64,000 bases of DNA, taken from the IMG/VR virus record IMGVR_UViG_3300030116_003110, positions 7,910 to 71,909 of that record, one strand, 5' to 3'. Under the pieces are notes generated by a model that saw nothing but the letters and a program-made list of their open reading frames with translations, was not told the origin of the DNA and did no database searches. Below are positions 1 to 64,000 of this stretch, in pieces. Position 1 is the stretch's first letter. Every line of letters starts with the position of its first letter. Source of the stretch: a virus. The translations under genes and the position numbers were made by a program.

Positions 1-1
1 T

Positions 2-394
2 GAAGATTTTGATACTTCTATTAATGTTGTAGATGATCTTGAGGCGCTTGGTAATCAAGTTCTTCTTAACCTTTCACCATCTGACTCTGATGACTTTGTT
101 ATTGGTGAGACAGTCCAGCAAGTTACTGGTTCTACAACTATCAGTGCAGAAATTATTAGGTGGCATGCAGACAGTGACAAACTTTATGTTGGTCATATTT
201 CTACACCAGATGGTAAGTTCAGAGAGTTTACTACAGGGTCTATTACAAGTCAGACCAGTAATATTACAAAGACAATTGCTTCTATTGGTGAACCTATCTT
301 GCAGCAAGTAGATGCGCAGAATACAGACTTTGAAACATTTGGTGATGATATCCTTGACTTTAGTGAAGCAAATCCATTTGGAGAACCGACATAA
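2..394 (+). CDS. gp14: Neck protein gp14, C-terminal part (truncated by window)
   Basis: Open frame from position 2 ending ...ILDFSEANPFGEPT*, the typical gp14 C-terminus; stop overlaps the gp15 ATG. Confidence 0.85.
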   Translation, partial: EDFDTSINVVDDLEALGNQVLLNLSPSDSDDFVIGETVQQVTGSTTISAEIIRWHADSDKLYVGHISTPDGKFREFTTGSITSQTSNITKTIASIGEPILQQVDAQNTDFETFGDDILDFSEANPFGEPT

Positions 395-1194
395 TGTTTA
401 CACACTTCTATCATGAAAAGATCAGAAAAGTAGTAGCAACATTTGGAACAATGTTTAATAACTTGCATGTTGTTCGCAAAGATGCTTCTGGTGCTTCTAT
501 TAGCCAGATGAAGGTTCCTCTTGCCTATGCTCCTAGACAAAAGTTTTTAGACAGGATCAGAGAAACATCTGAGTTTGATGATTCAAAAGTTGCAGTCAAA
601 CTTCCTAGAATGTCTTTTGAAATGTCTGCACTCTACTTTGATCCTACCAGACAATTACCAAAAGTAAATAACTTTACGAGACAGTCTACTAGTACTAGTC
701 AGAAAACAAAGTTCTTTACTTCTGTACCATATATTCTTAACTTCCAGTTAAATATTTTGGCAAAGACCAATGAAGATGCAGTACAAATCTTAGAGCAGAT
801 TTTACCGTTCTTTAATCCATCTTATACTGTCACTATGAAACAATTCAGTGACTACACAGATATCACAGAAGATATTCCAATTACTCTTATTGGTATTTCT
901 TTTTCTGATGATTATGAAGGTCAATTAGAAAACAGAAGAACAATTATCTATACACTAGATTTTGAAATCAAAACTAATTTCTATGGACCTATTGCTGATG
1001 CTAAGATTATTCGTAAGGCTATTGTAGACTTCCGTGATCCTGATAATCCAACACAAGGTTCGTTTAGTTTAACTGATTCTGATAACCTGATTGAAAGAAT
1101 TACCGTTGAACCAGACCCCATTAATGTAAGTCCAGATAGTGATTATGGGTTCACTGAAACATATTTCATTCCGGGTGAAGGTGATAGTGCATGA
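394..1194 (+). CDS. gp15: Tail sheath stabilizer / tail terminator gp15
   Basis: FYHEKIRK..FGTMFNN, VPLAYAP, LPRMSFE, QILEQILPFF motifs; T4-like synteny. Confidence 0.93.
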   Translation: MFTHFYHEKIRKVVATFGTMFNNLHVVRKDASGASISQMKVPLAYAPRQKFLDRIRETSEFDDSKVAVKLPRMSFEMSALYFDPTRQLPKVNNFTRQSTSTSQKTKFFTSVPYILNFQLNILAKTNEDAVQILEQILPFFNPSYTVTMKQFSDYTDITEDIPITLIGISFSDDYEGQLENRRTIIYTLDFEIKTNFYGPIADAKIIRKAIVDFRDPDNPTQGSFSLTDSDNLIERITVEPDPINVSPDSDYGFTETYFIPGEGDSA

Positions 1195-1541
1195 CAGATA
1201 AAAATGATGTAAAAGATGATTTTGAGTATTCCCGTGCAACTTACTATGAGTTGTTAGATAAGGGTCGTGAAGGTCTTGACTTAATGATGGAAGTTGCAAG
1301 AGAGTCAGAACACCCTAGAGCATTTGAAGTTCTTTCTGGTATGATTAAGCAAATGTCAGATGTTAATGACAGACTGATGGATTTGCAGAAGAAAAAAGCA
1401 GACCTAAATAAACCACAGGAAAAAGAGCAAAAGGCTCTTACACAAAATAATGTATTTGTTGGTTCCACAGCAGATTTACAAAAGATGTTGATGGGCGACC
1501 AAGATGGAGTGATTGAACATGATAACGACAGAACTAACTAA
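1191..1541 (+). CDS. gp16: Terminase small subunit gp16
   Basis: ESEHPRAFEV and NNVFVGSTADLQKML motifs; lies between gp15 and gp17. Confidence 0.92.
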   Translation: MTDKNDVKDDFEYSRATYYELLDKGREGLDLMMEVARESEHPRAFEVLSGMIKQMSDVNDRLMDLQKKKADLNKPQEKEQKALTQNNVFVGSTADLQKMLMGDQDGVIEHDNDRTN

Positions 1542-1755
1542 AGGCATATTCAAAGTTATTCGTAAATTAGTTGGTGACTCTGTTCTACTAGCAGTAATCT
1601 ATACAATTGGACATATTCTAGTAGCCATCACCACAGTTAGACTTATTACAGGAGCAAGTTGGTTTGACGCAGGACTTACTGCTCTAATTGAACCAGTTAT
1701 TAATGGTATTTGGTTCTATGTGTTGCATAAAATTGCAAAAAGATTTCTTAAGTGA
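1513..1755 (+). CDS. Small membrane protein, DUF2061-like
   Basis: Two hydrophobic segments; YTIGHILVA...ALIEPVINGIWFYVLH pattern. Confidence 0.6.
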   Translation: MNMITTELTKGIFKVIRKLVGDSVLLAVIYTIGHILVAITTVRLITGASWFDAGLTALIEPVINGIWFYVLHKIAKRFLK

Positions 1756-2261
1756 TTACAATAACAGACAATCTTTTTTCTGAAGAAGAAATGAGATTAA
1801 TAAAAAATCACGGTGCATTTCTATATCAAGACATAGAGTTTTTACAGTCTTGGAAGGGTCATCCTTTGACCAACTATGCTGAAACAGATGTTGGGCATAG
1901 TTTTACACTTGACAAAAAATTTCCTGATGATAAAGAAATTATGGAAATTGTCATAGATAAGTTAAAATTGTCATACCCAAAGATTAGGATTATATATTAT
2001 TGGAATAACCCCGGCTGGAGATTTGCACTTCACCCTGATGACAATAGAAGTTTTGCTGCATCTATCTATTTAAATGAGGATTGGGATAACAAAAAGTATG
2101 GTGGTCAATTTATCTGGTTAGATGATAAGATGCATAGAAATACAGTAGACATTAAATATAACAGAGCAATTTCATTCTACCCCCCTGTATGGCATTGTAC
2201 AAAAATGATTAGAGATGGCGCCCCTGTTAGAGAATCTATTCAAGTTTTTTGTGAGGATTAA
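1752..2261 (+). CDS. 2OG-Fe(II) oxygenase (prolyl-hydroxylase-like)
   Basis: HxD (HPD), YLNEDW..YGG, distal WH and R-x-S (RESIQ); GTG start. Confidence 0.85.
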   Translation: MITITDNLFSEEEMRLIKNHGAFLYQDIEFLQSWKGHPLTNYAETDVGHSFTLDKKFPDDKEIMEIVIDKLKLSYPKIRIIYYWNNPGWRFALHPDDNRSFAASIYLNEDWDNKKYGGQFIWLDDKMHRNTVDIKYNRAISFYPPVWHCTKMIRDGAPVRESIQVFCED

Positions 2262-3838
2262 TGAACGAAACTTACCTTGGTAATATCTCTGTAAAGAGAG
2301 ACGGTGTAGAACAACCGTGGACCAAGGCTGATATTAAAGAATATCAGCGATGCATGCATGATCCTGTTTACTTTGCAGAAAAGTATGGTAAAGTAATATC
2401 TTTGGATAAGGGGTTAGTACCTTTTAATCTATATCCATATCAAAAAGATATGTTCCAACACTTTCAAGATAATAGGTTCTCTATTGTATTAGCATGTAGA
2501 CAGTCTGGTAAGTCTATTAGTTCGTGTATGTACATCCTATGGTACGCACTGTTCCATCCAGACCAGACTATTGCTATTCTTGCTAACAAGGGTGCTACGG
2601 CAAGAGAAATGCTTTCTAGGATCACTCTAGCACTAGAGAACACACCTTTCTTTCTACAACCCGGATGTAAAGCACTTAACAAAGGTTCTATTGAGTTTTC
2701 TAATAACTCTCGTATTATTGCAGCTGCTACATCTGGATCATCTATTCGTGGTTTGTCTGTTAACCTTCTATTCCTAGATGAGTTTGCATTTGTAGAGAAT
2801 GCTGCTGAGTTTTATGCATCCACCTACCCTGTTATTTCTTCTGGTAAAACTTCTAGAGTGATTGTGACTTCTACAGCAAATGGTATCGGTAATGTATTCC
2901 ATAAAATCTATGAAGGTGCAGTACAAGAAACAAACGAATTTAAACCATTTCGTGTAGATTGGTGGGATGTTCCTGGCCGAGATGAGAACTGGAAGAAACA
3001 AACTATTGCTAACACATCAGAGTTGCAATTTCAGCAGGAGTTTGGAAACACCTTCTTTGGTACAGGCAATACACTCATCTCTGCTGATGCACTGATGAAC
3101 ATGAAAGCAGAACCACCTGTATCTATTGGTGATGTGAATATTTACGCAGAACCAAAAGCAAACCATGATTATATTATGACTGTAGATGTGGCTAAAGGTA
3201 GAGGACAAGATTATTCTACATTTAGTATTATTGACATATCTACAAACCCATTTAAGCAAGTTGTTACATATAGAAATAATTTGATATCACCCATTCTTTT
3301 TCCTGATATTATCAATAAATGGGCAACAAAATATAATGAAGCATATGTAATTGTAGAATCAAATGACCAAGGTTCTGTAGTTGCTAACGGTTTATACTAC
3401 GATATTGAGTATGAAAACATGCATGTAGAGTCTATGATCAAAGCAGGTGCTATTGGTATGACTATGAATCGTAAAGTAAAACGTATTGGTTGTTCTAATC
3501 TTAAAGACTTGATTGAAGAAAAAAGACTTGACCTTGTAGATTTAGATACTATCACTGAGTGTTCTACTTTTGAAGCAAGGGGCAATTCTTTTGAGGCTTC
3601 TGATGGTAACCATGATGATTTGGTTATGACTTTAGTTATGTTTGCATGGTATGTAGGAACAGATACGTTTGCTAATCAGACTGATATTTCTGTCAAACAA
3701 ATGCTCTATGAACAACGTGTAAAAGAGATTGAAGAGGACATTACCCCTGTAGGTATTATTGATGACGGTACAAATATTGATGAAGGTGAAGCGATTGGTG
3801 GTGATGTTTGGTACACACAGAAAACAGAAATGTTCTAA
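2261..3838 (+). CDS. gp17: Terminase large subunit gp17
   Basis: Walker A RQSGKS, LFLDEFAF, STANG, nuclease motifs VDVAKGRGQDYS and HDDLVM. Confidence 0.97.
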   Translation: MNETYLGNISVKRDGVEQPWTKADIKEYQRCMHDPVYFAEKYGKVISLDKGLVPFNLYPYQKDMFQHFQDNRFSIVLACRQSGKSISSCMYILWYALFHPDQTIAILANKGATAREMLSRITLALENTPFFLQPGCKALNKGSIEFSNNSRIIAAATSGSSIRGLSVNLLFLDEFAFVENAAEFYASTYPVISSGKTSRVIVTSTANGIGNVFHKIYEGAVQETNEFKPFRVDWWDVPGRDENWKKQTIANTSELQFQQEFGNTFFGTGNTLISADALMNMKAEPPVSIGDVNIYAEPKANHDYIMTVDVAKGRGQDYSTFSIIDISTNPFKQVVTYRNNLISPILFPDIINKWATKYNEAYVIVESNDQGSVVANGLYYDIEYENMHVESMIKAGAIGMTMNRKVKRIGCSNLKDLIEEKRLDLVDLDTITECSTFEARGNSFEASDGNHDDLVMTLVMFAWYVGTDTFANQTDISVKQMLYEQRVKEIEEDITPVGIIDDGTNIDEGEAIGGDVWYTQKTEMF

Positions 3839-3849
3839 AATCAATAATT

Positions 3850-3857
3850 TATAAATA
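3850..3857 (+). promoter_or_regulatory. T4-type late promoter (gp55-dependent)
   Basis: Exact TATAAATA upstream of gp18. Confidence 0.85.
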
Positions 3858-3926
3858 TTATCGTTGTTTGAATGTATCTTATCATGGGTAACTTATTATT
3901 AATTCTAACGAAAAAGAGGAAGACCA

Positions 3927-5714
3927 ATGGCTTTTTTCACGCCTTCTTTGTCTCCAGCCGTAGTAACCCGTGAGATTGACCTCACTGGTATTGTCCCTAA
4001 CGTTGCAACATCGACGGGTGTTTTCGTGGGCAACTTCCGCTGGGGTCCGGTTGAAGAACCGACAGAAGTAGATAACGAGGCACGTCTTGTGTCCCTGTTT
4101 GCTTCTCCCGATACAAATAATACGGTAGATTTCCACACTGCCGCATATTTCACAAAATATTCTAATGAACTTTTTGTCATTAGAGAAGTCACATCTGTTG
4201 CTAGAAACTCGTACCATGTAGACTCCGATTCTTGGAGTGACGCATCTGGACGTGGTGCTAGACTTGTTAAGAACTCCACAGATTTTAACAACAATAAGAG
4301 TGCTATGGATTCTGATAAGCACAACTTTGTTGGTAAATATCCCGGCACACTTGGCAATGGTATTCAAATTCAGTTATGTTCTTTTGACGAAGGCGACTCG
4401 GCCTTTGAGACATGGGCATATAAAAATGAATTTGATGCTGCTCCCGGTACTTCTAACTTTGCTCAAGCTAGAGGTGGTACACTTAATGATGAAGTGCACG
4501 CTGTTATCATTGATAAAGATGGTAAGTTTAGCGGCACCAAAGGTGAAGTTCTTGAAACATATCCTTTCGTATCCCTCGCATCCAATGCTAAGAACGCAGA
4601 TGGCTCTACCAACTACATTGCAGATGTAATCAACAATGGTTCCAAGTATGTCTGGTTAGTAGACGCAGGAAACATTGATTCTGCATATGATGCAGCTGGC
4701 GCCGGTACTGATATTGTAGATTCTACTTCTACATATACTTTAACTGGTTCTGCACAGGGTATCAAGACAATCAATCTTACAAACGGTGTTAACTCTGGTG
4801 CACTCGGAACTTCTGAGATTGCAACTGGATTTGACCTGATTGAAGATGTTGACAAATATCAGGTAGACTTCTTGATTGCGCCACCAGAAACTGGTTCTAC
4901 CGCTGGTGACACAACTAATCTCGTTACTGTTGTAAATGATCTTACTTCTATTGCAGCTGTGACCAGAAAAGACTGTGTAGTAGTTGCATCTCCACCAAAG
5001 AATGCTGTAATTAATACTACAGACCCTGTAGGTGATACTGTAGCATTTGCTAACAGACTTACAAACAGTTCTTACTGTTTCTTAGATAATAACTATCTGA
5101 AAGTGTTTGACAAATATAATGATCAGTACATTGATATTCCAGCAAACTCTTCTACCGCTGGTCTGATGGCTCAAACAGACTTCTTGACTGCACCTTGGTT
5201 CTCGCCAGCTGGTACAAGAAGAGGTGTATACTTCGGTGTGACCGATGTTGCACACTCGCCTGTTAAGTCTGAAAGAGACACACTTTACAGAGCTAACGTC
5301 AACCCAATTACTAACTTGCCCGGTACTGGACTGGTTCTCTTTGGTGATAAGACTATGCTGCGCAGACCTTCGGCATTTGACCGAATTAATGTTCGCAGAC
5401 TGTTCCTCACAATGGAAAGAGCAATTGCCAGAGCTGCTAGACAAGTTCTCTTTGAGTTTAACGACGAATTTACTAGAGCAGAATTCGTAAATATCGTTGA
5501 ACCTTTCCTGAGAGAAGTTAAGGGTCGCCGTGGTATTACTGATTTCAGAGTAGTTTGTGACGAAACAAACAACACTCCTGAGATTATTGATCGCAATGAA
5601 TTCATTGCTACTATCTTCATTAAGCCTGCACGTTCTATCAACTACATCACACTGAACTTTGTTGCTGTTAGAACTGGCGTGGACTTTGAAGAAGTAGTTG
5701 GTCTGTCATTCTAA
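3927..5714 (+). CDS. gp18: Tail sheath protein gp18
   Basis: SPAVVTREIDLT, PWFSPAG, FDRINVRRLF, FEFNDEFTR, IKPARSINYITLNF. Confidence 0.97.
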   Translation: MAFFTPSLSPAVVTREIDLTGIVPNVATSTGVFVGNFRWGPVEEPTEVDNEARLVSLFASPDTNNTVDFHTAAYFTKYSNELFVIREVTSVARNSYHVDSDSWSDASGRGARLVKNSTDFNNNKSAMDSDKHNFVGKYPGTLGNGIQIQLCSFDEGDSAFETWAYKNEFDAAPGTSNFAQARGGTLNDEVHAVIIDKDGKFSGTKGEVLETYPFVSLASNAKNADGSTNYIADVINNGSKYVWLVDAGNIDSAYDAAGAGTDIVDSTSTYTLTGSAQGIKTINLTNGVNSGALGTSEIATGFDLIEDVDKYQVDFLIAPPETGSTAGDTTNLVTVVNDLTSIAAVTRKDCVVVASPPKNAVINTTDPVGDTVAFANRLTNSSYCFLDNNYLKVFDKYNDQYIDIPANSSTAGLMAQTDFLTAPWFSPAGTRRGVYFGVTDVAHSPVKSERDTLYRANVNPITNLPGTGLVLFGDKTMLRRPSAFDRINVRRLFLTMERAIARAARQVLFEFNDEFTRAEFVNIVEPFLREVKGRRGITDFRVVCDETNNTPEIIDRNEFIATIFIKPARSINYITLNFVAVRTGVDFEEVVGLSF

Positions 5715-5740
5715 ACCGCTTAACTAAGGAGATATAAAAG

Positions 5741-6268
5741 ATGGCTATTCTTGGAGTTGATGACTTCAAAGCAAAACTGAAAGGTGGCGGTGCTAGACCT
5801 AATCTATTCAAGGCAACGATCAACTTTCCCGGTTATGCAGGGGGTAATGTAGAACTTACCTCGTTTATGTGTCGGGCAGCTCAACTGCCCGCTTCTATCA
5901 TGTCTGAAATCATTGTACCATTCCGTGGTCGTGAACTGAAGATTGCTGGTGACAGAACATTTGATACATGGACACCAACAATTATTAACGACACTGACTT
6001 TGACGTTCGTAACGCTATGGAACGTTGGATGAACGGTATCAATGCTCACTCTGACAACAGTGGTCTTACAAACCCTGTAGACTATCAAGCTGACTTGGTA
6101 GTAGAGCAACTTGATAGAGATGGTTCTACAATCAAAACATACAACTTTAGAGGTTGTTTCCCAACCAATATTGATCCAATTGACCTGTCCTATGATCCAG
6201 CGGCAGCGATTGAGGAATTCTCTGTGACTTTCCAAGTCCAGTATTGGGAATCTAATACTACCTCTTAA
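5741..6268 (+). CDS. gp19: Tail tube protein gp19
   Basis: GGARPNLF, FRGRELKIAGDRTF, IEEFSVTF. Confidence 0.96.
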   Translation: MAILGVDDFKAKLKGGGARPNLFKATINFPGYAGGNVELTSFMCRAAQLPASIMSEIIVPFRGRELKIAGDRTFDTWTPTIINDTDFDVRNAMERWMNGINAHSDNSGLTNPVDYQADLVVEQLDRDGSTIKTYNFRGCFPTNIDPIDLSYDPAAAIEEFSVTFQVQYWESNTTS

Positions 6269-6274
6269 GTAGTC

Positions 6275-6282
6275 TATAAATA
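6275..6282 (+). promoter_or_regulatory. T4-type late promoter abutting a hairpin
   Basis: TATAAATA followed by the stem ggggag-N-ctcccc, upstream of gp20. Confidence 0.8.
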
Positions 6283-6328
6283 GGGGAGGGAATAAACTCT
6301 CCCCTATTATTATATTCGGAGACAGGTT

Positions 6329-7861
6329 TTGGCAGAGTCAGAAAATAGTGTAAAGCTTTTTGGATTTGAAATCTCAAGAGCAAGAAAAGAAACTAAAAAA
6401 GAACAGTTACCGTCTATTGTACCACCATTAGATGATGATGGCGCAGGTTATGTCACTGCGGCTGGAACACACTATGGTTCCTTTGTTGACCTTAGCGGTG
6501 AAAAAGCAAAAGACGATAAAGAATTAATTAGAAAATATCGTACAGTGTCCATGCATCCTGAAGTAGATGCTGCGATTGAGGATATTGTGAATGAAGTTAT
6601 TTCCGGCGAAAATGAAATCGTGGAACTTAACTTGGATGAAGTAGAAACTTCGGATTCTATTAAGAAACAAATCAAAGAAGAATTTGAGGGTGTCTTGGGT
6701 ATGTTAGACTTCAAGAACTATGCCCATGATGTTTTCCGCAGATACTATGTAGATGGTCGCATTTACCACCACTTGGTAGTAGACCCAAAGAGTCCACAGA
6801 ATGGTATCCAAGAAGTAAGACCTATTGATGCTTTAAAAATTCGTAAAGTAAAAGAAGTCAAAAAAGAAAAAGACCCAACTAGTGGTGTTGATATTATTAA
6901 AAAGGTAGATGAATACTTTATCTACTCTGATACAAATGCAACTCAATACACTAATAACATGAAAGGTGGTAGCACAGTAAAGATTTATCCTGATGCTATT
7001 AGTTATGTTACTAGTGGTCTTCTTGATCATACTAAGAAAAAAGTAGTATCTTACTTACATAAAGCACTGAAACCTATTAACCAACTGCGTATGATGGAAG
7101 ACGCACTGGTTATTTACAGACTTTCCCGTGCACCTGAAAGACGTATCTTTTACATTGATGTGGGTAACTTGCCTAGAAATAAGGCAGAACAGTACCTTAA
7201 AGACATTATGACCAGATATAGAAACAAACTGGTATATGATGCTAATACAGGTGATCTTAAGAATGAGTCTAAGCATATGTCTATGCTGGAAGATTTCTGG
7301 CTTCCTAGACGTGAAGGTGGTAGAGGTACAGAGATTTCTACACTTCCCGGTGGTCAGAACTTAGGTGAGATTGATGATATCATTTACTTCCAAAAGAAAC
7401 TCTACAAAGCACTTAATGTCCCTGTAGGCCGTCTTGATCCAGAACAAGCTGGTGGTGGTATTCTTGGTAGAACTACTGAGATTACCAGAGATGAATTTAA
7501 ATTTCAGAAGTTTGTTGACAGACTGCGCAGAAGATTTGCAGACTTGTTCTACAACATTCTTAAAAAGCAACTTCTTCTCAAGGGCATTATCACTGAAGAA
7601 GATTGGAACAGTTGGAAGAATGATATCAATGTAGAGTATATTACTGATAACTACTTTACAGAACTTAAAGATGCAGAAATTCTTAGAGAACGTTTGAATA
7701 TGTTAAGGGAGATGGAACCATATGTTGGCACCTTCTACTCTAAAGAATGGACTCAAAAGAATGTGTTGATGTTATCAGATGATGACATTAAGACAATGGA
7801 CGATCAGATTGATAAAGAAAAGAAATCTGGTGAAATTGAAGAACCAGAACCTGAAATTTAA
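6329..7861 (+). CDS. gp20: Portal protein gp20
   Basis: RAPERRIFYIDVGNLP, EDFWLPRREGGRGTEISTLPGGQNLG; TTG start after GGAG. Confidence 0.97.
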   Translation: MAESENSVKLFGFEISRARKETKKEQLPSIVPPLDDDGAGYVTAAGTHYGSFVDLSGEKAKDDKELIRKYRTVSMHPEVDAAIEDIVNEVISGENEIVELNLDEVETSDSIKKQIKEEFEGVLGMLDFKNYAHDVFRRYYVDGRIYHHLVVDPKSPQNGIQEVRPIDALKIRKVKEVKKEKDPTSGVDIIKKVDEYFIYSDTNATQYTNNMKGGSTVKIYPDAISYVTSGLLDHTKKKVVSYLHKALKPINQLRMMEDALVIYRLSRAPERRIFYIDVGNLPRNKAEQYLKDIMTRYRNKLVYDANTGDLKNESKHMSMLEDFWLPRREGGRGTEISTLPGGQNLGEIDDIIYFQKKLYKALNVPVGRLDPEQAGGGILGRTTEITRDEFKFQKFVDRLRRRFADLFYNILKKQLLLKGIITEEDWNSWKNDINVEYITDNYFTELKDAEILRERLNMLREMEPYVGTFYSKEWTQKNVLMLSDDDIKTMDDQIDKEKKSGEIEEPEPEI

Positions 7862-7866
7862 ATTAT

Positions 7867-7874
7867 TATAAATA
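7867..7874 (+). promoter_or_regulatory. T4-type late promoter
   Basis: Exact TATAAATA upstream of the prohead core genes. Confidence 0.85.
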
Positions 7875-7904
7875 TTATTGCGAAATTTTACTGAGGCAAA
7901 ATAA

Positions 7905-8156
7905 ATGACTGAAATTGTTGATTTTTTAAATAATGTAACTACAAAGAACTTTGTTGACGCAGAAAAGCAATTCTCTGACTTGCTTAATGCTAGACTTACG
8001 ACTCGTTTAGATGATGAGAAAATTAAAGTTGCCAATCAAGTTTTTAACAATGTTACTGATGATGCTGATCCTGAAGAAGTTGAAGATGAAGTAGAACTGT
8101 CAACTGAGACAGAAGTTGAATCTGATGAAGGTGAAGAAGTAGCAGAAGAAGAATAA
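7905..8156 (+). CDS. Prohead core protein (gp67-like)
   Basis: Small protein with very acidic C-terminus directly after the portal gene. Confidence 0.7.
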   Translation: MTEIVDFLNNVTTKNFVDAEKQFSDLLNARLTTRLDDEKIKVANQVFNNVTDDADPEEVEDEVELSTETEVESDEGEEVAEEE

Positions 8157-8160
8157 ATAA

Positions 8161-8823
8161 ATGGGTGACATTAATCAATATTATTTTTTACAGCATGAAT
8201 TAGAAAGAACAAAACAAACTTTTAATAATGTATTAGATATTGGCAGTAAAGATCATGGTAATGTACAATCTTTTAGAGACTTTGTAAAGTACGATAATTA
8301 TGTTGGTATTGACATGGAAGACGGACCTAATGTTGACCATGTTATTGACTTAACAAAATCAATTGGACCTCTAAAAGAAAAATCATTTGACCTAACTATT
8401 TGCTGCTCTGTTTTAGAACATGTAACTAAACCTTGGTTATTTGCTGAGAATGTGACAAAACTAACTGCTGATAATGGTCTGTTGTATGTGTCGGTGCCTT
8501 TTATTTGGAAGTATCATGGATATCCAAATGATTATTACAGATACACACACAATGGGTTGAAACAAGTTTTTGATGAATTCCATTTTGAGAAAAGTTATTT
8601 TTCTACATATGGAGCTAATCAAATTTTTGAAATTACAAGTGATGACCGTTTTGCAAGAGACTTGTCATATTTGTCATTGCGATTGAAAAATGATAAACTT
8701 CGGTTTTATAAAAATAATGATTTAATTCCTAATCCAAAGTATGGGTTAGATTTACGAGAAACAGATGAACCACAGAAAGCTATATCATATATTCAAATCC
8801 TAATGATAGGTCAAAAGAAGTAG
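8161..8823 (+). CDS. Class I SAM-dependent methyltransferase
   Basis: VLDIGS motif I, YVGID, FDLTICCSVLEHV, HGYPNDYYR; AT-rich insert in the head module. Confidence 0.85.
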   Translation: MGDINQYYFLQHELERTKQTFNNVLDIGSKDHGNVQSFRDFVKYDNYVGIDMEDGPNVDHVIDLTKSIGPLKEKSFDLTICCSVLEHVTKPWLFAENVTKLTADNGLLYVSVPFIWKYHGYPNDYYRYTHNGLKQVFDEFHFEKSYFSTYGANQIFEITSDDRFARDLSYLSLRLKNDKLRFYKNNDLIPNPKYGLDLRETDEPQKAISYIQILMIGQKK

Positions 8824-8824
8824 A

Positions 8825-9106
8825 ATGAAGACGTTTAAAGAATTTAGTTTTAACATCATCCCAAAGGGACAGAAGATGGTTAAGGTCTTGCAGTCCAAGG
8901 CGGGGGAAGTTATGGTTACAAAAGATAAAGATGGTAAATTCAATATCATGTATGATAACCAGTCTGTAGACACAGCGAAAAACGAGCGTGAAGCTATGAA
9001 GAATGCTCGGCAATTTGTACAGATGATGAATAAAAGTGGTATGACTGGAATGGGTACTAAAGATATTGGTGGTAAAAGAGCAGGAAGAGGCGGATACTTT
9101 AAATGA
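8825..9106 (+). CDS. Small basic head-internal/prohead core protein (gp68 position)
   Basis: N-terminus MKTFKEF resembles the T4 capsid-targeting sequence; lies directly before gp21. Confidence 0.55.
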   Translation: MKTFKEFSFNIIPKGQKMVKVLQSKAGEVMVTKDKDGKFNIMYDNQSVDTAKNEREAMKNARQFVQMMNKSGMTGMGTKDIGGKRAGRGGYFK

Positions 9107-9753
9107 AACTGATTACAGAACATACAGAAGAAGTATCATACATCATTGAGGCTAAAGATGATGGTAGTAAGAACTACGTCATTGAAGGTGTCTTTGCCCA
9201 AGCTGAACAGAAAAACCGTAATGGAAGAATTTATCCAAAAGCAATTTTGGAGCAAGCAGTTTCTAAGTATGATAAGGAACAGGTACAGACTCAAAGAGCA
9301 GTAGGTGAACTTAATCACCCGGCTGGACCTATCATTAACTTAGATAAAGTATCTCACCGCATCACCGAGCTTAAGTGGAACGGCAATGATGTGATGGGAA
9401 AAGCACTTATTCTTGATACACCGAATGGTCAAATTGTGAAAGGTTTGTTGGACGGTGGAGTTAAGCTAGGTGTTTCGACTCGTGGTATGGGAACTCTTGA
9501 GCAGAAAAATGGTGTCAACATGGTCGGTAAAGACTATGTAATGAACACTGTAGATATCGTCCAAGACCCTTCAGCACCATCAGCCTTTGTTGATGGAATT
9601 ATGGAAGGTGTTGAGTGGATTTGGAATAACGGTGTCTTAGAGGCTCAGGAACTTGAAAAAATTGAGACTGAAATTAAGAATGCTTCTAGGTCTGACCGCA
9701 GTGCGGTTGAGATTCGGGAGTTTAAAAATTTCCTCTCTAAGATTAATCTTTAA
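9103..9753 (+). CDS. gp21: Prohead protease gp21
   Basis: MKLITE, KNRNGRIYP, GELNHP, LGVSTRGMG, DIVQDPSAPSAFV. Confidence 0.97.
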   Translation: MKLITEHTEEVSYIIEAKDDGSKNYVIEGVFAQAEQKNRNGRIYPKAILEQAVSKYDKEQVQTQRAVGELNHPAGPIINLDKVSHRITELKWNGNDVMGKALILDTPNGQIVKGLLDGGVKLGVSTRGMGTLEQKNGVNMVGKDYVMNTVDIVQDPSAPSAFVDGIMEGVEWIWNNGVLEAQELEKIETEIKNASRSDRSAVEIREFKNFLSKINL

Positions 9754-9765
9754 TAGGAGATAGAC

Positions 9766-10875
9766 ATGTCCGAACAAGAAATGTATGAAGACATTGAATC
9801 TGTTGAAGAAATTGTTGAGGAAGAAACTCAAGAAGAATCTGAGACAGAAGAAGTGTCTGAAGCAAAAGATGGTGTAGAGACAGAAAAAGCATCTGTTGAT
9901 TCTGTCAAAGCAGCAGCTGGCGCAGTAAAGGGTAGAGCAAAGGTTCCCGGTGGCGAAGCCAATAAGGGCGACCAGAAAATGCCTACTACTAAAGCTGGCA
10001 TGATCAATGCAATGTATTCTGAAATGAATAAGATGAAGAAGTCTGACCTTCAAGCATCTTATGGTAAAATGATGAATGCAATGAAGCATCATGGTATGAA
10101 AGAAGATGTAGATGCAGAAGATGCTACACCAGAAATTCATGAAAAAGCAGCAGCGGTTTCCGTTGATGTAACTGCTGACATGAATGCTCTGGTAGAATCT
10201 GAAGCAACTCTGTCCGAAACCTTTAGAGAAAAAGCAGCTGTAATTATGGAAGCTGCTGTTAAGTCTAAAGTTTCTGAGGAAGTTGCACGCATTGAATCTG
10301 AACTTCAGGAAGAATTTGACGAAGAACTCAAGACCACCCGTGAGGAAATGGTAGAGCAAATCGACGGATACCTGAACTACGTTGTAGAAAAGTTCATGGA
10401 AGAGAACAAGCTTGCTATTGAGCATGGTCTTCGCACTGAACTTGCAGAAGACTTTATGAACGGTCTTAAGAACCTGTTCACTGAGTCTTATGTAGACGTA
10501 CCAGAGTCCAAGGTTGATTTGGTTGATGAGTTAGGCGGCCAGGTTCGTGAACTTGAAGAAAAACTCAACGAAACCACAGAAGAATCTATCCGTATGACTG
10601 GTGAACTGGAAGAACTGAAGCGTGATGCTATCATCCGTGAACATTCCCGTGATCTGGCTGAAACACAGGTAGAGAAGTTGAAAACCCTTGCTGAAGATGT
10701 AGATTTTGAAGATGCAGAAACTTTTGCACAAAAAGTTGCTACCATCAAAGAATCTTACTTCACTAAGAAAACTCCTGAGATTGTAGGAGAACCTGTAGAA
10801 GAAGTAGAAGAGGAAGAAGTTTCTGATTCTATGGCACGCTACATTTCTGCAATCAAAAGAACTGCAAAACAATAA
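9766..10875 (+). CDS. gp22: Prohead core scaffold gp22
   Basis: Acidic coiled coil; YLNYVVEKFMEENKLAIE, IKESYF. Confidence 0.93.
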   Translation: MSEQEMYEDIESVEEIVEEETQEESETEEVSEAKDGVETEKASVDSVKAAAGAVKGRAKVPGGEANKGDQKMPTTKAGMINAMYSEMNKMKKSDLQASYGKMMNAMKHHGMKEDVDAEDATPEIHEKAAAVSVDVTADMNALVESEATLSETFREKAAVIMEAAVKSKVSEEVARIESELQEEFDEELKTTREEMVEQIDGYLNYVVEKFMEENKLAIEHGLRTELAEDFMNGLKNLFTESYVDVPESKVDLVDELGGQVRELEEKLNETTEESIRMTGELEELKRDAIIREHSRDLAETQVEKLKTLAEDVDFEDAETFAQKVATIKESYFTKKTPEIVGEPVEEVEEEEVSDSMARYISAIKRTAKQ

Positions 10876-10897
10876 CCTAAAGGAAGGTGTATAAAAA

Positions 10898-12244
10898 ATG
10901 CAAGCTCCCGTATCTTACGATAAACTCGTAACCAAGTGGGCTCCAGTTCTTAACGAAGAAACTGCTGGCCCAATTTCTGACCATTACCGTAAGCAGGTAA
11001 CTGCTGCGATTCTGGAAAACCAAGAACGTGCTATGCGTGAAGAAGCATCCCAAGCTTCTTTTGGCATGATTTCGGAAGCAGGAACTGACACTGCTAAAGT
11101 TGATAACTTTGATCCAGTACTGATTTCGCTGGTTCGCCGTGCTATGCCAAACCTGATCGCATACGATCTTTGTGGTGTACAGCCAATGACTGGTCCTACT
11201 GGCCTCATCTTTGCGATGAAGTCCAAGTACAAGACCGCTAAGGGTGGTATCGCAGACAGTGAAGAAGCACTGTTCAACGAGCCGCACACTGGTTTCTCGG
11301 CTGACTCCTCGCACAACCAAGACAACTTCCCTGATCCATCTGGTCTGGGCGACTCCGCATTTGCTGGTGACTCCGACATTGATAACGACCGTGTAACTGG
11401 CGGCGCTGGTGCTGGTCTGTCCACTGCTGATGCTGAAGCACTTGGTTCCACTGGTCCTGCTTTCGCAGAGATGGGCTTCACAATCGACAAGGCAACAGTA
11501 ACTGCTAAGTCCCGTGCACTCAAGGCTGAGTACACAATGGAACTGGCACAAGACCTGAAGGCAATCCACGGTCTTGACGCTGAGACAGAACTTGCAAACA
11601 TTCTGTCTGCTGAAATCCTTGCAGAAATCAACCGTGAAGTTGTTCGTACCATTAACTCCCAAGCAAAGACTGGTGCACAAGACGTAACTTCCGGTGCTTC
11701 TACCAAGGGTATCTTTGACCTTCAGACAGACGCTGATGGTCGCTGGTCCGTTGAAAAGTTCAAGGGTCTGATCTTCCAGCTTGAGCGTGAAGCAAACACA
11801 ATTGCAAAAGAAACCCGCCGTGGGCGTGGTAACTTCCTGCTGTGTTCTTCGGACGTAGCATCTGCTCTGGCAGCTGCTGGCATGCTGGACTACACTCCTG
11901 CACTGTCTGCTAACCTCAATGTTGACGATACAGGCAACACCTTCGCTGGTGTCCTGAACGGCAAGATGCGTGTATACATTGACCCATATGCAACTAACGA
12001 TTACGCTACCGTTGGTTACAAGGGTACAAACGCATACGACGCTGGTGTATTCTACTGTCCATACGTTCCATTAACAATGGTTCGTGCGATTGGTGAGAAC
12101 ACCTTCCAGCCAAAGATCGGCTTTAAGACTCGTTACGGCATGGTATCCAACCCATTTGTTGGTTCCACACCTTCCAACGGTCTGGCTACTGCGAAGACAA
12201 ACCAGTACTACAGAATCTTCCGTGTAGACAACATTCTGGCATAA
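10898..12244 (+). CDS. gp23: Major capsid protein gp23
   Basis: GVQPMTGPTGLIFAM, SRALKAEY..ELAQDLKAIHGLDAE, FQPKIGFKTRYG. Confidence 0.98.
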   Translation: MQAPVSYDKLVTKWAPVLNEETAGPISDHYRKQVTAAILENQERAMREEASQASFGMISEAGTDTAKVDNFDPVLISLVRRAMPNLIAYDLCGVQPMTGPTGLIFAMKSKYKTAKGGIADSEEALFNEPHTGFSADSSHNQDNFPDPSGLGDSAFAGDSDIDNDRVTGGAGAGLSTADAEALGSTGPAFAEMGFTIDKATVTAKSRALKAEYTMELAQDLKAIHGLDAETELANILSAEILAEINREVVRTINSQAKTGAQDVTSGASTKGIFDLQTDADGRWSVEKFKGLIFQLEREANTIAKETRRGRGNFLLCSSDVASALAAAGMLDYTPALSANLNVDDTGNTFAGVLNGKMRVYIDPYATNDYATVGYKGTNAYDAGVFYCPYVPLTMVRAIGENTFQPKIGFKTRYGMVSNPFVGSTPSNGLATAKTNQYYRIFRVDNILA

Positions 12245-12263
12245 TAACTATAATAAATGTCAT

Positions 12264-12271
12264 TATAAATA
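12264..12271 (+). promoter_or_regulatory. T4-type late promoter for gp3
   Basis: TATAAATA immediately 5' of the gp23 terminator stem. Confidence 0.75.
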
Positions 12272-12273
12272 CT

Positions 12274-12300
12274 GGGGGAGCCAAAAGCTCCCCCTTTTTT
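12274..12300 (+). terminator. Rho-independent terminator after gp23
   Basis: gggggagc-caaaa-gctccccc followed by a T run. Confidence 0.9.
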
Positions 12301-12313
12301 GTTGGAGATTTAA

Positions 12314-12829
12314 ATGGTAGAAACATTAACGGCAAATAAAAATTACTTACAACCTACCGGGTTTAAAGTTATTATTGACAGAGAGAATTATCCTAACTTG
12401 GAATTCTTTGCACAATCTGTTGATCATCCAGACGTTTCTGTTACTGCACCTAACGTTCCATACTCTCGTATTGGTTCTATTAGTTTACCCGGCGACACTG
12501 TAGACTTTTCACAACTTAATATTCAATTTATTTTGGATGAAGATTTGAAGTCATATCTTGAACTATACAACTGGTTTGAAGATATGGTGAACAAAGACTT
12601 TGCAGAACCCGGTGTTCGTTCTAGAAGATCAACTTCTGAAGTTCCTACACAAGCAGACATTTCTGTTTCTATTCTAACTAGTCACAATAACCAAAGCAAA
12701 AGAATTATGTACAAAGGATGTAGTCCAACTGCTTTGAGTGGTTTGCAATTGACTTCCATTGCATCTAGTGTAGAATACTTAACATTTAACGTATCTTTTG
12801 TATTTAATGGCTTTGAATTTATCGGATAG
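12314..12829 (+). CDS. gp3: Tail tube terminator / tail completion protein gp3
   Basis: NYLQPTGFK, FILDEDLKSYLELYNW, PTALSGL; typical position after gp23 in marine T4-like phages. Confidence 0.85.
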   Translation: MVETLTANKNYLQPTGFKVIIDRENYPNLEFFAQSVDHPDVSVTAPNVPYSRIGSISLPGDTVDFSQLNIQFILDEDLKSYLELYNWFEDMVNKDFAEPGVRSRRSTSEVPTQADISVSILTSHNNQSKRIMYKGCSPTALSGLQLTSIASSVEYLTFNVSFVFNGFEFIG

Positions 12830-12842
12830 TGTGATATAATAT

Positions 12843-13052
12843 ATGAATGATCAGAAACGGTGGTTAGTCTTTTGGGCTAGAACTGTTGGTATGCCTATCG
12901 GAATACATGATGAAGACAAACCGACAGACTTACCTATTAAGATGAGTGATGTATACAGGGCATTATTTTTCAGGACTTTTTGGATAGTCTTACACATACT
13001 GACCTGTATAGCGATTATTGCCGGGAATGGTAGAACATTAGGATTTTGGTAA
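12843..13052 (+). CDS. Small hypothetical membrane protein
   Basis: ORF with C-terminal hydrophobic segment fills the gap between gp3 and uvsY. Confidence 0.6.
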   Translation: MNDQKRWLVFWARTVGMPIGIHDEDKPTDLPIKMSDVYRALFFRTFWIVLHILTCIAIIAGNGRTLGFW

Positions 13053-13069
13053 ACTGAGGATATTATATA

Positions 13070-13519
13070 ATGAAACTAGACCTTAATAGTGTCTTGGAAA
13101 TGTGGAAAGAAGATTGTAAGATTGAGGAATTTAAGTTAGACGAAACGTCTAGACATACTCCATCACTCCACGCAAAATATCTGGAAATACGTTCTCTCAC
13201 TAAACTTAAAATGCAGGAATCTGAACTTGAGCAAAAGGCTTTGCTTAAGAATAAATGGTTGTACTACAATGGTAAGATGGATCAAGAGATGATCCAATCT
13301 TTAGGTTGGGACTTTGATCCCTTTGATGGACTTAAGGTTCTTAAAGGTGACATGGACTATTATTATGATGCTGACACAGACATTCAAAAGTCTGAGGCAA
13401 AGATTGCCTATTATAAAACCATGCTAGATACACTAGATGAAATAATTAATAACTTGAAATGGCGTCACTCAACTATTAAGAATATGATTGACTGGCGAAG
13501 ATTTGAGGCAGGAGGATGA
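13070..13519 (+). CDS. uvsY: Recombination mediator UvsY
   Basis: LHAKYL, WLYYNGK, IKNMIDWRRFEAG. Confidence 0.92.
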   Translation: MKLDLNSVLEMWKEDCKIEEFKLDETSRHTPSLHAKYLEIRSLTKLKMQESELEQKALLKNKWLYYNGKMDQEMIQSLGWDFDPFDGLKVLKGDMDYYYDADTDIQKSEAKIAYYKTMLDTLDEIINNLKWRHSTIKNMIDWRRFEAGG

Positions 13520-13920
13520 GTTACTTGGCTTTATTTGATGATAGGGAATTTATTTCGCATGCTGGTCTTACATTAGGCTGGAAGATTGAAATGGATGCAC
13601 TGTACACAGATGACTGGCGGTGTCTTGCTAAGATGATTATGGAATATGAGAATAGACCATTCCGTGAAGCTGTTGGTATTCCAAGGGGTGGTGTTCGTTT
13701 AGGGCAAATGCTTAACGAGTATGCAACTGGCAATCCAGATGATCCTGTTCTGATTGTAGATGACGTATATACTACAGGCACCAGCATCAGAGAATTTATT
13801 GAAGAAAACTACAAAGGCGAAAATCTTTTTTGCTGGGTAGTTTTTGCTCGCAACGCAATCAATAAACGTCATATTAAAGCATTGTTCCAAATGCCGTCTA
13901 AGTTCAGACCAGAAAAATGA
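13516..13920 (+). CDS. Type I phosphoribosyltransferase (PyrE-like, short)
   Basis: PRPP-binding loop LIVDDVYTTGTS; GIPRGG. Confidence 0.8.
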   Translation: MSYLALFDDREFISHAGLTLGWKIEMDALYTDDWRCLAKMIMEYENRPFREAVGIPRGGVRLGQMLNEYATGNPDDPVLIVDDVYTTGTSIREFIEENYKGENLFCWVVFARNAINKRHIKALFQMPSKFRPEK

Positions 13921-15398
13921 GCGATTTAGTAGTCAGACAAAAAAACTACTCCGCATTACAAATCCAGTGTGAACCCCATGTAGCAAATGAGTTGAATGAC
14001 TTTTTTGCTTTTGAGACACCGGGATACAAGTACATGCCGTCCTATAAGAACGGTAGGTGGGATGGTAAGACACGACTGTTCAATGTTCGCAACAATGAAT
14101 TACCTGTTGGTCTATGGGAATATCTGTCTGATTTTATTAAACCAAGAAACTACACACTTGGTGTAGAGTACGATAATCAGTACGGTACACCAGACGCCAA
14201 ACTCGCAGTTAGACCCAAAGATGTTTATGATTTTATTCAGAAACTAAACTTGCCCTTTGAGGTAAGGGAATATCAGTTTGATGCAGTTTGTCAAGCTCTA
14301 CAGTCCAGACGTGCTATTCTGCTTTCACCTACAGGTTCTGGTAAGTCACTAATCATCTACATCCTAATGATGTGGTATCTGGAACATTATAACAAACGTA
14401 TTCTTATTGTTGTCCCTACTACTGGTCTTGTTCAACAGATGTTCTCTGACTTTGATAACTATGGTCTAGAGGCAGGAGAGGTTTGCCACCGCATCTACTC
14501 TGGTATGCCTAAACATGATATTAAACAGAGAGTTTTCATCTCTACATGGCAGTCAATCTATAAACTGCCTAGTGCTTGGTTTGAACAGTTTGGTTGCATC
14601 TTTGGTGATGAAGTCCACAACTTCAAGGCAAAGTCACTGTCAGGCCTGATGAATAAGTCTAGAGAGGCAGAGTTTCGTATTGGCACAACAGGCACACTAG
14701 ACGGAACACAGACACACAAACTTGTACTAGAAGGTTTATTTGGTAGAGTATATAAAGTTACTACAACTAAAAAACTTATGGATGCAGATACCCTTGCAGA
14801 ACTAAAGATCAACATCCTTGCTCTGAAGTATCCCCCTGAAGTTTGTCGTGATATTATAAATACTAAAGACTACCACTATGAGATTGATTATCTGGTAGGT
14901 AATATCAAACGGAATAGATTGATACAAAACCTAGCATTAGATCAAGAAGGTAATACTCTTGTTCTGTTTCAATATGTAGAAAAGCATGGTAAAGTTATCT
15001 ATGACTTAATCAAGGATAAAGCACATGAACGGCGTAAAGTTTTCTTCGTATCAGGTGAAGTTGATGCTGAAGTCAGAGAAGAAATACGGGGCATTGTTGA
15101 ACAACAGAAAAATGCTATCATTGTGGCTAGCCTTGGTACGTTCTCCACGGGCGTAAATATTCGCAATCTTCACAATATTATTTTTGCATCACCTTCAAAG
15201 TCTCAGGTAAAGGTTTTACAATCTATTGGTAGAGGACTTAGAAAGTCTGAAGATGGTAGACCTACAGTGCTTTATGATATTATGGATGATATGCATCATA
15301 GACAGAAAAAGAACTACACACTCTTACATGGCTTGGAAAGAATGAAGATATATAAGAGAGAAGAGTTTGACTACCAAATCTTTGAGGTAAATTTATGA
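13917..15398 (+). CDS. uvsW: SF2 helicase UvsW
   Basis: SPTGSGKS, DEVH, TTGT, QSIGRGLR. Confidence 0.96.
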   Translation: MSDLVVRQKNYSALQIQCEPHVANELNDFFAFETPGYKYMPSYKNGRWDGKTRLFNVRNNELPVGLWEYLSDFIKPRNYTLGVEYDNQYGTPDAKLAVRPKDVYDFIQKLNLPFEVREYQFDAVCQALQSRRAILLSPTGSGKSLIIYILMMWYLEHYNKRILIVVPTTGLVQQMFSDFDNYGLEAGEVCHRIYSGMPKHDIKQRVFISTWQSIYKLPSAWFEQFGCIFGDEVHNFKAKSLSGLMNKSREAEFRIGTTGTLDGTQTHKLVLEGLFGRVYKVTTTKKLMDADTLAELKINILALKYPPEVCRDIINTKDYHYEIDYLVGNIKRNRLIQNLALDQEGNTLVLFQYVEKHGKVIYDLIKDKAHERRKVFFVSGEVDAEVREEIRGIVEQQKNAIIVASLGTFSTGVNIRNLHNIIFASPSKSQVKVLQSIGRGLRKSEDGRPTVLYDIMDDMHHRQKKNYTLLHGLERMKIYKREEFDYQIFEVNL

Positions 15399-16333
15399 AA
15401 ATATTGATAACCGGCCAGGCTGGTTTCATTGGATATCATTCTGCGTTGGCATTCAATGAGGATGGCTGGGATGTGTTTGGCATAGATAATTTTAATGATT
15501 ATTATGATGTAGGACTGAAACAAGCAAGAGCTAGTGAACTTGATAAGTTGGGTATCAAAACCAAACATGATGATATTAAGAATATCGGTGAAATGGATTT
15601 GTCCGAATATGATATTATTTTACACTTAGCTGCTTATGCCAATCCTAGACATGCATTGAAAACTCCACAACCATATATTGACACAAATATTTCCGGTACT
15701 CAAAAAGTTATTGATGCTGCGACAAAAGCTGGAATTCCAGTAGTGTATGCCTCTAGCAGTTGTGTTATGTTTGGTCAACCCTTGCCTTGGAATGAAGAAG
15801 ACAGGGGAGGCCATCAAAATAATCCGTATGGTTGGTCTAAGTATGTTAATGAATGTCAATTTAAACACTCGGATGTTGTTAGATCAGCAGGCCTAAGATT
15901 TTTTACAGTGTATGGACCTTGGGGTAGACCAGATATGGCGCTTTTTTCTTTCACTGATGCTATAGTTGCAGATGAAGGTATAGAACTTTATAATTATGGT
16001 AATATGAAAAGAGATTTTACTTTTGTTGAGGATATCGTACAAGGTATTCAATTAGTGGTCAAAAAACTTTTGACAAACGAAGCAAGTTATCATGAGATAT
16101 ATAATATTGGATATGGTGATCAAGTTGATCTATTAGAATTTGTGGATGAAATTGAAAAAAATCTAGGTAGAACAACTGAAAAAAAGTTAGTCCCAATGCA
16201 TCCAGCTGACGCACCTGAAACATGGTCTGATACTTCTAAGTTACAAAAATTGGGATATAAACCAAAGACTCCGGTGCGAGTTGGCGTATCTAAATTTATA
16301 GAGTGGTACAAAAATTATTACGGGGTGAACTAA
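15395..16333 (+). CDS. NAD-dependent sugar epimerase (UDP-glucuronate 4-epimerase-like)
   Basis: TGQAGFIG, YxxSK (YGWSK), LRFFTVYGPWGRPDMA, RDFTFVEDIV. Confidence 0.9.
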   Translation: MKILITGQAGFIGYHSALAFNEDGWDVFGIDNFNDYYDVGLKQARASELDKLGIKTKHDDIKNIGEMDLSEYDIILHLAAYANPRHALKTPQPYIDTNISGTQKVIDAATKAGIPVVYASSSCVMFGQPLPWNEEDRGGHQNNPYGWSKYVNECQFKHSDVVRSAGLRFFTVYGPWGRPDMALFSFTDAIVADEGIELYNYGNMKRDFTFVEDIVQGIQLVVKKLLTNEASYHEIYNIGYGDQVDLLEFVDEIEKNLGRTTEKKLVPMHPADAPETWSDTSKLQKLGYKPKTPVRVGVSKFIEWYKNYYGVN

Positions 16334-16336
16334 CTT

Positions 16337-16720
16337 ATGATTGATGATCAAGAAGAAATTCAGTATGAGGAAGATGAACCAAAAGTCTTCAAACTCATTA
16401 CCGGGGAAGAGATTATCACAACTGTTGCAAGAGTAACAGACCATTACTTTATGATTGAAGTTCCTCTAGAGATTAGATACAACTCTATAAAACAATCTCT
16501 TTTCTTAACCAAATGGATGTTTGGTTCTGACTATTCTAAAGTCATGACATTATCAGGTTCTTCTATTGTTTCAGTTTCATCTGCTGAAGGTATTGTTGTA
16601 GAAAATTATTTTGAGTACAGAAGACAGATGACAGAAGAAATGATAGAAGAAGCAGAGGAAGAACATAAAGAAATGCATACTGACCTAGATGAAGAGGACG
16701 TACCACCAACTTTTCATTAG
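16337..16720 (+). CDS. Conserved T4-like hypothetical protein (KLITGEEII, possibly Sm-like)
   Basis: KLITGEEII motif and acidic tail; typical position upstream of gp55. Confidence 0.6.
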   Translation: MIDDQEEIQYEEDEPKVFKLITGEEIITTVARVTDHYFMIEVPLEIRYNSIKQSLFLTKWMFGSDYSKVMTLSGSSIVSVSSAEGIVVENYFEYRRQMTEEMIEEAEEEHKEMHTDLDEEDVPPTFH

Positions 16721-16751
16721 GTATATTCCCCGGGCCCCTAAAACCAATAGG

Positions 16752-16780
16752 ATTATATACTAATATTTTGTATTTGTCAA
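16752..16780 (-). promoter_or_regulatory. Perfect sigma70 promoter on the minus strand with no credible downstream gene
   Basis: Reverse complement reads TTGACA-N17-TATAAT. Confidence 0.75.
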
Positions 16781-16793
16781 CAAAAAAAATGTG

Positions 16794-16822
16794 TTGACTT
16801 TTATGAAATGTTCTAGTATAAT
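16794..16822 (+). promoter_or_regulatory. Sigma70-type promoter for gp55
   Basis: TTGACT-N17-TATAAT. Confidence 0.8.
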
Positions 16823-16851
16823 ACTCGTTATGATTATCAACTAAAGGTATT

Positions 16852-17445
16852 TTGATGAAACGCAAGTCAGAAAATTATATTAACAACAAAGAATTCTCAC
16901 AGGCTGTGTTTTCATATGTGGAAGAATGTAATGAATGTAAAAAGAATGGTAAGGAAGTTCCTATTGTTCCTAACTATGTTGCATTAGGATTCCATCAGAT
17001 TGCAGAAGGTTTATCTCATAGACCAAACTTTATCTCTTACTCCTATAGAGATGAAATGGTTATGGATGCTGTAGAGAATTGTCTTAGAGCAATCCGTAAT
17101 TATAATATTGAGGCTGCCACTCGGACTGGTAACCCTAATGCTTTTGCGTATTTCACACAGATTGCCTACTATGCTTTTCTCAGACGTATCTCTAAAGAAA
17201 AGAAACAACAGGAAATCAAAGACTCATACTTTGAAAATACCTTTGCTGCTGATCTAATTGAAGCATCTTCTAATCAGGATGATACATCTAAGCATATCAC
17301 CCATGCTGCTATTGAGACAGCAAAAATGCGGATGAATGATAATAAAGAGTTGACAGACGACGAATACATTGATATAATTGAAGATACGTTACCAAAAAAA
17401 CGTGTTCGCAAAACAAATGATTCAGACCTAACGGATTTTATCTAA
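16852..17445 (+). CDS. gp55: Late-transcription sigma factor gp55
   Basis: YINNKEF, LSHRPNFISYSYRDEMVMDAVENC, NAFAYFTQIAYYAFLRRI. Confidence 0.96.
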   Translation: MMKRKSENYINNKEFSQAVFSYVEECNECKKNGKEVPIVPNYVALGFHQIAEGLSHRPNFISYSYRDEMVMDAVENCLRAIRNYNIEAATRTGNPNAFAYFTQIAYYAFLRRISKEKKQQEIKDSYFENTFAADLIEASSNQDDTSKHITHAAIETAKMRMNDNKELTDDEYIDIIEDTLPKKRVRKTNDSDLTDFI

Positions 17446-17446
17446 T

Positions 17447-18499
17447 ATGAAGATTGCTATTTTGAACGATACCCATTGTGGCATTCGCAACTCTGGTGAA
17501 ATCTTTCTTGATAACGCTGCAAAATTTTATGATGAAGTATTTTTCCCATATGTAAAAGAGCATAATATTAAACAGATTGTGCACTTGGGTGACTACTATG
17601 ATAACCGTAAGGCTATCAATATCAAAGCATTGAATCATAACCGTAAACATTTTCTGGAACCCATGCGGCAACTTGGTATGCGCATGGATATCATTCCCGG
17701 AAATCATGACACCTATTACAAAGACACAAACAATCCTAATTCATTGAAGGAATTATTGGGTTTCTTTATCAATGAAGTTGCTATCATTGAAAAACCCACA
17801 GTGTTGACATACGATAGTCTCAAGTTTGCCTTGATCCCTTGGATAAATAAGAGTAACTATGAAGAAACTATGGACTTTGTTCGTAGTTGTAAAGCAGACA
17901 TTTTAGGTGGTCACCTTGAACTGAGTGGGTTTGATATGATGCGTGGCCTCAAAAACGAACACGGCATGGACCCCTCTCCGTTCAAAAGGTTTGACATGGT
18001 TTTTTCTGGTCACTACCATACTAAATCTAGTATTGGTAATATTCATTACCTTGGTACTCAGCTGGAATTTTTCTGGTCCGATGCTGGTGACAAAAAGCAC
18101 TTCCATGTTTTAGACACAGAAAGTCGTGAGGTTACTGCAATCCAGAACCCGAATACTCTTTTCAAGAAAATCATTTATAATGATGAAAAGTATGACTACA
18201 ATAGTGTACAAGATTTGACAGATAAGTTTGTCAAAGTCGTAGTTGTGAATAAAACTAATCCATCAATGTTTGAACATTTTATTGATAAAATTCAGGATCA
18301 GAATATTCATGAACTGAAGATTGCAGAAAACTTTGACGATATTCTTTCTGATGTAGATGATGCTAAAGTTTCTCTAGAAGACACTGCTACTCTACTTGAT
18401 AGTTATGTTGAGGCACTAAATACTGATCTTAGTAAAGATAAATTGAAAACTGATATGCGCAGTCTTTATAACCAAGCACAAGCATTGGAATTGGTATGA
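17447..18499 (+). CDS. gp47: Recombination nuclease gp47 (SbcD/Mre11-like)
   Basis: Metallophosphoesterase motifs DTH, LGD, GNHD, GH, SGHYH. Confidence 0.95.
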   Translation: MKIAILNDTHCGIRNSGEIFLDNAAKFYDEVFFPYVKEHNIKQIVHLGDYYDNRKAINIKALNHNRKHFLEPMRQLGMRMDIIPGNHDTYYKDTNNPNSLKELLGFFINEVAIIEKPTVLTYDSLKFALIPWINKSNYEETMDFVRSCKADILGGHLELSGFDMMRGLKNEHGMDPSPFKRFDMVFSGHYHTKSSIGNIHYLGTQLEFFWSDAGDKKHFHVLDTESREVTAIQNPNTLFKKIIYNDEKYDYNSVQDLTDKFVKVVVVNKTNPSMFEHFIDKIQDQNIHELKIAENFDDILSDVDDAKVSLEDTATLLDSYVEALNTDLSKDKLKTDMRSLYNQAQALELV

Positions 18500-18717
18500 A
18501 TAATTACTCTTACAAAAAATTTATTAATCTGGTCAAAGACGCAGATATTATCTATGGAGAAGTTTCTCTTAACGCTGCTACTACAGTCACCGCCAGAGTA
18601 CGCAAGAAGTCTCTGCTAGAACAATTAGAAAATCTTAATCCTGAAAAAATTGTTCTTGGTTTTTATGGAACATTCACTGAAGATAAAAAGGGTCGTAAGA
18701 TACTAAAGGTGCTATAA
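18496..18717 (+). CDS. Hypothetical protein
   Basis: Translationally coupled (ATGA at start, TAATG at end). Confidence 0.65.
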   Translation: MNNYSYKKFINLVKDADIIYGEVSLNAATTVTARVRKKSLLEQLENLNPEKIVLGFYGTFTEDKKGRKILKVL

Positions 18718-18977
18718 TGACAGACGATATTTTTGACTTTGGTTTTACCGCAGTCTCAGAAGAAGAATTAGAAGTTGTCCAGAAGACCGCTGCAAGCGCT
18801 GAAGAAGCTGCTGCTACAGCAACGTCTTATGAGGACAAACTAAACAAGCTCTACAATGCCATTCTCCCTCTACTCTCTAACCTCAAACTTAATCCTGAAA
18901 AGGATTACATTTATTGGCCTAATCGCACAGAGAAGGTTGAAAAATTTGAAGAAATGATTGCTAACATTATCAAATAA
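18717..18977 (+). CDS. Conserved phage hypothetical protein
   Basis: FDFGFTAV...NPEKDYIYWPNR pattern; coupled to previous gene. Confidence 0.7.
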   Translation: MTDDIFDFGFTAVSEEELEVVQKTAASAEEAAATATSYEDKLNKLYNAILPLLSNLKLNPEKDYIYWPNRTEKVEKFEEMIANIIK

Positions 18978-18983
18978 AACTAT

Positions 18984-19058
18984 GCGGGTATAGTATAACG
19001 GCTATTACTACAGCCTTCCAAGCTGAGGATGTCGGTTCGATTCCGTCTACCCGCTCCA
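18984..19058 (+). tRNA. tRNA-Gly (anticodon TCC)
   Basis: GCGGGTA/TACCCGC acceptor stem, anticodon loop CTTCCAA, GGTTCGATTCC T-arm, encoded TCCA end. Confidence 0.95.
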
Positions 19059-19108
19059 CTCTAACACCTTCACCGTAGGGGTAATATCCCTACAAAAAGG
19101 ATATAAAA

Positions 19109-20059
19109 ATGGACTATATTTCAATCTGGATGGTAGTAGGTTTCCTACTTGCATCCTATTCTGTTATCGCCAACGATTCTGTTCAGACGCTAGGAACATG
19201 GATCGCTTCCAATCAAAAAGTAAACAGAATGATTATGTGGGGTGCAGCGTCAGCAGTCCTACTCTTTACTATCTGGTTTGGCTGGTATAGCAATGGGGGA
19301 GATATCTCCTACGGCCGACTAAATAAAATCCCCTTCCAAGAAATTCAATGGTATCACGCACTGGCTCCAGCAGTACTTCTTGTACTGACTAGATTCGGTG
19401 TGCCTGTATCTACATCATTCCTTGTCCTGTCTGCATTTGCCTCTACGTTTATTCTAGAGAAGATGCTGGTCAAGTCGATCATGGGATATGCCATTGCTGC
19501 CGTATCCGCATACGGTATCTGGTTCGTTATCAGTAAACTCTTGGATGAGTCTAATCCTATCAAGGATGAACATAAAAAGTATTGGGTGGTCGCTCAGTGG
19601 GTAACTACAGGTTTCTTGTGGTACACCTGGCTCAGTCACGACATGGCAAACATTGCGGTGTTCCTGCCACGTCAAATCCCAATTGAAATGATGTTCGTTA
19701 TCTCTGTTATCTTTGTAGCTGGTCTATATTGGATGTTCAGAGAAAATGGTGGACGTATTCAGACTGTTGTATTAGAAAAACATAATACCCGTTATGTACG
19801 TTCTGCTACTATTATTGACCTATTCTACTTCTTGATTTTGTGGTTCTTCAAGGAGTTGAACGATATTCCAATGTCTACCACTTGGGTATTCATTGGTCTT
19901 TTGACAGGTCGTGAATTGGCAATCGCAAGCTTTACTCAGAAACGTAAGTTCCGTTCGGTCTTCCCACTTGTGGGCAAAGACTTCTTTAAGATGATGATTG
20001 GACTTGCCGCTTCTGTCGGTATTGTGATTCTAATTCATTCCCTGTTACAACCGCAATAA
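19109..20059 (+). CDS. Polytopic membrane protein, divergent PiT/PHO4-like phosphate transporter
   Basis: About 9-10 hydrophobic segments; repeated PiT-like signatures IANDSVQTLG / HDMANIA and PVSTS / PMSTT; coupled to pstS. Confidence 0.65.
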   Translation: MDYISIWMVVGFLLASYSVIANDSVQTLGTWIASNQKVNRMIMWGAASAVLLFTIWFGWYSNGGDISYGRLNKIPFQEIQWYHALAPAVLLVLTRFGVPVSTSFLVLSAFASTFILEKMLVKSIMGYAIAAVSAYGIWFVISKLLDESNPIKDEHKKYWVVAQWVTTGFLWYTWLSHDMANIAVFLPRQIPIEMMFVISVIFVAGLYWMFRENGGRIQTVVLEKHNTRYVRSATIIDLFYFLILWFFKELNDIPMSTTWVFIGLLTGRELAIASFTQKRKFRSVFPLVGKDFFKMMIGLAASVGIVILIHSLLQPQ

Positions 20060-20079
20060 TGTTCTTAAAGGAGAAAAAA

Positions 20080-21069
20080 ATGAGAGCATTTAATCTAATG
20101 ATTGCAATGTTCGTGAGTTTAATCGCCACGTCTACCGCAGTCGCTGATCGTGCCAACACTATTTCTATTGTTGGTTCTTCTACCGTGTATCCATTCGCCT
20201 CTGCTGTTGCAGAATCGTTTGGTGAAACCACGGATTTTGAAACACCTATCATCGAGTCTACCGGCTCCGGTGGTGGTATGAAGTTGTTTTGTGCAGGTAC
20301 TGGACTTTCCACACCTGATATTACTAACGCATCACGTCAAATGAAATCTTCTGAGGCAGAGACTTGTGCTGCCAATGGTGTAGAATTCGTTGAGTTCATG
20401 GTTGGTTATGATGGTATTGTCATTGCTAACTCTCTGAATGGTGGTCCTGCTCTGAGCATGACTCGTGAGCAAGTTGCTCTGGCAGTTGCAGCGCAGGTTC
20501 CAGATGCTAACGGTAATCTGATTGAAACCCCATATGAGATGTGGTCTGATATTGATGCATCTCTGCCTAATCGCCCTATTGTAGTTCTTGGTCCACCAAC
20601 TTCTTCTGGCACCCGTGATGCCTTTGAAGAACTGGTAATCCATAAAGCATATAAGGCAATGGGCTTTGACAAGGCAACTTACAAGTCTATTGAAATCCGT
20701 GAAGACGGAGCATATGTAGAATCTGGTGAGAATGACTCTTTGATTATTGACAGTCTCACTAAAGACGGCGATGCTGTAGGCATTTTCGGATTCTCTTTCT
20801 TACAGAACAATGCTGATCGTGTAAAGGGTGCAACAATTGATGGCGTAGAACCTACGTTTGAAAACATTGCATCTGGCGATTACCCTGTATCTCGTTCTCT
20901 GTTCTTCTATGTTAAAGCCAACCATGTTGGTGTAGTAGATGGCATTGCCGAGTATGCAGAAGAATTTGTCTTTCAAGCAGAACCTGAAGGTCGGCTGACT
21001 GATATCGGTTTGATCCCCGGTAATGATGCAGACCAACAAGCCATGTTTGAGGCACTGGAATCCCTCTAA
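20080..21069 (+). CDS. pstS: Phosphate-binding protein PstS
   Basis: Signal peptide; GSSTVYP, STGSGGG, NASR, SSGTRDAF, YPVSRSLFFY; start chosen after AGGAG. Confidence 0.93.
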   Translation: MRAFNLMIAMFVSLIATSTAVADRANTISIVGSSTVYPFASAVAESFGETTDFETPIIESTGSGGGMKLFCAGTGLSTPDITNASRQMKSSEAETCAANGVEFVEFMVGYDGIVIANSLNGGPALSMTREQVALAVAAQVPDANGNLIETPYEMWSDIDASLPNRPIVVLGPPTSSGTRDAFEELVIHKAYKAMGFDKATYKSIEIREDGAYVESGENDSLIIDSLTKDGDAVGIFGFSFLQNNADRVKGATIDGVEPTFENIASGDYPVSRSLFFYVKANHVGVVDGIAEYAEEFVFQAEPEGRLTDIGLIPGNDADQQAMFEALESL

Positions 21070-21080
21070 GGGATAGTTGG

Positions 21081-21113
21081 AAGGGGGGACTTCGGTTCCC
21101 CTTTCTTTTTTTT
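21081..21113 (+). terminator. Rho-independent terminator
   Basis: aaggggga-cttcgg-ttccccctt followed by a T tract. Confidence 0.85.
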
Positions 21114-21141
21114 AAAATATAAAACAAGGAAACTGCAAACC

Positions 21142-22245
21142 ATGCTAAAGAAAATCTTTGCATCTCTCGCCCTCTCCCTAGCAACTGCAACAGCTGCTTT
21201 TGCTGAAACCAAAGTAGGTTTCATCTATGTTGGTCCAATTGGTGACCTTGGATGGACTTACCGACATGACGTTGGCCGTCTTGCTGTAGAAGAAGCATAT
21301 GGACCAGACGTATCTACTTCCTACCTTGAAATGGTTCCTGAAGGACCAGAAGCAGTACAGGCTATTACCCAGCTGGCTGAAACTGGTCATGATATTATCT
21401 TTACTACCTCTTTTGGTTACATGGACGCAACTAACGAAGTTGCTGCTAACTATCCAGATGTAGCATTTGAACATGCTACTGGTTATATCCGTGACACCGA
21501 AAACATGGCAACCTTCTCTGCACGCTTCTATGAAGGTCGTGTAGTACAAGGTATGATTGCCGCTAACATGACTGAAACCAATAAGATTGGTTACATTGCT
21601 TCGTTCCCTATTCCAGAAGTAATTCGTGGTATTAACGCATTCATGCTGGAAGCACAGAAGCACAATCCCGATATTGAAGTAGATATCATCTGGCTGTATA
21701 CTTGGTTTGATCCTGCAAAGGAAGCAACCGCAGCACAAGCACTAATTGACGAAGGTGCTGATATCATTGTACAACACACTGACTCTCCTGCACCTGTACA
21801 GATTGCAGAACAGAATGGTGTATATGCATTTGGTCAGGCGTCTAACATGTCCCGTTTTGGTCCTAACGCACATCTGGTTTCTATTGTAGATGATTGGGAT
21901 TCGTACTACGTTGACCGTGTTGGTCAAGTAATGGACGGTACTTGGACTGGTGGCGATACTTGGTGGGGTTTCACCAAAGATGGTCAAGGTGGTGAAGTAG
22001 GCATGGTTGCTCTGGAAAGCTACAATGTTGCTGCTATGGGTGAAGAACTTGTAGAGGCTGCTATGGCGTTGGAAGCATCACTTGCTAATGGTGACCGTCA
22101 CGCATTCCCTTGTGAGGGTCTGCTGAAGCAGGATGGTTCTGTACCTGAAGATTGTGCCAATGGTGCTGATAACCTTGGTGACTGGCCAACTCTGTTGTCC
22201 ATGAACTGGTATGTAGCAGGTATTGACGCATCAGTACCTAACTAA
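21142..22245 (+). CDS. BMP-family ABC transporter substrate-binding protein (purine/nucleoside-binding type)
   Basis: Signal peptide; KVGFIYVGPIGDLGWTYRHD, IFTTSFGY, IPEVIRGINAF, TWFDP, QHTDS. Confidence 0.92.
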   Translation: MLKKIFASLALSLATATAAFAETKVGFIYVGPIGDLGWTYRHDVGRLAVEEAYGPDVSTSYLEMVPEGPEAVQAITQLAETGHDIIFTTSFGYMDATNEVAANYPDVAFEHATGYIRDTENMATFSARFYEGRVVQGMIAANMTETNKIGYIASFPIPEVIRGINAFMLEAQKHNPDIEVDIIWLYTWFDPAKEATAAQALIDEGADIIVQHTDSPAPVQIAEQNGVYAFGQASNMSRFGPNAHLVSIVDDWDSYYVDRVGQVMDGTWTGGDTWWGFTKDGQGGEVGMVALESYNVAAMGEELVEAAMALEASLANGDRHAFPCEGLLKQDGSVPEDCANGADNLGDWPTLLSMNWYVAGIDASVPN

Positions 22246-22249
22246 AAGA

Positions 22250-22279
22250 AAAAGGGGAAGATAATCTGGTCTTCCCCTT
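22250..22279. terminator. Hairpin between convergent genes, probable terminator for the minus-strand gene
   Basis: aaggggaaga...tcttcccctt stem with a 5' A tract (U tract on the minus strand). Confidence 0.7.
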
Positions 22280-22288
22280 GATTACTAT

Positions 22289-22522
22289 TTACTTGTTCTT
22301 CCAGATCATCCAGAGAACCCAAACAGCTAAGAGTCCAACGAGCCCGCTGGAACCAAGGGATTCTACAACGCCAGAGACGTTATCAATGACACTTACGCCA
22401 TTAGGCATAAATGGTACTGCTCCCAGACCGAGCAGTTCTGCTACAATAGTAAGGGCGAGAAGACTAACACCAAGGTCTGCAATCTTACCTACCCACTTTT
22501 GTACGTTACTTACGATATCCAT
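22289..22522 (-). CDS. Small two-TM membrane protein, late-expressed
   Basis: GGAGG RBS, two hydrophobic segments, own late promoter. Confidence 0.8.
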   Translation of the reverse strand: MDIVSNVQKWVGKIADLGVSLLALTIVAELLGLGAVPFMPNGVSVIDNVSGVVESLGSSGLVGLLAVWVLWMIWKNK

Positions 22523-22552
22523 AATATCCTCCGTTAGATGTTCATAACTGTT

Positions 22553-22560
22553 TATTTATA
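22553..22560 (-). promoter_or_regulatory. T4-type late promoter (minus strand)
   Basis: tatttata is the reverse complement of TATAAATA. Confidence 0.8.
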
Positions 22561-22569
22561 TGTTTCCTA

Positions 22570-22598
22570 TTGACAACCCCCAGACAATGATGTATAAT
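22570..22598 (+). promoter_or_regulatory. Sigma70-type promoter for gp46
   Basis: TTGACA-N17-TATAAT, perfect consensus. Confidence 0.85.
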
Positions 22599-22617
22599 AA
22601 TCCACATATTGTACTGA

Positions 22618-24348
22618 GTGATGGAGAGTCCTATCATTAAATTTCATTCTGTCCAGTTCAAAAACTTTTTGTCAACTGGCAATACATTTACAAAGATTGA
22701 GTTGGATAAGTCACCTACCACTCTGATTGTAGGTGCAAATGGTGCAGGTAAGTCTACTATGCTGGATGCCTTGTCATTTGGTCTGTTTGGAAAACCTTAC
22801 CGCAACATCAACAAACCACAACTGATCAATACTATTAATAGTAAGGATTGTGTGGTTCATGTAGAGTTTTCAGTAGGCCCTAACAGGTTCAAAGTTATTC
22901 GGGGTATCAAACCTAACATCTTTGAGATTTACAAGAATGGTGAGGTCATCAATGAGTCTTCCCATGCTAAAGAATTCCAAAGACTTCTAGAACAAAATAT
23001 TCTAAAACTAAACCACAAATCATTTCATCAGATTGTGGTGCTTGGTTCGTCATCTTTTATTCCATTCATGCAACTTACCGCAGCACACCGCCGGGAAGTG
23101 ATTGAAGACCTATTGGATATCAATATCTTTTCTAAGATGAATATGGTATTGAAAGACAATATTGCTAGTCTTAAAGATAAAATCCGTGATGCTGATCATC
23201 AGGTAGATATTGTCAGAAACAAGATTGAAGTCCAAAGGAAATACATTAATGATATTAAGAATCTTAATGAGGAAAAAATCTATGAGAAACAAACCGAAAT
23301 CAAGGCGCAGGAGAATACAATTGAGCAGATCGAGCTTGAAAATGAAGAAGTACAAGAAACTCTTGCGGCAAAGTATGATCAGGTCGCAGAACGATTAGAA
23401 CAAGCTGGTAGTACTTTCCAAGACAACCGTATGCTAAAAGCATATCATCAATCGGAGATGAAGAAACTTGTTAAAGAAGATAAGTTCTTTCAAGACAATG
23501 ACATTTGCCCGACTTGTACGCAAGAGATTGACGAGACTATTAAAAAACAGAAGTCTCAAGATATCGCAAAGAAAGCGAAGGAAATCCAGAAGGCGTTTCA
23601 GGCGGTAGAGGAAAGTTTATCTACTGGTAAAGAACTGGTAGATAACCTACAGGAGCAGAATAGACAGTCTATGGAGTTGCAGTCTACCCTGAGAGACAAC
23701 AATACTAAAATTGATATGTCTCGCCGTTTGATTAAGAAGTTGGAACAGGAGATTGTTGAGACTTCTGATACCAAAGAAAATATTAAACAGGCCAGCAAAG
23801 ACCTTGACGATTACATTGATGAGAAAGATAGTCTGGTCACAGAGAAGTTAGAACTGTCTGAGGAATACGACTACAGTAATGTTATTGCAGAGATGCTAAA
23901 AGATACTGGTATCAAGACCAAGATCATTAAACAGTATCTCCCTGTAATGAATAAACTGGTCAATCAGTATTTACAGACACTGGACTTCTTTGTACATTTT
24001 GAATTGAATGAAGGATTTGCAGAAACTATTCGTTCACGACACCGGGATAGTTTCTCTTATGATTCTTTCAGCGAAGGTGAAAAGCAACGTATTGACTTGG
24101 CACTGCTGTTTACATGGCGGCAGATTGCTAAGATGAAAAACTCTGTTGCTACCAACCTTCTTATTCTGGATGAGACATTTGATTCCAGCCTAGATAATGA
24201 TGGAGTTGAAAACCTGTTCAAGATTATTCACACCTTGGGTGCTGATACTAATGTATTTGTTATTTCACATAAAGGTGAGATTTTGGACGGTCGGTTCAAG
24301 TCTAAGATGGAATTCTACAAAGACAAAAACTTTAGCAAAATGCGTTAA
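22618..24348 (+). CDS. gp46: Recombination ATPase gp46 (SbcC/Rad50-like)
   Basis: GANGAGKS, zinc hook CPTC, FSEGEKQR, LILDE, ISH. Confidence 0.96.
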   Translation: MMESPIIKFHSVQFKNFLSTGNTFTKIELDKSPTTLIVGANGAGKSTMLDALSFGLFGKPYRNINKPQLINTINSKDCVVHVEFSVGPNRFKVIRGIKPNIFEIYKNGEVINESSHAKEFQRLLEQNILKLNHKSFHQIVVLGSSSFIPFMQLTAAHRREVIEDLLDINIFSKMNMVLKDNIASLKDKIRDADHQVDIVRNKIEVQRKYINDIKNLNEEKIYEKQTEIKAQENTIEQIELENEEVQETLAAKYDQVAERLEQAGSTFQDNRMLKAYHQSEMKKLVKEDKFFQDNDICPTCTQEIDETIKKQKSQDIAKKAKEIQKAFQAVEESLSTGKELVDNLQEQNRQSMELQSTLRDNNTKIDMSRRLIKKLEQEIVETSDTKENIKQASKDLDDYIDEKDSLVTEKLELSEEYDYSNVIAEMLKDTGIKTKIIKQYLPVMNKLVNQYLQTLDFFVHFELNEGFAETIRSRHRDSFSYDSFSEGEKQRIDLALLFTWRQIAKMKNSVATNLLILDETFDSSLDNDGVENLFKIIHTLGADTNVFVISHKGEILDGRFKSKMEFYKDKNFSKMR

Positions 24349-24356
24349 GAAAGTTC

Positions 24357-24385
24357 TTGACAAACGTATTGATATGGTTTATATT
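24357..24385 (+). promoter_or_regulatory. Sigma70-type promoter
   Basis: TTGACA-N17-TATATT. Confidence 0.75.
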
Positions 24386-24416
24386 ATATACTGTCTGATA
24401 AAAAGTATGAGAGTTA

Positions 24417-24695
24417 ATGATGAAATACAGTGAAGATCGTATCCTGAAAGAAATGGAAGAGTATGTTGCTCAGACCTACAAGGGTCACTACTCTAAGCAA
24501 AAGTTCCAAGCTACTGAGTTTATCATTGACTCTGGCCACGGGATGGGTTTCTGTCTCGGAAACATTATGAAGTATGCACAACGTTATGGCAAAAAGAATG
24601 GTCGTAACCGTGATGACTTGATGAAAATCGCCCATTATGCTATGATGGCTCTACATGTACATGATCTAGATGAGGATGCATTTGATGTTGAATAA
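24417..24695 (+). CDS. DUF3310-like protein
   Basis: HY...GFCLGNIMKYAQRYGKKNG...DLMK pattern. Confidence 0.75.
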   Translation: MMKYSEDRILKEMEEYVAQTYKGHYSKQKFQATEFIIDSGHGMGFCLGNIMKYAQRYGKKNGRNRDDLMKIAHYAMMALHVHDLDEDAFDVE

Positions 24696-25347
24696 TACTA
24701 TGGAAGTTATTCGTAACTTCGGAACCATTAACCAGAACCTTGTGTTCCGCAAAGGGAATGTTCTGCGCACTATTGCAGATGCAAAGAACGTTCTTGCTAT
24801 GGCAACTCTTGATGAAGAGTTTCCGCAGGATTTTGGTATCTATGATGTGAATGAGTTTATTGGCGCATTCAATCTGATTGAAGACGGTGCTGTGCATTAT
24901 CAGGACAAGCACATGGTTATTGCTAATGGCAAGTCTTCTATTAATTATTTTTACTCTGATATTGAGATGTTGACTAATCCACCTGAAAAGGATTTGCAGG
25001 TTCCTGATCCTGAAGTCACATTCAATCTCACTCAAGATATTCTGAGTCAGCTGCGCAAAGCATCTTCTGCTCTTGGACATAAGAGCGTGATCATTGGCAG
25101 TACTGAAAATGACTCAGTAACCCTATCAATTGTTGATCCTAAAAACATGACTTCTAATGAGTATACCATTGAAGTTGATGGTGTGTGGCATGGTGATATC
25201 CAGTCTAATACACGCCTAAGTATCAACATTGATAACCTGAAACTTCTGCCCGGTGATTATACGGTAGAGGTTTCTTCTAAACTTATCAGTAAGTTTACTA
25301 ACGTTAGTAGGCAACTCCAATACTGGATTGCTTTGGAAAAGAATTAA
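24670..25347 (+). CDS. gp45: Sliding clamp gp45
   Basis: NFGTINQN, FGIYDVNEF, NLKLLPGDY, YWIALE; true start may be 24685. Confidence 0.93.
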   Translation: MRMHLMLNNTMEVIRNFGTINQNLVFRKGNVLRTIADAKNVLAMATLDEEFPQDFGIYDVNEFIGAFNLIEDGAVHYQDKHMVIANGKSSINYFYSDIEMLTNPPEKDLQVPDPEVTFNLTQDILSQLRKASSALGHKSVIIGSTENDSVTLSIVDPKNMTSNEYTIEVDGVWHGDIQSNTRLSINIDNLKLLPGDYTVEVSSKLISKFTNVSRQLQYWIALEKN

Positions 25348-25360
25348 GAGGTACTATTTA

Positions 25361-25558
25361 ATGGAAAACGAAACTGAATTTCTGGACCTTGCACAGAAAG
25401 TCTCCCGTTCTAGCATTGCGATTATTGACGCAATCGTGCAGCGTGGTGCTTTCAAAGGTGAAGAACTTTCTACTGTTGGAGGCCTGCGTGATCAGTGTGT
25501 ACAACTGACACAAAAGGTTGAAGAACGTCAACAGGAACTTGCAGAAGAAGAGGAATAA
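25361..25558 (+). CDS. Conserved small hypothetical protein
   Basis: GAGG RBS; IIDAIVQRGAFKGEELSTVG motif. Confidence 0.7.
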   Translation: MENETEFLDLAQKVSRSSIAIIDAIVQRGAFKGEELSTVGGLRDQCVQLTQKVEERQQELAEEEE

Positions 25559-25561
25559 ATC

Positions 25562-25777
25562 ATGGGACGTTGGGATGATGAAGATGACGGTAACTACACC
25601 GAATTCACTTTTGAAATGCGGCGATATGAAAAACATGACAATGTAGATGAAGTCCGCAAGACTTTTCGGTCAAATGATGATGACTTGAATGAAATTCTTG
25701 AACAAGCATCTTACTTCCTGCAAGGATGTTCCTTTACATATGTTAAAGGTCTAACTGCTGAGAAAGAAAGCAGTTAA
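25562..25777 (+). CDS. Hypothetical protein
   Basis: GAGG RBS; fills the gap before a terminator. Confidence 0.65.
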   Translation: MGRWDDEDDGNYTEFTFEMRRYEKHDNVDEVRKTFRSNDDDLNEILEQASYFLQGCSFTYVKGLTAEKESS

Positions 25778-25783
25778 TATAAT

Positions 25784-25819
25784 GGGGGGCTTGACTGCCC
25801 CCTTTCTTTTCTATATAAT
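25784..25819 (+). promoter_or_regulatory. Composite terminator hairpin and sigma70 promoter
   Basis: gggggc-ttgact-gccccc plus T-rich tail; loop TTGACT-N17-TATAAT. Confidence 0.75.
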
Positions 25820-25844
25820 GATTTCCTAACTCTAGTAAGGAATA

Positions 25845-26783
25845 TTGATGAGTGATTTTCTTTGGGTGGAACGTTATCGTCCACAAAATATTGACACCTG
25901 TATTCTACCACAATCACTAAAAGATACATTTAACCAGATTGTAGAAACTGGTGAAATCCCTAACATGTTATTCACTGGTACTGCTGGCTTAGGAAAGACC
26001 ACAGTAGCAAAGGCATTGTGCAATGAACTGGACCTTGACTGGATTCTAATCAACGGGTCTGAAGAAGGTAACATTGATACACTGCGAAATAAAATCAAAC
26101 AGTTTGCATCTACTGTATCACTGCAAGGTGGATACAAGGTGGTCATTCTAGATGAGGCAGACTATCTTAACCCACAGTCTTTCCAGCCTGCGCTGCGTGG
26201 TTTTATTGAAGAGTTTGCAAACAACTGCCGATTTATTCTGACTTGTAATTTTAAGAACCGTATTATTGAACCGTTGCACTCAAGATGCGGTGTATATGAA
26301 TTTAATACAAACAAGAAGACTATGGCAGAACTATCTGCTCAGTTTATGAAACGACTGACTTGGATTCTTGATCAGGAGAATGTTACATATGATAAAAAAG
26401 TTCTTGCTGAACTTATTATTCGTTTTGCGCCTGATTGGCGTCGGGTTATTAACGAGTGTCAACGTTATTCTCTCTCTGGTAACATTGATACTGGTATTCT
26501 TAGTCTGCTTTCCAATAGTTCTGTTTCTGACCTTATTGGATATCTTAAGGGAAAAGACTTCAAGAAAATGAGAGCATGGGTTACAAATAATATGGACACA
26601 GATACGTCTGGTATCTTCCGTAGTATCTATGACTCTATGACCGAAACAATGCAACCGGGTAGTATTCCCCGTGCTGTGCTTATCCTTGCTGATTATCAAT
26701 ATAAGAATGCATTTGTAGCAGACCATGAACTAAACGTGGTTGCTTGTCTGACAGAACTTATGGCAGAAGTAGAATGGACCTAA
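25845..26783 (+). CDS. gp44: Clamp loader large subunit gp44
   Basis: LWVERYRP, GTAGLGKTT, ILDEAD, IIEPLHSRC. Confidence 0.96.
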   Translation: MMSDFLWVERYRPQNIDTCILPQSLKDTFNQIVETGEIPNMLFTGTAGLGKTTVAKALCNELDLDWILINGSEEGNIDTLRNKIKQFASTVSLQGGYKVVILDEADYLNPQSFQPALRGFIEEFANNCRFILTCNFKNRIIEPLHSRCGVYEFNTNKKTMAELSAQFMKRLTWILDQENVTYDKKVLAELIIRFAPDWRRVINECQRYSLSGNIDTGILSLLSNSSVSDLIGYLKGKDFKKMRAWVTNNMDTDTSGIFRSIYDSMTETMQPGSIPRAVLILADYQYKNAFVADHELNVVACLTELMAEVEWT

Positions 26784-27484
26784 AGCGCCCCTCTAAGGTA
26801 GCAAGAAAGAGCGTTAAAAACAGACACTGGCACATTTTAAAAAATGAACAAAATGTTGCTGCCTTAGACTATGCTTTAGTTCCACCTGAACAGAAAGAGT
26901 GGCAAGACGGTTTCTATCCTTATATCCAAAGACACATCCTTTCTAAACTTGGACGTGTTAGAACTTCTATTGACGTGGGGGCTAATTATGGATGGATGGC
27001 AAATATTTTTAATAGTTTTTCTGAAAGAGTAGAATGTTTTGAACCTAGAGAAGATGTTTACAACTGTTTAGTAAAAAATATAGACAAAAATAAATGGAAA
27101 GCTACAGCACATAATATTGGACTGAGTGATGTAACTGGTATAGACTTTCATGATAATAACAAAATAACAGGTATAACAAAACTAGGTGCTGAAAATGGAA
27201 TCCAGTGTGAAGTCACGACATTGGATTCTTTTGGATTTAAAGATGTTGACATTTTAAAAATTGACGCAGAAGGGTATGAAAATAAAATTCTTTCAGGTTC
27301 ATATAACACTATCCTAGATAATAGACCTGTTTGTATTGTTGAAATGGGTGATGAGTTTTTGAAACGCAATCCATACCTAGAAGACCATAGACAAACTTTT
27401 TTTAGACACTTTGTGAACTTAGAGTATAATCTGTTTGATTTACGCACAAGAGATTATATTTTCTTTCCTATTGAAATGAGGTAA
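26774..27484 (+). CDS. FkbM-family methyltransferase
   Basis: IDVGANYG, CFEP, TTLDSF, LKIDAEGYE. Confidence 0.88.
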   Translation: MDLKRPSKVARKSVKNRHWHILKNEQNVAALDYALVPPEQKEWQDGFYPYIQRHILSKLGRVRTSIDVGANYGWMANIFNSFSERVECFEPREDVYNCLVKNIDKNKWKATAHNIGLSDVTGIDFHDNNKITGITKLGAENGIQCEVTTLDSFGFKDVDILKIDAEGYENKILSGSYNTILDNRPVCIVEMGDEFLKRNPYLEDHRQTFFRHFVNLEYNLFDLRTRDYIFFPIEMR

Positions 27485-27486
27485 CT

Positions 27487-27732
27487 ATGCTTAGACTTTA
27501 TACTAAAAACAATTGCTCTTTTTGTGATCTTATGAAAAGTAAATTAAAAAATTGGGGATATGAATATGAGGTCATTAACATTCAAGAAGATGAAGAAGCA
27601 AAAGCTTTTATTGTCTTGGATGAAGGACATAAAACTGTACCACAACTTTACTACAATAACATTAATGTAAATCGTGGCATTGATACTAGAGACTTCAATC
27701 AGTTTATGCTACGGGAAGCCATGAATGATTGA
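27487..27732 (+). CDS. Glutaredoxin (NrdC/NrdH-like)
   Basis: CSFC active site; TVPQL. Confidence 0.9.
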   Translation: MLRLYTKNNCSFCDLMKSKLKNWGYEYEVINIQEDEEAKAFIVLDEGHKTVPQLYYNNINVNRGIDTRDFNQFMLREAMND

Positions 27733-28444
27733 TGATCCTTGGTATCATAAAAGAACTGAATATTTATTAGAAAATACTAAACAGATTGAGTCTGATGGCC
27801 GCTTTGATTACTTAAATCAAGATAGTTTAAAATGGGTTGTTTACAGTGTTGATAAACTTAGCCGTGATTGGTCATGGGATATTTCTGATGATTATTGGAT
27901 AGGTCATGCAAACTATGAGTTGTATGCAAATATGATGGGCTTTGCTTCTGTCTTTCAAAGAAGACATAAAATGACTAATCCTATCTGTATTAGTGTCGGT
28001 GAAAACTATTGGGTTCACCCCGGCACCACAAGGTATTTTGTAAATAAAGTGTGCAATGATGTTGATTTGTCAGCTATCATCATTGACACTTCTGGGGGAT
28101 TTAACGAAAATAAAATTTATAGTGATTTTCCTGATGTTCAGCCTTACATGGGAGAATTAAAGTTTTCATATTCTCAAGTTGATAACACTTATTGGGTGAA
28201 ACCAACATCAATATCAATTGATACTAAATATTATCAATTAGAATATGAAAATATTGTAAAACTTTTTGAGCTTGACTTTTCTGTTGATGTGTGGTGTAAT
28301 GGTAAACATTTTTTAACTGTTCCTAACAGCAAACCAAAAAAGTCTTTTAAAGTAGATGGAATGAAAGGTCTAGCACAATTGTCTATTCACCTACTCAGTG
28401 ATCCTAATTATCAATTTGAGGAATTGTTTTATGAAAGACAATAG
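27725..28444 (+). CDS. Hypothetical protein, paralog A (ParB/Srx-like motif)
   Basis: NPICISVGENYWVHPGTTRY; colinear with the next gene. Confidence 0.6.
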   Translation: MIDDPWYHKRTEYLLENTKQIESDGRFDYLNQDSLKWVVYSVDKLSRDWSWDISDDYWIGHANYELYANMMGFASVFQRRHKMTNPICISVGENYWVHPGTTRYFVNKVCNDVDLSAIIIDTSGGFNENKIYSDFPDVQPYMGELKFSYSQVDNTYWVKPTSISIDTKYYQLEYENIVKLFELDFSVDVWCNGKHFLTVPNSKPKKSFKVDGMKGLAQLSIHLLSDPNYQFEELFYERQ

Positions 28445-29177
28445 ACCAGAGTTATATCACAAAAGAGAACAGTTTATTGCAGATAAAATTAAAGAATATC
28501 CAGACCTTAACATTTCTCTTGATAGAACAGTTACTTCAAAGAAAACACCTATTTTAAACACTTTATGGACAATTTACAAAACTGATAGTTTAAACAAAAA
28601 CTGGAATTGGACAGACTATCCAGATAATCATTATTTACAGTCTTCAGTTGGTAGTAAAATTAGTAAATTACTATCTGCTACTTCTTGTTTTGAAACTAGA
28701 GACAATATTGTAAACCCCATTTGTATTACTGTAGGAGATTCTTATTGGGTACATCCCGGAACACACAGGTATTACTTAAACAAAGTATGTGATGATTTTG
28801 ACTTGCCAGCTATTATTGTTGATGTTAATGGTTATAATGAATATAAAATTAAATCTGACTTTGATAATGTTGAACCATTTACAGATGAGTTAATATTAGG
28901 AGCTCGTAGTAGATTAAATTCATATCATATCTCACCAGTGTCAATTGCAATTGATAATTCGTTTTATGAATTAGAATGGGACGTTACTCAGAGAATTTTC
29001 AATAAACCATATGCATTAAAAATCTACATGGGTGATAAGCACTTTCTTACCATACCTAATGGTAGACAAGAAAAGTGTTTTATGGTAAAAGATATGTTGG
29101 GATTGACTCAACTTGCTATCCACCAATACTCTGATCCTGATTATGAATTTAAGGAATTATATTATGAACCCCTTTGA
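28431..29177 (+). CDS. Hypothetical protein, paralog B (ParB/Srx-like motif)
   Basis: NPICITVGDSYWVHPGTHRY; colinear with the previous gene. Confidence 0.6.
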   Translation: MKDNRPELYHKREQFIADKIKEYPDLNISLDRTVTSKKTPILNTLWTIYKTDSLNKNWNWTDYPDNHYLQSSVGSKISKLLSATSCFETRDNIVNPICITVGDSYWVHPGTHRYYLNKVCDDFDLPAIIVDVNGYNEYKIKSDFDNVEPFTDELILGARSRLNSYHISPVSIAIDNSFYELEWDVTQRIFNKPYALKIYMGDKHFLTIPNGRQEKCFMVKDMLGLTQLAIHQYSDPDYEFKELYYEPL

Positions 29178-29559
29178 TTTTGTTTCTGCAATTAACAAGA
29201 AGCAGAATATCATGCATGATGATCTTGATGAGAAATCATACAATTCTTTTATGGTCAATCATGCCTATTCATATTTCCCTGATACTGTGTTACAGGTGAA
29301 TGAGATGAACCGCTACCATGAGATAGACTCCAAGCTGCAAAATGACTTTTTGCTAAATACTATAAGGAAAAATCCCAAGCGGTTCTCCAAATGGAATAAA
29401 CCGTTTACGGATGAAAGTCTTGAAGCGGTGAAAGAATATTATGGATATAGCAATAGCAAAGCTCGTTCTGCTCTTTCACTACTTTCTACTGAAGAAATAA
29501 ACATAATTAAAAAGAAGGTAGATCATGGTGGAAGAAGAAAGAGAAGTAAATTTAGTTGA
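29164..29559 (+). CDS. gp62: Clamp loader small subunit gp62
   Basis: MNPFDFV, FPDT...NEMN, RFSKW, VKEYYGYSN. Confidence 0.92.
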   Translation: MNPFDFVSAINKKQNIMHDDLDEKSYNSFMVNHAYSYFPDTVLQVNEMNRYHEIDSKLQNDFLLNTIRKNPKRFSKWNKPFTDESLEAVKEYYGYSNSKARSALSLLSTEEINIIKKKVDHGGRRKRSKFS

Positions 29560-29944
29560 ATGGTCACCAAGTGATATGTTAGAAATCACTTTGAATGAAC
29601 CAGACGATTTTTTAAAAGTAAAAGAAACACTCACTCGTATTGGTGTAGCATCTCGCAAAGATAAAAAGTTGTACCAGTCTTGTCATATTTTGCACAAGCA
29701 AGGTAGATACTTTATTACACACTTTAAAGAGTTGTTCTTACTTGACGGTAACAAATCAACATTAGAAAAAACAGATATTGAACGTCGCAATACAATTGCA
29801 ACTCTTCTGTCTGATTGGGGACTATTGACTATCGTTAATAAAGACAAGGCAAAAGACGTGGCTCCTTTAAGGCAGATCAAAGTTTTGCCTTTTAAAGAAA
29901 AAAATGAATGGGAACTATGTCCAAAGTACAACATTGGGAAGTAA
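29525..29944 (+). CDS. regA: Translational repressor RegA
   Basis: DDFLKVKETLTRIGVASRK, LYQSCHILHKQGRYFITHFKELF, PKYNIG. Confidence 0.97.
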   Translation: MVEEEREVNLVEWSPSDMLEITLNEPDDFLKVKETLTRIGVASRKDKKLYQSCHILHKQGRYFITHFKELFLLDGNKSTLEKTDIERRNTIATLLSDWGLLTIVNKDKAKDVAPLRQIKVLPFKEKNEWELCPKYNIGK

Positions 29945-30483
29945 ATCAAACTTTTATTGATACTTGTAATGAAAATGTAAAGTTAATCAGATCAGCATAT
30001 AAAAAAAGAGAACCTACAAAACTTAAATCTTTTATCAATTTCAAAAATTATGAAGATGAGTGGTGGGATAGATTTTACAGAGAAATACCATCCGATTCTT
30101 TGAAGCGTCATTGGTTAAATAGGGGTATGATAAAGTTTAACTATACCAAAGATATGAATATTCCTATTTTAAATGATCTATCAGAACATCTATTCAGTAA
30201 AGTATTTAATGATCACACTGTAGTATGTTGGGTTAGTTTAAATGAAGAAGATACTGGAACAAATTGGCACAAAGATTTTCAACCCAATACTTCTATTCCT
30301 ACTTATTTAATCTGTATGAACTTGATTGGACAGACCAATTGGCAATTTGAATCCTCTGAAGATATTGACATGCAGGTTGGTGATGTTATTGCTCAAAACG
30401 GCAGCATGCCACATAAAATTATAGCAAAGGGGATGCGAATTACTTTAGCTGGGCATAGTAGTTTGCATAATGTAAAATTATAA
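29908..30483 (+). CDS. Cupin / 2OG-Fe(II) oxygenase-like protein, paralog A
   Basis: WHKD, NLIGQTNW, distal H and R (PHK..RIT). Confidence 0.65.
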   Translation: MGTMSKVQHWEVNQTFIDTCNENVKLIRSAYKKREPTKLKSFINFKNYEDEWWDRFYREIPSDSLKRHWLNRGMIKFNYTKDMNIPILNDLSEHLFSKVFNDHTVVCWVSLNEEDTGTNWHKDFQPNTSIPTYLICMNLIGQTNWQFESSEDIDMQVGDVIAQNGSMPHKIIAKGMRITLAGHSSLHNVKL

Positions 30484-30530
30484 AATCTTGGAAACCAAAT
30501 CAAACTTTTATTGATACTTGCAGTAAAAAT

Positions 30531-31055
30531 GTGGACCTAGTAAAATCAGAAACTGGTTCAATTAAAAAACTCAAATCTTTTGCTGATTTTAAAAATTATG
30601 AAGATGATTGGTGGGATCAAATCAAAACTGAAATTGCTAATCGCAAGATGATGAAGACTCCAACTCCCGGACAAGTAAGATATTTTTATATACCTAATAC
30701 AAATATACCCGTATTAGATAATTTATCAGAACATTTTTATAAAAAGATATATGACAAATACCACATTCATTGTTTTATCAGCGTAAGTGATGAAGATGTA
30801 GGCACACCTTGGCATACAGACACAAAAAATTTGAGTTACTTACTTACTATCAATCTAATTGGAAAAACTACTTGGGAATTTGAAAATGGTATAGTCATTG
30901 ACATGAACCCCGGTGATGCGATGATTCAAAATGGAAGTGTGAGGCATAGAGTTTTAACACATGGTCGGAGAGTAACAGTAGCTGCATTTTCTGAAGAAAA
31001 GGCGCAGTCTTTTAAATATGATCCTGAACAGGGACTTTTTAAAAGACCTTTTTAA
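30531..31055 (+). CDS. Cupin / 2OG-Fe(II) oxygenase-like protein, paralog B (start uncertain)
   Basis: WHTD, NLIGKTTW, RHRV..RVT; homology to paralog A extends upstream to about 30489. Confidence 0.65.
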   Translation: MDLVKSETGSIKKLKSFADFKNYEDDWWDQIKTEIANRKMMKTPTPGQVRYFYIPNTNIPVLDNLSEHFYKKIYDKYHIHCFISVSDEDVGTPWHTDTKNLSYLLTINLIGKTTWEFENGIVIDMNPGDAMIQNGSVRHRVLTHGRRVTVAAFSEEKAQSFKYDPEQGLFKRPF

Positions 31056-31086
31056 ATTCTTATCAAAAGTGTTTTGCATTTTTTGC

Positions 31087-31117
31087 TTGACAAATGGTCT
31101 TACCTATGATATAAATA
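31087..31117 (+). promoter_or_regulatory. Dual sigma70/late promoter for hsp20
   Basis: TTGACA-N17-TATAAA, where the -10 box is part of an exact TATAAATA. Confidence 0.7.
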
Positions 31118-31122
31118 TTTCT

Positions 31123-31177
31123 GTAGATGCGAATAGTCGGTCTACTTTTTCTCGCTAATTATAGGAGATTTCAGATG
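31123..31177 (+). promoter_or_regulatory. ROSE-like RNA thermometer in the hsp20 5' UTR
   Basis: TCTCGCT can pair with SD AGGAGA leaving a bulged G; upstream hairpin gtaga/tctac. Confidence 0.7.
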
Positions 31178-31639
31178 ACAAACAATCAGAAATACGCTCG
31201 TTTTCCCCGTTCTGCCTTTGTAGGTTTTGATCATATTTTCAAAGAACTTGAAGACATGACCAAGCATGCTTCAGACCATTATCCTCCGCACAATATTATT
31301 AAAGATGAAGATATGAAGTATCGTATTGAAATCGCAACGGCAGGGTTTAAGGAAGAAGAGTTATCAGTAGAACTTAAAGATGGTGTTCTGCATGTAAATG
31401 GTGACCATACCCCAAGAGGTCTGGAATTCATTCACAAAGGAATTTCCACCCGCAAGTTCCACCGTTCTTTTAGACTATCTGAATATACACAAGTTACAGG
31501 AGCTTCTCTGGAGAACGGCATTCTAGCAATTCATTTAGAAGTCGTACTGCCCGAAGAGAAGAAGCCTCGCAAAATTGCAATTAACAATCACAGCGAGGTA
31601 ACAAACAATGCTGAACTTCTTACGGAAGGTGGGCAATAG
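31175..31639 (+). CDS. hsp20: Small heat shock protein Hsp20 (IbpA-like)
   Basis: FVGFD, YPPHNI, IATAGF, HKGISTRKF, ASLENGIL. Confidence 0.95.
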   Translation: MTNNQKYARFPRSAFVGFDHIFKELEDMTKHASDHYPPHNIIKDEDMKYRIEIATAGFKEEELSVELKDGVLHVNGDHTPRGLEFIHKGISTRKFHRSFRLSEYTQVTGASLENGILAIHLEVVLPEEKKPRKIAINNHSEVTNNAELLTEGGQ

Positions 31640-31784
31640 TCTCATTGAATCACGTATGCACCACGCCTACTACGGCGTAGCAAACTACATCCAACGTGAA
31701 TACCACACTGGTATTCCTACTGGCGAATTAGTTGATATGTTAAAAAAGGATGGATACGATGCAGTCATTAATAAAGTCAGCTAA
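31608..31784 (+). CDS. Small 58-aa protein absent from the ORF track (MLNFLRKVGNSLIESR...)
   Basis: GAGG RBS; bridges hsp20 and the next gene with overlaps at both ends. Confidence 0.6.
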   Translation: MLNFLRKVGNSLIESRMHHAYYGVANYIQREYHTGIPTGELVDMLKKDGYDAVINKVS

Positions 31785-31956
31785 AAACTGGTTTACTAAA
31801 CAAGCCAAAAGAGCTGCAATGTCTGAGGAAGAAAGATACCTTTCCGACTCAATTGACCTTGTGGACTTTGAAGCACGCCAACAAAAGATCATGTACAACC
31901 AAGCACCGTACCAGATCAACGGCAGACATTGGTTAGACTCACGTCAATACCATTAA
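31750..31956 (+). CDS. DUF3563-like small protein
   Basis: EERYLSDSIDLVDFEARQ pattern. Confidence 0.6.
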   Translation: MDTMQSLIKSAKNWFTKQAKRAAMSEEERYLSDSIDLVDFEARQQKIMYNQAPYQINGRHWLDSRQYH

Positions 31957-31960
31957 TAAG

Positions 31961-31983
31961 AGGGAGCTCCGGCTCCCTTTTTT
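31961..31983 (+). terminator. Rho-independent terminator
   Basis: agggagc-tccg-gctccct followed by a T run. Confidence 0.85.
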
Positions 31984-31984
31984 C

Positions 31985-32013
31985 TTGACACAAAGTAAAA
32001 TATAATATATAAT
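31985..32013 (+). promoter_or_regulatory. Sigma70-type promoter for DNA polymerase
   Basis: TTGACA-N17-TATAAT. Confidence 0.85.
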
Positions 32014-32037
32014 GATCCTTCACACTCAAAGAGGGTA

Positions 32038-34521
32038 ATGATGCAATTTTACACTTCCGTCAATCGTCTGGGCAACTCCATTCTTGTGAGGGGTTACAAA
32101 GATGGTGTAAAGACGCAGGAACGCATTAAGTTCAAACCAACATACTATGTTCCAACAAAAGAAAATACAGAGTGGAAATCTTTAAGTGGACAGCCAGTCG
32201 CACCAGTTACATTCAATTCCTCCAAAGAAGCACGGGAGTTCCTTGACCGATATAAGGCAGTGGATAATTTTGAGGTGGTGGGCAATACAAATCATGTTGC
32301 TCAGTGGGTTTATGATGTTTATCCTAACCAAATTAAATTTGACCGTGAAGCTATCAACACGACCACAATCGACATTGAGGTGGCTTCCGACGACGGATTC
32401 CCTGAGCCAGATGCTGCTGATTACCCTGTCATTACAATCACTACTAAAAACAATATTGATAATCTTTATCACGTTTGGGGCATGTATGATTATGAACCAG
32501 AGTCGGCAGATGTTAAGTACTATCGGTGCCAAGATGAGCATGAACTACTTCTATCTTTCATTGCTTTCTGGGGTAATCCTTCTAACTGTCCTGATGTAGT
32601 CACAGGCTGGAACACAACATTCTTTGATATTCCCTACCTTGTCAATCGTATCACTAAAGTTCTTGGTGATGACAAGGCAAAGAAAATGTCACCTTGGGAG
32701 CATATCCGTGAACGCAGGGTAAAGAAGAACAACCGTGAACTTCTTGCCTATGAAGTTACAGGTATCCAGCAACTGGACTATTTGGATTTGTTTCAGAAGT
32801 TTGGTTATACCTATGGTGCGCAAGAGTCTTACAAACTTGACCATATTGCCCATGTAGTCTTGGGTGAGAAGAAACTGTCTTATGAAGAGTATGGTTCTCT
32901 ACACTCTCTGTACAAACATGACTTCCAAAAGTTTGTCAACTACAACATTAAAGACGTTGAACTGGTAGACCGCCTAGAAGACAAACTTGGTCTTATTACT
33001 TTGTCAATGACCATGGCCTACAAGGCAGGCTGCAACTTTGTAGATACCTTTGGCACAACAGGCATTTGGGAAACAATCATTTACCGTGACCTTATGTCTC
33101 GCAAGATTGTTCCACCATTGAAGAAAGATAAGAACAAAAACAAATACCCCGGTGCATATGTCAAGGAACCCATACCTGCTATGTATGATTGGGTAGTTTC
33201 CTTTGACCTTGCTTCGTTGTATCCTAATATCTTGGTACAGTGGAACATGTCACCGGAGACTATTGTGGAAAATTTTAAATCAGGTGTGTCAGTAAAGTCC
33301 TGTCTGGATATGGCACCTATGACACACCAAGAGAACCAGACTACGGCTGCTAATGGTGTTGTCTTTCGCACAGATGAGGTAGGTATCCTGCCCCGTATCG
33401 TGAAGGACTACTATGTAGAACGTAAAGTTATCAAAAAGAAAATGCTGGATGCCAAGCAACGGCAGCAAGAGGAAGGTAACTCTTACGAGATTGAGAAAGA
33501 GATTGAACACCTAGAGAACCAGCAAATGTCTATTAAGATTCTGCTTAACTCTTTGTATGGTGCATTGGGTAACCAGTGGTTCAATTACTTTGATCAACGC
33601 ATTGCAGAAGCAATCACCTACAGTGGGCAGCTGTGCATTCTCTGGGCAGAACGTGCCATGAACAATGCTATGTGTGAAGTCTGTGAGGAAGAAGATGACT
33701 ATGTGATTGCGATTGATACTGACTCACTCTATGTCAATATGAAACCATTGATTGATAAGTTTCAACCCAAGAACCCTATTAACTTTCTCTCGGAGTTGGG
33801 TGAAAAGCATTTCCAGCCTATCCTTGCCAAAGCATATGCAGAACTACATGAGTACATGAATTGTAAAGAAAACCGTATGGATATGGAACGTGAGGTAATC
33901 GCAGACCGTGGTGTCTGGACTGCCAAGAAGCGTTACATTCTAAACGTGTTGGATAATGAAGGTGTGCGGTATGCTGAACCCAAGATGAAGATCATGGGAA
34001 TTGAAGCAATCAAATCATCTACTCCACAAGTTGTGCGGGATAAATTCAAAGAAGCCTTTAAGATTATCATGGAAGGGGATGAGGAACGCACTCAGGCGTT
34101 CATACAGGGGTTTAGAGAAGAATTCTATAGTCTACCCCCGGAAGATATCTCATTCCCCCGTGGCGTCTCTAACGTGACAGAATGGAAGGATAGAAACACT
34201 GTCTACAAGAAAGGTTGCCCTATCCATGTTCGGGGATCAATCCTGTATAACAATCAGGTAAACCAATTAGGACTTGACAAACAGTATGAAATGATCCAGA
34301 ATGGTGAGAAGATTAAGTTTGTATATCTCACCCTGCCTAACCCTATCAAAGAAAATATTATCTCATTCCCTATGATGTTACCGCCTGAGTTTAACCTACA
34401 CAAATATGTTGATTATGAAAAGCAGTTCAACAAAACTTTTGTAGAACCTTTGCGGGTTATCCTTGATGCAGTAGGTTGGGAAGTTGAGAAGACTGTAACA
34501 CTAGAGGACTTTTTTGCATAA
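32038..34521 (+). CDS. gp43: Family B DNA polymerase gp43
   Basis: Exo [35 protein letters not shown]. Confidence 0.98.
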
Positions 34522-35039
34522 TGGGTAAAAGAAGTGACTTTGAAAGAGTACCTAGAGATTTCTATCCAACACCCCGTGCTGCTGTTTTACCACTAGTAAA
34601 GCATCTGCCTGAATATTTTGTATTTACAGAACCTTGTGCTGGTGATGGTAGATTGATTGATCATCTACAAAATGCTGGTGGGTTTTGTGTAGATGCCTAT
34701 GATATTGAACCAAGACGTGAAGGTATTCGTCGGAAAGATTTTACAGAAGTTGTTCCTAGAGGTGATATGGTTATCACTAATCCGCCTTGGGATAGGAAGA
34801 TACTCCATCCACTCATTACACATTTTGTTTTAGAGAGAGAAAAACCTACATGGTTGCTGTTTGATGCAGATTGGGTGCATACTAAACAAAGTGCTGAGTT
34901 TACACCATATCTTAAAAAGATTGTAAGTATTGGTAGAGTTAAGTGGATTGAAGGTAGCAGCTCTGTAGGAAAAGACAATTGCTGTTGGTATTTGTTTGAC
35001 AAATCCGAAAATGATGGTATAATGTTCTTTGGACGTTAA
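34521..35039 (+). CDS. Amino (N6-A or N4-C) DNA methyltransferase-like protein
   Basis: DFYPTP, EPCAGDG (motif I), ITNPPW (motif IV). Confidence 0.8.
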   Translation: MGKRSDFERVPRDFYPTPRAAVLPLVKHLPEYFVFTEPCAGDGRLIDHLQNAGGFCVDAYDIEPRREGIRRKDFTEVVPRGDMVITNPPWDRKILHPLITHFVLEREKPTWLLFDADWVHTKQSAEFTPYLKKIVSIGRVKWIEGSSSVGKDNCCWYLFDKSENDGIMFFGR

Positions 35040-35050
35040 GGAATTACATT

Positions 35051-36169
35051 ATGATTTTATCAGCAGTTGACACTGCTTTTATCTTTGACAAACTGACAGA
35101 CTTCTACTCTAACTTCAATCGTATTGATGACTACATGCGAGTGAAGAAGGTAGAACGTCTGCGCAGTATCAATGCATTTCCGGGTATGTTGGAGTCAGAA
35201 CTATTTCAAGACTTTGATATGTCTCCTGAAGATATGGAGATTGATATTCAGCCTGCATCTGCATCACACTTCCGTGACTTGCTGGACATTACTGCATCTT
35301 TTAATGGTGAGACTGCACCGGGTAGAAAGGTTGAGTTGTTTGTCAAAGAAAAGAAGACCAATACTATTCTGGGATTTATCAAACTCAACTCTCCCCTGAT
35401 TAATTGTAAACCTCGTAATGATTGGCTGGGTGCTGCACCTGACCTGAGACAATTCAATAAGCACACTATCATGGGATACATTATTGTTCCAGTGCAACCT
35501 TTTGGTTTCAACTGTCTTGGTGGTAAACTACTTAGTCTGGTTTGCTGTTCTCATGAGGTCCGTGAGATTGTCAGTAAAAAGTATGACATGAACTTGTGTC
35601 TGTTTGAGACTACATCTCTCTATGGCAATATCAAAGGAACCAGTCAGTATGATGGACTGAAACCTTACCTGCGTCATGGTGGTGATACTGAGTCTGACTT
35701 CCAGATGATTTTGCCTGATGATTTCTACAACTGGATTTTTGATTGGTCTGTAGAAAAGAATGGTGGTGAACGTCTTATTGAACGTGCTGGTGCTAATGCA
35801 TCTGGTTACAAACTCAAGTATCAGGCAAAGATATTCAGTGCTGTACGGCAGTCTATCAAAGAGCATATGCCAGAACGTCTTGAAGAATACAACACACTGA
35901 TGAAGAAGTCTAAGCAACTCAATACACAGAAACGTTACTACCGTTCTGATTATGGTTTTGCTAATGCTAAAGAAGTTCTACTAGGTAAGCAAGATAAACT
36001 CTTGCCAAACCCACAGAACTATGATAAGTTCTATCTTGATAATCTTGTAAAGTGGTGGAAGAAGAAAGCAGTTAACAGATACACTAAATTACAAGATGAA
36101 GGTAGACTTCGCAATACCCTTGAGGTATGGACAGAAGACACTATTAACACAATTGATATTATTCGCTAG
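35051..36169 (+). CDS. DUF4338 (DruA-like) domain protein
   Basis: PGR, IVPVQPFGFNCLGGKLL, ETTSLYG, SQYDG. Confidence 0.65.
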   Translation: MILSAVDTAFIFDKLTDFYSNFNRIDDYMRVKKVERLRSINAFPGMLESELFQDFDMSPEDMEIDIQPASASHFRDLLDITASFNGETAPGRKVELFVKEKKTNTILGFIKLNSPLINCKPRNDWLGAAPDLRQFNKHTIMGYIIVPVQPFGFNCLGGKLLSLVCCSHEVREIVSKKYDMNLCLFETTSLYGNIKGTSQYDGLKPYLRHGGDTESDFQMILPDDFYNWIFDWSVEKNGGERLIERAGANASGYKLKYQAKIFSAVRQSIKEHMPERLEEYNTLMKKSKQLNTQKRYYRSDYGFANAKEVLLGKQDKLLPNPQNYDKFYLDNLVKWWKKKAVNRYTKLQDEGRLRNTLEVWTEDTINTIDIIR

Positions 36170-36180
36170 GAGATTATATT

Positions 36181-36585
36181 ATGGTTCCCGTAACCAACTT
36201 TGAAAAAGTTATGCACTTTATGAATAAATTTGGTCAAGAGATTAAAAAGACACCAGACTGGCCAGACCCTGAGACTAAACATCTCCGTGTTGATTTGATT
36301 GAAGAAGAACTGCAAGAACTGAAAGATGCAATCAGTGATAATGACATTGTTGGAGTTGCTGATGCTCTTGCAGATATTCTTTATGTCACCTATGGTGCAG
36401 GTGCTGCATTTGGTATTAACCTTGATGTTTGCTTTCAAGAAGTGCATGGCAGTAACATGTCAAAGCTTGGTGAGGATGGAAAACCTGTTTATCGTGAAGA
36501 CGGTAAAGTGATGAAAGGTCCAAACTATCGTGAACCTGACCTAGAAGCTGTTCTTGGTGGCAAACTTCCAAAGCGTCTACAATAA
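36181..36585 (+). CDS. MazG-like / PRA-PH family NTP pyrophosphohydrolase
   Basis: LIEEELQEL, DALADILYVTYG, VHGSNMSK, REDGKVMKGPNY. Confidence 0.88.
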   Translation: MVPVTNFEKVMHFMNKFGQEIKKTPDWPDPETKHLRVDLIEEELQELKDAISDNDIVGVADALADILYVTYGAGAAFGINLDVCFQEVHGSNMSKLGEDGKPVYREDGKVMKGPNYREPDLEAVLGGKLPKRLQ

Positions 36586-36596
36586 GGAGATATTAT

Positions 36597-37376
36597 ATGA
36601 AAATTATTGCAGGCCCCTGCCAGTTAGAAGAAGATTCCATTGAAGTTGCCAAGTTTTGCAAACGTATTGCAGAAGATTATGGTATGGAATATTACTTCAA
36701 GGCAAGTTTTGACAAAGCTAACAGAACTTCACTAAATAATAAACGAGGGTTAGGTGTTGAAAAAGCAATGCCTATCTTTGATGAGATTAGACGTGAAGTT
36801 GGTTGTAAGATTGTGACCGATGTGCACACAACAGGACAGTGTGCTATCATCAAAGAAGTAGTTGATGTACTACAAATCCCCGCTTTTCTGTGTAGACAAA
36901 CTGACTTACTATTGGCAGCAAAAGGTACAGGAAAGATTGTTAATGTAAAAAAGGGGCAGTTCCTAGCTCCGTGGGATGTAGCTGGTATTATTAGCAAAGT
37001 AGGAGATGAGAATGTCTGGATTACTGAACGGGGTACTTCTTTTGGTTACAATACCCTTGTCAATGATTTTACTGGTCTTCAATATATGTCTGAGAATTTT
37101 TCTACTCCCATTATTTTTGATGCCACTCATAGTGTCCAGAAACCCGGTGGCCTCGGTGGTACTTCTGGGGGTAATCGTGACTATGTACCTGCTCTGGTTC
37201 GTGCCGCTGTTGCAACGGGTCATGTAGATGGTATCTTTATGGAAGTGCATCCTGATCCAGATAATGCCCCTTCCGATGGACCTAATAGTCTTACCTTTGC
37301 AATGTATGAAAAAGTGATTAAGCAAATTAGTGATATTCACAAAACTGTAATGCACCTATGGGAGTTTGATAATTGA
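36597..37376 (+). CDS. kdsA: KDO-8-phosphate synthase
   Basis: IAGPC, KASFDKANRTS, QIPAFLCRQTDLL, KKGQF, ERG, DATHSVQ, EVHPDP..SDG. Confidence 0.96.
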   Translation: MKIIAGPCQLEEDSIEVAKFCKRIAEDYGMEYYFKASFDKANRTSLNNKRGLGVEKAMPIFDEIRREVGCKIVTDVHTTGQCAIIKEVVDVLQIPAFLCRQTDLLLAAKGTGKIVNVKKGQFLAPWDVAGIISKVGDENVWITERGTSFGYNTLVNDFTGLQYMSENFSTPIIFDATHSVQKPGGLGGTSGGNRDYVPALVRAAVATGHVDGIFMEVHPDPDNAPSDGPNSLTFAMYEKVIKQISDIHKTVMHLWEFDN

Positions 37377-38161
37377 ACCATGAAGCATTTTTATATCTAT
37401 GGTATGATGCACCAAATAAAAAATATTATTTAGGTAAACACAAAGGATCACCAGATGATGGATATACACATTCATCAACTGTATGGGAATCTTTCACTAA
37501 GAATAACATTCCAAAGGGTGTAAGAAGGCGTATACTCGCATATGGTACTGATGAAGAAATGTCTGATTTAGAAGTAAGACTTCTCACAAATAGAAAGAAA
37601 CGATGTTGGGATAGATATTATAATGTTAAATGGTATACATGGGCAATTGGGAGTATGCCACTAGATAAACATCCAAAATGGAAAGGTGGTATCTCATTAA
37701 AATTAAATAAAAAAAATTATCAAAAAGACAAGTTAAAAGAATATCAAGATTTTGGAATAAAATTATTGAATGAAGGATATTCTTATGACGAAATAAAATC
37801 AAAATATCCAGCAGTAGCAAATAAATTGCCTTGGTCATCATTGCCTAGAGAAGAAAAAGATAGAAGGAATAAACTGCAAAGAGATAGATATAAAAATATA
37901 GTAGAATGCTACTGTAGAAAGATTACTTGTGATTCCTGTCTCCAAGCAGGTCATGTTTTATCTAAGGAAGAGAAAAAAAGAAAACGAGCAGACTTGGATG
38001 CTAAAAGATATGAAAAACTTAAAAATGATCCTGTTTGGGTGGAGAATAAAAGAAGAAGAGAAAGAGAAAAATATGCTAATGACCCGGTGTGGGCAGAAAA
38101 GAGAAAAAGAAAAGAAAGAGAAAGGCAACGAAGAAAAAGAATGGAGAAAAAATGCGATTGA
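37373..38161 (+). mobile_element. Free-standing GIY-YIG-like (Seg-type) homing endonuclease
   Basis: FLYLW...YYLGKH...DGYTHSS, catalytic-type E and YYN; basic repeated C-terminus; AT-rich; TTG start. Confidence 0.7.
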
Positions 38162-38976
38162 AACCAATTATTATTATTCCTGCACGTTATAACTCTAGTC
38201 GTTTTCCCGGAAAGATGCTAGAGAAGCTTGGTGGCAAGACTGTACTAGAGCAGACTATTGAAACTGGTAAACGCACTGGCCTTCCTGTCTATGTTGCTAC
38301 AGACAATCGTGAGATTGCTAATCTGTGTATTAAGATTAATCAGGAATATGTTATGACTGATACTGATCACAAGAACGGCACAGAACGTGTAGCAGAAGCT
38401 ATGGTCAAACTGATTGATAAGCATGGTCAAGACTTTGCAAGTGACTTTGATTATGTAATTAATCTACAAGGTGACTCGCCACTCATTCCTGATTATGTTT
38501 TCAAAATGATGATGGAAGAGTATGAGACACTGTTTGTAAATGACATGCCGTTTGATGTTATCACGCCTACCTTCCGCATGCCTATGGAGACAGCAGAACG
38601 TTTCCTTGACTGCCGTGCTGAAGGTAAGGCTGGCGGTACAACTGTAGTTGCAGACAAAACTGGACGTGCAATTTATTTCTCCAAAGAGATGATCCCCTAT
38701 GGTGCTGATCTTACTAATGTCCGGTCTGCATCCGAAAAGATTCCAATGTACTACCATATTGGAATGTATGCTTACAAACCATCTGCACTCTTTGAGTATT
38801 CACAGATGGAAGAGACTGCACTGGAAAAGACTGAAGGTCTGGAACAGTTGCGTTTTGTAGAGAATGGTTATCATGTTCATTGTATGAAAATGAATCCTCT
38901 ACACTTTGACTTCTGGGAAGTGAACAATCCAGAAGATATTGAGATTGTAGAAAATAGTTTGCATCACGTTAGATAG
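38152..38976 (+). CDS. kdsB: CMP-KDO synthetase
   Basis: IPARYNSSRFPGK, VATD, GTERVAEA, NLQGD, YFS, HIGMYAY, LEKTEGLEQLR. Confidence 0.95.
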   Translation: MRLKPIIIIPARYNSSRFPGKMLEKLGGKTVLEQTIETGKRTGLPVYVATDNREIANLCIKINQEYVMTDTDHKNGTERVAEAMVKLIDKHGQDFASDFDYVINLQGDSPLIPDYVFKMMMEEYETLFVNDMPFDVITPTFRMPMETAERFLDCRAEGKAGGTTVVADKTGRAIYFSKEMIPYGADLTNVRSASEKIPMYYHIGMYAYKPSALFEYSQMEETALEKTEGLEQLRFVENGYHVHCMKMNPLHFDFWEVNNPEDIEIVENSLHHVR

Positions 38977-39010
38977 GGGGCTTGACTGCCCCCTTTTTTT
39001 GTGTTAGATT
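38975..39010 (+). promoter_or_regulatory. Composite terminator hairpin and sigma70 promoter
   Basis: agggggc-ttgact-gccccct plus T tract; TTGACT-N17-TAGATT with TG extension. Confidence 0.7.
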
Positions 39011-39023
39011 AGATTTGTAACTA

Positions 39024-39581
39024 TTGGAAATTTATCAAATGAAAACCATGATGAATGAAATCTTTTCTTCTGATTTGATGACTAACTATATCAATGAAAA
39101 GAACTTTGATCCTTGGGTGGGAACACCCTTTGAGGGGTATCGTCATATGACACCCAAAGCTAAGGGTAACTATGGTGAAGTTTTTGTTGAGCAGTGGTTC
39201 ACAAAAAATGGCTCTAAAGTAGAACCTCCCGTTAATGTTGGTCATGATCGCCGGGTTGATGATCACAAAGTTGAGATTAAAATTTCTCTCGCCAAAACAT
39301 ATAGAAACAAGAGACATATAAATGATGATCACTTTATGATGAATCATGTTTCTCAAAACAAAGATTGGGATCGGTTGGTTTTTGTTGGTGTGAATAAAAA
39401 TAAAAAGTCTTATATGAAGTGGATGTCTAAGCAGTCTTTTCGTGAAATCATAGATAAGGGACTGTATTTCTATCATCAGCAAGGCGGTCAATCTATTGGA
39501 AATGATGACTGGATGTGTTCTGATAAAAAACTAATTGAACTTTTAAACTCTGAATATATGAAAAGTATGGATGAGTGGTGA
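39024..39581 (+). CDS. PD-(D/E)xK nuclease-like protein
   Basis: KGNYGE...GHD...VEIK; true start probably 39039. Confidence 0.6.
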   Translation: MEIYQMKTMMNEIFSSDLMTNYINEKNFDPWVGTPFEGYRHMTPKAKGNYGEVFVEQWFTKNGSKVEPPVNVGHDRRVDDHKVEIKISLAKTYRNKRHINDDHFMMNHVSQNKDWDRLVFVGVNKNKKSYMKWMSKQSFREIIDKGLYFYHQQGGQSIGNDDWMCSDKKLIELLNSEYMKSMDEW

Positions 39582-40507
39582 AATATTCTCTGACCATATT
39601 TAAAAATGTATATGATAACAAGACGCATAGACGTATGGACTTTGACACTTGGCAAGGTCTAGAAGACTTACTGTTTGAGTTATCTAAAAAGAAAGGACAA
39701 AAGGGTGGAAGTGATTCTTCTCCTTTGCTTAGCCCTGCTATCTTCAAATCCTCTACGACTCGCTCTAACGATAACGTTTTGGGTTGGGGCAACTGGTGTT
39801 GTATTGATGTTGATGATTTTGATGGTAGCATTGATACCGTTCTAGAACCACTCAAACAATACTACTATGTCTGTTACTCTACAGCATCATCTACAGAAGA
39901 CAAACCAAAGTTTCGTGTAGTCTTTCCTTTGACTGATATGGTTCCAGCATCTCGTATCAAAGAGTTTTGGCACTCTATCAATAATCTTGCCTTGGATGTT
40001 GTAGATGCACAGACCAAAGACTTGTGCCGTATGTACTATGTCCCTGCTCAGTATCCAAATGCCCATAACTTTATCTTCAAGAATGAAGGTGAACATATCA
40101 ATCCCTTTGAACTGATGAAGCAGTTCCCTTCTCATGTTGGCAACCGCAAAAAGAAGTTCATTGATACTCTTCCCAAGCCTTTACAGGTAGAAGTTATTAA
40201 CTATCGCAAGAATCAGTTAGACAATATTGTTACATGGAAATCTTATCGGGACTGTAAGTTCTTCCCACAAGATATGGGTAAAGAGTATATTGCTAATGCT
40301 GGTGTAGAGAATGGTGGTAACTTTTTCCGTCTCTATCGCATTATGGTGTCTATTGCTGCTAGTGCTATCAAGGCAGAATATCCTATCACGTCTTTTGAGA
40401 TTGTAGAGTTGTGTAGAGAACTAGACAACGATTGTGGTAGCATATATAAGTCACGAAACATGGAAGCAGAGGCGGAACACGCCTTGTCTTATGCACTGAA
40501 AGGTTAA
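39575..40507 (+). CDS. AEP/PrimPol-like primase
   Basis: CIDVD (DxD), YSTASS..KFRVVFPL, D..RMYYVP; helical C-terminal domain. Confidence 0.65.
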   Translation: MVKYSLTIFKNVYDNKTHRRMDFDTWQGLEDLLFELSKKKGQKGGSDSSPLLSPAIFKSSTTRSNDNVLGWGNWCCIDVDDFDGSIDTVLEPLKQYYYVCYSTASSTEDKPKFRVVFPLTDMVPASRIKEFWHSINNLALDVVDAQTKDLCRMYYVPAQYPNAHNFIFKNEGEHINPFELMKQFPSHVGNRKKKFIDTLPKPLQVEVINYRKNQLDNIVTWKSYRDCKFFPQDMGKEYIANAGVENGGNFFRLYRIMVSIAASAIKAEYPITSFEIVELCRELDNDCGSIYKSRNMEAEAEHALSYALKG

Positions 40508-40509
40508 GC

Positions 40510-42021
40510 ATGAAAATAGTTAGTGTTGGGTCTAGTGGTCATGATGCTAGTTATGCATTTTTTGATACTGACCTAAAAGACCCTATAGAATTTGCTTCTG
40601 CTACTGAAAGATATAACAGAGAAAAAAAGTCTAAACATTGGCCCAAACAGTGTACAACTGCAATTCTCAATAGAGACTATGATATTATGGTTTCAAATCA
40701 GAGTAAAATGTTTGCACTTAAGTATTGCCCCAATGAAATACTTAACGAGATTTCACATTGGATGGACCACCATGAAGCGCATGTTGCTAGTGCTTTTTAC
40801 ACTAGACCTTGGGAATCCTATGAAGATACTGTAATAATGGTGATTGATGGTCAAGATGGTCCGAGCGTTAATCAAGGTTATAGTAGATTAATTTCAAATA
40901 GTATTTGGAAATATGATGGTGAAAAGTTTATAAAAATTCATGAAGATTTTTCTGCACATGGCGGGGTATATAAACTAATATCTGGCACTTGGCTTGGACT
41001 TGGACATAATCAAGAGGGTACTGCTATGGCGTTGCATGCTCTTGGAGAATATAATGAATTATATGCTGAGATGTATGAACATCTCAGACAACATCATATC
41101 GCTAAAAGAAACGATGTTCTTAGAAATTCTGATAAAAGATTTGTTTTTGATAAAACAGGTTTGAAAACAATTGAAAAATATTTTCCTAAAAAAGCACTGA
41201 GAGCGAAACATAATTTAGATTTAATACTTTCAAAGACTGATCCCAATTGGCAAGCAAATCTTGCTCACACTATGCAAAAAATTATTATGGATCATATGGT
41301 AGAATATGCCACTCTTGCAAGAAAACATGGTTCTAAACTTTGCTTTGCTGGCGGTGTTGCTCAAAATATTATGGGTAATAGTTTAATTCGTAATATATTT
41401 GACGATATGCATATGCCTTCTGACCCTACAGACGGCGGATTGCCTCTAGGTGCGGGTCTGCATGAGTGGAGTAAGTGCACAGGAAAAAATAGAATTAATT
41501 TGGATAATGCATACCTTGGTTATGATATCAAGCAAAATGTTAATCCTAAGCAAGTAGTAGATTATATTTTAAAACACAAAGTTTGTGGTATAGCTAATGG
41601 TAAAGCTGAATGGGGACCAAGGGCATTAGGTAATCGTTCTCTTATTGGTGATGTTAGATATGATATTAAAGATACCGTTAACAAAATTAAAAGAAGACAA
41701 TATTATAGACCTTTTGGTCCGGTAATCTTGGAAGAAGAATTTGACAAATGGTTTGAAGGACATACTAATGGGTATATGCAGTATGTGTGCAAACCAAAAC
41801 ATGAACACAAATCTGTTATTCATATAGATGGAACTTCCAGAGTGCAAACTGTTACTTCTAACTCAAAGTCTGTGATTAGACCTATTTTAGAAGAATATTA
41901 TGAACGCACTGGTGTCCCAATGCTTTTAAACACTTCCCTAAATATCAAAGGACAACCAATGGTAAATGATGAAAATCATGCCAGAGACTTTGAAAAAGAA
42001 TATGGGGTTAAAGTTTTTTAA
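40510..42021 (+). CDS. Carbamoyltransferase (NodU/CmcH family)
   Basis: GHDAS, ERYNR, HHEAH, AGGVAQN, EWGPRALGNRS, RPFGP, DGTSRVQTV, LLNTSLN. Confidence 0.92.
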   Translation: MKIVSVGSSGHDASYAFFDTDLKDPIEFASATERYNREKKSKHWPKQCTTAILNRDYDIMVSNQSKMFALKYCPNEILNEISHWMDHHEAHVASAFYTRPWESYEDTVIMVIDGQDGPSVNQGYSRLISNSIWKYDGEKFIKIHEDFSAHGGVYKLISGTWLGLGHNQEGTAMALHALGEYNELYAEMYEHLRQHHIAKRNDVLRNSDKRFVFDKTGLKTIEKYFPKKALRAKHNLDLILSKTDPNWQANLAHTMQKIIMDHMVEYATLARKHGSKLCFAGGVAQNIMGNSLIRNIFDDMHMPSDPTDGGLPLGAGLHEWSKCTGKNRINLDNAYLGYDIKQNVNPKQVVDYILKHKVCGIANGKAEWGPRALGNRSLIGDVRYDIKDTVNKIKRRQYYRPFGPVILEEEFDKWFEGHTNGYMQYVCKPKHEHKSVIHIDGTSRVQTVTSNSKSVIRPILEEYYERTGVPMLLNTSLNIKGQPMVNDENHARDFEKEYGVKVF

Positions 42022-42623
42022 TGAAATATGATAGTCCATGGCCACATATGATTGTGGATGATTTTTTAGAAAAAGAAGACATTGATTCACTTTTAAAAGA
42101 AGCAGAAAATATTTTAGAACTTGGTGAAAAGCCAACAGTGCGTCACCGATTACTGTGTCATTGGGATTGTGCAAGTAATACAGTTAAATCAAAAGTAGAT
42201 TTGAATGAAGATATTAATTTTCGTGGTGCGTATGTTAGTGAGGTAGAACATTTACCAAAAAAGTATGAACCAAAATTGAAAAAAATATATAAACAATTCA
42301 AAGAAAAATCTCCAAAGCATACATCTGTGTTAATGGAATTAATGATTTGCAATGAAAAATTTCAATATAAAATTCATGATGAAAGTCCATATAAACTTTT
42401 AAGTACAGTAACTTATATTTCAAAAGATGAAAATAACGGCACGACAATGTACACTTCCGAAGAAGATGAATATTCTAATCCAGAAAAAAAGGTTGAGTGG
42501 TTGCAAAACAGATGCTTTATTTTTTCAGGAGAAAGAGGTAGGACTTGGCATGCCTTTTCTTCTAATGGGAAAAATATCAGGATTACTTTAAATTTATTTT
42601 TAACAGAAGATAAAAGCATATGA
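42021..42623 (+). CDS. 2OG-Fe(II) oxygenase
   Basis: PWPHMIVDDFL, IHDE, GT, TWH, RIT. Confidence 0.8.
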   Translation: MKYDSPWPHMIVDDFLEKEDIDSLLKEAENILELGEKPTVRHRLLCHWDCASNTVKSKVDLNEDINFRGAYVSEVEHLPKKYEPKLKKIYKQFKEKSPKHTSVLMELMICNEKFQYKIHDESPYKLLSTVTYISKDENNGTTMYTSEEDEYSNPEKKVEWLQNRCFIFSGERGRTWHAFSSNGKNIRITLNLFLTEDKSI

Positions 42624-43366
42624 TTAAAATTATTAAAAATGCAATGGATCAAACTGATTTTAATGGATTACTTGATTTTGTGACCGCATTTGATCAACTA
42701 CAAAGACTTCAGGAATGGAAAAGCTTTGGTAAATTCTGGCATATGAATCCGAAAGACAGAGAAAAATTTTTTGATGAATCTACCGATTCTCCAACGTATC
42801 TTTCTTTGCACTTCTGTAAAGACCTTACACCACTTTTAATGAAATCTTGTGCATTTTCAAGTCGCAATAATCAAGACAAGTTTTATGATTCTAGAACTGA
42901 TGAGAATAGTCATAGACATAGTATTTTTAGACCAGAGGGCGAGACAGGACACTTCTATTACAAAAACACTAAAGACCTACTTCTTACCTTCAACCCCTTT
43001 GTTGAAATAATGTGGGAATGTAAAGGAGAAAGTACTCCTAGAAGTTTTGAAATATCATTTTGTCACCAAAAAGATAATATCAGTTTTGAATCATACAATG
43101 TAGATTTATCTGATGAACATGAGCAACCTTGGGAAGCATATAATTTTGGTTGGTTGAATACTGAGGAAGTTCCTGTTACTGTAAAAATTGAACAGGAAGA
43201 AATTACTCTAGAACCTAATACCCTTGTGATTTCAGATAAGATCATTGAACTAGCAACTCCATCTGAAGATTTTGTGTTTAGTATCAAATTTTATCTGACA
43301 AACGGCACAGACAAATTGATTGATCATAATCATGAAGCGTTTGTTATCGTGGAAGATTTTAAATAA
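42620..43366 (+). CDS. Hypothetical protein
   Basis: 248-aa ORF coupled by ATGA overlap. Confidence 0.65.
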   Translation: MIKIIKNAMDQTDFNGLLDFVTAFDQLQRLQEWKSFGKFWHMNPKDREKFFDESTDSPTYLSLHFCKDLTPLLMKSCAFSSRNNQDKFYDSRTDENSHRHSIFRPEGETGHFYYKNTKDLLLTFNPFVEIMWECKGESTPRSFEISFCHQKDNISFESYNVDLSDEHEQPWEAYNFGWLNTEEVPVTVKIEQEEITLEPNTLVISDKIIELATPSEDFVFSIKFYLTNGTDKLIDHNHEAFVIVEDFK

Positions 43367-43371
43367 AATTC

Positions 43372-43433
43372 TATACGATAGTTGAAAAAAAGGCTTGCAA
43401 TCTTTCTCCAAAGTGATTATATTAAGTATGTAA
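43372..43433 (+). promoter_or_regulatory. Putative early promoter with conserved upstream element
   Basis: TATACGATAGTTGAAAAAAA..GGC-TTGCAA-N17-TATATT-AAGTATGTAA; near-identical elements at 54447-54519. Confidence 0.8.
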
Positions 43434-43451
43434 CAGAGAGAAAGAAACGTT

Positions 43452-43637
43452 ATGCTTAATCGTATCCCCCTCAACGTTAAGTCTTTGCAGAAGATTGATG
43501 CCCACCTTGACCTTGTAGATGAGCTGCTTGTTAAGATGGACCTCCCACGTTCTGTAAAGCACAGTCTGTCCAAGTACACTTATGAAATGTATGCTGCACT
43601 AGAAGCGGCAGTAGATGAGTACACTCCCTCCAACTAA
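43452..43637 (+). CDS. Small early hypothetical protein
   Basis: First ORF after the putative early promoter. Confidence 0.65.
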   Translation: MLNRIPLNVKSLQKIDAHLDLVDELLVKMDLPRSVKHSLSKYTYEMYAALEAAVDEYTPSN

Positions 43638-43649
43638 AGGGTAATAGTT

Positions 43650-44015
43650 ATGAAATATAAAGTTCTTCAAATCCAGCTCACCGATGCTGAAGTTGATATG
43701 GTCAATGAAGGCGTGCAGGTTCGCAAGCATGTACTCAAGACTCACATGTTTGGTAAGAAAGTTGTTTCAAACGCCTCTAAGGCCTTGGAGTTGGGTTATT
43801 ACGATCATGTAATGACTGTTGATGCTAACCGCCTTGAAGATGTATATGCCATTGGCAACTTTATGCATGAGCGTGACCTTGATAAAGTTCAGGTGCATGG
43901 CACTTTCTCTTCCGTCTCTGTAGGTGACGTGGTTGTAGATGAAAACGGTTGGGGGTTCGTAGTTGATATGTTCGGATATGAAATGCTCCCTGAGAAAATT
44001 GAAAAGGGAGTATAG
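43650..44015 (+). CDS. Early hypothetical protein
   Basis: SVSVGDVVV motif (YodL-like). Confidence 0.7.
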   Translation: MKYKVLQIQLTDAEVDMVNEGVQVRKHVLKTHMFGKKVVSNASKALELGYYDHVMTVDANRLEDVYAIGNFMHERDLDKVQVHGTFSSVSVGDVVVDENGWGFVVDMFGYEMLPEKIEKGV

Positions 44016-44017
44016 CA

Positions 44018-44242
44018 ATGATGGAACATCTTGTAAATCGTATCATCCGTGATAACACTTGTGTTATTGAAGGTTCTGTAGATGAACTGCATGAGGCATG
44101 GCGTTATGTTCGGCAATGGGTTATGGAAGAAGAGTGTAAAGAACGTAAGATTGACCATGCATGGATTCGTCAGTTGAATGATGCAGAACATGCTATCAGT
44201 GAACGTGTAAAAGAACTGACAGCAGCAGGACGGCAATATTAA
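44018..44242 (+). CDS. Small early hypothetical protein
   Basis: GGAG RBS. Confidence 0.65.
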   Translation: MMEHLVNRIIRDNTCVIEGSVDELHEAWRYVRQWVMEEECKERKIDHAWIRQLNDAEHAISERVKELTAAGRQY

Positions 44243-44272
44243 TTTTTTTTTGAAAAAAGTTCATTTTAGGTC

Positions 44273-44310
44273 TTGACATTTACTCCATTAATCACTATAT
44301 TAATAGTGTA
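44273..44310 (+). promoter_or_regulatory. Putative early promoter
   Basis: TTGACA-N17-TATATT-AATAGTGTAA with upstream TTGAAAAAA tract. Confidence 0.8.
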
Positions 44311-44335
44311 AGAGAGAGAAAGGAAAAAGGAGTAA

Positions 44336-44464
44336 ATGAAAAACCTTCTCAAAAAACTAAACCAAGTTGACGAAACTACGCTCATGGCGTTTGTCGTCAT
44401 TTCTGCGCCTGCTTCTATGGTAGCCGCAGTTGCTATCATTACTATTCAACTTCTTCTCAAGTAA
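44336..44464 (+). CDS. 42-aa single-TM peptide absent from the ORF track
   Basis: AAGGAG RBS; MKNLLKKLNQVDETTLMAFVVISAPASMVAAVAIITIQLLLK. Confidence 0.6.
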   Translation: MKNLLKKLNQVDETTLMAFVVISAPASMVAAVAIITIQLLLK

Positions 44465-44474
44465 CGGAGAAACT

Positions 44475-44759
44475 ATGACTATCGCTAAAACCATCCTTGC
44501 ACAAATCAAAATCGCTGACCCTTGGGCTATGGGCGCATGGGGTGCTAAACAACTTGTCGCTAAAGAAGATGGTCTTCAGTTCAAGACTAGTGGTATGGTT
44601 AAGTGGAAAGGTATTGTTCAAGTCATCTATGATGCTGCCCTTGACCTTTACAACGTTGAATTCGGTCGGATTCGGAAGTATGAATACAAAGTTGACAAGA
44701 AGATTGAAGGCGTTTACGCTGATCAACTTGTAGAACTGATTGACGGCCAAGTGGGGTAA
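44475..44759 (+). CDS. Early hypothetical protein
   Basis: GGAG RBS; IAKTILAQI...DLYNVEF...GVYADQL pattern. Confidence 0.75.
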   Translation: MTIAKTILAQIKIADPWAMGAWGAKQLVAKEDGLQFKTSGMVKWKGIVQVIYDAALDLYNVEFGRIRKYEYKVDKKIEGVYADQLVELIDGQVG

Positions 44760-44763
44760 AAAT

Positions 44764-45000
44764 ATGTTTGAAGTAATCTATCGTTTTACCAACATCAACG
44801 AACAGTTTGAAGATGTTCGGTGTGATGTGTTTGACACCATTGAAGAAGCTCGGGAGTACATTCTAGAGCAGTTTGATGGTTTGATTGAAGGCACTACCGA
44901 TGATGAAACTGGTAAAACTATGGTTGAGGAAGAAGGTTGGTACGAAAACTTCATTCTTGACAAATATGAGATTCGTAAGATGGAGGTGACTCTCAACTAA
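44764..45000 (+). CDS. Small acidic hypothetical protein
   Basis: ORF with FDTIEEAREY motif. Confidence 0.65.
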   Translation: MFEVIYRFTNINEQFEDVRCDVFDTIEEAREYILEQFDGLIEGTTDDETGKTMVEEEGWYENFILDKYEIRKMEVTLN

Positions 45001-45008
45001 TATAAATA
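45001..45008 (+). promoter_or_regulatory. T4-type late promoter driving the tmRNA
   Basis: Exact TATAAATA. Confidence 0.8.
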
Positions 45009-45012
45009 ATCT

Positions 45013-45285
45013 TGTTCGTTGATGAAGCGAGCGGAACGTATGCAGGACCGGGGGGCAGTACCCCGCTGGTCCACCATAAGGGTATCAAGGTATCTTTGTG
45101 ATGGGCCAGAACTAGGATCGACTGGTGCGGGATGTGAGTGGAGACAAACCGATTGATACCGTAAGTATCAAATTAAAGTAAGAGCAAACAATTATGTAGC
45201 TCCTTCTCGTTACGCTCTCGCAGCGTAATCTGAGTTGGGTTCGTATCGGGGAACCTAGAAACAGAAGGGGGGCAATATGCCCCCT
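45013..45285 (+). ncRNA. ssrA: Circularly permuted (two-piece) tmRNA; tag ANNYVAPSRYALAA; ends approximate
   Basis: Acceptor piece with T-arm CGGGG-GGCAGTA-CCCCG and CTGGTCC-A-CCA (ends 45076) precedes coding piece GGGCCAG-AACTAGGATCGAC (45103); G3.U70 pair; tag frame 45184-45228. Confidence 0.93.
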
Positions 45286-45292
45286 ACTCGAT

Positions 45293-45781
45293 TCAATTTG
45301 CTAACGGATTATCCAATGCTTCTTGGATTTGAGCAGACAACCTATCATCAACCTCTTTGATCTTTCTGTCTGTCTCACCATACAACGCATCACGTTTTCT
45401 ATCAAATCGTTCATCCGCTGCATCTATCATATCTCTGACTTCAGTTTCAGTTTCTCGCATATCATCTTCTAGTCTATCAACTAATGTTTCAATACGAGTA
45501 ACATCATCTTTCAAATCATTTTTAATCTGTCTGGCATAGTCAGTTGCTTGGATAACAGAGTCTTCTGTGCTAACCATCTTCTGCTCTATGACAGATAGTT
45601 GTTCTTGGAATCCGCTGAGATCAGGTGCTACATATGATTGGATCATTTCTTTCATGTCCATGTAGTCTTTGTAAACTTCAAAGCCACCATACAAACCACC
45701 CACAAGGGTTGATAGACCCATAGCAACAGCTACCATTCTACCACCCTTGAACTTGATCCCAGCAAATTCTATTTCTGCCAT
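45293..45781 (-). CDS. N-terminal TM plus coiled-coil protein
   Basis: Hydrophobic segment near residues 16-35, then long heptad-like acidic region. Confidence 0.8.
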   Translation of the reverse strand: MAEIEFAGIKFKGGRMVAVAMGLSTLVGGLYGGFEVYKDYMDMKEMIQSYVAPDLSGFQEQLSVIEQKMVSTEDSVIQATDYARQIKNDLKDDVTRIETLVDRLEDDMRETETEVRDMIDAADERFDRKRDALYGETDRKIKEVDDRLSAQIQEALDNPLAN

Positions 45782-45782
45782 T

Positions 45783-46109
45783 TTACTTCTTCATTCCTTC
45801 AATACCTTCCTTCGCATAGAATGCCGCTACAATAGCAGCAACCGATACAAAGTAAGTTGGGGCAATATCTTTTAGCAGACCAGAAGCAGTCTCCTGACCT
45901 ATGAGAGAGGATACAATAATAGCAAAAGGATAGAGCAGCATACCAGCAAGAGCAAACCACGCCATGCCTCTTTGAGCATCCTGTTTTTTATCGTCGTTTT
46001 CAATTTGGAGCATTCGCTCCGCTTTAGCCATTTCTTCATCTGTTACAATACCGTCGCCGTCTTCATCAAATTGATTGTAGATGGAATCTTTTTGTAACGT
46101 CTTAGCCAA
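45783..46109 (-). CDS. EF-hand-like, two-TM membrane protein (holin-like topology)
   Basis: DEDGDGIVTDEE loop followed by two hydrophobic segments. Confidence 0.75.
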   Translation of the reverse strand: MAKTLQKDSIYNQFDEDGDGIVTDEEMAKAERMLQIENDDKKQDAQRGMAWFALAGMLLYPFAIIVSSLIGQETASGLLKDIAPTYFVSVAAIVAAFYAKEGIEGMKK

Positions 46110-46347
46110 TGGAACCTCCTAAGCCTTGCATTGCTGATGTTAATTGTGGTGCAAAAGAAGATGCAGCCCACAGCATAAGTGCAATAGCACCTACACCGAT
46201 AACTACCCACTTCATCTTCATATCATCTACACTCATTTTAATACCAATAAGTTCATTACTCAAAATGCGCAGAGATAATTCCATCTTACCTTCTGGCATA
46301 TCAATTGGAACTTGTGGTTCCTGATTTGGTTTTTGCTCTTCAGCCAT
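46102..46347 (-). CDS. Small single-TM protein
   Basis: WVVIGVGAIALMLWAA; coupled to both neighbours. Confidence 0.7.
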   Translation of the reverse strand: MAEEQKPNQEPQVPIDMPEGKMELSLRILSNELIGIKMSVDDMKMKWVVIGVGAIALMLWAASSFAPQLTSAMQGLGGSIG

Positions 46348-46805
46348 TATTTTATTCCTTCATCTAAAATATCTTCTAAAATAACAACACCCTTGTTAAC
46401 CAGTCTTTCTCTATTGGAAAGGTGCATTGCTTGAATATCATCTTTATTTTGACCATGATATGCAACTGCATGGCCTTCTTCAATCATAACTTCAGTCAGT
46501 AGTTTCTTGTCTGGACTTACATAGAAGTCACCAAGAATTCTACCAAACTTACCTTTCATATCTTCACCGTCTTTTGCTGCAAATGTTTTCAGAATTACAT
46601 TTGATTGTAATAATTCTTTAACCCTTTCTTTTGCTGCAAGACCGAATAACTTTTCAACCGGATCACGGGTTCTAGATTCTGGTGTATCAATGCCCATGAT
46701 ACGAACACGTTCATTTTTGAGCCAAACACCAAACCCTAGATCAATGTCAACATCAACTGTGTCTCCGTCAACTACTTTGATCAAGTTTGCTTTATACTCG
46801 TACAT
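46347..46805 (-). CDS. Thermonuclease (SNase family)
   Basis: VVDGDT, RVRIMGIDTPE, GKFGRILG, EGHA. Confidence 0.9.
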   Translation of the reverse strand: MYEYKANLIKVVDGDTVDVDIDLGFGVWLKNERVRIMGIDTPESRTRDPVEKLFGLAAKERVKELLQSNVILKTFAAKDGEDMKGKFGRILGDFYVSPDKKLLTEVMIEEGHAVAYHGQNKDDIQAMHLSNRERLVNKGVVILEDILDEGIK

Positions 46806-46815
46806 TTTTTTACTC

Positions 46816-47262
46816 CTATTGAGGATAGAACTGCAACTGTCTGAGTTGCTGTATTTCTTGTTCTAATCTCATTACTTCTAATTGTTTCTTTCTTAATTCT
46901 AATTCATATAATCTATTGCAATCAATTCTTGCTTTTGGTTTTTGACCTAGTGGAATTGTTATGCGAGCAAAAATGCCTACATCACCCACTCTTTGTTCAA
47001 CATATCCGGCTAGAGGATCAGTGTATCCCCGGCCGACAATTCCGGTCACTCCAAACTCTAGGTTTGTAGCAGAACCAATTGCATTTGAGCAATCTAGATC
47101 ACCAGCTCTGAACTTGTCTGATTGATAATTACCGGGAGCGGAAGGTAGAGACAAGTTTAATGAACTGGACTGTCCAAATGCAACTGTACTTGCAATCAAA
47201 ATAAAAAATAATGATAACAAAAACATTCTTATGAAATTATAATGTATCATACTTTTGAGCAT
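46816..47262 (-). CDS. Exported protein with amphipathic beta-strands and C-terminal coiled coil
   Basis: Signal-like hydrophobic N-terminus; two Cys; LEFGVTG and GIFARITIPLG strands. Confidence 0.75.
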   Translation of the reverse strand: MLKSMIHYNFIRMFLLSLFFILIASTVAFGQSSSLNLSLPSAPGNYQSDKFRAGDLDCSNAIGSATNLEFGVTGIVGRGYTDPLAGYVEQRVGDVGIFARITIPLGQKPKARIDCNRLYELELRKKQLEVMRLEQEIQQLRQLQFYPQ

Positions 47263-47621
47263 ATCCTACTGTTAATACCAGATGATAATTCATTATCAAC
47301 TAATAGTCTTGACGTGGTACAGATATATTCAATTCTGTCACAATCAACTTCTCTAATATAAATGTCAATTTGTTTCTGTTCCAAATACCCCACTTCAATT
47401 AATTGTTCTGAAGCAGCAAATGGTACAGGATTCCATTCTTCATCATAAACATCAATTGCATAGTATTCTACCTCTTTTCTCTTATTAAAGAGTTTCATTT
47501 TGGTCACCACAATTCCATCCATAAAAGATGGTTCAAACTTGGGATAGGTTGGTGTCCATTCATGAGCATGTGCGGTAGTGACCATAAAGGCCGCCACCAC
47601 CGCAGAGATAAAATATTTCAT
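47247..47621 (-). CDS. Exported beta-rich protein (possibly pilus-chaperone-like Ig fold)
   Basis: Signal peptide ending AHA; TP..KLFN..YAIDV pattern; C-terminal Cys pair; TAATG coupling. Confidence 0.6.
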   Translation of the reverse strand: MKYFISAVVAAFMVTTAHAHEWTPTYPKFEPSFMDGIVVTKMKLFNKRKEVEYYAIDVYDEEWNPVPFAASEQLIEVGYLEQKQIDIYIREVDCDRIEYICTTSRLLVDNELSSGINSRICSKV

Positions 47622-48118
47622 TAATTGGCAATGCACTCTGCTGTAATATTAGCAGTGTAGTCACCGCCGGGGAAAGATTTGTCATAACCATAGGTCACAC
47701 TGGATTCTACCTTGAACCAAGTAGAACCTGCAACCGTAAGATCAAATTCAGTAACATTGTCGTATTCTACTTTTGCAGCTTCATAACCAGACATACCAGC
47801 ATCTGATGTAGAAGATACAGATACTTCTCCGTCCCAATTCAAAGCATCACTTAAGGATGGAGATGTAGCAAATTCATTTGGCCAACTAATTTTAGCAGTA
47901 TAGTAGTCTGCAACTGTAACATCATATCTTACCACCGGATCAACACCACCCTTGATTGGGTCGGTATCTAATTCATCAGGGGCTGGGTTTCCATATACAC
48001 CAGCAACGTCTGTGTAGATAGTACACTTAGAGGAAACGTTACCAGTAATGGGAATGTTTTCTGCAAAAGCAGGTGCTGCTACAGCAAAGGCAACAGCGGC
48101 TGAGATAACTCTTAACAT
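47621..48118 (-). CDS. Exported beta-rich protein (possibly fimbrial/pilin-like)
   Basis: Signal peptide ending AFA; ITGNVSSKC N-terminus; FPGGDYTANITAEC C-terminal strand. Confidence 0.65.
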   Translation of the reverse strand: MLRVISAAVAFAVAAPAFAENIPITGNVSSKCTIYTDVAGVYGNPAPDELDTDPIKGGVDPVVRYDVTVADYYTAKISWPNEFATSPSLSDALNWDGEVSVSSTSDAGMSGYEAAKVEYDNVTEFDLTVAGSTWFKVESSVTYGYDKSFPGGDYTANITAECIAN

Positions 48119-48129
48119 TTAATTCTCCG

Positions 48130-49041
48130 TTATTGGTCTCTATCATATTGAGAGCGTACCATAGAATAATGTGTAGCATCTGATGCTAGTTGTCTCAACG
48201 CCCTGTTATTATCAGGTAATGTTGTGTCTTCTAATTGTAGAGTATCTGTCAGTTCTAAAACGTCTTGATATTCTACTTCATAGTATGGTTCAATCGTAGG
48301 TTGACTTGCCAGTTGGATTAGAATGCTGTCTTGTAGAGCAACATCAATTAAACCACCAACGTTTGGATCAACCATAAAACTTTTTTCTAAATTTTCTTCT
48401 TCTTCAAATTCTTCATTTTCATTTTCAGCCTGTTCTTCTTCAACTTCAGTTTGTTGCTCAAGTTGAAACTGTACCCATTCATCATAATATGGATCATCTA
48501 CTGAAACATCTTCAAGAGAAGCTAAGTATTTATACAAAGCATCCAAATATCCGGGGCATGTTGGGTCCGATAATGGTGTAGTACATATAATCTGTTCTTC
48601 ACCAATATCCATTTTATACAAGTAAATAACAGAAGCGTCACTTACTGTTCCATTACCTTCAATGGTAATACTACCATCGCCCCAATTGACTGCATCACTT
48701 TCTGTGAATCTGAAATATTTTTTGATAGAGTTTCCGGGTAAACCGGACCAATCATCTACTTCCTCAAAAATATAGCCACCATTTGTCGCATCTTCATTAC
48801 GCACATAAACCTGAACATCTTCAGCAGGGTCTTTAGACATGACATAATAATATGTTAACCCATTGATCTGCAACGATACATGTGGTGCAGAGTGGTCGGG
48901 TAAAACATCACCCATTGTCCATGCTAGAGCATTTGCGGCAGCGTTGTTAGTTACGCCGTAAACACTATCCGCCCAAGAGAATGGCGAGCAGACCAAGGAC
49001 AACAGCACCGCCAATGATGGTAGTGCGAGTTTCTGGATCAA
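48130..49041 (-). CDS. Exported protein with CxxPLSDPTCPGY motif and acidic linker
   Basis: Hydrophobic N-terminus, beta-rich domain, Glu-rich stretch. Confidence 0.75.
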   Translation of the reverse strand: MIQKLALPSLAVLLSLVCSPFSWADSVYGVTNNAAANALAWTMGDVLPDHSAPHVSLQINGLTYYYVMSKDPAEDVQVYVRNEDATNGGYIFEEVDDWSGLPGNSIKKYFRFTESDAVNWGDGSITIEGNGTVSDASVIYLYKMDIGEEQIICTTPLSDPTCPGYLDALYKYLASLEDVSVDDPYYDEWVQFQLEQQTEVEEEQAENENEEFEEEENLEKSFMVDPNVGGLIDVALQDSILIQLASQPTIEPYYEVEYQDVLELTDTLQLEDTTLPDNNRALRQLASDATHYSMVRSQYDRDQ

Positions 49042-49564
49042 TGTTCATTCCTCTACTACTTTGTGGAGAGTCTGGACGCTTATATTCGTTTTCAGGGTCT
49101 TCCCATGCAGACTTAGCTTCTTCACCAATTGTACCATCAATGGGGCAAGGTGTCCCTGCATCCATCATAGCTTGGAAGACTCTTGGGTCTTGACACATAA
49201 CTGATACTGCGGCTACTTTCATGCCCATATCGTATAGTAGACTTGCATTCTTGAGTTTTTCGCAATTCATGTCTCTTACTGTAGAACCAGCGGAGATACC
49301 AAGAATTTGCGTTTGCACTGCACCTGATACACCAACTGTGCATAAGTCGGATGTTGAATTATTGATGCTTGGAGAAATTGCAGATGGTGGTGGAGATATT
49401 ACCGTTGTAGTTGAATCACTAGTAGAAGTTACTGTGCTAGTGGTTGTATTTTCTGTTACAATCGGATCAACATCAGAAGTTGTAGTTGTAGTTGTTTCAT
49501 CTTGCGCATATGCTGCTGTAGCCAAAAACAACATTACAAAAGCAGCAAACATTTTTTTAATCAT
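48965..49564 (-). CDS. Exported, C-terminally anchored Cys-containing protein
   Basis: Signal peptide ending AYA, Thr-rich linker, PPPSAISP, four Cys, C-terminal TM. Confidence 0.8.
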   Translation of the reverse strand: MIKKMFAAFVMLFLATAAYAQDETTTTTTSDVDPIVTENTTTSTVTSTSDSTTTVISPPPSAISPSINNSTSDLCTVGVSGAVQTQILGISAGSTVRDMNCEKLKNASLLYDMGMKVAAVSVMCQDPRVFQAMMDAGTPCPIDGTIGEEAKSAWEDPENEYKRPDSPQSSRGMNIDPETRTTIIGGAVVLGLLAILLGG

Positions 49565-49594
49565 GGTGTTTGCCTTGGATTATGAATTGTCTTT

Positions 49595-49602
49595 TATTTA
49601 TA
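49595..49602 (-). promoter_or_regulatory. T4-type late promoter for the minus-strand operon
   Basis: tatttata is the reverse complement of TATAAATA, 30 nt before the first ATG. Confidence 0.85.
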
Positions 49603-49611
49603 CAAAAAAGG

Positions 49612-49640
49612 TTGACAAGCAAGATTGGTTGATATATAAT
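49612..49640 (+). promoter_or_regulatory. Sigma70-type promoter for the uvsX-gp41 unit
   Basis: TTGACA-N17-TATAAT. Confidence 0.85.
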
Positions 49641-49670
49641 ACCCTTCTAACTTTGTACAAGGAGAATACT

Positions 49671-49805
49671 ATGGCCGTCAAAGGTGTAAAACAGGGACAC
49701 TCTAGTCCGCACAGCCGCACTTCTATTGGCAAATCCCCCAACTCTAAACCTAAGAATAAGTCTAAACGTCGCCAGTGGAAAGCATACAACAAACAAGGAA
49801 AATAG
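49671..49805 (+). CDS. 44-aa highly basic protein
   Basis: AAGGAG RBS; MAVKGVKQGHSSPHSRTSIGKSPNSKPKNKSKRRQWKAYNKQGK. Confidence 0.75.
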   Translation: MAVKGVKQGHSSPHSRTSIGKSPNSKPKNKSKRRQWKAYNKQGK

Positions 49806-49808
49806 TCA

Positions 49809-50852
49809 ATGCCCTCTATTATGGATAAACTGAAAAAGAATTCTAAACTGGATTCTGAAATCATTACCAAGTCCAAGTACTATGGTAAAAAAGATCAGTC
49901 CCCTACCGATGTTCCTATGCTTAACGTAGCACTGTCTGGTTCTGTAGATGGTGGACTGTCTCCCGGTGTGACTATTCTTGCTGGACCTTCTAAGCACTTC
50001 AAGACTAGCTTTGCTCTCAAGATTGCATCTGCCTACATGCAGAAATATTCTGATGCTGTGATGCTGTTCTATGATTCTGAGTTTGGTTCACCACAGTCTT
50101 ACTTTGAAATGTTTGATATTGATATGGAACGTGTACTTCACTGCCCAATCACCAACATTGAAGAGTTGAAGTTTGACTTGACAAACCAACTGGAAAACAT
50201 TGAAAAGAATGATAAAGTTATTATCGTTGTAGATTCGTTAGGCAACCTTGCTTCTAAGAAAGAAGTAGAAGATGCACTAAACGAAAAGGCAGTTGCAGAC
50301 ATGACCCGTGCAAAACAACTGAAGTCTGTCTTCCGTATTGCTACACCACACCTGAGTATGAAAGATATTCCGTTCATTGGTATTGCGCATACATATGATA
50401 CACAAGAAATGTTTTCAAAGAAAGTTGTATCAGGTGGTACAGGTCTTTACTACTCTGCTGATGATATCTGGATTTTGGGTCGGCGGCAGAATAAAGAAGG
50501 AACCTCTATCGTCGGTTATGACTTTGTAATTAACGTGGAGAAATCTAGATATGTCCGTGAAAAATCCATCATTCCTATCTCGGTTACTTGGGAAGGTGGC
50601 GTCGATGTGGGTTCTGGCCTACTTGATGTGGCTCTTGCAGGAAAGTTTGTCACTAAGCCGTCTCAAGGCTGGTATTCAAAAGTTGATCCCGAAACGGGAG
50701 AAATCGGAGACAAAAAGTACCGGGCAAAAGAGTTGACAGAAGACTTCTGGTCTGATATCATTGCATCTGATGAATTTAAAGAGTTTGTAGAAGATAACTT
50801 TAAAATCGGTGGCAACTCTAACGTTGAAGTGGTAAGTGCTGATGAGCTTTGA
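49809..50852 (+). CDS. uvsX: RecA-like recombinase UvsX
   Basis: AGPSKHFKT, FYDSEFG, DSLGNLASKKE, ADMTRAK, SGGTG. Confidence 0.96.
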   Translation: MPSIMDKLKKNSKLDSEIITKSKYYGKKDQSPTDVPMLNVALSGSVDGGLSPGVTILAGPSKHFKTSFALKIASAYMQKYSDAVMLFYDSEFGSPQSYFEMFDIDMERVLHCPITNIEELKFDLTNQLENIEKNDKVIIVVDSLGNLASKKEVEDALNEKAVADMTRAKQLKSVFRIATPHLSMKDIPFIGIAHTYDTQEMFSKKVVSGGTGLYYSADDIWILGRRQNKEGTSIVGYDFVINVEKSRYVREKSIIPISVTWEGGVDVGSGLLDVALAGKFVTKPSQGWYSKVDPETGEIGDKKYRAKELTEDFWSDIIASDEFKEFVEDNFKIGGNSNVEVVSADEL

Positions 50853-51204
50853 GACTTTGAAAGAATGGGATGACTGGAAGGTTGTCGGTGTAGAACCAAC
50901 AAACGTCAATGGTAAAGTTTCTGATTGGGGTATTCATGTACTCACTGGTCAGTACAAGGATACTGTAGTTGTCATAGGTGAGTTGTCAATTGAAGAGGTT
51001 GACAGTGATGAGCAAGGTGTGTTATCATTTGACTATGATATTTTTCATAACCCGCATGATATCCCTCTTGGGGAAGATGTAGATTTTGAAAACATGGTTG
51101 GCGATATTGTTGCCTCAACACTCAAGACCGCACTAGATGAAGGGAACGCAGTCCTAGATGTCAGAGAACCTGAACAAGACCATCCTACGATCACTCTTGA
51201 CTAA
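50842..51204 (+). CDS. Hypothetical protein at the gp40 position
   Basis: Between uvsX and gp41, as gp40 is in T4; acidic; positional inference only. Confidence 0.55.
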   Translation: MSFETLKEWDDWKVVGVEPTNVNGKVSDWGIHVLTGQYKDTVVVIGELSIEEVDSDEQGVLSFDYDIFHNPHDIPLGEDVDFENMVGDIVASTLKTALDEGNAVLDVREPEQDHPTITLD

Positions 51205-52528
51205 TGAAGAGTATCTTAGGAAAGTTGTACCATTTCTAAAACCAAACTACTTTGAAGGTTCTCTGAAGGTAATCTTCAAACAGGTTGCGGCATTTGTAGA
51301 TAAGCATAACACCTTACCTACTCTGGAAGCATTTCGTATTGACCTTGAACAGAATGAGAAAATCTCAGATGATATGTTCACAGAAGTCTCTGCTTTGCTT
51401 CCAGAGATTTTTTCTCCTGTAGATATTGACCAAGACTTTCTACTAGAGAAAACTGAGAACTGGTGTCAAGAACGTGCCTTGCATATTGCTATCATGGAAT
51501 CTATCAATATCCTTGATGGTAAAAGTGAAACCATGACCAAGAATGCCATTCCAGAAATTCTTTCTGAGGCTCTTGGTGTTGGTTTTGATAACAATATTGG
51601 TCACGATTATATTGACAATGCTGAAGACCGTTATGACTTCTACAATCGTGTAGAAGAAAAACTTCCTTTTGATATTGAAAACTTCAATAAGATCACCAAA
51701 GGTGGACTACCTGATAAGACACTGAACATTGCACTGGCAGGGACAGGTGTAGGTAAGTCTCTGTTCATGTGTCATGTTGGTGCTAATGCATTGCTGCAAG
51801 GCAAGAACGTTCTCTATATCACTATGGAGATGGCTGAAGAACGTATTGCAGAACGCATTGATGCTAACTTGCTGGACATTCCTATTGATCAGTTGGATAA
51901 ACTGCCAAAGACTATGTTTACTGAGAAGGTAAATACTCTGGCAAAGAAAACTGTAGGTAAACTGATTGTAAAAGAATATCCTACAGGTGCTGCTCATGTT
52001 GGACACTTTAGAGCATTAATGAAAGAACTGAAACTCAAACGTTCTTTTGTTCCTGATATTGTGTTTATTGATTACCTCAACATCTGTGCATCTTCTAGGA
52101 TGAAGTCTATGGGTGGTGCTATCAACTCCTATACCTACATCAAAGCCATCGCTGAAGAACTGCGTGGTCTTGCTGTAGAGTTTGAAGTACCTATTGTCAG
52201 TGCTACTCAGACAACCCGTTCTGGTTACACTAACTCTGATCCCGGTCTAGAAGATACCTCAGAATCATTTGGTCTTCCTGCTACCGCAGACTTAATGTTT
52301 GCTCTGGTGTCAAATGAAGAACTAGAACAGTCTGGTCAGATTATGGTGAAGCAACTAAAGAACCGTTACAATGACCCCAACAAATACAAGCGGTTTGTTG
52401 TAGGTATAGATAGGTCTAAGATGCGTCTCTATGATGTAGACCCTGTAGATCAAACTCTTGTAGATGACGGTATCCCCGTCTTTGATAAAACTCCAGCTGG
52501 CGATAAATTTAAGGATTTTAAGATATGA
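51158..52528 (+). CDS. gp41: Replicative helicase gp41
   Basis: AGTGVGKS, ITMEMAEE, IDYLNI, SATQTTR, SESFGLPATAD, KQLKNRY. Confidence 0.97.
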   Translation: MSENLNKTILRSLLTNEEYLRKVVPFLKPNYFEGSLKVIFKQVAAFVDKHNTLPTLEAFRIDLEQNEKISDDMFTEVSALLPEIFSPVDIDQDFLLEKTENWCQERALHIAIMESINILDGKSETMTKNAIPEILSEALGVGFDNNIGHDYIDNAEDRYDFYNRVEEKLPFDIENFNKITKGGLPDKTLNIALAGTGVGKSLFMCHVGANALLQGKNVLYITMEMAEERIAERIDANLLDIPIDQLDKLPKTMFTEKVNTLAKKTVGKLIVKEYPTGAAHVGHFRALMKELKLKRSFVPDIVFIDYLNICASSRMKSMGGAINSYTYIKAIAEELRGLAVEFEVPIVSATQTTRSGYTNSDPGLEDTSESFGLPATADLMFALVSNEELEQSGQIMVKQLKNRYNDPNKYKRFVVGIDRSKMRLYDVDPVDQTLVDDGIPVFDKTPAGDKFKDFKI

Positions 52529-53220
52529 ACCAAACCGTGCTTCCTGTTGCTATTACCTCTTCCATGATCAATGCATACCAAGATGGTACAGGCAAAAAAA
52601 TGTCTGCTGAAGATATCATTGCTTATTGTGCAAGAGTATCTAATCCATCCAATCAAGGTAATACAGAAACTAATGATAAACTGCTGAAGTATCTGATTGA
52701 TCATAAGCACTGGTCACCATTTGAGATGGTTGATATGGTTCTGGAAATCAATACAACCCGTGACATTGCACGGCAGATTTTGCGACACCGTTCATTTTCA
52801 TTTCAAGAGTTTTCGCAACGGTATGCAGACCCAACTAAAGACCTTGCAGTATACATGCGTGAAGCACGTCTGCAAGATAAGAAGAACCGTCAAAACTCTA
52901 TTGAAACTGATGATGTTCAACTCCAAGCATGGTGGGATGCGCAACAAAAATTTATGGTTACGCATGCAGACCGTATTTACAAAGAAGCAATTCAAAAAGG
53001 TATTGCCAAAGAACAGGCTCGTGCTGTTCTTCCTGAAGGTAACATGCAATCCCGCATGTACATGAAAGGCAGTGTTCGTTCTTGGATTCACTATTGTGAA
53101 CTGCGTTGTGGCAATGGTACGCAGAAAGAACATAGGGAGGTAGCTTATAAGTGTGCAGAGATTTTGGTAAATCATCTGCCGTTTTTGAAACCTTGGTTTA
53201 AGGAACTACCACATGACTAG
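52525..53220 (+). CDS. thyX: Flavin-dependent thymidylate synthase
   Basis: HWSPFE, RHRSFSFQEFSQRY, EQARAVLP, QKEHR. Confidence 0.96.
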   Translation: MNQTVLPVAITSSMINAYQDGTGKKMSAEDIIAYCARVSNPSNQGNTETNDKLLKYLIDHKHWSPFEMVDMVLEINTTRDIARQILRHRSFSFQEFSQRYADPTKDLAVYMREARLQDKKNRQNSIETDDVQLQAWWDAQQKFMVTHADRIYKEAIQKGIAKEQARAVLPEGNMQSRMYMKGSVRSWIHYCELRCGNGTQKEHREVAYKCAEILVNHLPFLKPWFKELPHD

Positions 53221-53623
53221 ATATTTTTATTTACTTTTAGGATTTTTATTCGTTGGTATTGGGTTTATCGGGGTGTATGTCCCCGGTCTACCTACTACTA
53301 TTTTTATGATCATTGCAGCATGGTTTTTTGCTCAAAGTTCACCACGTTTTAGAAAATGGATTATGGAACATCCAAGGTTTGGTAAAGTTGTGAATAACTG
53401 GTATGATAAAATGATTTTCCCATTGTCAGCTAAGATTGGTATGGTAGTTACTATGCTGGTCAGTCTTGGTGTGACCCTATGGATCACAGGCAATTGGATT
53501 CTCACATTTGGCATTGGTGTTTGTATGGCTGCTGTAGTTTTCTGGGCAACCCGATACCCTAGTGATGAATGGGAATATAACCGCAGAAAAAAAGATGGAT
53601 TAAAGATTGGATGGTTTAAATGA
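53213..53623 (+). CDS. YbaN/DUF454 inner-membrane protein
   Basis: GFIGVYVPGLPTTIF...FAQSSPRF..W..HP.FG. Confidence 0.85.
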   Translation: MTRYFYLLLGFLFVGIGFIGVYVPGLPTTIFMIIAAWFFAQSSPRFRKWIMEHPRFGKVVNNWYDKMIFPLSAKIGMVVTMLVSLGVTLWITGNWILTFGIGVCMAAVVFWATRYPSDEWEYNRRKKDGLKIGWFK

Positions 53624-53814
53624 GTGCGTATAGACAAATTATTTCACAGTACTGGATTCAAGATGGAGGCGGTATGGTGTATGTTTATAAAGATGGATCA
53701 AAGTATGTGGTTGAAGCATATGATGATGAAGAGAATATGTTTTTGAAGGCTGACAATATCTACCGATTGGAAGCCGCAGAAAATCGTGCAGAAGAAATTG
53801 CACTTTTAGTATAG
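53620..53814 (+). CDS. Small hypothetical protein
   Basis: ATGA-type coupling to previous gene. Confidence 0.6.
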   Translation: MSAYRQIISQYWIQDGGGMVYVYKDGSKYVVEAYDDEENMFLKADNIYRLEAAENRAEEIALLV

Positions 53815-53825
53815 GAGAAAAGAAA

Positions 53826-54437
53826 ATGACTGAAGGAATGAAAGTTCCAAATAATGTAGTGTTCAAGTATCGGGTTCGTACCGATGGCAACCCTATCACT
53901 TATATTAATTATGACAATGGTGATGAAAATCCTTTTGAGTGGAAAGATGTAGTATCTAAAGAACTCTTTGAAGATAAACGAGTAGTTCTGTTTTCACTTC
54001 CCGGTGCCTTTACTCCAACATGTTCTACATATCAACTCCCCGATTTTGAAAACCTTTACCAAGAAATTCGTGATGAAGGTGTTGATGAGGTTTATGTCAT
54101 CTCTGTAAATGACACCTTTGTTATGCGGCAGTGGATGATCCACCACAACATTCAAAATCTTGAGTTTATTCCAGATGGTAATGGTGAATTTACTCAACGT
54201 ATGGGTATGCTTGTCTGTAAAGACCATCTTGGTTTTGGTAATCGTTCATGGCGTTACGCAGCTGTGATTGATAATGGCACAGTAGAAAAGTGGTTTGAAG
54301 AACCGGGTATCAATAACAAAGGTGATGACTTTGACCCGTATGGAAACACATCTGCTGAAATGGTTCTAGACTATCTGAAATGGGTAAACCACGGTCCTAA
54401 TTGGGACAATGTTCAAGATGTAGCCTATGCAGCATAG
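53826..54437 (+). CDS. Peroxiredoxin (Prx5 type)
   Basis: FSLPGAFTPTCS, SVNDTFVM, PDGNGEFT, RSWRYA. Confidence 0.93.
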   Translation: MTEGMKVPNNVVFKYRVRTDGNPITYINYDNGDENPFEWKDVVSKELFEDKRVVLFSLPGAFTPTCSTYQLPDFENLYQEIRDEGVDEVYVISVNDTFVMRQWMIHHNIQNLEFIPDGNGEFTQRMGMLVCKDHLGFGNRSWRYAAVIDNGTVEKWFEEPGINNKGDDFDPYGNTSAEMVLDYLKWVNHGPNWDNVQDVAYAA

Positions 54438-54446
54438 ATAAAATTG

Positions 54447-54519
54447 TATACGATAGTTGAAAAAAAGTGTAGAAAGGGGCTTGCAATTGTAGGCCCCTTT
54501 TACTATATTAAGTATGTAA
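54447..54519 (+). promoter_or_regulatory. Putative early promoter overlapping a terminator-like hairpin
   Basis: TATACGATAGTTGAAAAAAA...aaaggggc-TTGCAA..gccccttt; TTGCAA-N17-TATATT-AAGTATGTAA. Confidence 0.8.
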
Positions 54520-54540
54520 GTTGATGAAAGAGAGTTTGCT

Positions 54541-54756
54541 ATGACCGAGAAAAAGTTTCAATTCGCAGTTAACCTTCCTCCCATGACTGAAGAGCAGGTT
54601 GGTATGCGTATCATGTGTGTAGATATGGCAGAAGTTGCCATGAACATCAAACGTCTTGGAGAAGATGTTTTCTACACCATTGAAGAACAGATGGACGGAC
54701 CTTTTCTGACCCACGAAGATTTGGGTCGGGAAAGTAATCCTTGGACATACCTCTAA
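54541..54756 (+). CDS. Small early hypothetical protein
   Basis: First ORF after the promoter. Confidence 0.65.
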   Translation: MTEKKFQFAVNLPPMTEEQVGMRIMCVDMAEVAMNIKRLGEDVFYTIEEQMDGPFLTHEDLGRESNPWTYL

Positions 54757-54768
54757 AGGAGTAGAATA

Positions 54769-54870
54769 GTGGAAGAACAAAAAGACAAGCATCCTTGGGT
54801 GCCTAAGACTATGTTTCTGTTCTGTATGACAGTAGCACTTGGTTTCATTATTGTAGGAGCAAATCTATGA
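54769..54870 (+). CDS. 33-aa single-TM peptide absent from the ORF track
   Basis: AAGGAG RBS, GTG start, hydrophobic C-terminus, ATGA coupling. Confidence 0.5.
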   Translation: MEEQKDKHPWVPKTMFLFCMTVALGFIIVGANL

Positions 54871-55034
54871 ATGATTTTAAGTTTATGGAAGATGACTTGA
54901 CAAACCGCATTGGTGAGTTTGGTGCAAAACACTTTGGCGTTAGTGTAGAGAACGTCGCCCTTGATGACAAACTGTTTGTTGCGGCGACTCGTTTGTTCTG
55001 GGATCATTACTTTGATAGTGAGGTAGAACTATGA
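54867..55034 (+). CDS. 55-aa hypothetical protein absent from the ORF track
   Basis: AGGAG RBS; ATGA overlaps at both ends. Confidence 0.6.
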   Translation: MNDFKFMEDDLTNRIGEFGAKHFGVSVENVALDDKLFVAATRLFWDHYFDSEVEL

Positions 55035-55246
55035 GCAACCAACGTTCCGGTCGCACCTATCGTGCAGCATCTAATGACAACAGTGGAATGGGAACACTCC
55101 TGTTCTTCAAGTCTGCTGTAGAAGCATTGAATGATGCAGGGTATGATGATGCTGCATTTTACTTTGAACAGGTTGTAGACCATCTGCGTGATGGTGGCGG
55201 TCTTCCTAAAGACAAACGTGAAACTGAAAAGGTTCTTGGTCTTTGA
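55031..55246 (+). CDS. Small hypothetical protein
   Basis: GAGG RBS; followed by a terminator. Confidence 0.7.
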   Translation: MSNQRSGRTYRAASNDNSGMGTLLFFKSAVEALNDAGYDDAAFYFEQVVDHLRDGGGLPKDKRETEKVLGL

Positions 55247-55268
55247 GGGGGCGCTTGCCCCCTTTTTC
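55246..55268 (+). terminator. Rho-independent terminator (also contains a -35-like TTGCCC)
   Basis: agggggc-gctt-gccccct followed by a T run. Confidence 0.8.
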
Positions 55269-55309
55269 ATAGTATGGTATAAATATTATATCAACTAAAA
55301 GAGAGACTT

Positions 55310-56377
55310 ATGGCTTACGATTTTTTCCCAAAAACTGAATCTGAAATTGTAGAAAAAGTTGGCGACATATTCCCGGCAGAGAATGTGTCTGATATTGTAA
55401 GTGTATTTACTACTCTAAAAGAAGGATTTAAAGGTTTAGAAACACCGATCAACATTGATCTAAAAAAACCTAGTATGGTAAATGTCAGTAGAGCTTTGCA
55501 AGGCGATATAACTATCCCTAGACTAAAGACTCAGGCTAAAGTTAAAAAAATTAATATGAAGTTTGGTAATGGTTCTTCTGGTAACCGTGGTATTGCAAAT
55601 AGGGGAAATCTTTTTGAACCACAGTTTGCTAATGCATTGATTGAATGGTATGAGGGAAAACCAGTTGGTGATGCAAAAGTGCTTGCTGCAATTGAGCATT
55701 TAGACAAAACTCACGGTATTAAAAAATCTAAAAAGTTTGTTGTAAAAGAGGAAGGTGCAGAAAACACAAGGCGTCCATTAAAGTTTGGTTCTAGGATTGT
55801 TCTTGATAACCCAAAAGGACAGGGCAATGATGTAGGCAAGTCTGTAACTGATATTACTCTTGAACTAGATAATGGTCCGGTCTATCTTAGTTTAAAACTT
55901 GGAACAACTACAACTTTTTTCAACGTTGGTGTAAAAACTATCCTATCAAAAGATGAAATCCAGAAAGGTATGATAACTAATCAGGATGGATTAAAACTTC
56001 TTGAGTTGTTTGGTATCAGTCCAACAGATTTCTGTAAAGTATTTAATGGGACTTTAGGTCAAGGATACTCTCAACAAAATGTTCAATATAATCCTGTTAT
56101 GATGAAAGCACTTTTAGAAAGTGGCATTGGATATGGATATCATATTATTCACAAGTTAGCAGGTAGAGTTGTCAGTAAAAATATGGATCAGCAAGCTATG
56201 AAACGTGCTGCTAATGTTGGCACTTTGACAACATACTATGGTGGTAAAACTGGTACAGGTAAACGTATTGATATGGAGTTTGCATCTCCTACCTATAAGT
56301 TCAAGATAAATATCCGTGATACTCAAGGTGGTGATGGATACCCAACTCGTATGATGTGTGATTTTACTTATGTCTAA
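55310..56377 (+). CDS. Putative PD-(D/E)xK-like endonuclease
   Basis: RGNLFE...TDITL...YLSLK variant catalytic pattern. Confidence 0.5.
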   Translation: MAYDFFPKTESEIVEKVGDIFPAENVSDIVSVFTTLKEGFKGLETPINIDLKKPSMVNVSRALQGDITIPRLKTQAKVKKINMKFGNGSSGNRGIANRGNLFEPQFANALIEWYEGKPVGDAKVLAAIEHLDKTHGIKKSKKFVVKEEGAENTRRPLKFGSRIVLDNPKGQGNDVGKSVTDITLELDNGPVYLSLKLGTTTTFFNVGVKTILSKDEIQKGMITNQDGLKLLELFGISPTDFCKVFNGTLGQGYSQQNVQYNPVMMKALLESGIGYGYHIIHKLAGRVVSKNMDQQAMKRAANVGTLTTYYGGKTGTGKRIDMEFASPTYKFKINIRDTQGGDGYPTRMMCDFTYV

Positions 56378-56903
56378 TAAAGTTATCATTGTTGATAATG
56401 TTTATGATCAAGAAGATATTAAAAAAAATGAGAGAATTATACAGTCTCATGCCCGGTGGACTTATAGTCATTCATCTAACTCTGGTGAAGAAGATGGTGT
56501 AACATTTTTTATATCTGAACTAGATCATGATGAATGTTTTTTAACAAAGCAAATCATCACAGATTTTTTCTTAGAAGCAAATGTAAAATTAGTAAGTAGA
56601 CCACCTGATGCATATTTGAATGGTCAAACATATGGGTTAGACGGAACTTGGCACACAGATCATGATGAATTAGAAGATAGACATACACTGTTGTACATGG
56701 TGAATAGTGGAAACACTGAAAAAATTGGTGACTTTCAGTATATTGATCCATCTAATAAAGGATATATTGAAACTGTAGAGTTTAAACCGGGGAGACTTGT
56801 TTTATTCCCTTCTCATTGGGCCCATAGAGGATTAGCTCCAACGACAAAAAATAAAATGAGAATAACTTTAGCGTACAAAGTTATGGAAGTTGAATTCTTA
56901 TAA
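56370..56903 (+). CDS. 2OG-Fe(II) oxygenase
   Basis: WHTD, PGRLVLFPS, HRG, RITLAYK. Confidence 0.85.
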   Translation: MSNKVIIVDNVYDQEDIKKNERIIQSHARWTYSHSSNSGEEDGVTFFISELDHDECFLTKQIITDFFLEANVKLVSRPPDAYLNGQTYGLDGTWHTDHDELEDRHTLLYMVNSGNTEKIGDFQYIDPSNKGYIETVEFKPGRLVLFPSHWAHRGLAPTTKNKMRITLAYKVMEVEFL

Positions 56904-56906
56904 ATA
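56899..56906 (+). promoter_or_regulatory. T4-type late promoter
   Basis: Exact TATAAATA before the late cluster. Confidence 0.8.
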
Positions 56907-56939
56907 TATCTAAAATAACTTAATCTCATGGGATAACTG

Positions 56940-57644
56940 ATGGCTAACAGATACTTTGACAACTCGCAATTAGCAGAAGCAGTTCGCATTGCTAGTGGTC
57001 AGACCAAAGGTGTTTCTCACATCAATAAGTTTGGTTTTGGTGATGCAACTACTGCATCTACTACTGTATGGGATGGTGACAGCAACTATGCATATCCATC
57101 TGTAGCAGATTTTGCAACTGTTACAACAGCTGGGGCTGACTCTGGCTCAGTAGTAGAAATTCAAGGGTTGGATAGTAACTATGCATTAGTGTCGGAGAGT
57201 ATTACAGGAACCTCTTCTGGTGCAACAGGCACACAACCTTTCCTAAGAGTATTTCGGGCGACCATTACTAGTGATGCTGGTACTAATGCTTCTGATGTTA
57301 CAATCTCTGTTGATAACAAAGATGCTGCTATTATTTCAGCAGGTGAGGGCCAAACACTCATGGCAGTCTATACTGTCCCTGCAAATAAAACTGCATATTT
57401 AGATAACGTCCATGCAGCTCCAACAAAAAAAGATAATGATACAATTATTACCTTGACAGCAAGACCTTTTGGTGGTATATTTAACACTAAGGGTAAGTTT
57501 GCTTCTTCTGGTGATGCTATTCATTATGACTATCACGTTCCACTCAAGTTTGATGAAAAGACTGATATTGAAATTAAAGCCGAGAACCAAGCTGCTTCTG
57601 GACAAATCGCTGCATTGTTTGATTTAATTATTCTGGATAACTAA
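56940..57644 (+). CDS. Beta-rich protein, probably virion structural
   Basis: Late promoter; Ser/Thr/Ala/Gly-rich; INKFG, QGLD, QTLMAVYTVPA, EKTDIEI. Confidence 0.55.
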   Translation: MANRYFDNSQLAEAVRIASGQTKGVSHINKFGFGDATTASTTVWDGDSNYAYPSVADFATVTTAGADSGSVVEIQGLDSNYALVSESITGTSSGATGTQPFLRVFRATITSDAGTNASDVTISVDNKDAAIISAGEGQTLMAVYTVPANKTAYLDNVHAAPTKKDNDTIITLTARPFGGIFNTKGKFASSGDAIHYDYHVPLKFDEKTDIEIKAENQAASGQIAALFDLIILDN

Positions 57645-57650
57645 TAACTA

Positions 57651-58871
57651 ATGCAATCATTCAAGCAATTTATCGCAGAACAAAAAAATACACACATGAC
57701 TCATATTGAGGACAAGGTTCTCTATGGTGGTGTGAATGGTACACGGGATGCAATCAATGCATTGCGTTCCCTGCGTGATATGCTGGCTGGCGTTGACAAA
57801 GGCAATGTCAGTGTAAAATGGGATGGCGCTCCTGCTATCTTTGCTGGGACTGATCCTAGAGACGGAAAGTTCTTTGTAGCAAAGAAAGGTATCTTCAACA
57901 AAAATCCTAAAGTATATAAGACAGACGCAGACATTGATGCTGACACTTCTGGTGACTTAGCAACAAAACTGAAGTTGTCTTTAAAACATTTTGCCAATCT
58001 TGGTATTAAAGGAGTCATTCAAGGTGATTTACTTTTTACAAAATCTGATCTCAAATCCGAAAAGATCGCTGGAGTGGATTACATCACGTTTCACCCTAAT
58101 ACAATTGTCTATGCTGTCCAAAAGGGTAGCAAGGATGCAGAAGAAGTTAGAAAAGCAGAAATCGGCGTAGTCTGGCATACTACATACACTGGTGATGACT
58201 TTGAAAGCATGAAAGCAAACTATGGGGTAAATGTGCAACAGTTGAAAAAAACCTCAAAGGTTTGGCAACAGGACGCTATGCTGCGTGACTTATCCAACAC
58301 AGCTAGTCTATCTGCAAAAGAAACAGATAGAGTGAATGCGCACCTGACCCGTGCTGGTAAACTCTTCAATGATATCTCTGGTTCGACTCTCAGAACTTTA
58401 GAGCAAGATCAACAGCTTGCACAACTTATTGAACAATTTGGTAATACTTTTGTTCGTAGTAATACAGTCATTTCTGATACTGAACAGCATGTCCGCAATC
58501 TCATAAAGTGGATTGAAAATAAGTACCAGAAAGAGATTGATAAAAGAAAATCTGAAAAGGGAAAGCAAACTCAGAGAGATGCTTTGTCTAAAATCCTGAA
58601 ATTCTTCTCAAAGGAGAATAAAAGAAGTCTTAAAAAGATGTTTGATCTACAAAAGGCTATTGTTTCTGCGAAACTTATCCTTATAAATAAAATGAATAGT
58701 ATTAAACGTGTTAAGACTTTTTTACTTACAACTAACGGGTTTAGGTCAACTGAACCTGAAGGTTACGTCGCTATTGATAAACTAGGTGACAATGCTGTCA
58801 AACTAGTAAATCGTTATGAATTTTCAACTAATAACTTTGACCCAACGATTCTAAAGGGTTGGAGTAAATAA
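57651..58871 (+). CDS. DUF6267-like protein with covalent nucleotidyltransferase (ligase) motifs
   Basis: KWDG (motif I), QGD, PEGYV, AVKLV; N-terminus MQSFKQFIAE. Confidence 0.65.
   Translation: MQSFKQFIAEQKNTHMTHIEDKVLYGGVNGTRDAINALRSLRDMLAGVDKGNVSVKWDGAPAIFAGTDPRDGKFFVAKKGIFNKNPKVYKTDADIDADTSGDLATKLKLSLKHFANLGIKGVIQGDLLFTKSDLKSEKIAGVDYITFHPNTIVYAVQKGSKDAEEVRKAEIGVVWHTTYTGDDFESMKANYGVNVQQLKKTSKVWQQDAMLRDLSNTASLSAKETDRVNAHLTRAGKLFNDISGSTLRTLEQDQQLAQLIEQFGNTFVRSNTVISDTEQHVRNLIKWIENKYQKEIDKRKSEKGKQTQRDALSKILKFFSKENKRSLKKMFDLQKAIVSAKLILINKMNSIKRVKTFLLTTNGFRSTEPEGYVAIDKLGDNAVKLVNRYEFSTNNFDPTILKGWSK
58682..58689 (+). promoter_or_regulatory. Intragenic late promoter upstream of the porin-like gene
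   Basis: Exact TATAAATA about 200 nt before the ATG. Confidence 0.55.
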
Positions 58872-58886
58872 AGAGGAACGTTATAG

Positions 58887-59522
58887 ATGAAATATCTTAT
58901 TTCCGCAATTGTAGCTCTTGCTGTAGCTACTCCTGCAATTGCTCAAGAAGGTGCCAGTGAATCCGCTCTTATGTCCAACGCAACCGTAGGCGTATCTACT
59001 GACTTAGAAGGTAACGCAGACTGGACGCTGGGTGCAGAGTTAGGAATTGGCGGATTCGGTGTAGATGCAGGCTTCACACTTCAAGACCGTGGTGACAATG
59101 CTGCTGATGACTATGCAATTAGTCTTGGTACAGGCATGGACCTTGGTTTTGCTTCCCTTGATACCAGCATTGGTTACGCTTGGGGTGCAACTTCCGGCGC
59201 AGACCTGATTGGTCGTGGTGACGGCAATACTTGGGGTGATGTAACTCTTGACCCAACACTGTCCATTACTCCCGGCATTATTGGTGGTGAGTACATTTGG
59301 GTAGGTGGTTCTATGGACCTCGCTTCTGACGGCGAAATCGCTGTTGGCTGGGGCGGTGCTTCCTACGGATTTGGTTACGAGCATGCACTGAACGATAAGG
59401 CTTCCGTATCGGTTAGCTACGGTTGGTCTGTAGATGTGGTTGACGATGGTGACGACACTACCGTTAATGACTGGACCACTACCGCTGATGGTCTGAAAGT
59501 TGGCGTAGGCTTCAAGTTCTAA
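58887..59522 (+). CDS. Outer-membrane beta-barrel (porin-like) protein
   Basis: Signal peptide ending AIA, alternating amphipathic strands, C-terminal GLKVGVGFKF. Confidence 0.85.
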   Translation: MKYLISAIVALAVATPAIAQEGASESALMSNATVGVSTDLEGNADWTLGAELGIGGFGVDAGFTLQDRGDNAADDYAISLGTGMDLGFASLDTSIGYAWGATSGADLIGRGDGNTWGDVTLDPTLSITPGIIGGEYIWVGGSMDLASDGEIAVGWGGASYGFGYEHALNDKASVSVSYGWSVDVVDDGDDTTVNDWTTTADGLKVGVGFKF

Positions 59523-59523
59523 A

Positions 59524-59916
59524 ATGATTGGGTTTAAAGACTTCCTCTCCGTTTTATCTGAGGCTTCCTCTCCTAGTGAGGGGGAGTCTTTACCCATTTC
59601 TGAAGTCCTGTCTTTTCAAGGCAGACGAAAAAAGTCTATTGCTTTACGAAGACGTAAGCAACAGATTCAAAGACAAAGAAAAATTGCTCTAAAACGTCCT
59701 GCATCTCTTGATCGACTCAAAAGAAGGGGACGTAAATCTGCCAGAGATGTATTGACAAAGAGATACTATGGTGGTAAAACTAGAAGAGATATGAGCATTT
59801 CTCAGAAACAACGTGTAGAAAAACGTCTAGATAAAGCAAAGAGAGTTACTGGTATTATCTCAAAGAGACTGCTACCAAGTAAACGTAAGCTGGACGTTCA
59901 AAGAAGACGTGGGTAG
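59524..59916 (+). CDS. Highly basic protein with capsid-targeting-like N-terminus
   Basis: MIGFKDFL..LSE; Arg/Lys-rich body. Confidence 0.7.
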   Translation: MIGFKDFLSVLSEASSPSEGESLPISEVLSFQGRRKKSIALRRRKQQIQRQRKIALKRPASLDRLKRRGRKSARDVLTKRYYGGKTRRDMSISQKQRVEKRLDKAKRVTGIISKRLLPSKRKLDVQRRRG

Positions 59917-59919
59917 ATC

Positions 59920-61740
59920 ATGGTTAGTGGATTTAAACAGTATCTGGAAGAAAAATCTTCTGTAGGATATTTTGCATTTGGTAGGTTCAATCCGCCTACT
60001 ACTGGACATGAAAAACTTATTACAAAAGTCGCCTCTTTAGCAAGGGGTAATGACTATAAGATTTTTGCATCCCAATCGGTTGATGCCAAGAAAAATCCTT
60101 TAGAGTATAGAACAAAAGTAAAGTTCATGCGTAAGATGTTTCCCAAGTATGCACGGAACATCATCATGGAAACTTCTGTCAAAAACTTCCTTGATGCAAC
60201 TATGTACATGTACAAGCAAGGATACAAAAACCTTGTTATGGTTGCTGGGGATGACAGAGTACAAGAATTTCAAAAACTCCTTACCAAATACAATGGTGTA
60301 GATTCACGTCATGGTAAGTATGAGTTTGACTCCATCAAAGTTGTATCTGCTGGCGAGCGTGACCCTGATGCAGATGATGTAACAGGTATGTCTGCTTCCA
60401 AGCAAAGAGAGAATGCAAAGAACAATGACTTTGCCAAGTTTTCTCAAGGTCTTCCAAAAGGCGTATCTGATCAGTTAGCAAAGCAACTGTTCAATGCTGT
60501 TCGCAAAGGAATGAACCTTAATGAAAATACAACATTTACTAGACATATTATGTTGGAGACAGTTTCAGAAAGACGTGAGGACTATGTTAACGGCGAATTA
60601 TTTACTGTCGGCCAGCAAGTTGTACTAAAAGAAACAGACGAAGTTGTAACTATTGATCATTGTGGCGCAAACTATCTTATTGTAGAAGTAGATGGTAAGA
60701 AGAAACGTAAGTGGTTGACTGATGTAGAACCACTAGAAGAAAAAGTTTCTCAGTCACAAATCAATGACTTAGAAAGATTTGCTGATAAATTACTTGCAAA
60801 GTATGATATTGATATTGAGTTTACTAGACACTTTGTTGACAGAGTAAACGACGCAAGAAATAATCCTGAGATTAAGATTGCAGAACTACAGAAGTTCTTC
60901 AAGAAAATCCATAAGGCAAAAGGTAATAAAATCAAATCTGTAGGTGATATGCAGGCTGTTCTCAAAGATGTTGAGAAAGACCTAAATATTCCTGCTGTTC
61001 TTCAAGACAAAGGAAAGGATTTTGAAGTGAGATTTAAAACAATCATGAGAAAAAAAGACTTCAAGACTCCTAATAAGGTCATTACATATGAGCAAAAGGT
61101 TGCACAAGACCCTGATGTAAAAGACAAAAAGGGTACACAACCTAAGAAGTATTATTCTGGTTTAGCAAAGTCTACTAAGTCTGCTAGAGATGCACACTTT
61201 AAGAAGGGTGCTAAGATGGATGATGACAATCCAGCAGCGTACAAGCCAGCACCGGGCGACAAAGAAGCAGAGACTAAACCTTCCAAGTACACAAAGAAGT
61301 TTAAGCAGATGTATGGTGAGGCAGTTTCTCCTGCACAGCAGGCTGCTATTGCCATTTCTAAAAAAGAACGTGGTGAGAAACCAAAGAATGAAGGTGATGG
61401 TCTTTGGGCAAACATTCATAAGAAACGCAAAGAAGGTCGTCCTATGCGTAAACCCGGTTCAAAAGGCGCACCTACTGCACAAGACTTCAAGAATGCTAGA
61501 GGCGAAGAAACCATGAATGAAGAGGAAAAGAAAGGACTTGCTGCTAAGGCAGAAAAGTCTGGCGTTTCTCTGAGCATTCTTAAGCAAGTATACAACCGTG
61601 GCATGGCTGCGTGGAGAACTGGACACAGACCCGGCACAACTCCGCAGCAATGGGGCATGGCTAGAGTTAATTCGTTCTTAACAGGTGGTAAGACTAGACG
61701 TACCGCAGATAAAGATTTATGGGCAAAGGTGAAAAAGTAA
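59920..61740 (+). CDS. HxGH-type cytidylyltransferase-like protein with multiple C-terminal modules (last one DUF5824-like)
   Basis: FGRFNPPTTGHEKL, KNPL, VAGDDR, SAGERDPD..GMSAS; C-terminal VYNRGMAAW..GHRPG..QWGMARVNSF. Confidence 0.8.
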   Translation: MVSGFKQYLEEKSSVGYFAFGRFNPPTTGHEKLITKVASLARGNDYKIFASQSVDAKKNPLEYRTKVKFMRKMFPKYARNIIMETSVKNFLDATMYMYKQGYKNLVMVAGDDRVQEFQKLLTKYNGVDSRHGKYEFDSIKVVSAGERDPDADDVTGMSASKQRENAKNNDFAKFSQGLPKGVSDQLAKQLFNAVRKGMNLNENTTFTRHIMLETVSERREDYVNGELFTVGQQVVLKETDEVVTIDHCGANYLIVEVDGKKKRKWLTDVEPLEEKVSQSQINDLERFADKLLAKYDIDIEFTRHFVDRVNDARNNPEIKIAELQKFFKKIHKAKGNKIKSVGDMQAVLKDVEKDLNIPAVLQDKGKDFEVRFKTIMRKKDFKTPNKVITYEQKVAQDPDVKDKKGTQPKKYYSGLAKSTKSARDAHFKKGAKMDDDNPAAYKPAPGDKEAETKPSKYTKKFKQMYGEAVSPAQQAAIAISKKERGEKPKNEGDGLWANIHKKRKEGRPMRKPGSKGAPTAQDFKNARGEETMNEEEKKGLAAKAEKSGVSLSILKQVYNRGMAAWRTGHRPGTTPQQWGMARVNSFLTGGKTRRTADKDLWAKVKK

Positions 61741-61741
61741 A

Positions 61742-62461
61742 ATGAACTTTCTTGATATTGATGTACTTAATGAAATCGCTGAAAAAAATCATGACAATTA
61801 TGTAAATGCAGACCCCTTTCCGCATATTGTGCTAAAGGGTTTATTTAATGATGATGACCTAAAAGAATGCGCAGATGAGTTTGCTACTATGCGGCCTAGG
61901 ATGACTGCAAAGAATGGGAACAATACTGTACAAAAGTATTCTTTTAATAGGGTTGAGAATGCATATGAAAAGTTTGAACCTAAAACACAGCAAATTGTAG
62001 ATGATCTAAATAGTAAAGAGTTTTTACAGTTTTTAGAAAAACTGACTGGTATTGATGATCTAGAAAATGACCCTATGTTTGAGGGTGGTGGACCACATGA
62101 AATTTTGACAGGTGGTTTTTTGAAGATGCATGTTGATTTTAATTTACATCATTTTACAAAGCAACAGAGAAAGTTGAACTTACTTTTATATTTAAATGAT
62201 GATTGGAAAGCATCTTGGGGTGGTGAACTAGAACTTTGGGATACCGAATTCAAGGATATGTCAAAGTCCATCAAACCAAATATTAATACTATGGTGATCT
62301 TTTCTACTACAGATAATTCTTGGCATGGTCACCCTGACCCCCTGAATTGTCCACAAGGAAAGTCTAGAAAAAGTTTGGCACTATACTATTACAATCCGCC
62401 TTCTGACAAAAAGATTAAGGCACACACAACCATTTATAAAAAGAGGATGTTCAAGGACTGA
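61742..62461 (+). CDS. 2OG-Fe(II) oxygenase
   Basis: PFPHIV, HVDFN, LLYLN..W...WGGELELW, SWHG, RKSLALYYY. Confidence 0.9.
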   Translation: MNFLDIDVLNEIAEKNHDNYVNADPFPHIVLKGLFNDDDLKECADEFATMRPRMTAKNGNNTVQKYSFNRVENAYEKFEPKTQQIVDDLNSKEFLQFLEKLTGIDDLENDPMFEGGGPHEILTGGFLKMHVDFNLHHFTKQQRKLNLLLYLNDDWKASWGGELELWDTEFKDMSKSIKPNINTMVIFSTTDNSWHGHPDPLNCPQGKSRKSLALYYYNPPSDKKIKAHTTIYKKRMFKD

Positions 62462-63576
62462 TGATCACTCTTAGAGAACTAAAAGAAAAAGCTGTATCCA
62501 AACAGCAGCAAAAATTAATGGGTCTGGCACTCGCATATAAGCGTGGTGATGTACCAGAAGATGAAGTGTCTGATACAGTCAGAGACTTGGCAAAGTCTAT
62601 GTCTACTGCTGAACTGGAAAAGTTTGCAGGAACAAAGCACAAAGGTTTACCTGATAAGGTAGATGAAGGCAAGTCTTCAACAGGATATGAACTTTACCAT
62701 AGAGATTTTTCTTCTGCTATGCAGCATGCATACAAGCATGCTAAGGCAAAGCTTGGTGTAGATGTTGACCCGGATGAGATTGATAGAAAAGTTGCTATGG
62801 GGCCTCGCAAACCATCTAAGGGCAAAACAAATTCTTATCGTCTATTAGACAAAGATGGTAAAAAAGCAATTCAAGTTCAAGTTTATGGCATGGACAATGG
62901 CAAGTATGAACTGAATATGTACAAAGAGTCTGTAGATGAAGGTTACAGAGATAAGCAGGATGCTTCCTACACTGACCGTTATGCTACGGGCGGTAAAGAT
63001 ACTGCTGACATGCAGAAGCGTCGTAAGGCACTTATCCAAAAGGCAGCTGATCGTTTTAAAAAGACTGGTTCGTACACTGGTAAAAAAGAGTCTGTAGAAG
63101 AACGTTACTCTGGCAAACAGGTAAAGATGGCTATGGGTATTGCTTCTGATCCTCGTTACAAGCAAGGTAATTATACAGGTGCTGTAAACAAAATTGAAAA
63201 GATTGCAAAAGGTTTGTCTAAGCATCCATCTGTTGCTTCTTATCTCAAGAAGATGAACGAATACCTTGAGATTGGTACAGATGATATTCGTAAGACATAT
63301 GCATCTGAAACTCCCGGCCAGGAAGTTGTTAAGGAATTGGCAACAGGCACAGACAGAGCAATTGCATTAGGTGCTATTGGTGCAACTGCATATGCTGCAA
63401 AGAAAGCAAAAGATAGATTTGATCCTGTAAAAGTTGCTAAAGCAAGACAGGACCGTGCAGACAAAAGACAAGCACGTCAAGATGCTCAAGATCAAATCAG
63501 ACAACAGAACAAAGCAAGACGTGAAAGAATGAGGGACCGTTTCAAGAGTAAGCCAGCTCGGAGGCCTGCTGGATAA
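62461..63576 (+). CDS. Basic multi-module protein, probably head-internal
   Basis: AVSKQQQKLMG...FAGTKHKGLP module followed by modules separated by VDE/VEE/MNE. Confidence 0.7.
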   Translation: MITLRELKEKAVSKQQQKLMGLALAYKRGDVPEDEVSDTVRDLAKSMSTAELEKFAGTKHKGLPDKVDEGKSSTGYELYHRDFSSAMQHAYKHAKAKLGVDVDPDEIDRKVAMGPRKPSKGKTNSYRLLDKDGKKAIQVQVYGMDNGKYELNMYKESVDEGYRDKQDASYTDRYATGGKDTADMQKRRKALIQKAADRFKKTGSYTGKKESVEERYSGKQVKMAMGIASDPRYKQGNYTGAVNKIEKIAKGLSKHPSVASYLKKMNEYLEIGTDDIRKTYASETPGQEVVKELATGTDRAIALGAIGATAYAAKKAKDRFDPVKVAKARQDRADKRQARQDAQDQIRQQNKARRERMRDRFKSKPARRPAG

Positions 63577-64000
63577 TGAAATCGTTTAAGTTCTTTACTG
63601 AAGAGTTTTTAGCAGAAGAAGCACAGATGCTGATGGAGAAACTTATCACGTTCGGTGGTAAGGCATATCCTAAGTTTGGTAACGTTGTTATCATGGCTGG
63701 TGGCGCTGGTTCTGGTAAAGGATTTGTGCAAGATAGACTGGTTGGTCTAGAGGGCAAGTCTTTTGATCCTGATGAACTCAAAAAGTTGGCAGGTAAATCT
63801 ACACTGATCAATAAAAGAGTAAAAGATGAGTTTGGTGTAGACCTAAAAGACTTAGGTACTAAACTTAGAGTACCTGAAAATGTATCTAAGTTACATGAAA
63901 TTATTGGTGATGCATTGAACTTGCCAAATAGAAAGCAAGCAGCATTCTTTGGTTCTGTCATGACAGCTGCCGCTGATCGCAAACCAAATATTATTTTTGA
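63576..64000 (+). CDS. P-loop kinase-like protein (zeta-toxin/AAA_33-like), truncated by window
   Basis: MKSFKFFTEEFLAEE...VVIMAGGAGSGKGFV...FDPDE; frame stays open to the window end. Confidence 0.7.
   Translation, partial: MKSFKFFTEEFLAEEAQMLMEKLITFGGKAYPKFGNVVIMAGGAGSGKGFVQDRLVGLEGKSFDPDELKKLAGKSTLINKRVKDEFGVDLKDLGTKLRVPENVSKLHEIIGDALNLPNRKQAAFFGSVMTAAADRKPNIIF

Follow-up and report, generated by a model that had tools for sequence, protein, structure and literature searches.

We report a complete, circularly permuted tmRNA gene of the alphaproteobacterial type in the genome of an uncultured, T4-like marine myophage, on the plus strand at 45014-45285 of the window, that is, of the whole 64,000-nt stretch of DNA analysed (bases 7910-71909 of a 71,909-base IMG/VR record, about 40% complete). 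tmRNA is the RNA that frees stalled ribosomes. Judged from the sequence, we consider it likely, at a probability of about 80%, that the phage carries here a working ssrA gene belonging to the two-piece, alphaproteobacterial type. Taken at the curated gathering thresholds of Rfam, the model RF04321 (tmRNA_permuted) matches 45014-45228 over its full length with 99.5 bits (cut-off 47, E 3.7e-18), and RF01849 (alpha_tmRNA), also over the full model length, matches 44972-45276 with 67.2 bits (cut-off 50). An earlier note on this DNA had read a permuted, alpha-type tmRNA here and had named Infernal with the Rfam alpha_tmRNA model and ARAGORN as checks. Both Rfam models bear the reading out, and ARAGORN does so in part: it makes no call for the window gene at default settings, and once the score threshold is lowered to 90% (-ps90) its output is a tmRNA labelled 'Permuted', whose tag agrees (ANNYVAPSRYALAA) and which bears the remark 'Tag not identified'. 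A permissive Rfam scan of 44700-45700 (E up to 1) retrieved neither a glutamine riboswitch nor any further family, and a blastn search with the gene in 50,697 phage records, including that of the OM43 phage Melnitz, gave nothing at E 1e-3.

Anatomy of the Gene

The acceptor piece (45014-45076) lies ahead of the coding piece, which begins at 45103 and whose 5' end spans 45103-45149 in the Rfam alignment. The order of the two halves is as the earlier note had it, and each of the sequence elements it named within 45001-45285 was recovered at its position, as was the alanine determinant G3.U70 (G45105.U45070). The acceptor piece comprises the P2 3' strands (45014-45045 in the Rfam alignment), the T-arm (45049-45065, with the T-loop GGCAGUA at 45054-45060) and the acceptor 3' strand CUGGUCC (45066-45072), followed by an encoded ACCA (45073-45076). 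The coding piece opens with the acceptor 5' strand GGGCCAG (45103-45109, G3 being 45105), which pairs with CUGGUCC at 7/7 positions, the third pair being G.U; it continues with the D-loop-like AACUAGGAUCGA (45110-45121), the GGAUCGAC element (45115-45122) and the P2 5' strands (45122-45149, Rfam alignment). When folded for minimum free energy, the coding piece shows a hairpin, UUGAUAC-CGUAA-GUAUCAA (45152-45170), upstream of the resume codon and in the region expected for pseudoknot PK1. The tag frame starts with GCA at 45184 and runs for 14 codons to a TAA at 45226-45228 (frame 45184-45228); beyond it stand a post-tag hairpin seen on folding, GGGUUC/GAACCU (45237-45256), and a conserved CCUAGAAACAGAA box (45254-45264) that is nearly invariant in an alignment of 39 copies. 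All these features are on the plus strand. The 3' end of the gene is a GC-rich 8-bp hairpin (45267-45285; -15.4 kcal/mol, z -3.2). An extra GC hairpin of this kind, placed after the AACAGAA box and ahead of the 3' tail, is peculiar to a small subfamily with the tag start ANNYVAPS (the window and the loci L035, L063 and L083); its fourth pair is G-C in L035, G.U in L063 and A-U in L083.

Between the two pieces lies an intervening segment of 26 nt (45077-45102, plus strand) that is devoid of ORFs and folds into a hairpin, again in line with what had been claimed: alone it reaches -4.9 kcal/mol (z -2.9), with 2 of 200 shuffles equally stable, and together with four flanking bases on each side -9.8 kcal/mol, matched by 3 of 200 shuffles. 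We propose that this spacer would be removed on maturation. The two outer P2 helices of the window copy include three non-standard pairs. Neither the tRNA-like fold nor P2 emerged when the two pieces were co-folded by energy, and 28 of 200 shuffled partners equalled the true one; we regard this approach as uninformative here.

Relatives and Structural Selection

Searching IMG/VR for an alpha-type T-arm followed by CCACCA yielded at least 120 loci, and the comparisons below cover 122 copies, namely the 120 IMG/VR matches listed, Melnitz (L123) and the window. Among the matches listed, a perfect 5' acceptor complement was found in 111 of the 121 copies other than the window's, and all 111 carry G3.U70, across 17 different stem sequences; a tag frame is present in 107 of the 121. 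ARAGORN at default settings detects 71 of the 122 copies among these matches and misses 51, the window's included, and -ps90 raises the number detected to 89 of 122. Thus, published frequencies of phage tmRNA that derive from ARAGORN are probably underestimates; RF04321, by comparison, does call the window copy.

Pairing was counted in a MAFFT alignment of 39 viral copies with spacers of at most 60 nt (44 copies qualified, and five near-duplicates were left out). The T-arm is paired in 100% of cases, with 3 of its 5 pairs covarying; the acceptor stem in 99.3%, with 4 of 7 pairs covarying and the G.U kept in 39/39; and the inner P2 helix in 87%, with 5 of 6 pairs covarying. The outer P2 helices are paired at 42-52%, and these helices together with the post-tag hairpin at 42-55%, figures that come from a poorly aligned region. 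The covariation score of the whole structure is 0.389 against 0.145 in shuffles, none of 500 reaching 0.389, and sliding the helix partners gives at most 0.133. We read these counts as selection on structure.

The spacers of the relatives range from 4 to 277 nt (median 77.5, n=112, among the matches listed). In several of them a short ORF equipped with a ribosome-binding site starts 12-22 nt past the CCA (L016, L017, L066 and L104; L050 and L084; L071 and L078; L055 and L067); the window spacer is too short for one. A spacer peptide of 43-47 aa is common to four loci at 78-84% identity, and another of 62 aa to L050 and L084, where 25 of 63 codons are identical, 15 differ synonymously and 23 non-synonymously. 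None of these peptides has a PHROG match. In Melnitz the spacer starts with GGAG and an ATG (L123:1586, about 46098 of MZ577097.1), and the ORF, unannotated in the record, runs into the tRNA-like domain.

The Tag Peptide

The window tag reads ANNYVAPSRYALAA*, starting ANNYVAP where the alpha consensus of Rfam has ANDNYAP. It had been called atypical, and the departure from the ANDN consensus stands; the label is nevertheless overstated, given that among the matches listed 49 of the 89 tags reported by ARAGORN -ps90 start ANDN and the other 40 otherwise. On present sequences, the window tag is one variant among many viral ones rather than an oddity. At the C-terminus, LAA closes 67 of those 89 tags, and ALAA 73 of the 107 tags parsed among the matches listed. 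The start ANNYVAPS was reported for the window and L063 and, by frame parsing, also for L035 and L083 (among the matches listed). Over the first eight tag codons, the window and L063 differ by five synonymous and no non-synonymous changes, and because all of these differences are synonymous we consider the tag to be under selection at the peptide level. Contigs from RNA libraries show two differences in the tag frame, a T>C at 45192 (runs X16 and X17) and a G>A at 45225 (all four runs), each of them synonymous and in the third codon position. Synonymous-only change argues for real translation of these phage tags, which is the key unproven point of phage tmRNA function.

This pattern bears directly on whether the RNA might be a decoy, titrating host SmpB or alanyl-tRNA synthetase, or competing with the host tmRNA, and so blocking trans-translation in the manner of the RNA of mycobacteriophage DS6A. 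A DS6A-like RNA made of the tRNA-like domain only is reported to inhibit tmRNA in E. coli (PMC4131195; PMC11915505, both as far as their available sections go), and the phage record has no SmpB of its own, both of which speak for this reading; yet a decoy would have no need of a post-tag hairpin and a conserved box, both of which are retained, nor of a full tag frame whose five differences from L063 are synonymous against none non-synonymous and which varies synonymously in RNA libraries as well. In view of this conservation of the tag at the peptide level, we hold a decoy role to be very unlikely. A different use of a working tmRNA was put forward by the authors of the Melnitz study (PMC9004378, in the sections available): selective tagging and destruction, of host proteins or truncated products, with release of amino acids for virions. 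The retention of the ALAA degron in 73 of the 107 tags parsed among the matches listed agrees with it; however, the ribosomes served by tmRNA are those that have stalled at the end of a message, no selectivity for host proteins is seen here, and under a late promoter the messages being translated would be mostly those of the phage. This use thus seems improbable, and ribosome recycling by a working tmRNA is the benefit we favor.

Promoter and Timing of Expression

A T4-type late promoter motif, the TATAAATA box (45001-45008, plus strand), starts right after the TAA stop of the ORF at 44740-45000, and the RF04321 match begins at 45014, 6 nt past the box. No TTGACA-like -35 element is found 16-18 nt upstream of it. 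We counted 13 instances of the motif in the window where 4.69 were expected, a number that none of 100 shuffles attained; some lie a short way ahead of structural genes, namely those for the sheath (3850), the portal (6275) and a tube-like protein (12264), and others ahead of several further ORFs. T4-type late promoters are read by gp55, and gp45 is the activator of late transcription; the window encodes a gp55-like late sigma (16852-17445, plus strand; phrog_234, E 9.1e-48) and a gp45-like sliding clamp (24670-25347, plus strand; phrog_223, E 8.4e-64). The late promoter that the earlier note had placed upstream of the gene is accordingly backed by an enriched motif, by the lack of a -35 and by both proteins. 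Between the 45001 box and the convergent genes there is no plus-strand ORF of at least 50 aa, and therefore the box serves the RNA gene. Farther upstream, a sigma-70-like promoter at 44273-44301 matches 11 of 12 positions, and no terminator-like site was detected on the plus strand from there to the gene; early read-through is thus possible. Late expression would nonetheless be the best reading of the window promoter.

Across the 122 viral copies (among the matches listed), 56 have TATAAATA at 40-60 nt ahead of the T-arm, where the frequency of the motif elsewhere in the same loci would predict 0.39. When the copies are aligned on the box, most carry TTGACA 16-18 nt upstream, often with a TG before the box. 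By class, again among the matches listed, 48 of the 122 copies combine a TTGACA-like -35 (N16-18) with TATAAATA, 16/122 have a sigma-70-like promoter with another -10, seven (the window, L007, L055, L069, L071, L105 and L108) have TATAAATA without a -35, 49/122 have neither promoter type, and two are too short to be classed. In 45 of the 64 copies that possess a -35 (among the matches listed), TATAAATA itself, unchanged, forms the -10 octamer. The arrangement TTGACA-N16-18-TATAAATA would fit both the host sigma-70 and the phage late sigma. In a small sample of complete or near-complete records, gp55 is encoded in 2/2 of those with a TATAAATA tmRNA and in 0/3 of those without. The parts of the literature on phage tmRNA covered here contained no description of this dual TTGACA/TATAAATA arrangement. 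It is tempting to speculate, although we think it rather unlikely, that the promoters of two-piece tmRNA genes in many aquatic phages are deliberately dual, being read by sigma-70 early and by gp55 late, and that a minority including the window has lost the early half and become late only. If so, dual-promoter phages would have a supply of tmRNA throughout infection. If the window gene is indeed late only, its RNA would replace decaying host tmRNA during the synthesis of virion proteins, and the ANNYVAPS start would reflect an adaptation to one specific host and its proteolysis adaptor. The comparison offers a testable idea of when phages make tmRNA, and it places the emphasis differently from the authors of the Melnitz study, who read an 'early promoter'.

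Cover in RNA Libraries

Four metatranscriptome runs from four ocean studies were compared as assembled contigs. All four (4/4) have contig cover on 44961-45317, and three have patches of cover in 45420-45830; 44400-44960 is uncovered in all four, uncovered parts not being readable as absence. In the run X15 the pieces are 97-100% identical to the window at a word depth of 35-81: one of 70 nt has no differences, one of 88 nt has two, and one of 133 nt has four plus one gap. Part of the cover in the RNA libraries stems from the conserved parts of relatives. Some contigs bridge the spacer and some cross the 3' processing site, and the contig ends at 45077 and 45079 are not readable as RNA ends; the contigs, showing no RNA ends and in some cases bridging the spacer, may therefore represent precursor RNA or DNA. 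Overall, the cover fits an abundant, stable RNA, with carry-over of DNA being possible.

Phage Setting and Missing Partners

The gene is phage-borne, as had been proposed: PHROG matches identify the contig as that of a T4-like marine myophage with structural genes (terminase, sheath, tube, portal, prohead protease, scaffold and major head protein) and replication genes (UvsY, a UvsW-like helicase, a gp46/47-like nuclease, clamp, clamp loader and RegA), DNA polymerase, primase, UvsX and gp41 being encoded as well. Among the replication genes, two genes past the primase, lies a Nol-like carbamoyltransferase (40510-42021, plus strand; phrog_1601, E 2.5e-76), and a tRNA-Gly with the anticodon TCC is found at 18984-19058 (plus strand; Rfam, 58.2 bits). 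The closest gp41 is that of Phage C48C1 (65% identity), followed by those of cyanomyophages (61-64%), a placement that names no host. Downstream of the tmRNA gene, nine ORFs, mostly without a family match, form a minus-strand block (45293-49564) inside an otherwise plus-strand stretch; the block includes one endonuclease (46347-46805), is headed by a TATAAATA box of its own (49595-49602, minus strand) and ends at the 3' hairpin of the tmRNA gene. Read on the minus strand, a T-rich run comes right after this hairpin, a terminator-like arrangement that closes the convergent block.

SmpB (PF01668), noted earlier as missing from the window, was not found in the whole 71,909-base record (about 40% complete) either, nor in five further phage records that bear a tmRNA, of which three reach a completeness of at least 93%; function would therefore depend on the SmpB of the host. 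The record likewise gave no match to SspB (PF04386) or to an integrase (PF00589). The earlier note's ideas that the RNA may counter host defences and that the altered tag start may change the use of the SspB adaptor are neither backed nor contradicted by these results. Among 185,579 species genomes of bacteria and archaea, neither the acceptor/T-arm sequence nor the D-loop/P2 sequence of the window has a match (0 in both searches). Fourteen DNA runs of marine or seawater metagenomes, from six studies, contain half or more of the 1.5 kb that surrounds the gene; two of these runs may be the contig's own source. An assembly chimera was rejected on the recurrence of the gene region in these 14 runs, and the junctions are accordingly not an accident of assembly. 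A relic of an att site is unlikely in a T4-like phage that has no integrase, with a dedicated promoter ahead of the gene.

The gene could also be a drifting passenger or a landmark for recombination that was acquired from a temperate phage or a host and has since lost its use. Its patchy distribution speaks for this: Phage C48C1, the closest isolate by gp41 (65%), is without a permuted tmRNA, and only 17 of 47 Melnitz-like contigs carry one (PMC9004378, available sections). A useless passenger is, however, hard to reconcile with structure and tag conserved in at least 111 viral copies amid abundant compensatory change, with a dedicated promoter kept at a fixed distance, or with a gene covered in RNA libraries; moreover, neither extra copies of the 3' end of the gene nor local repeats occur in the window. 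The chance of such decay we rate as very small, and a working tmRNA remains the favored interpretation.

A Proposed Model of Ribosome Rescue

For a working tmRNA, we suggest the following course. One precursor would be transcribed from a few bases past TATAAATA by host RNA polymerase with gp55, with some read-through from upstream early genes also possible. Host tRNA-processing enzymes would then remove the 26-nt hairpin spacer, leaving an acceptor piece of about 60 nt and a coding piece of about 180 nt that would stay paired via the acceptor stem and P2. The host alanyl-tRNA synthetase would charge the RNA through G3.U70, and together with host SmpB it could enter stalled ribosomes, free them and add ANNYVAPSRYALAA, the ALAA end of which would target the product for proteolysis. 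The likely benefit would be the recycling of ribosomes during late protein synthesis of the phage, when host RNA synthesis has failed.

Comparison with Known Systems

Two-piece, alpha-type tmRNAs of phages are already published, for Melnitz and for pelagimyophages (PMC9004378). According to the available sections of that paper, tmRNA genes occur in 402 of 18,146 phage genomes, and among 133 unique phage tmRNAs ARAGORN suggests 53 to be two-piece, 50 of these 53 coming from marine or aquatic phages; within Melnitz-like contigs, 17 of 47 have the permuted form. Its supplementary listing of phage tmRNAs may already include relatives of the window contig. A tmRNA database of 2025 counts 79 unique phage tmRNAs (PMC11915505, available sections), and earlier work, as far as its available sections go, knew only one-piece phage tmRNAs (PMC4131195). 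The window gene thus adds one member to a published class, which makes it a correct annotation and not a discovery; what is added are the promoter comparison, the peptide-level selection on the tag and the copies missed by ARAGORN at default settings. Within the parts of the tmRNA literature covered, we found no experimental account of processing, charging or tagging by a phage two-piece tmRNA.

The tmRNAs of the Bxz1 group of mycobacteriophages and of Bacillus phage G resemble the present one in being phage-encoded, with no phage SmpB reported in the available sections of PMC4131195; they are, however, one-piece and belong to phages of Gram-positive hosts, whereas the window tmRNA is permuted (PMC4131195). 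Alphaproteobacterial tmRNA (RF01849) offers a further comparison: a review states that the Caulobacter-type two-piece tmRNA works in trans-translation (PMC3985003, available sections), and the window gene has in common with the alphaproteobacterial RNA an acceptor piece placed first, the same T-loop, G3.U70, an encoded CCA, the GGAUCGAC element, a tag frame ending LAA and an AACAGAA box after the tag. Unlike its bacterial counterparts, the window copy resides on a lytic-type phage that has no SmpB, has a tag that starts ANNY and not ANDN, is preceded by a late-type phage promoter box and bears the extra GC hairpin common only to L035, L063 and L083; none of the bacterial species representatives has its acceptor/T-arm or D-loop/P2 sequence.

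A close parallel is the Methylophilales phage Melnitz, whose tmRNA feature is placed at 45984-46436 of MZ577097.1. Both are marine, T4-like (Kyanoviridae-like) myophages with a permuted gene, the alpha-type T-loop GGCAGUA, a 14-residue tag ending YALAA (ANDNYVPVDYALAA in Melnitz), TATAAATA about 50 nt before the T-arm and records without SmpB. Yet Melnitz carries TTGACA 17 nt before TATAAATA, a promoter that its authors called early (PMC9004378, available sections), whereas the window is without a -35. The spacer measures 142 nt in Melnitz against 26 nt in the window, and a glutamine riboswitch is found at the 3' end in Melnitz, where the window shows none at E up to 1. The setting differs as well: ssrA lies beside a late-transcription coactivator gene in Melnitz, and abuts the convergent gene block in the window.

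Follow-up and report, generated by a model that had tools for sequence, protein, structure and literature searches.

The locus described here raises the question of what a virus might gain from a block of late genes whose products all carry export signals. It lies within the window, a 64,000-nt stretch of the IMG/VR viral record IMGVR_UViG_3300030116_003110, which belongs to a marine T4-like phage, where an earlier note had recognised five exported proteins resembling a phage-built surface fibre or envelope assembly system. The features of the region, in window coordinates, are:

49595-49602, minus strand: T4-type late promoter motif TATAAATA, ~30 bases before the first ATG (g199)
48965-49564, minus strand: g199, 199 aa; signal peptide, Thr/Ser-rich stalk, four-Cys core (~residues 55-160), C-terminal hydrophobic anchor
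48130-49041, minus strand: g303, 303 aa, TTG start; signal peptide, jelly-roll (25-146), disulfide loop, acidic helical linker, conserved C-terminal helix
47621-48118, minus strand: g165, 165 aa; signal peptide, conserved 12-residue N-terminal segment, beta-sandwich closed by the C32-C162 pair
47247-47621, minus strand: g124, 124 aa from ATG; signal peptide, beta-rich, Cys pair
46816-47262, minus strand: g148, 148 aa; signal peptide, two alternating-polarity strands, Cys pair, C-terminal coiled-coil-like helix
46347-46805, minus strand: Staphylococcal-nuclease-like gene (Pfam SNase 8.8e-13, phrog_452), without a signal sequence
46102-46347, minus strand: g81, short product with a single hydrophobic helix; lies close to the module in some related loci
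45783-46109, minus strand: g108, EF-hand-like N-terminus and two hydrophobic helices
45293-45781, minus strand: g162, N-terminal membrane anchor, periplasmic coiled-coil region, invariant C-terminal N-P-L motif

A conserved late operon of exported proteins

The five minus-strand genes encoding proteins of 199, 303, 165, 124, and 148 aa abut or overlap and lie where the earlier note had placed them. The overlap between the g199 and g303 ORFs is 77 nt here and 59–101 nt in related loci, and g124 has an alternative upstream GTG start at 47636 that would yield 129 aa. All five genes occur in the same order in 54 of 61 IMG/VR loci; the other seven are interrupted by a contig end and none is rearranged, which bears out the co-conservation that the earlier note had proposed to check. 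The five are contiguous as that note described, but the operon extends further: in all 46 loci that continue for 3 kb or more beyond the 148-aa gene, g162 lies downstream (within 150 nt in 21/50), and it is a sixth conserved member, predicted to be an inner-membrane-anchored coiled-coil protein. The nuclease-like gene is probably not a member, because only some of the 61 loci have it within the operon and many lack it or carry it elsewhere. No named family was found for the module proteins in Pfam, PHROGs, or NCBIfam. Nucleotide searches (blastn) with the region returned uvsX matches only, and tblastn against 50,697 phage records found no match to g165, g303, or g124. As the earlier note supposed, the system appears undescribed, with parts that match no named family and no description in the literature searched.

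Read from the sequence, all five N-termini consist of a charged stretch, a hydrophobic stretch, and then a small-x-small site (from g199 to g148 in order, AYA|Q, SWA|D, AFA|E, AHA|H, and AFG|Q). None of the five signals contains a lipobox Cys. A crude hydrophobic-segment test on 86 non-overlapping ORFs of the window, from which an overlap filter had excluded the g199 ORF beforehand, flagged 11, including four genes of the cluster and one downstream anchor gene. The N-terminal hydrophobic segment is retained in nearly all full-length homologues (g199 54/55, g303 60/60, g165 57/59, g124 57/57, g148 55/55), so the Sec-type layout already suspected for all five proteins is a conserved property.

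The motif TATAAATA occurs 13 times in the window against an expected 4.69, a count attained in none of 100 shuffles. Of 55 related loci, 34 have it within the 120 nt that precede the first gene; in the remaining 21, another gene in the same direction immediately precedes the first gene. The motif does head the first gene, as had been claimed, but a second copy lies inside the g303 gene (48527-48534), and a single late promoter for the operon is thus not certain.

Cysteine pairs are conserved in all five proteins, which we count in favour of a periplasmic location. The product of g199 has four invariant Cys on the periplasmic side and a C-terminal hydrophobic tail in 56/56 homologues; it corresponds to phrog_20531, a PHROG of unknown function, and its core domain is also present in Pelagibacter, Roseobacter, and Ralstonia phage records. 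Homologue alignments of g303 reveal an invariant pair, C153/C162, and in its AlphaFold2 model residues 25-146 form a jelly-roll, after which come long helices. In g124 the pair C101/C121 is conserved, along with an invariant His at the predicted mature N-terminus. A copper "histidine brace", considered on account of this His, was rejected: CopC and DUF1775 models matched nothing, and there is no second invariant His. In g148, C58/C115 is conserved, as are a heptad region at the C-terminus and two strands of alternating polarity; it has weak matches in Vibrio siphophages (E 5e-3), and in the Atlas it falls among unnamed viral clusters only. The sequence motifs quoted by the earlier note for g303, g165, g124, and g148 are all real and are conserved in the homologue alignments.

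The sixth member, g162, has an N-terminal hydrophobic helix in 47/47 full-length homologues and many weak matches to coiled-coil families. It is 43% identical to gp49 of Pelagibacter phage HTVC115P (E 1e-32) and homologous to gp51 of Roseobacter phage CRP-810 (hhalign 93.6%, E 2e-7). Its profile matches HTVC033P gp44 and Mosig_00200 weakly (hhalign 3% and 16%), and we treat these two as kin because of a shared layout and the C-terminal N-P-L motif only. Next to it, g108 has weak matches to Phage_holin_3_6 (E 0.0096) and to EF-hand; in one related locus (L047) its homologue directly follows the g162 homologue and matches EF-hand at 7.7e-5. We infer a holin-like topology for g108.

A core trio in phages of SAR11 and Roseobacter

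Part of the module recurs outside the T4-like lineage. A g199-like gene, a gene for an acidic exported protein, and a g162-like gene stand in the same order in five phages. In Pelagibacter phage Mosig the gene directly upstream of the trio matches GTA_holin_3TM (E 1.6e-5, above the cut-off), in HTVC033P an annotated lysozyme lies three genes upstream, and in HTVC023P an annotated peptidase M15 directly follows the g162-like gene. HTVC115P also carries the trio in order, as does Roseobacter phage CRP-810, just after its tail-fibre genes.

For a wider count, 80 viral loci were retrieved with HTVC023P gp45. The order of the trio was kept in all 39 loci with at least 3.5 kb downstream, which come from podoviruses related to one another and so are not 39 independent events. 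Among 32 loci with both flanks present, an M15-like gene lies within 1.5 kb after the g162-like gene in 16 and an HTVC033P-gp50-like gene within 1.5 kb upstream in seven; 23 have one or the other of these lysin genes and nine have neither. Neither the T4-like loci nor the 72-kb record has a homologue of the podovirus lysins or of the Mosig holin close to the module. The product of g303 matches the podovirus acidic proteins weakly, over its C-terminal 34 residues only (hhalign E 0.0018, probability 15%), and neither the g303 nor the g148 profile showed similarity to HTVC033P gp45 by hhalign. We propose that the T4-like lineage alone acquired g165, g124, and g148, whereas the core trio is also found in SAR11 and Roseobacter podoviruses.

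Lysis, envelope remodelling, or a fibre

Envelope action at host lysis is more likely than pilus building, because the core stands beside cell-bursting genes in SAR11 and Roseobacter phages. The reading we lean towards, tentatively and from sequence and gene context, is that the module is an undescribed, lipoprotein-free, periplasm-spanning system tied to lysis and acting like a spanin. The products of at least six late genes would be exported by Sec to the periplasm of a marine Gram-negative host and would act jointly on its envelope as infection ends. There g162 would sit in the inner membrane with its coiled coil extended into the periplasm, and g199 would be held by its C-terminal helix and lifted on its Thr-rich stalk. 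The beta-sandwich proteins g303 and g165 may bind glycans of the wall or outer membrane, while g148 would extend to the outer membrane and partner g162 by means of its amphipathic hairpin and coiled coil. With the wall cut, such a bridge could destabilise the outer membrane or time lysis without the usual lipoprotein partner. A broader form of this proposal is possible but rather doubtful, namely that a machine made solely of Sec-exported proteins is shared by many abundant oceanic phages, both T4-like myoviruses and HTVC023P-, HTVC115P-, and HMO-2011-type podoviruses of SAR11 and Roseobacter, and replaces spanins in outer-membrane disruption. The acidic jelly-roll protein and the stalked protein with four Cys would then form its core together with the coiled-coil anchor in the inner membrane; T4-like phages, again doubtfully, would have added a sandwich resembling a pilin, a small partner protein, and an outer-membrane part that combines a hairpin with a coiled coil.

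The promoter motif and the conserved Cys pairs agree with the late timing and periplasmic site that this reading requires. Association in gene neighbourhood is what connects the module to lysis. The module proteins have no sequence similarity to spanin families or lysis PHROGs. No classical lipoprotein ORF with a lipobox-type signal was found near g162 (44800-46400, minus strand) and the T4-lysozyme family is absent from five related records, so no other lysis machinery is recognised in this lineage. No spanin system known to us requires anywhere near six proteins.

Comparison with known spanins gives likenesses and differences. An i-spanin has a membrane helix at its N-terminus and, in the periplasm, a helical domain that resembles a coiled coil, in the account of the spanin survey sections drawn on here (PMC6139136), and g162 shares this type II layout with the inner-membrane partner of two-component spanins (lambda Rz/Rz1; T4 PseT.3/PseT.2). 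Homologues of g162 likewise adjoin endolysin or holin genes in Pelagibacter-type podoviruses, and the partner proteins of the module keep conserved periplasmic cysteines. Unlike these pairs, in which the o-spanin is a small outer-membrane lipoprotein whose gene is nested in, overlaps, or adjoins that of the i-spanin, the module has no lipobox-bearing o-spanin-like partner near g162, has three to six exported partners rather than one, and in the T4-like lineage lacks an adjacent lysin; the same survey sections describe the lysis genes of T4-like phages as not clustered (PMC6139136). With u-spanins of the T1 gp11 type, as those sections portray them, g199 shares an N-terminal export signal, a periplasmic region that is largely non-helical, and a membrane helix at the C-terminus (PMC6139136). 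However, its signal is of the signal-peptidase-I type without a lipobox Cys, it has four invariant periplasmic Cys where none of the 58 surveyed u-spanins is listed with any (PMC6139136, same sections), and the podovirus g199-like proteins (Mosig, HTVC033P, HTVC023P) lack the C-terminal helix.

An unlikely alternative is that exported glycan-binding-like proteins coat or alter the wall or outer membrane late in infection for exclusion or receptor masking, whereby superinfecting phages would be blocked, or progeny kept from sticking to debris; we consider either effect unlikely too. Consistent with such remodelling, every part of the module is predicted to be exported, and the models of two of the proteins resemble adhesin-like or carbohydrate-binding-like sandwich folds, with weak matches. 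The CRP-810 trio lies just after tail-fibre genes, and receptor-masking lipoproteins such as T5 Llp and Cor are encoded just after tail-fibre genes. Known exclusion proteins are, to our knowledge, single, small, and often made early, whereas the module is a six-gene late operon with membrane anchors. Remodelling would also leave the recurrent endolysin and holin neighbours unexplained. In favour of this reading, avoidance of coinfection is discussed as a theme for pelagimyophages (PMC7029224).

The fibre proposed in the earlier note, in which g165 polymerises by strand exchange with the help of a small periplasmic chaperone and g148 forms an oligomeric outer-membrane exit, we now consider improbable. 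Its pilin would be g165, which, like the subunits of chaperone-usher pili (type 1, P, Caf1, CFA/I, Csu), is a small Sec-exported beta-sandwich with a conserved segment at the N-terminus, an early Cys, and a G-x-Y end. The top Foldseek matches are chaperone-usher pilins (PapG pilin domain, CfaB, Caf1, CsuA/B), but none is significant (E 3.8e-3 or worse), and no such pilin is among the best 50 matches listed in either VIA search. C32/C162, the N-terminal segment, and the G-x-Y C-terminal motif are conserved; the 12 residues before Cys32 are highly conserved with an alternating pattern, yet unstructured in the monomer model. The N-terminal motif and an F-P-x-G-x-Y C-terminal motif persist in distant relatives, and the former aligns with that of E. 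coli K-12 fimbrial subunits. Against these subunits hhalign gave 80% with signal peptides included, mostly from the signal peptides themselves, and 1% (E 0.056 over 17 columns) against 10 subunits with signal peptides cut. Fimbrial PF00419 and SCPU PF05229 had no match at E<=10, none of the 1475 homologues of g165 carries a Pfam domain, and PDB sequence searches with the g165 and g303 profiles returned nothing meaningful. Its relatives at E<=1e-3 comprise 120 representatives; for the distant ones, cluster look-up gave no names, Pfam gave no match, and single-protein scans of genome, viral, and metagenome contigs for context came back empty. Three mature copies modelled as a complex gave a median score of 0.39 against a mark of 0.42, which we count neither for nor against the proposal. 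The Cys pair joins the N- and C-terminal strands, a difference from chaperone-usher subunits. We regard g165 as a generic beta-sandwich on its modelled fold, with a weak and inconsistent resemblance to pilins.

For the 303-aa protein, one candidate for the chaperone, the modelled N-domain is a jelly-roll rather than an Ig pair, and in structure comparison it matches viral capsid, TNF-like, and Ena jelly-rolls and not PapD. For the 124-aa protein, the other chaperone candidate, the one pointer is an Atlas feature match to PapD_N at 0.83, below the Atlas line of 0.9; its profile reaches an hhalign probability of 0.3% against the E. coli K-12 chaperones FimC/SfmC/YadV, and the PapD_N Pfam model has no match in the record at E<=10. 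Usher PF00577 was found in none of five related viral records at E<=1, two of them at least 90% complete, with the control firing in E. coli, and the same five records contain no secretin. The module accordingly differs from chaperone-usher systems in lacking an usher (in those five records), a two-domain chaperone, and any Pfam or profile similarity. The recurrence of the core trio in podovirus lysis cassettes also speaks against a fibre. A co-conserved, exported set headed by a late-promoter motif is what survives of the earlier interpretation; its part-by-part assignment to a pilus is not supported.

A precedent for a phage-encoded fibre exists in the curli secretion modules of pelagiphages, as far as the portions of three reports used here describe them (PMC7029224, PMC9599517, PMC9004378). 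These type VIII systems are likewise multi-gene, Sec-dependent envelope systems of marine myo- and podoviruses whose hosts lack them, and in the same portions are considered as candidates for a lysis-timing pore or a "sibling capture" fibre (PMC9004378, PMC9599517, PMC7029224). The module is a different, unnamed gene set: its proteins have no curli repeats, CsgG PF03783 and CsgF PF10614 are unmatched in the record, and PF03783 is found in 0/5 related records.

It is very improbable that these are late-made tail or baseplate accessories with uncleaved hydrophobic N-termini: the late-promoter motif and the position of the podovirus trio in the structural half of the genome would fit, but virions assemble in the cytoplasm, the conserved Cys pairs point to an oxidising compartment, five consecutive canonical n-h-c signals with small-x-small sites are kept across divergent homologues, and no structural PHROG was matched.

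Meaning for marine phages

The module is very common, with the g199 core in at least 7998 metagenome clusters, g162 in at least 7930, and 1475 homologues of g165. The trio is present in cultured phages of SAR11 and Roseobacter, where the literature searched assigns it no function. The spanin survey, in the sections drawn on here, records no spanin in 91 of 677 phages, with marine-host phages among them (Syn5 and Syn9 of Synechococcus, for instance), and those sections do not mention Pelagibacter or Roseobacter phages (PMC6139136). Should the module prove to be a fibre or to serve exclusion, it would join the curli modules of pelagiphages as a second envelope system encoded by phages. If the trio is the missing outer-membrane step of lysis, it would offer an answer, testable in culturable hosts, to how progeny are released from streamlined marine bacteria.

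The minus-strand operon and its virus

The window's virus is a T4-like myovirus whose nearest cultured UvsX relative is Phage C48C1 (65% identity); the IMG/VR record containing it, 71.9 kb long, is rated ~40% complete. Nearly all long ORFs lie on the plus strand, including thyX-like and DNA-polymerase genes and those listed here, and the exception is a single minus-strand island (45293-49564) at which GC skew flips.

40510-42021, plus strand: Nol-like carbamoyltransferase (phrog_1601, 2.5e-76)
49809-50852, plus strand: uvsX
51158-52528, plus strand: gp41-type helicase
59920-61740, plus strand: 606-aa cytidyltransferase-family protein (phrog_3041, 1.2e-97)

The carbamoyltransferase and cytidyltransferase-family genes probably serve as auxiliary genes that modify sugars or surfaces. 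Three consecutive plus-strand genes at 19109-22245, with signal-like N-termini and G+C raised to 0.44, look by sequence like exported auxiliary uptake genes: a 336-aa gene matches PBP_like_2 (PstS-type phosphate binding, 2.6e-46), one of 367 aa matches Bmp/PnrA (a family of nucleoside-binding lipoproteins, 5.7e-54), and a 316-aa gene is without family match. A 211-aa plus-strand product (58887-59522) that carries a signal peptide and weakly matches OMP_b-brl (outer-membrane beta-barrel) below cut-off (E 0.006) may be a phage-encoded outer-membrane protein.

The five ORFs of the late minus-strand operon, named by product length (g199, g303, g165, g124 and g148), were confirmed where an earlier note had placed them, as was a signal-like N-terminus on each, read from the sequence as a brief charged segment followed by an uncharged hydrophobic one and then a small-x-small site. 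A crude hydrophobic-segment screen, whose overlap filter excluded the g199 ORF, flagged 11 of 86 non-overlapping window ORFs, four being cluster genes and one the downstream anchor g162. Homologues of the five, in the order named, keep the N-terminal hydrophobic segment in 54/55, 60/60, 57/59, 57/57 and 55/55 cases.

An IMG/VR scan with the 165-aa protein gave 61 related loci (55-79% identity), and co-conservation of the five genes is borne out: their order is the same in 54, seven are cut by a contig end and none is rearranged. The genes abut or overlap, with the g199 and g303 ORFs sharing 59-101 nt in each of the 54 complete loci; in the window, 77 bases (48965-49041, minus strand) are read in two frames as the g199 end (membrane helix) and the g303 start (signal peptide). 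The five-gene operon is real, and the set also includes a sixth gene, g162. Its product has a membrane helix at the N-terminus, an extended helical part with numerous weak coiled-coil matches and, at the C-terminus, an invariant N-P-L motif. The gene lies downstream of the five in 46/46 loci with room, within 150 nt of g148 in 21/50. Between g148 and g162 the window has a staphylococcal-nuclease-like gene and the small membrane proteins g81 and g108; the latter, with an EF-hand-like start and two helices, has a homologue directly 3' of the g162 gene in a complete 219-kb relative (L047). The nuclease-like gene (46347-46805, minus strand; Pfam SNase 8.8e-13; phrog_452 endonuclease) lacks a signal sequence; only some of the related loci have it within the operon, and in others it is elsewhere or absent.

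The proposal that one late promoter heads the operon holds for a motif ahead of the first gene, but a second copy lies inside the g303 gene. This TATAAATA motif stands ~30 bases upstream of the first start codon and occurs more often in the window than expected (13 copies, expectation 4.69; 0/100 shuffles reach 13). Among related loci it lies ≤120 nt upstream of the first module gene in 34/55, with differing flanking sequence, and one internal copy is present in 23/54. In the remaining 21/55 (L008 3716-4579 and 20 more), the place of the motif is taken by a 287-aa gene that runs in the same direction as the first module gene and abuts it. The product of this 287-aa gene starts Met-Cys and weakly matches AAT (N-terminal-nucleophile acyltransferase family, E 0.005); it could be a wall hydrolase candidate, as five related records yielded no T4-type lysozyme. 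Between the module promoter and uvsX, a very basic 44-aa ORF with a good ribosome-binding site (49671-49805, plus strand) is 44% identical over 36 residues (pairwise E 7e-9) to gp50 of Pelagibacter phage HTVC115P. In that podovirus gp50 stands directly ahead of the g162 homologue, so the module seems to be accompanied by a small basic protein.

Protein models and the pilus reading

The module proteins reached no named family in Pfam, PHROGs or NCBIfam, PHROG matches being families of unknown function. The earlier note proposed a surface fibre, with g165 as pilin, a chaperone, a tip and a small oligomeric pore replacing an usher. The g165 model (from 23 sequences, pLDDT 84) is a beta-sandwich spanning Cys32-Cys162 that leaves the conserved twelve residues ahead of Cys32 loose, and chaperone-usher pilins top its Foldseek list, none at E≤0.001 (best 3.8e-3, TM 0.42/0.53). 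Against hhalign profiles built from E. coli K-12 fim, sfm and yad genes, the widened g165 family reached 80% over 37 columns of ten subunits with signal peptides included, but 1% (E 0.056, 17 columns) with these cut, where only a short motif around the first Cys aligns. Pfam models PapD_N, Fimbrial, SCPU, CsgG and CsgF found nothing in the record at E≤10, while control genomes responded, and Usher, Secretin and CsgG found nothing in five related records, two of them 91% and 100% complete. The g124 family scored 0.3% probability against three E. coli K-12 chaperones, and its nearest named Atlas cluster, PapD_N, lies at 0.83, under the tool's 0.9 line. Taken together, these results leave the roles of pilin, chaperone and usher substitute unsupported or doubtful.

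In g124 the residue predicted to open the mature protein is an invariant His; a CopC or DUF1775 identity was rejected, with no signal from either model and a second invariant His absent. g148 has two alternating-polarity strands and a heptad-like tail. A g165 profile search of 1.84 billion representatives returned 120 proteins, ~10 of them full-length but distant relatives in which the N-terminal motif and F-P-x-G-x-Y tail are preserved; none has a Pfam family, a name or a gene context that could be recovered.

A trio shared with other marine phages

The four-Cys core of g199 matches 13 phage records (six Pelagibacter, two Roseobacter, two of Ralstonia phage RSP15 and three uncultured viral). 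A same-strand trio recurs at those loci: a g199-like protein, a long exported one made up of a beta N-domain, acidic linker and C-terminal helix, and a short one that has a membrane helix at its N-terminus, a coiled coil and a C-terminal N-P-L motif. Kinship of this third protein to g162 is firm for HTVC115P gp49 (43% identity, E 1e-32) and gp51 of Roseobacter phage CRP-810 (hhalign 93.6%), and weak in the other phages. HTVC115P gp53 and the g303 family have the last 34 residues alone in common (E 0.0018). CRP-810 gp51 (L064 5162-5584) is annotated 'lysozyme' yet is a g162 homologue matching no PHROG family, and judged by sequence the label looks unsupported. Just past the HTVC115P trio, gp47-gp45 (L067 5639-9393) comprise a 685-aa Gln/Asn/Ala-rich protein, an annotated toxin-activating lysine-acyltransferase (HlyC-like) and a 417-aa protein, the first and last without Pfam match.

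Lysis genes neighbour the trio in several phages: Mosig has a GTA_holin_3TM match immediately upstream, HTVC033P a gene annotated as lysozyme three genes upstream, HTVC023P one annotated as peptidase M15 immediately downstream, and CRP-810 a membrane-helix and lipoprotein pair upstream. Among 80 viral loci fetched with HTVC023P gp45, a count that overstates independence because the loci are related, trio order is kept in 39/39 with room, and 23/32 with both flanks have one of two probed lysin types within 1.5 kb (9/32 have neither). Neither the T4-like loci nor this record has a probed lysin near the module.

A proposed lipoprotein-free envelope bridge

No published description of the module was found in the main-text literature searched, and the available text of pelagiphage genome papers assigns its genes no function. 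Among published envelope or secretion systems that phages encode in these hosts, the nearest is the pelagiphage curli module, which the available text of PMC9004378, PMC9599517 and PMC7029224 discusses both as a lysis-timing pore and as a 'sibling capture' fibre; its genes differ from those described here. On the best-supported reading, the five genes represent an expanded T4-like form of a widespread late envelope module that is exported through Sec and has a lysis-tied core. Rival readings are envelope remodelling for exclusion or receptor masking, the surface fibre of the earlier note, and virion parts.

For the lysis-tied module, we propose a lipoprotein-free bridge because no lipoprotein partner lies nearby, g162 has the layout of an i-spanin and g199, except for the lipid signal, the topology of a unimolecular spanin, as these are set out in the available text of PMC6139136. 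Such a bridge would span the periplasm through predicted contacts and, after the wall is cut, may destabilise the outer membrane or time lysis.
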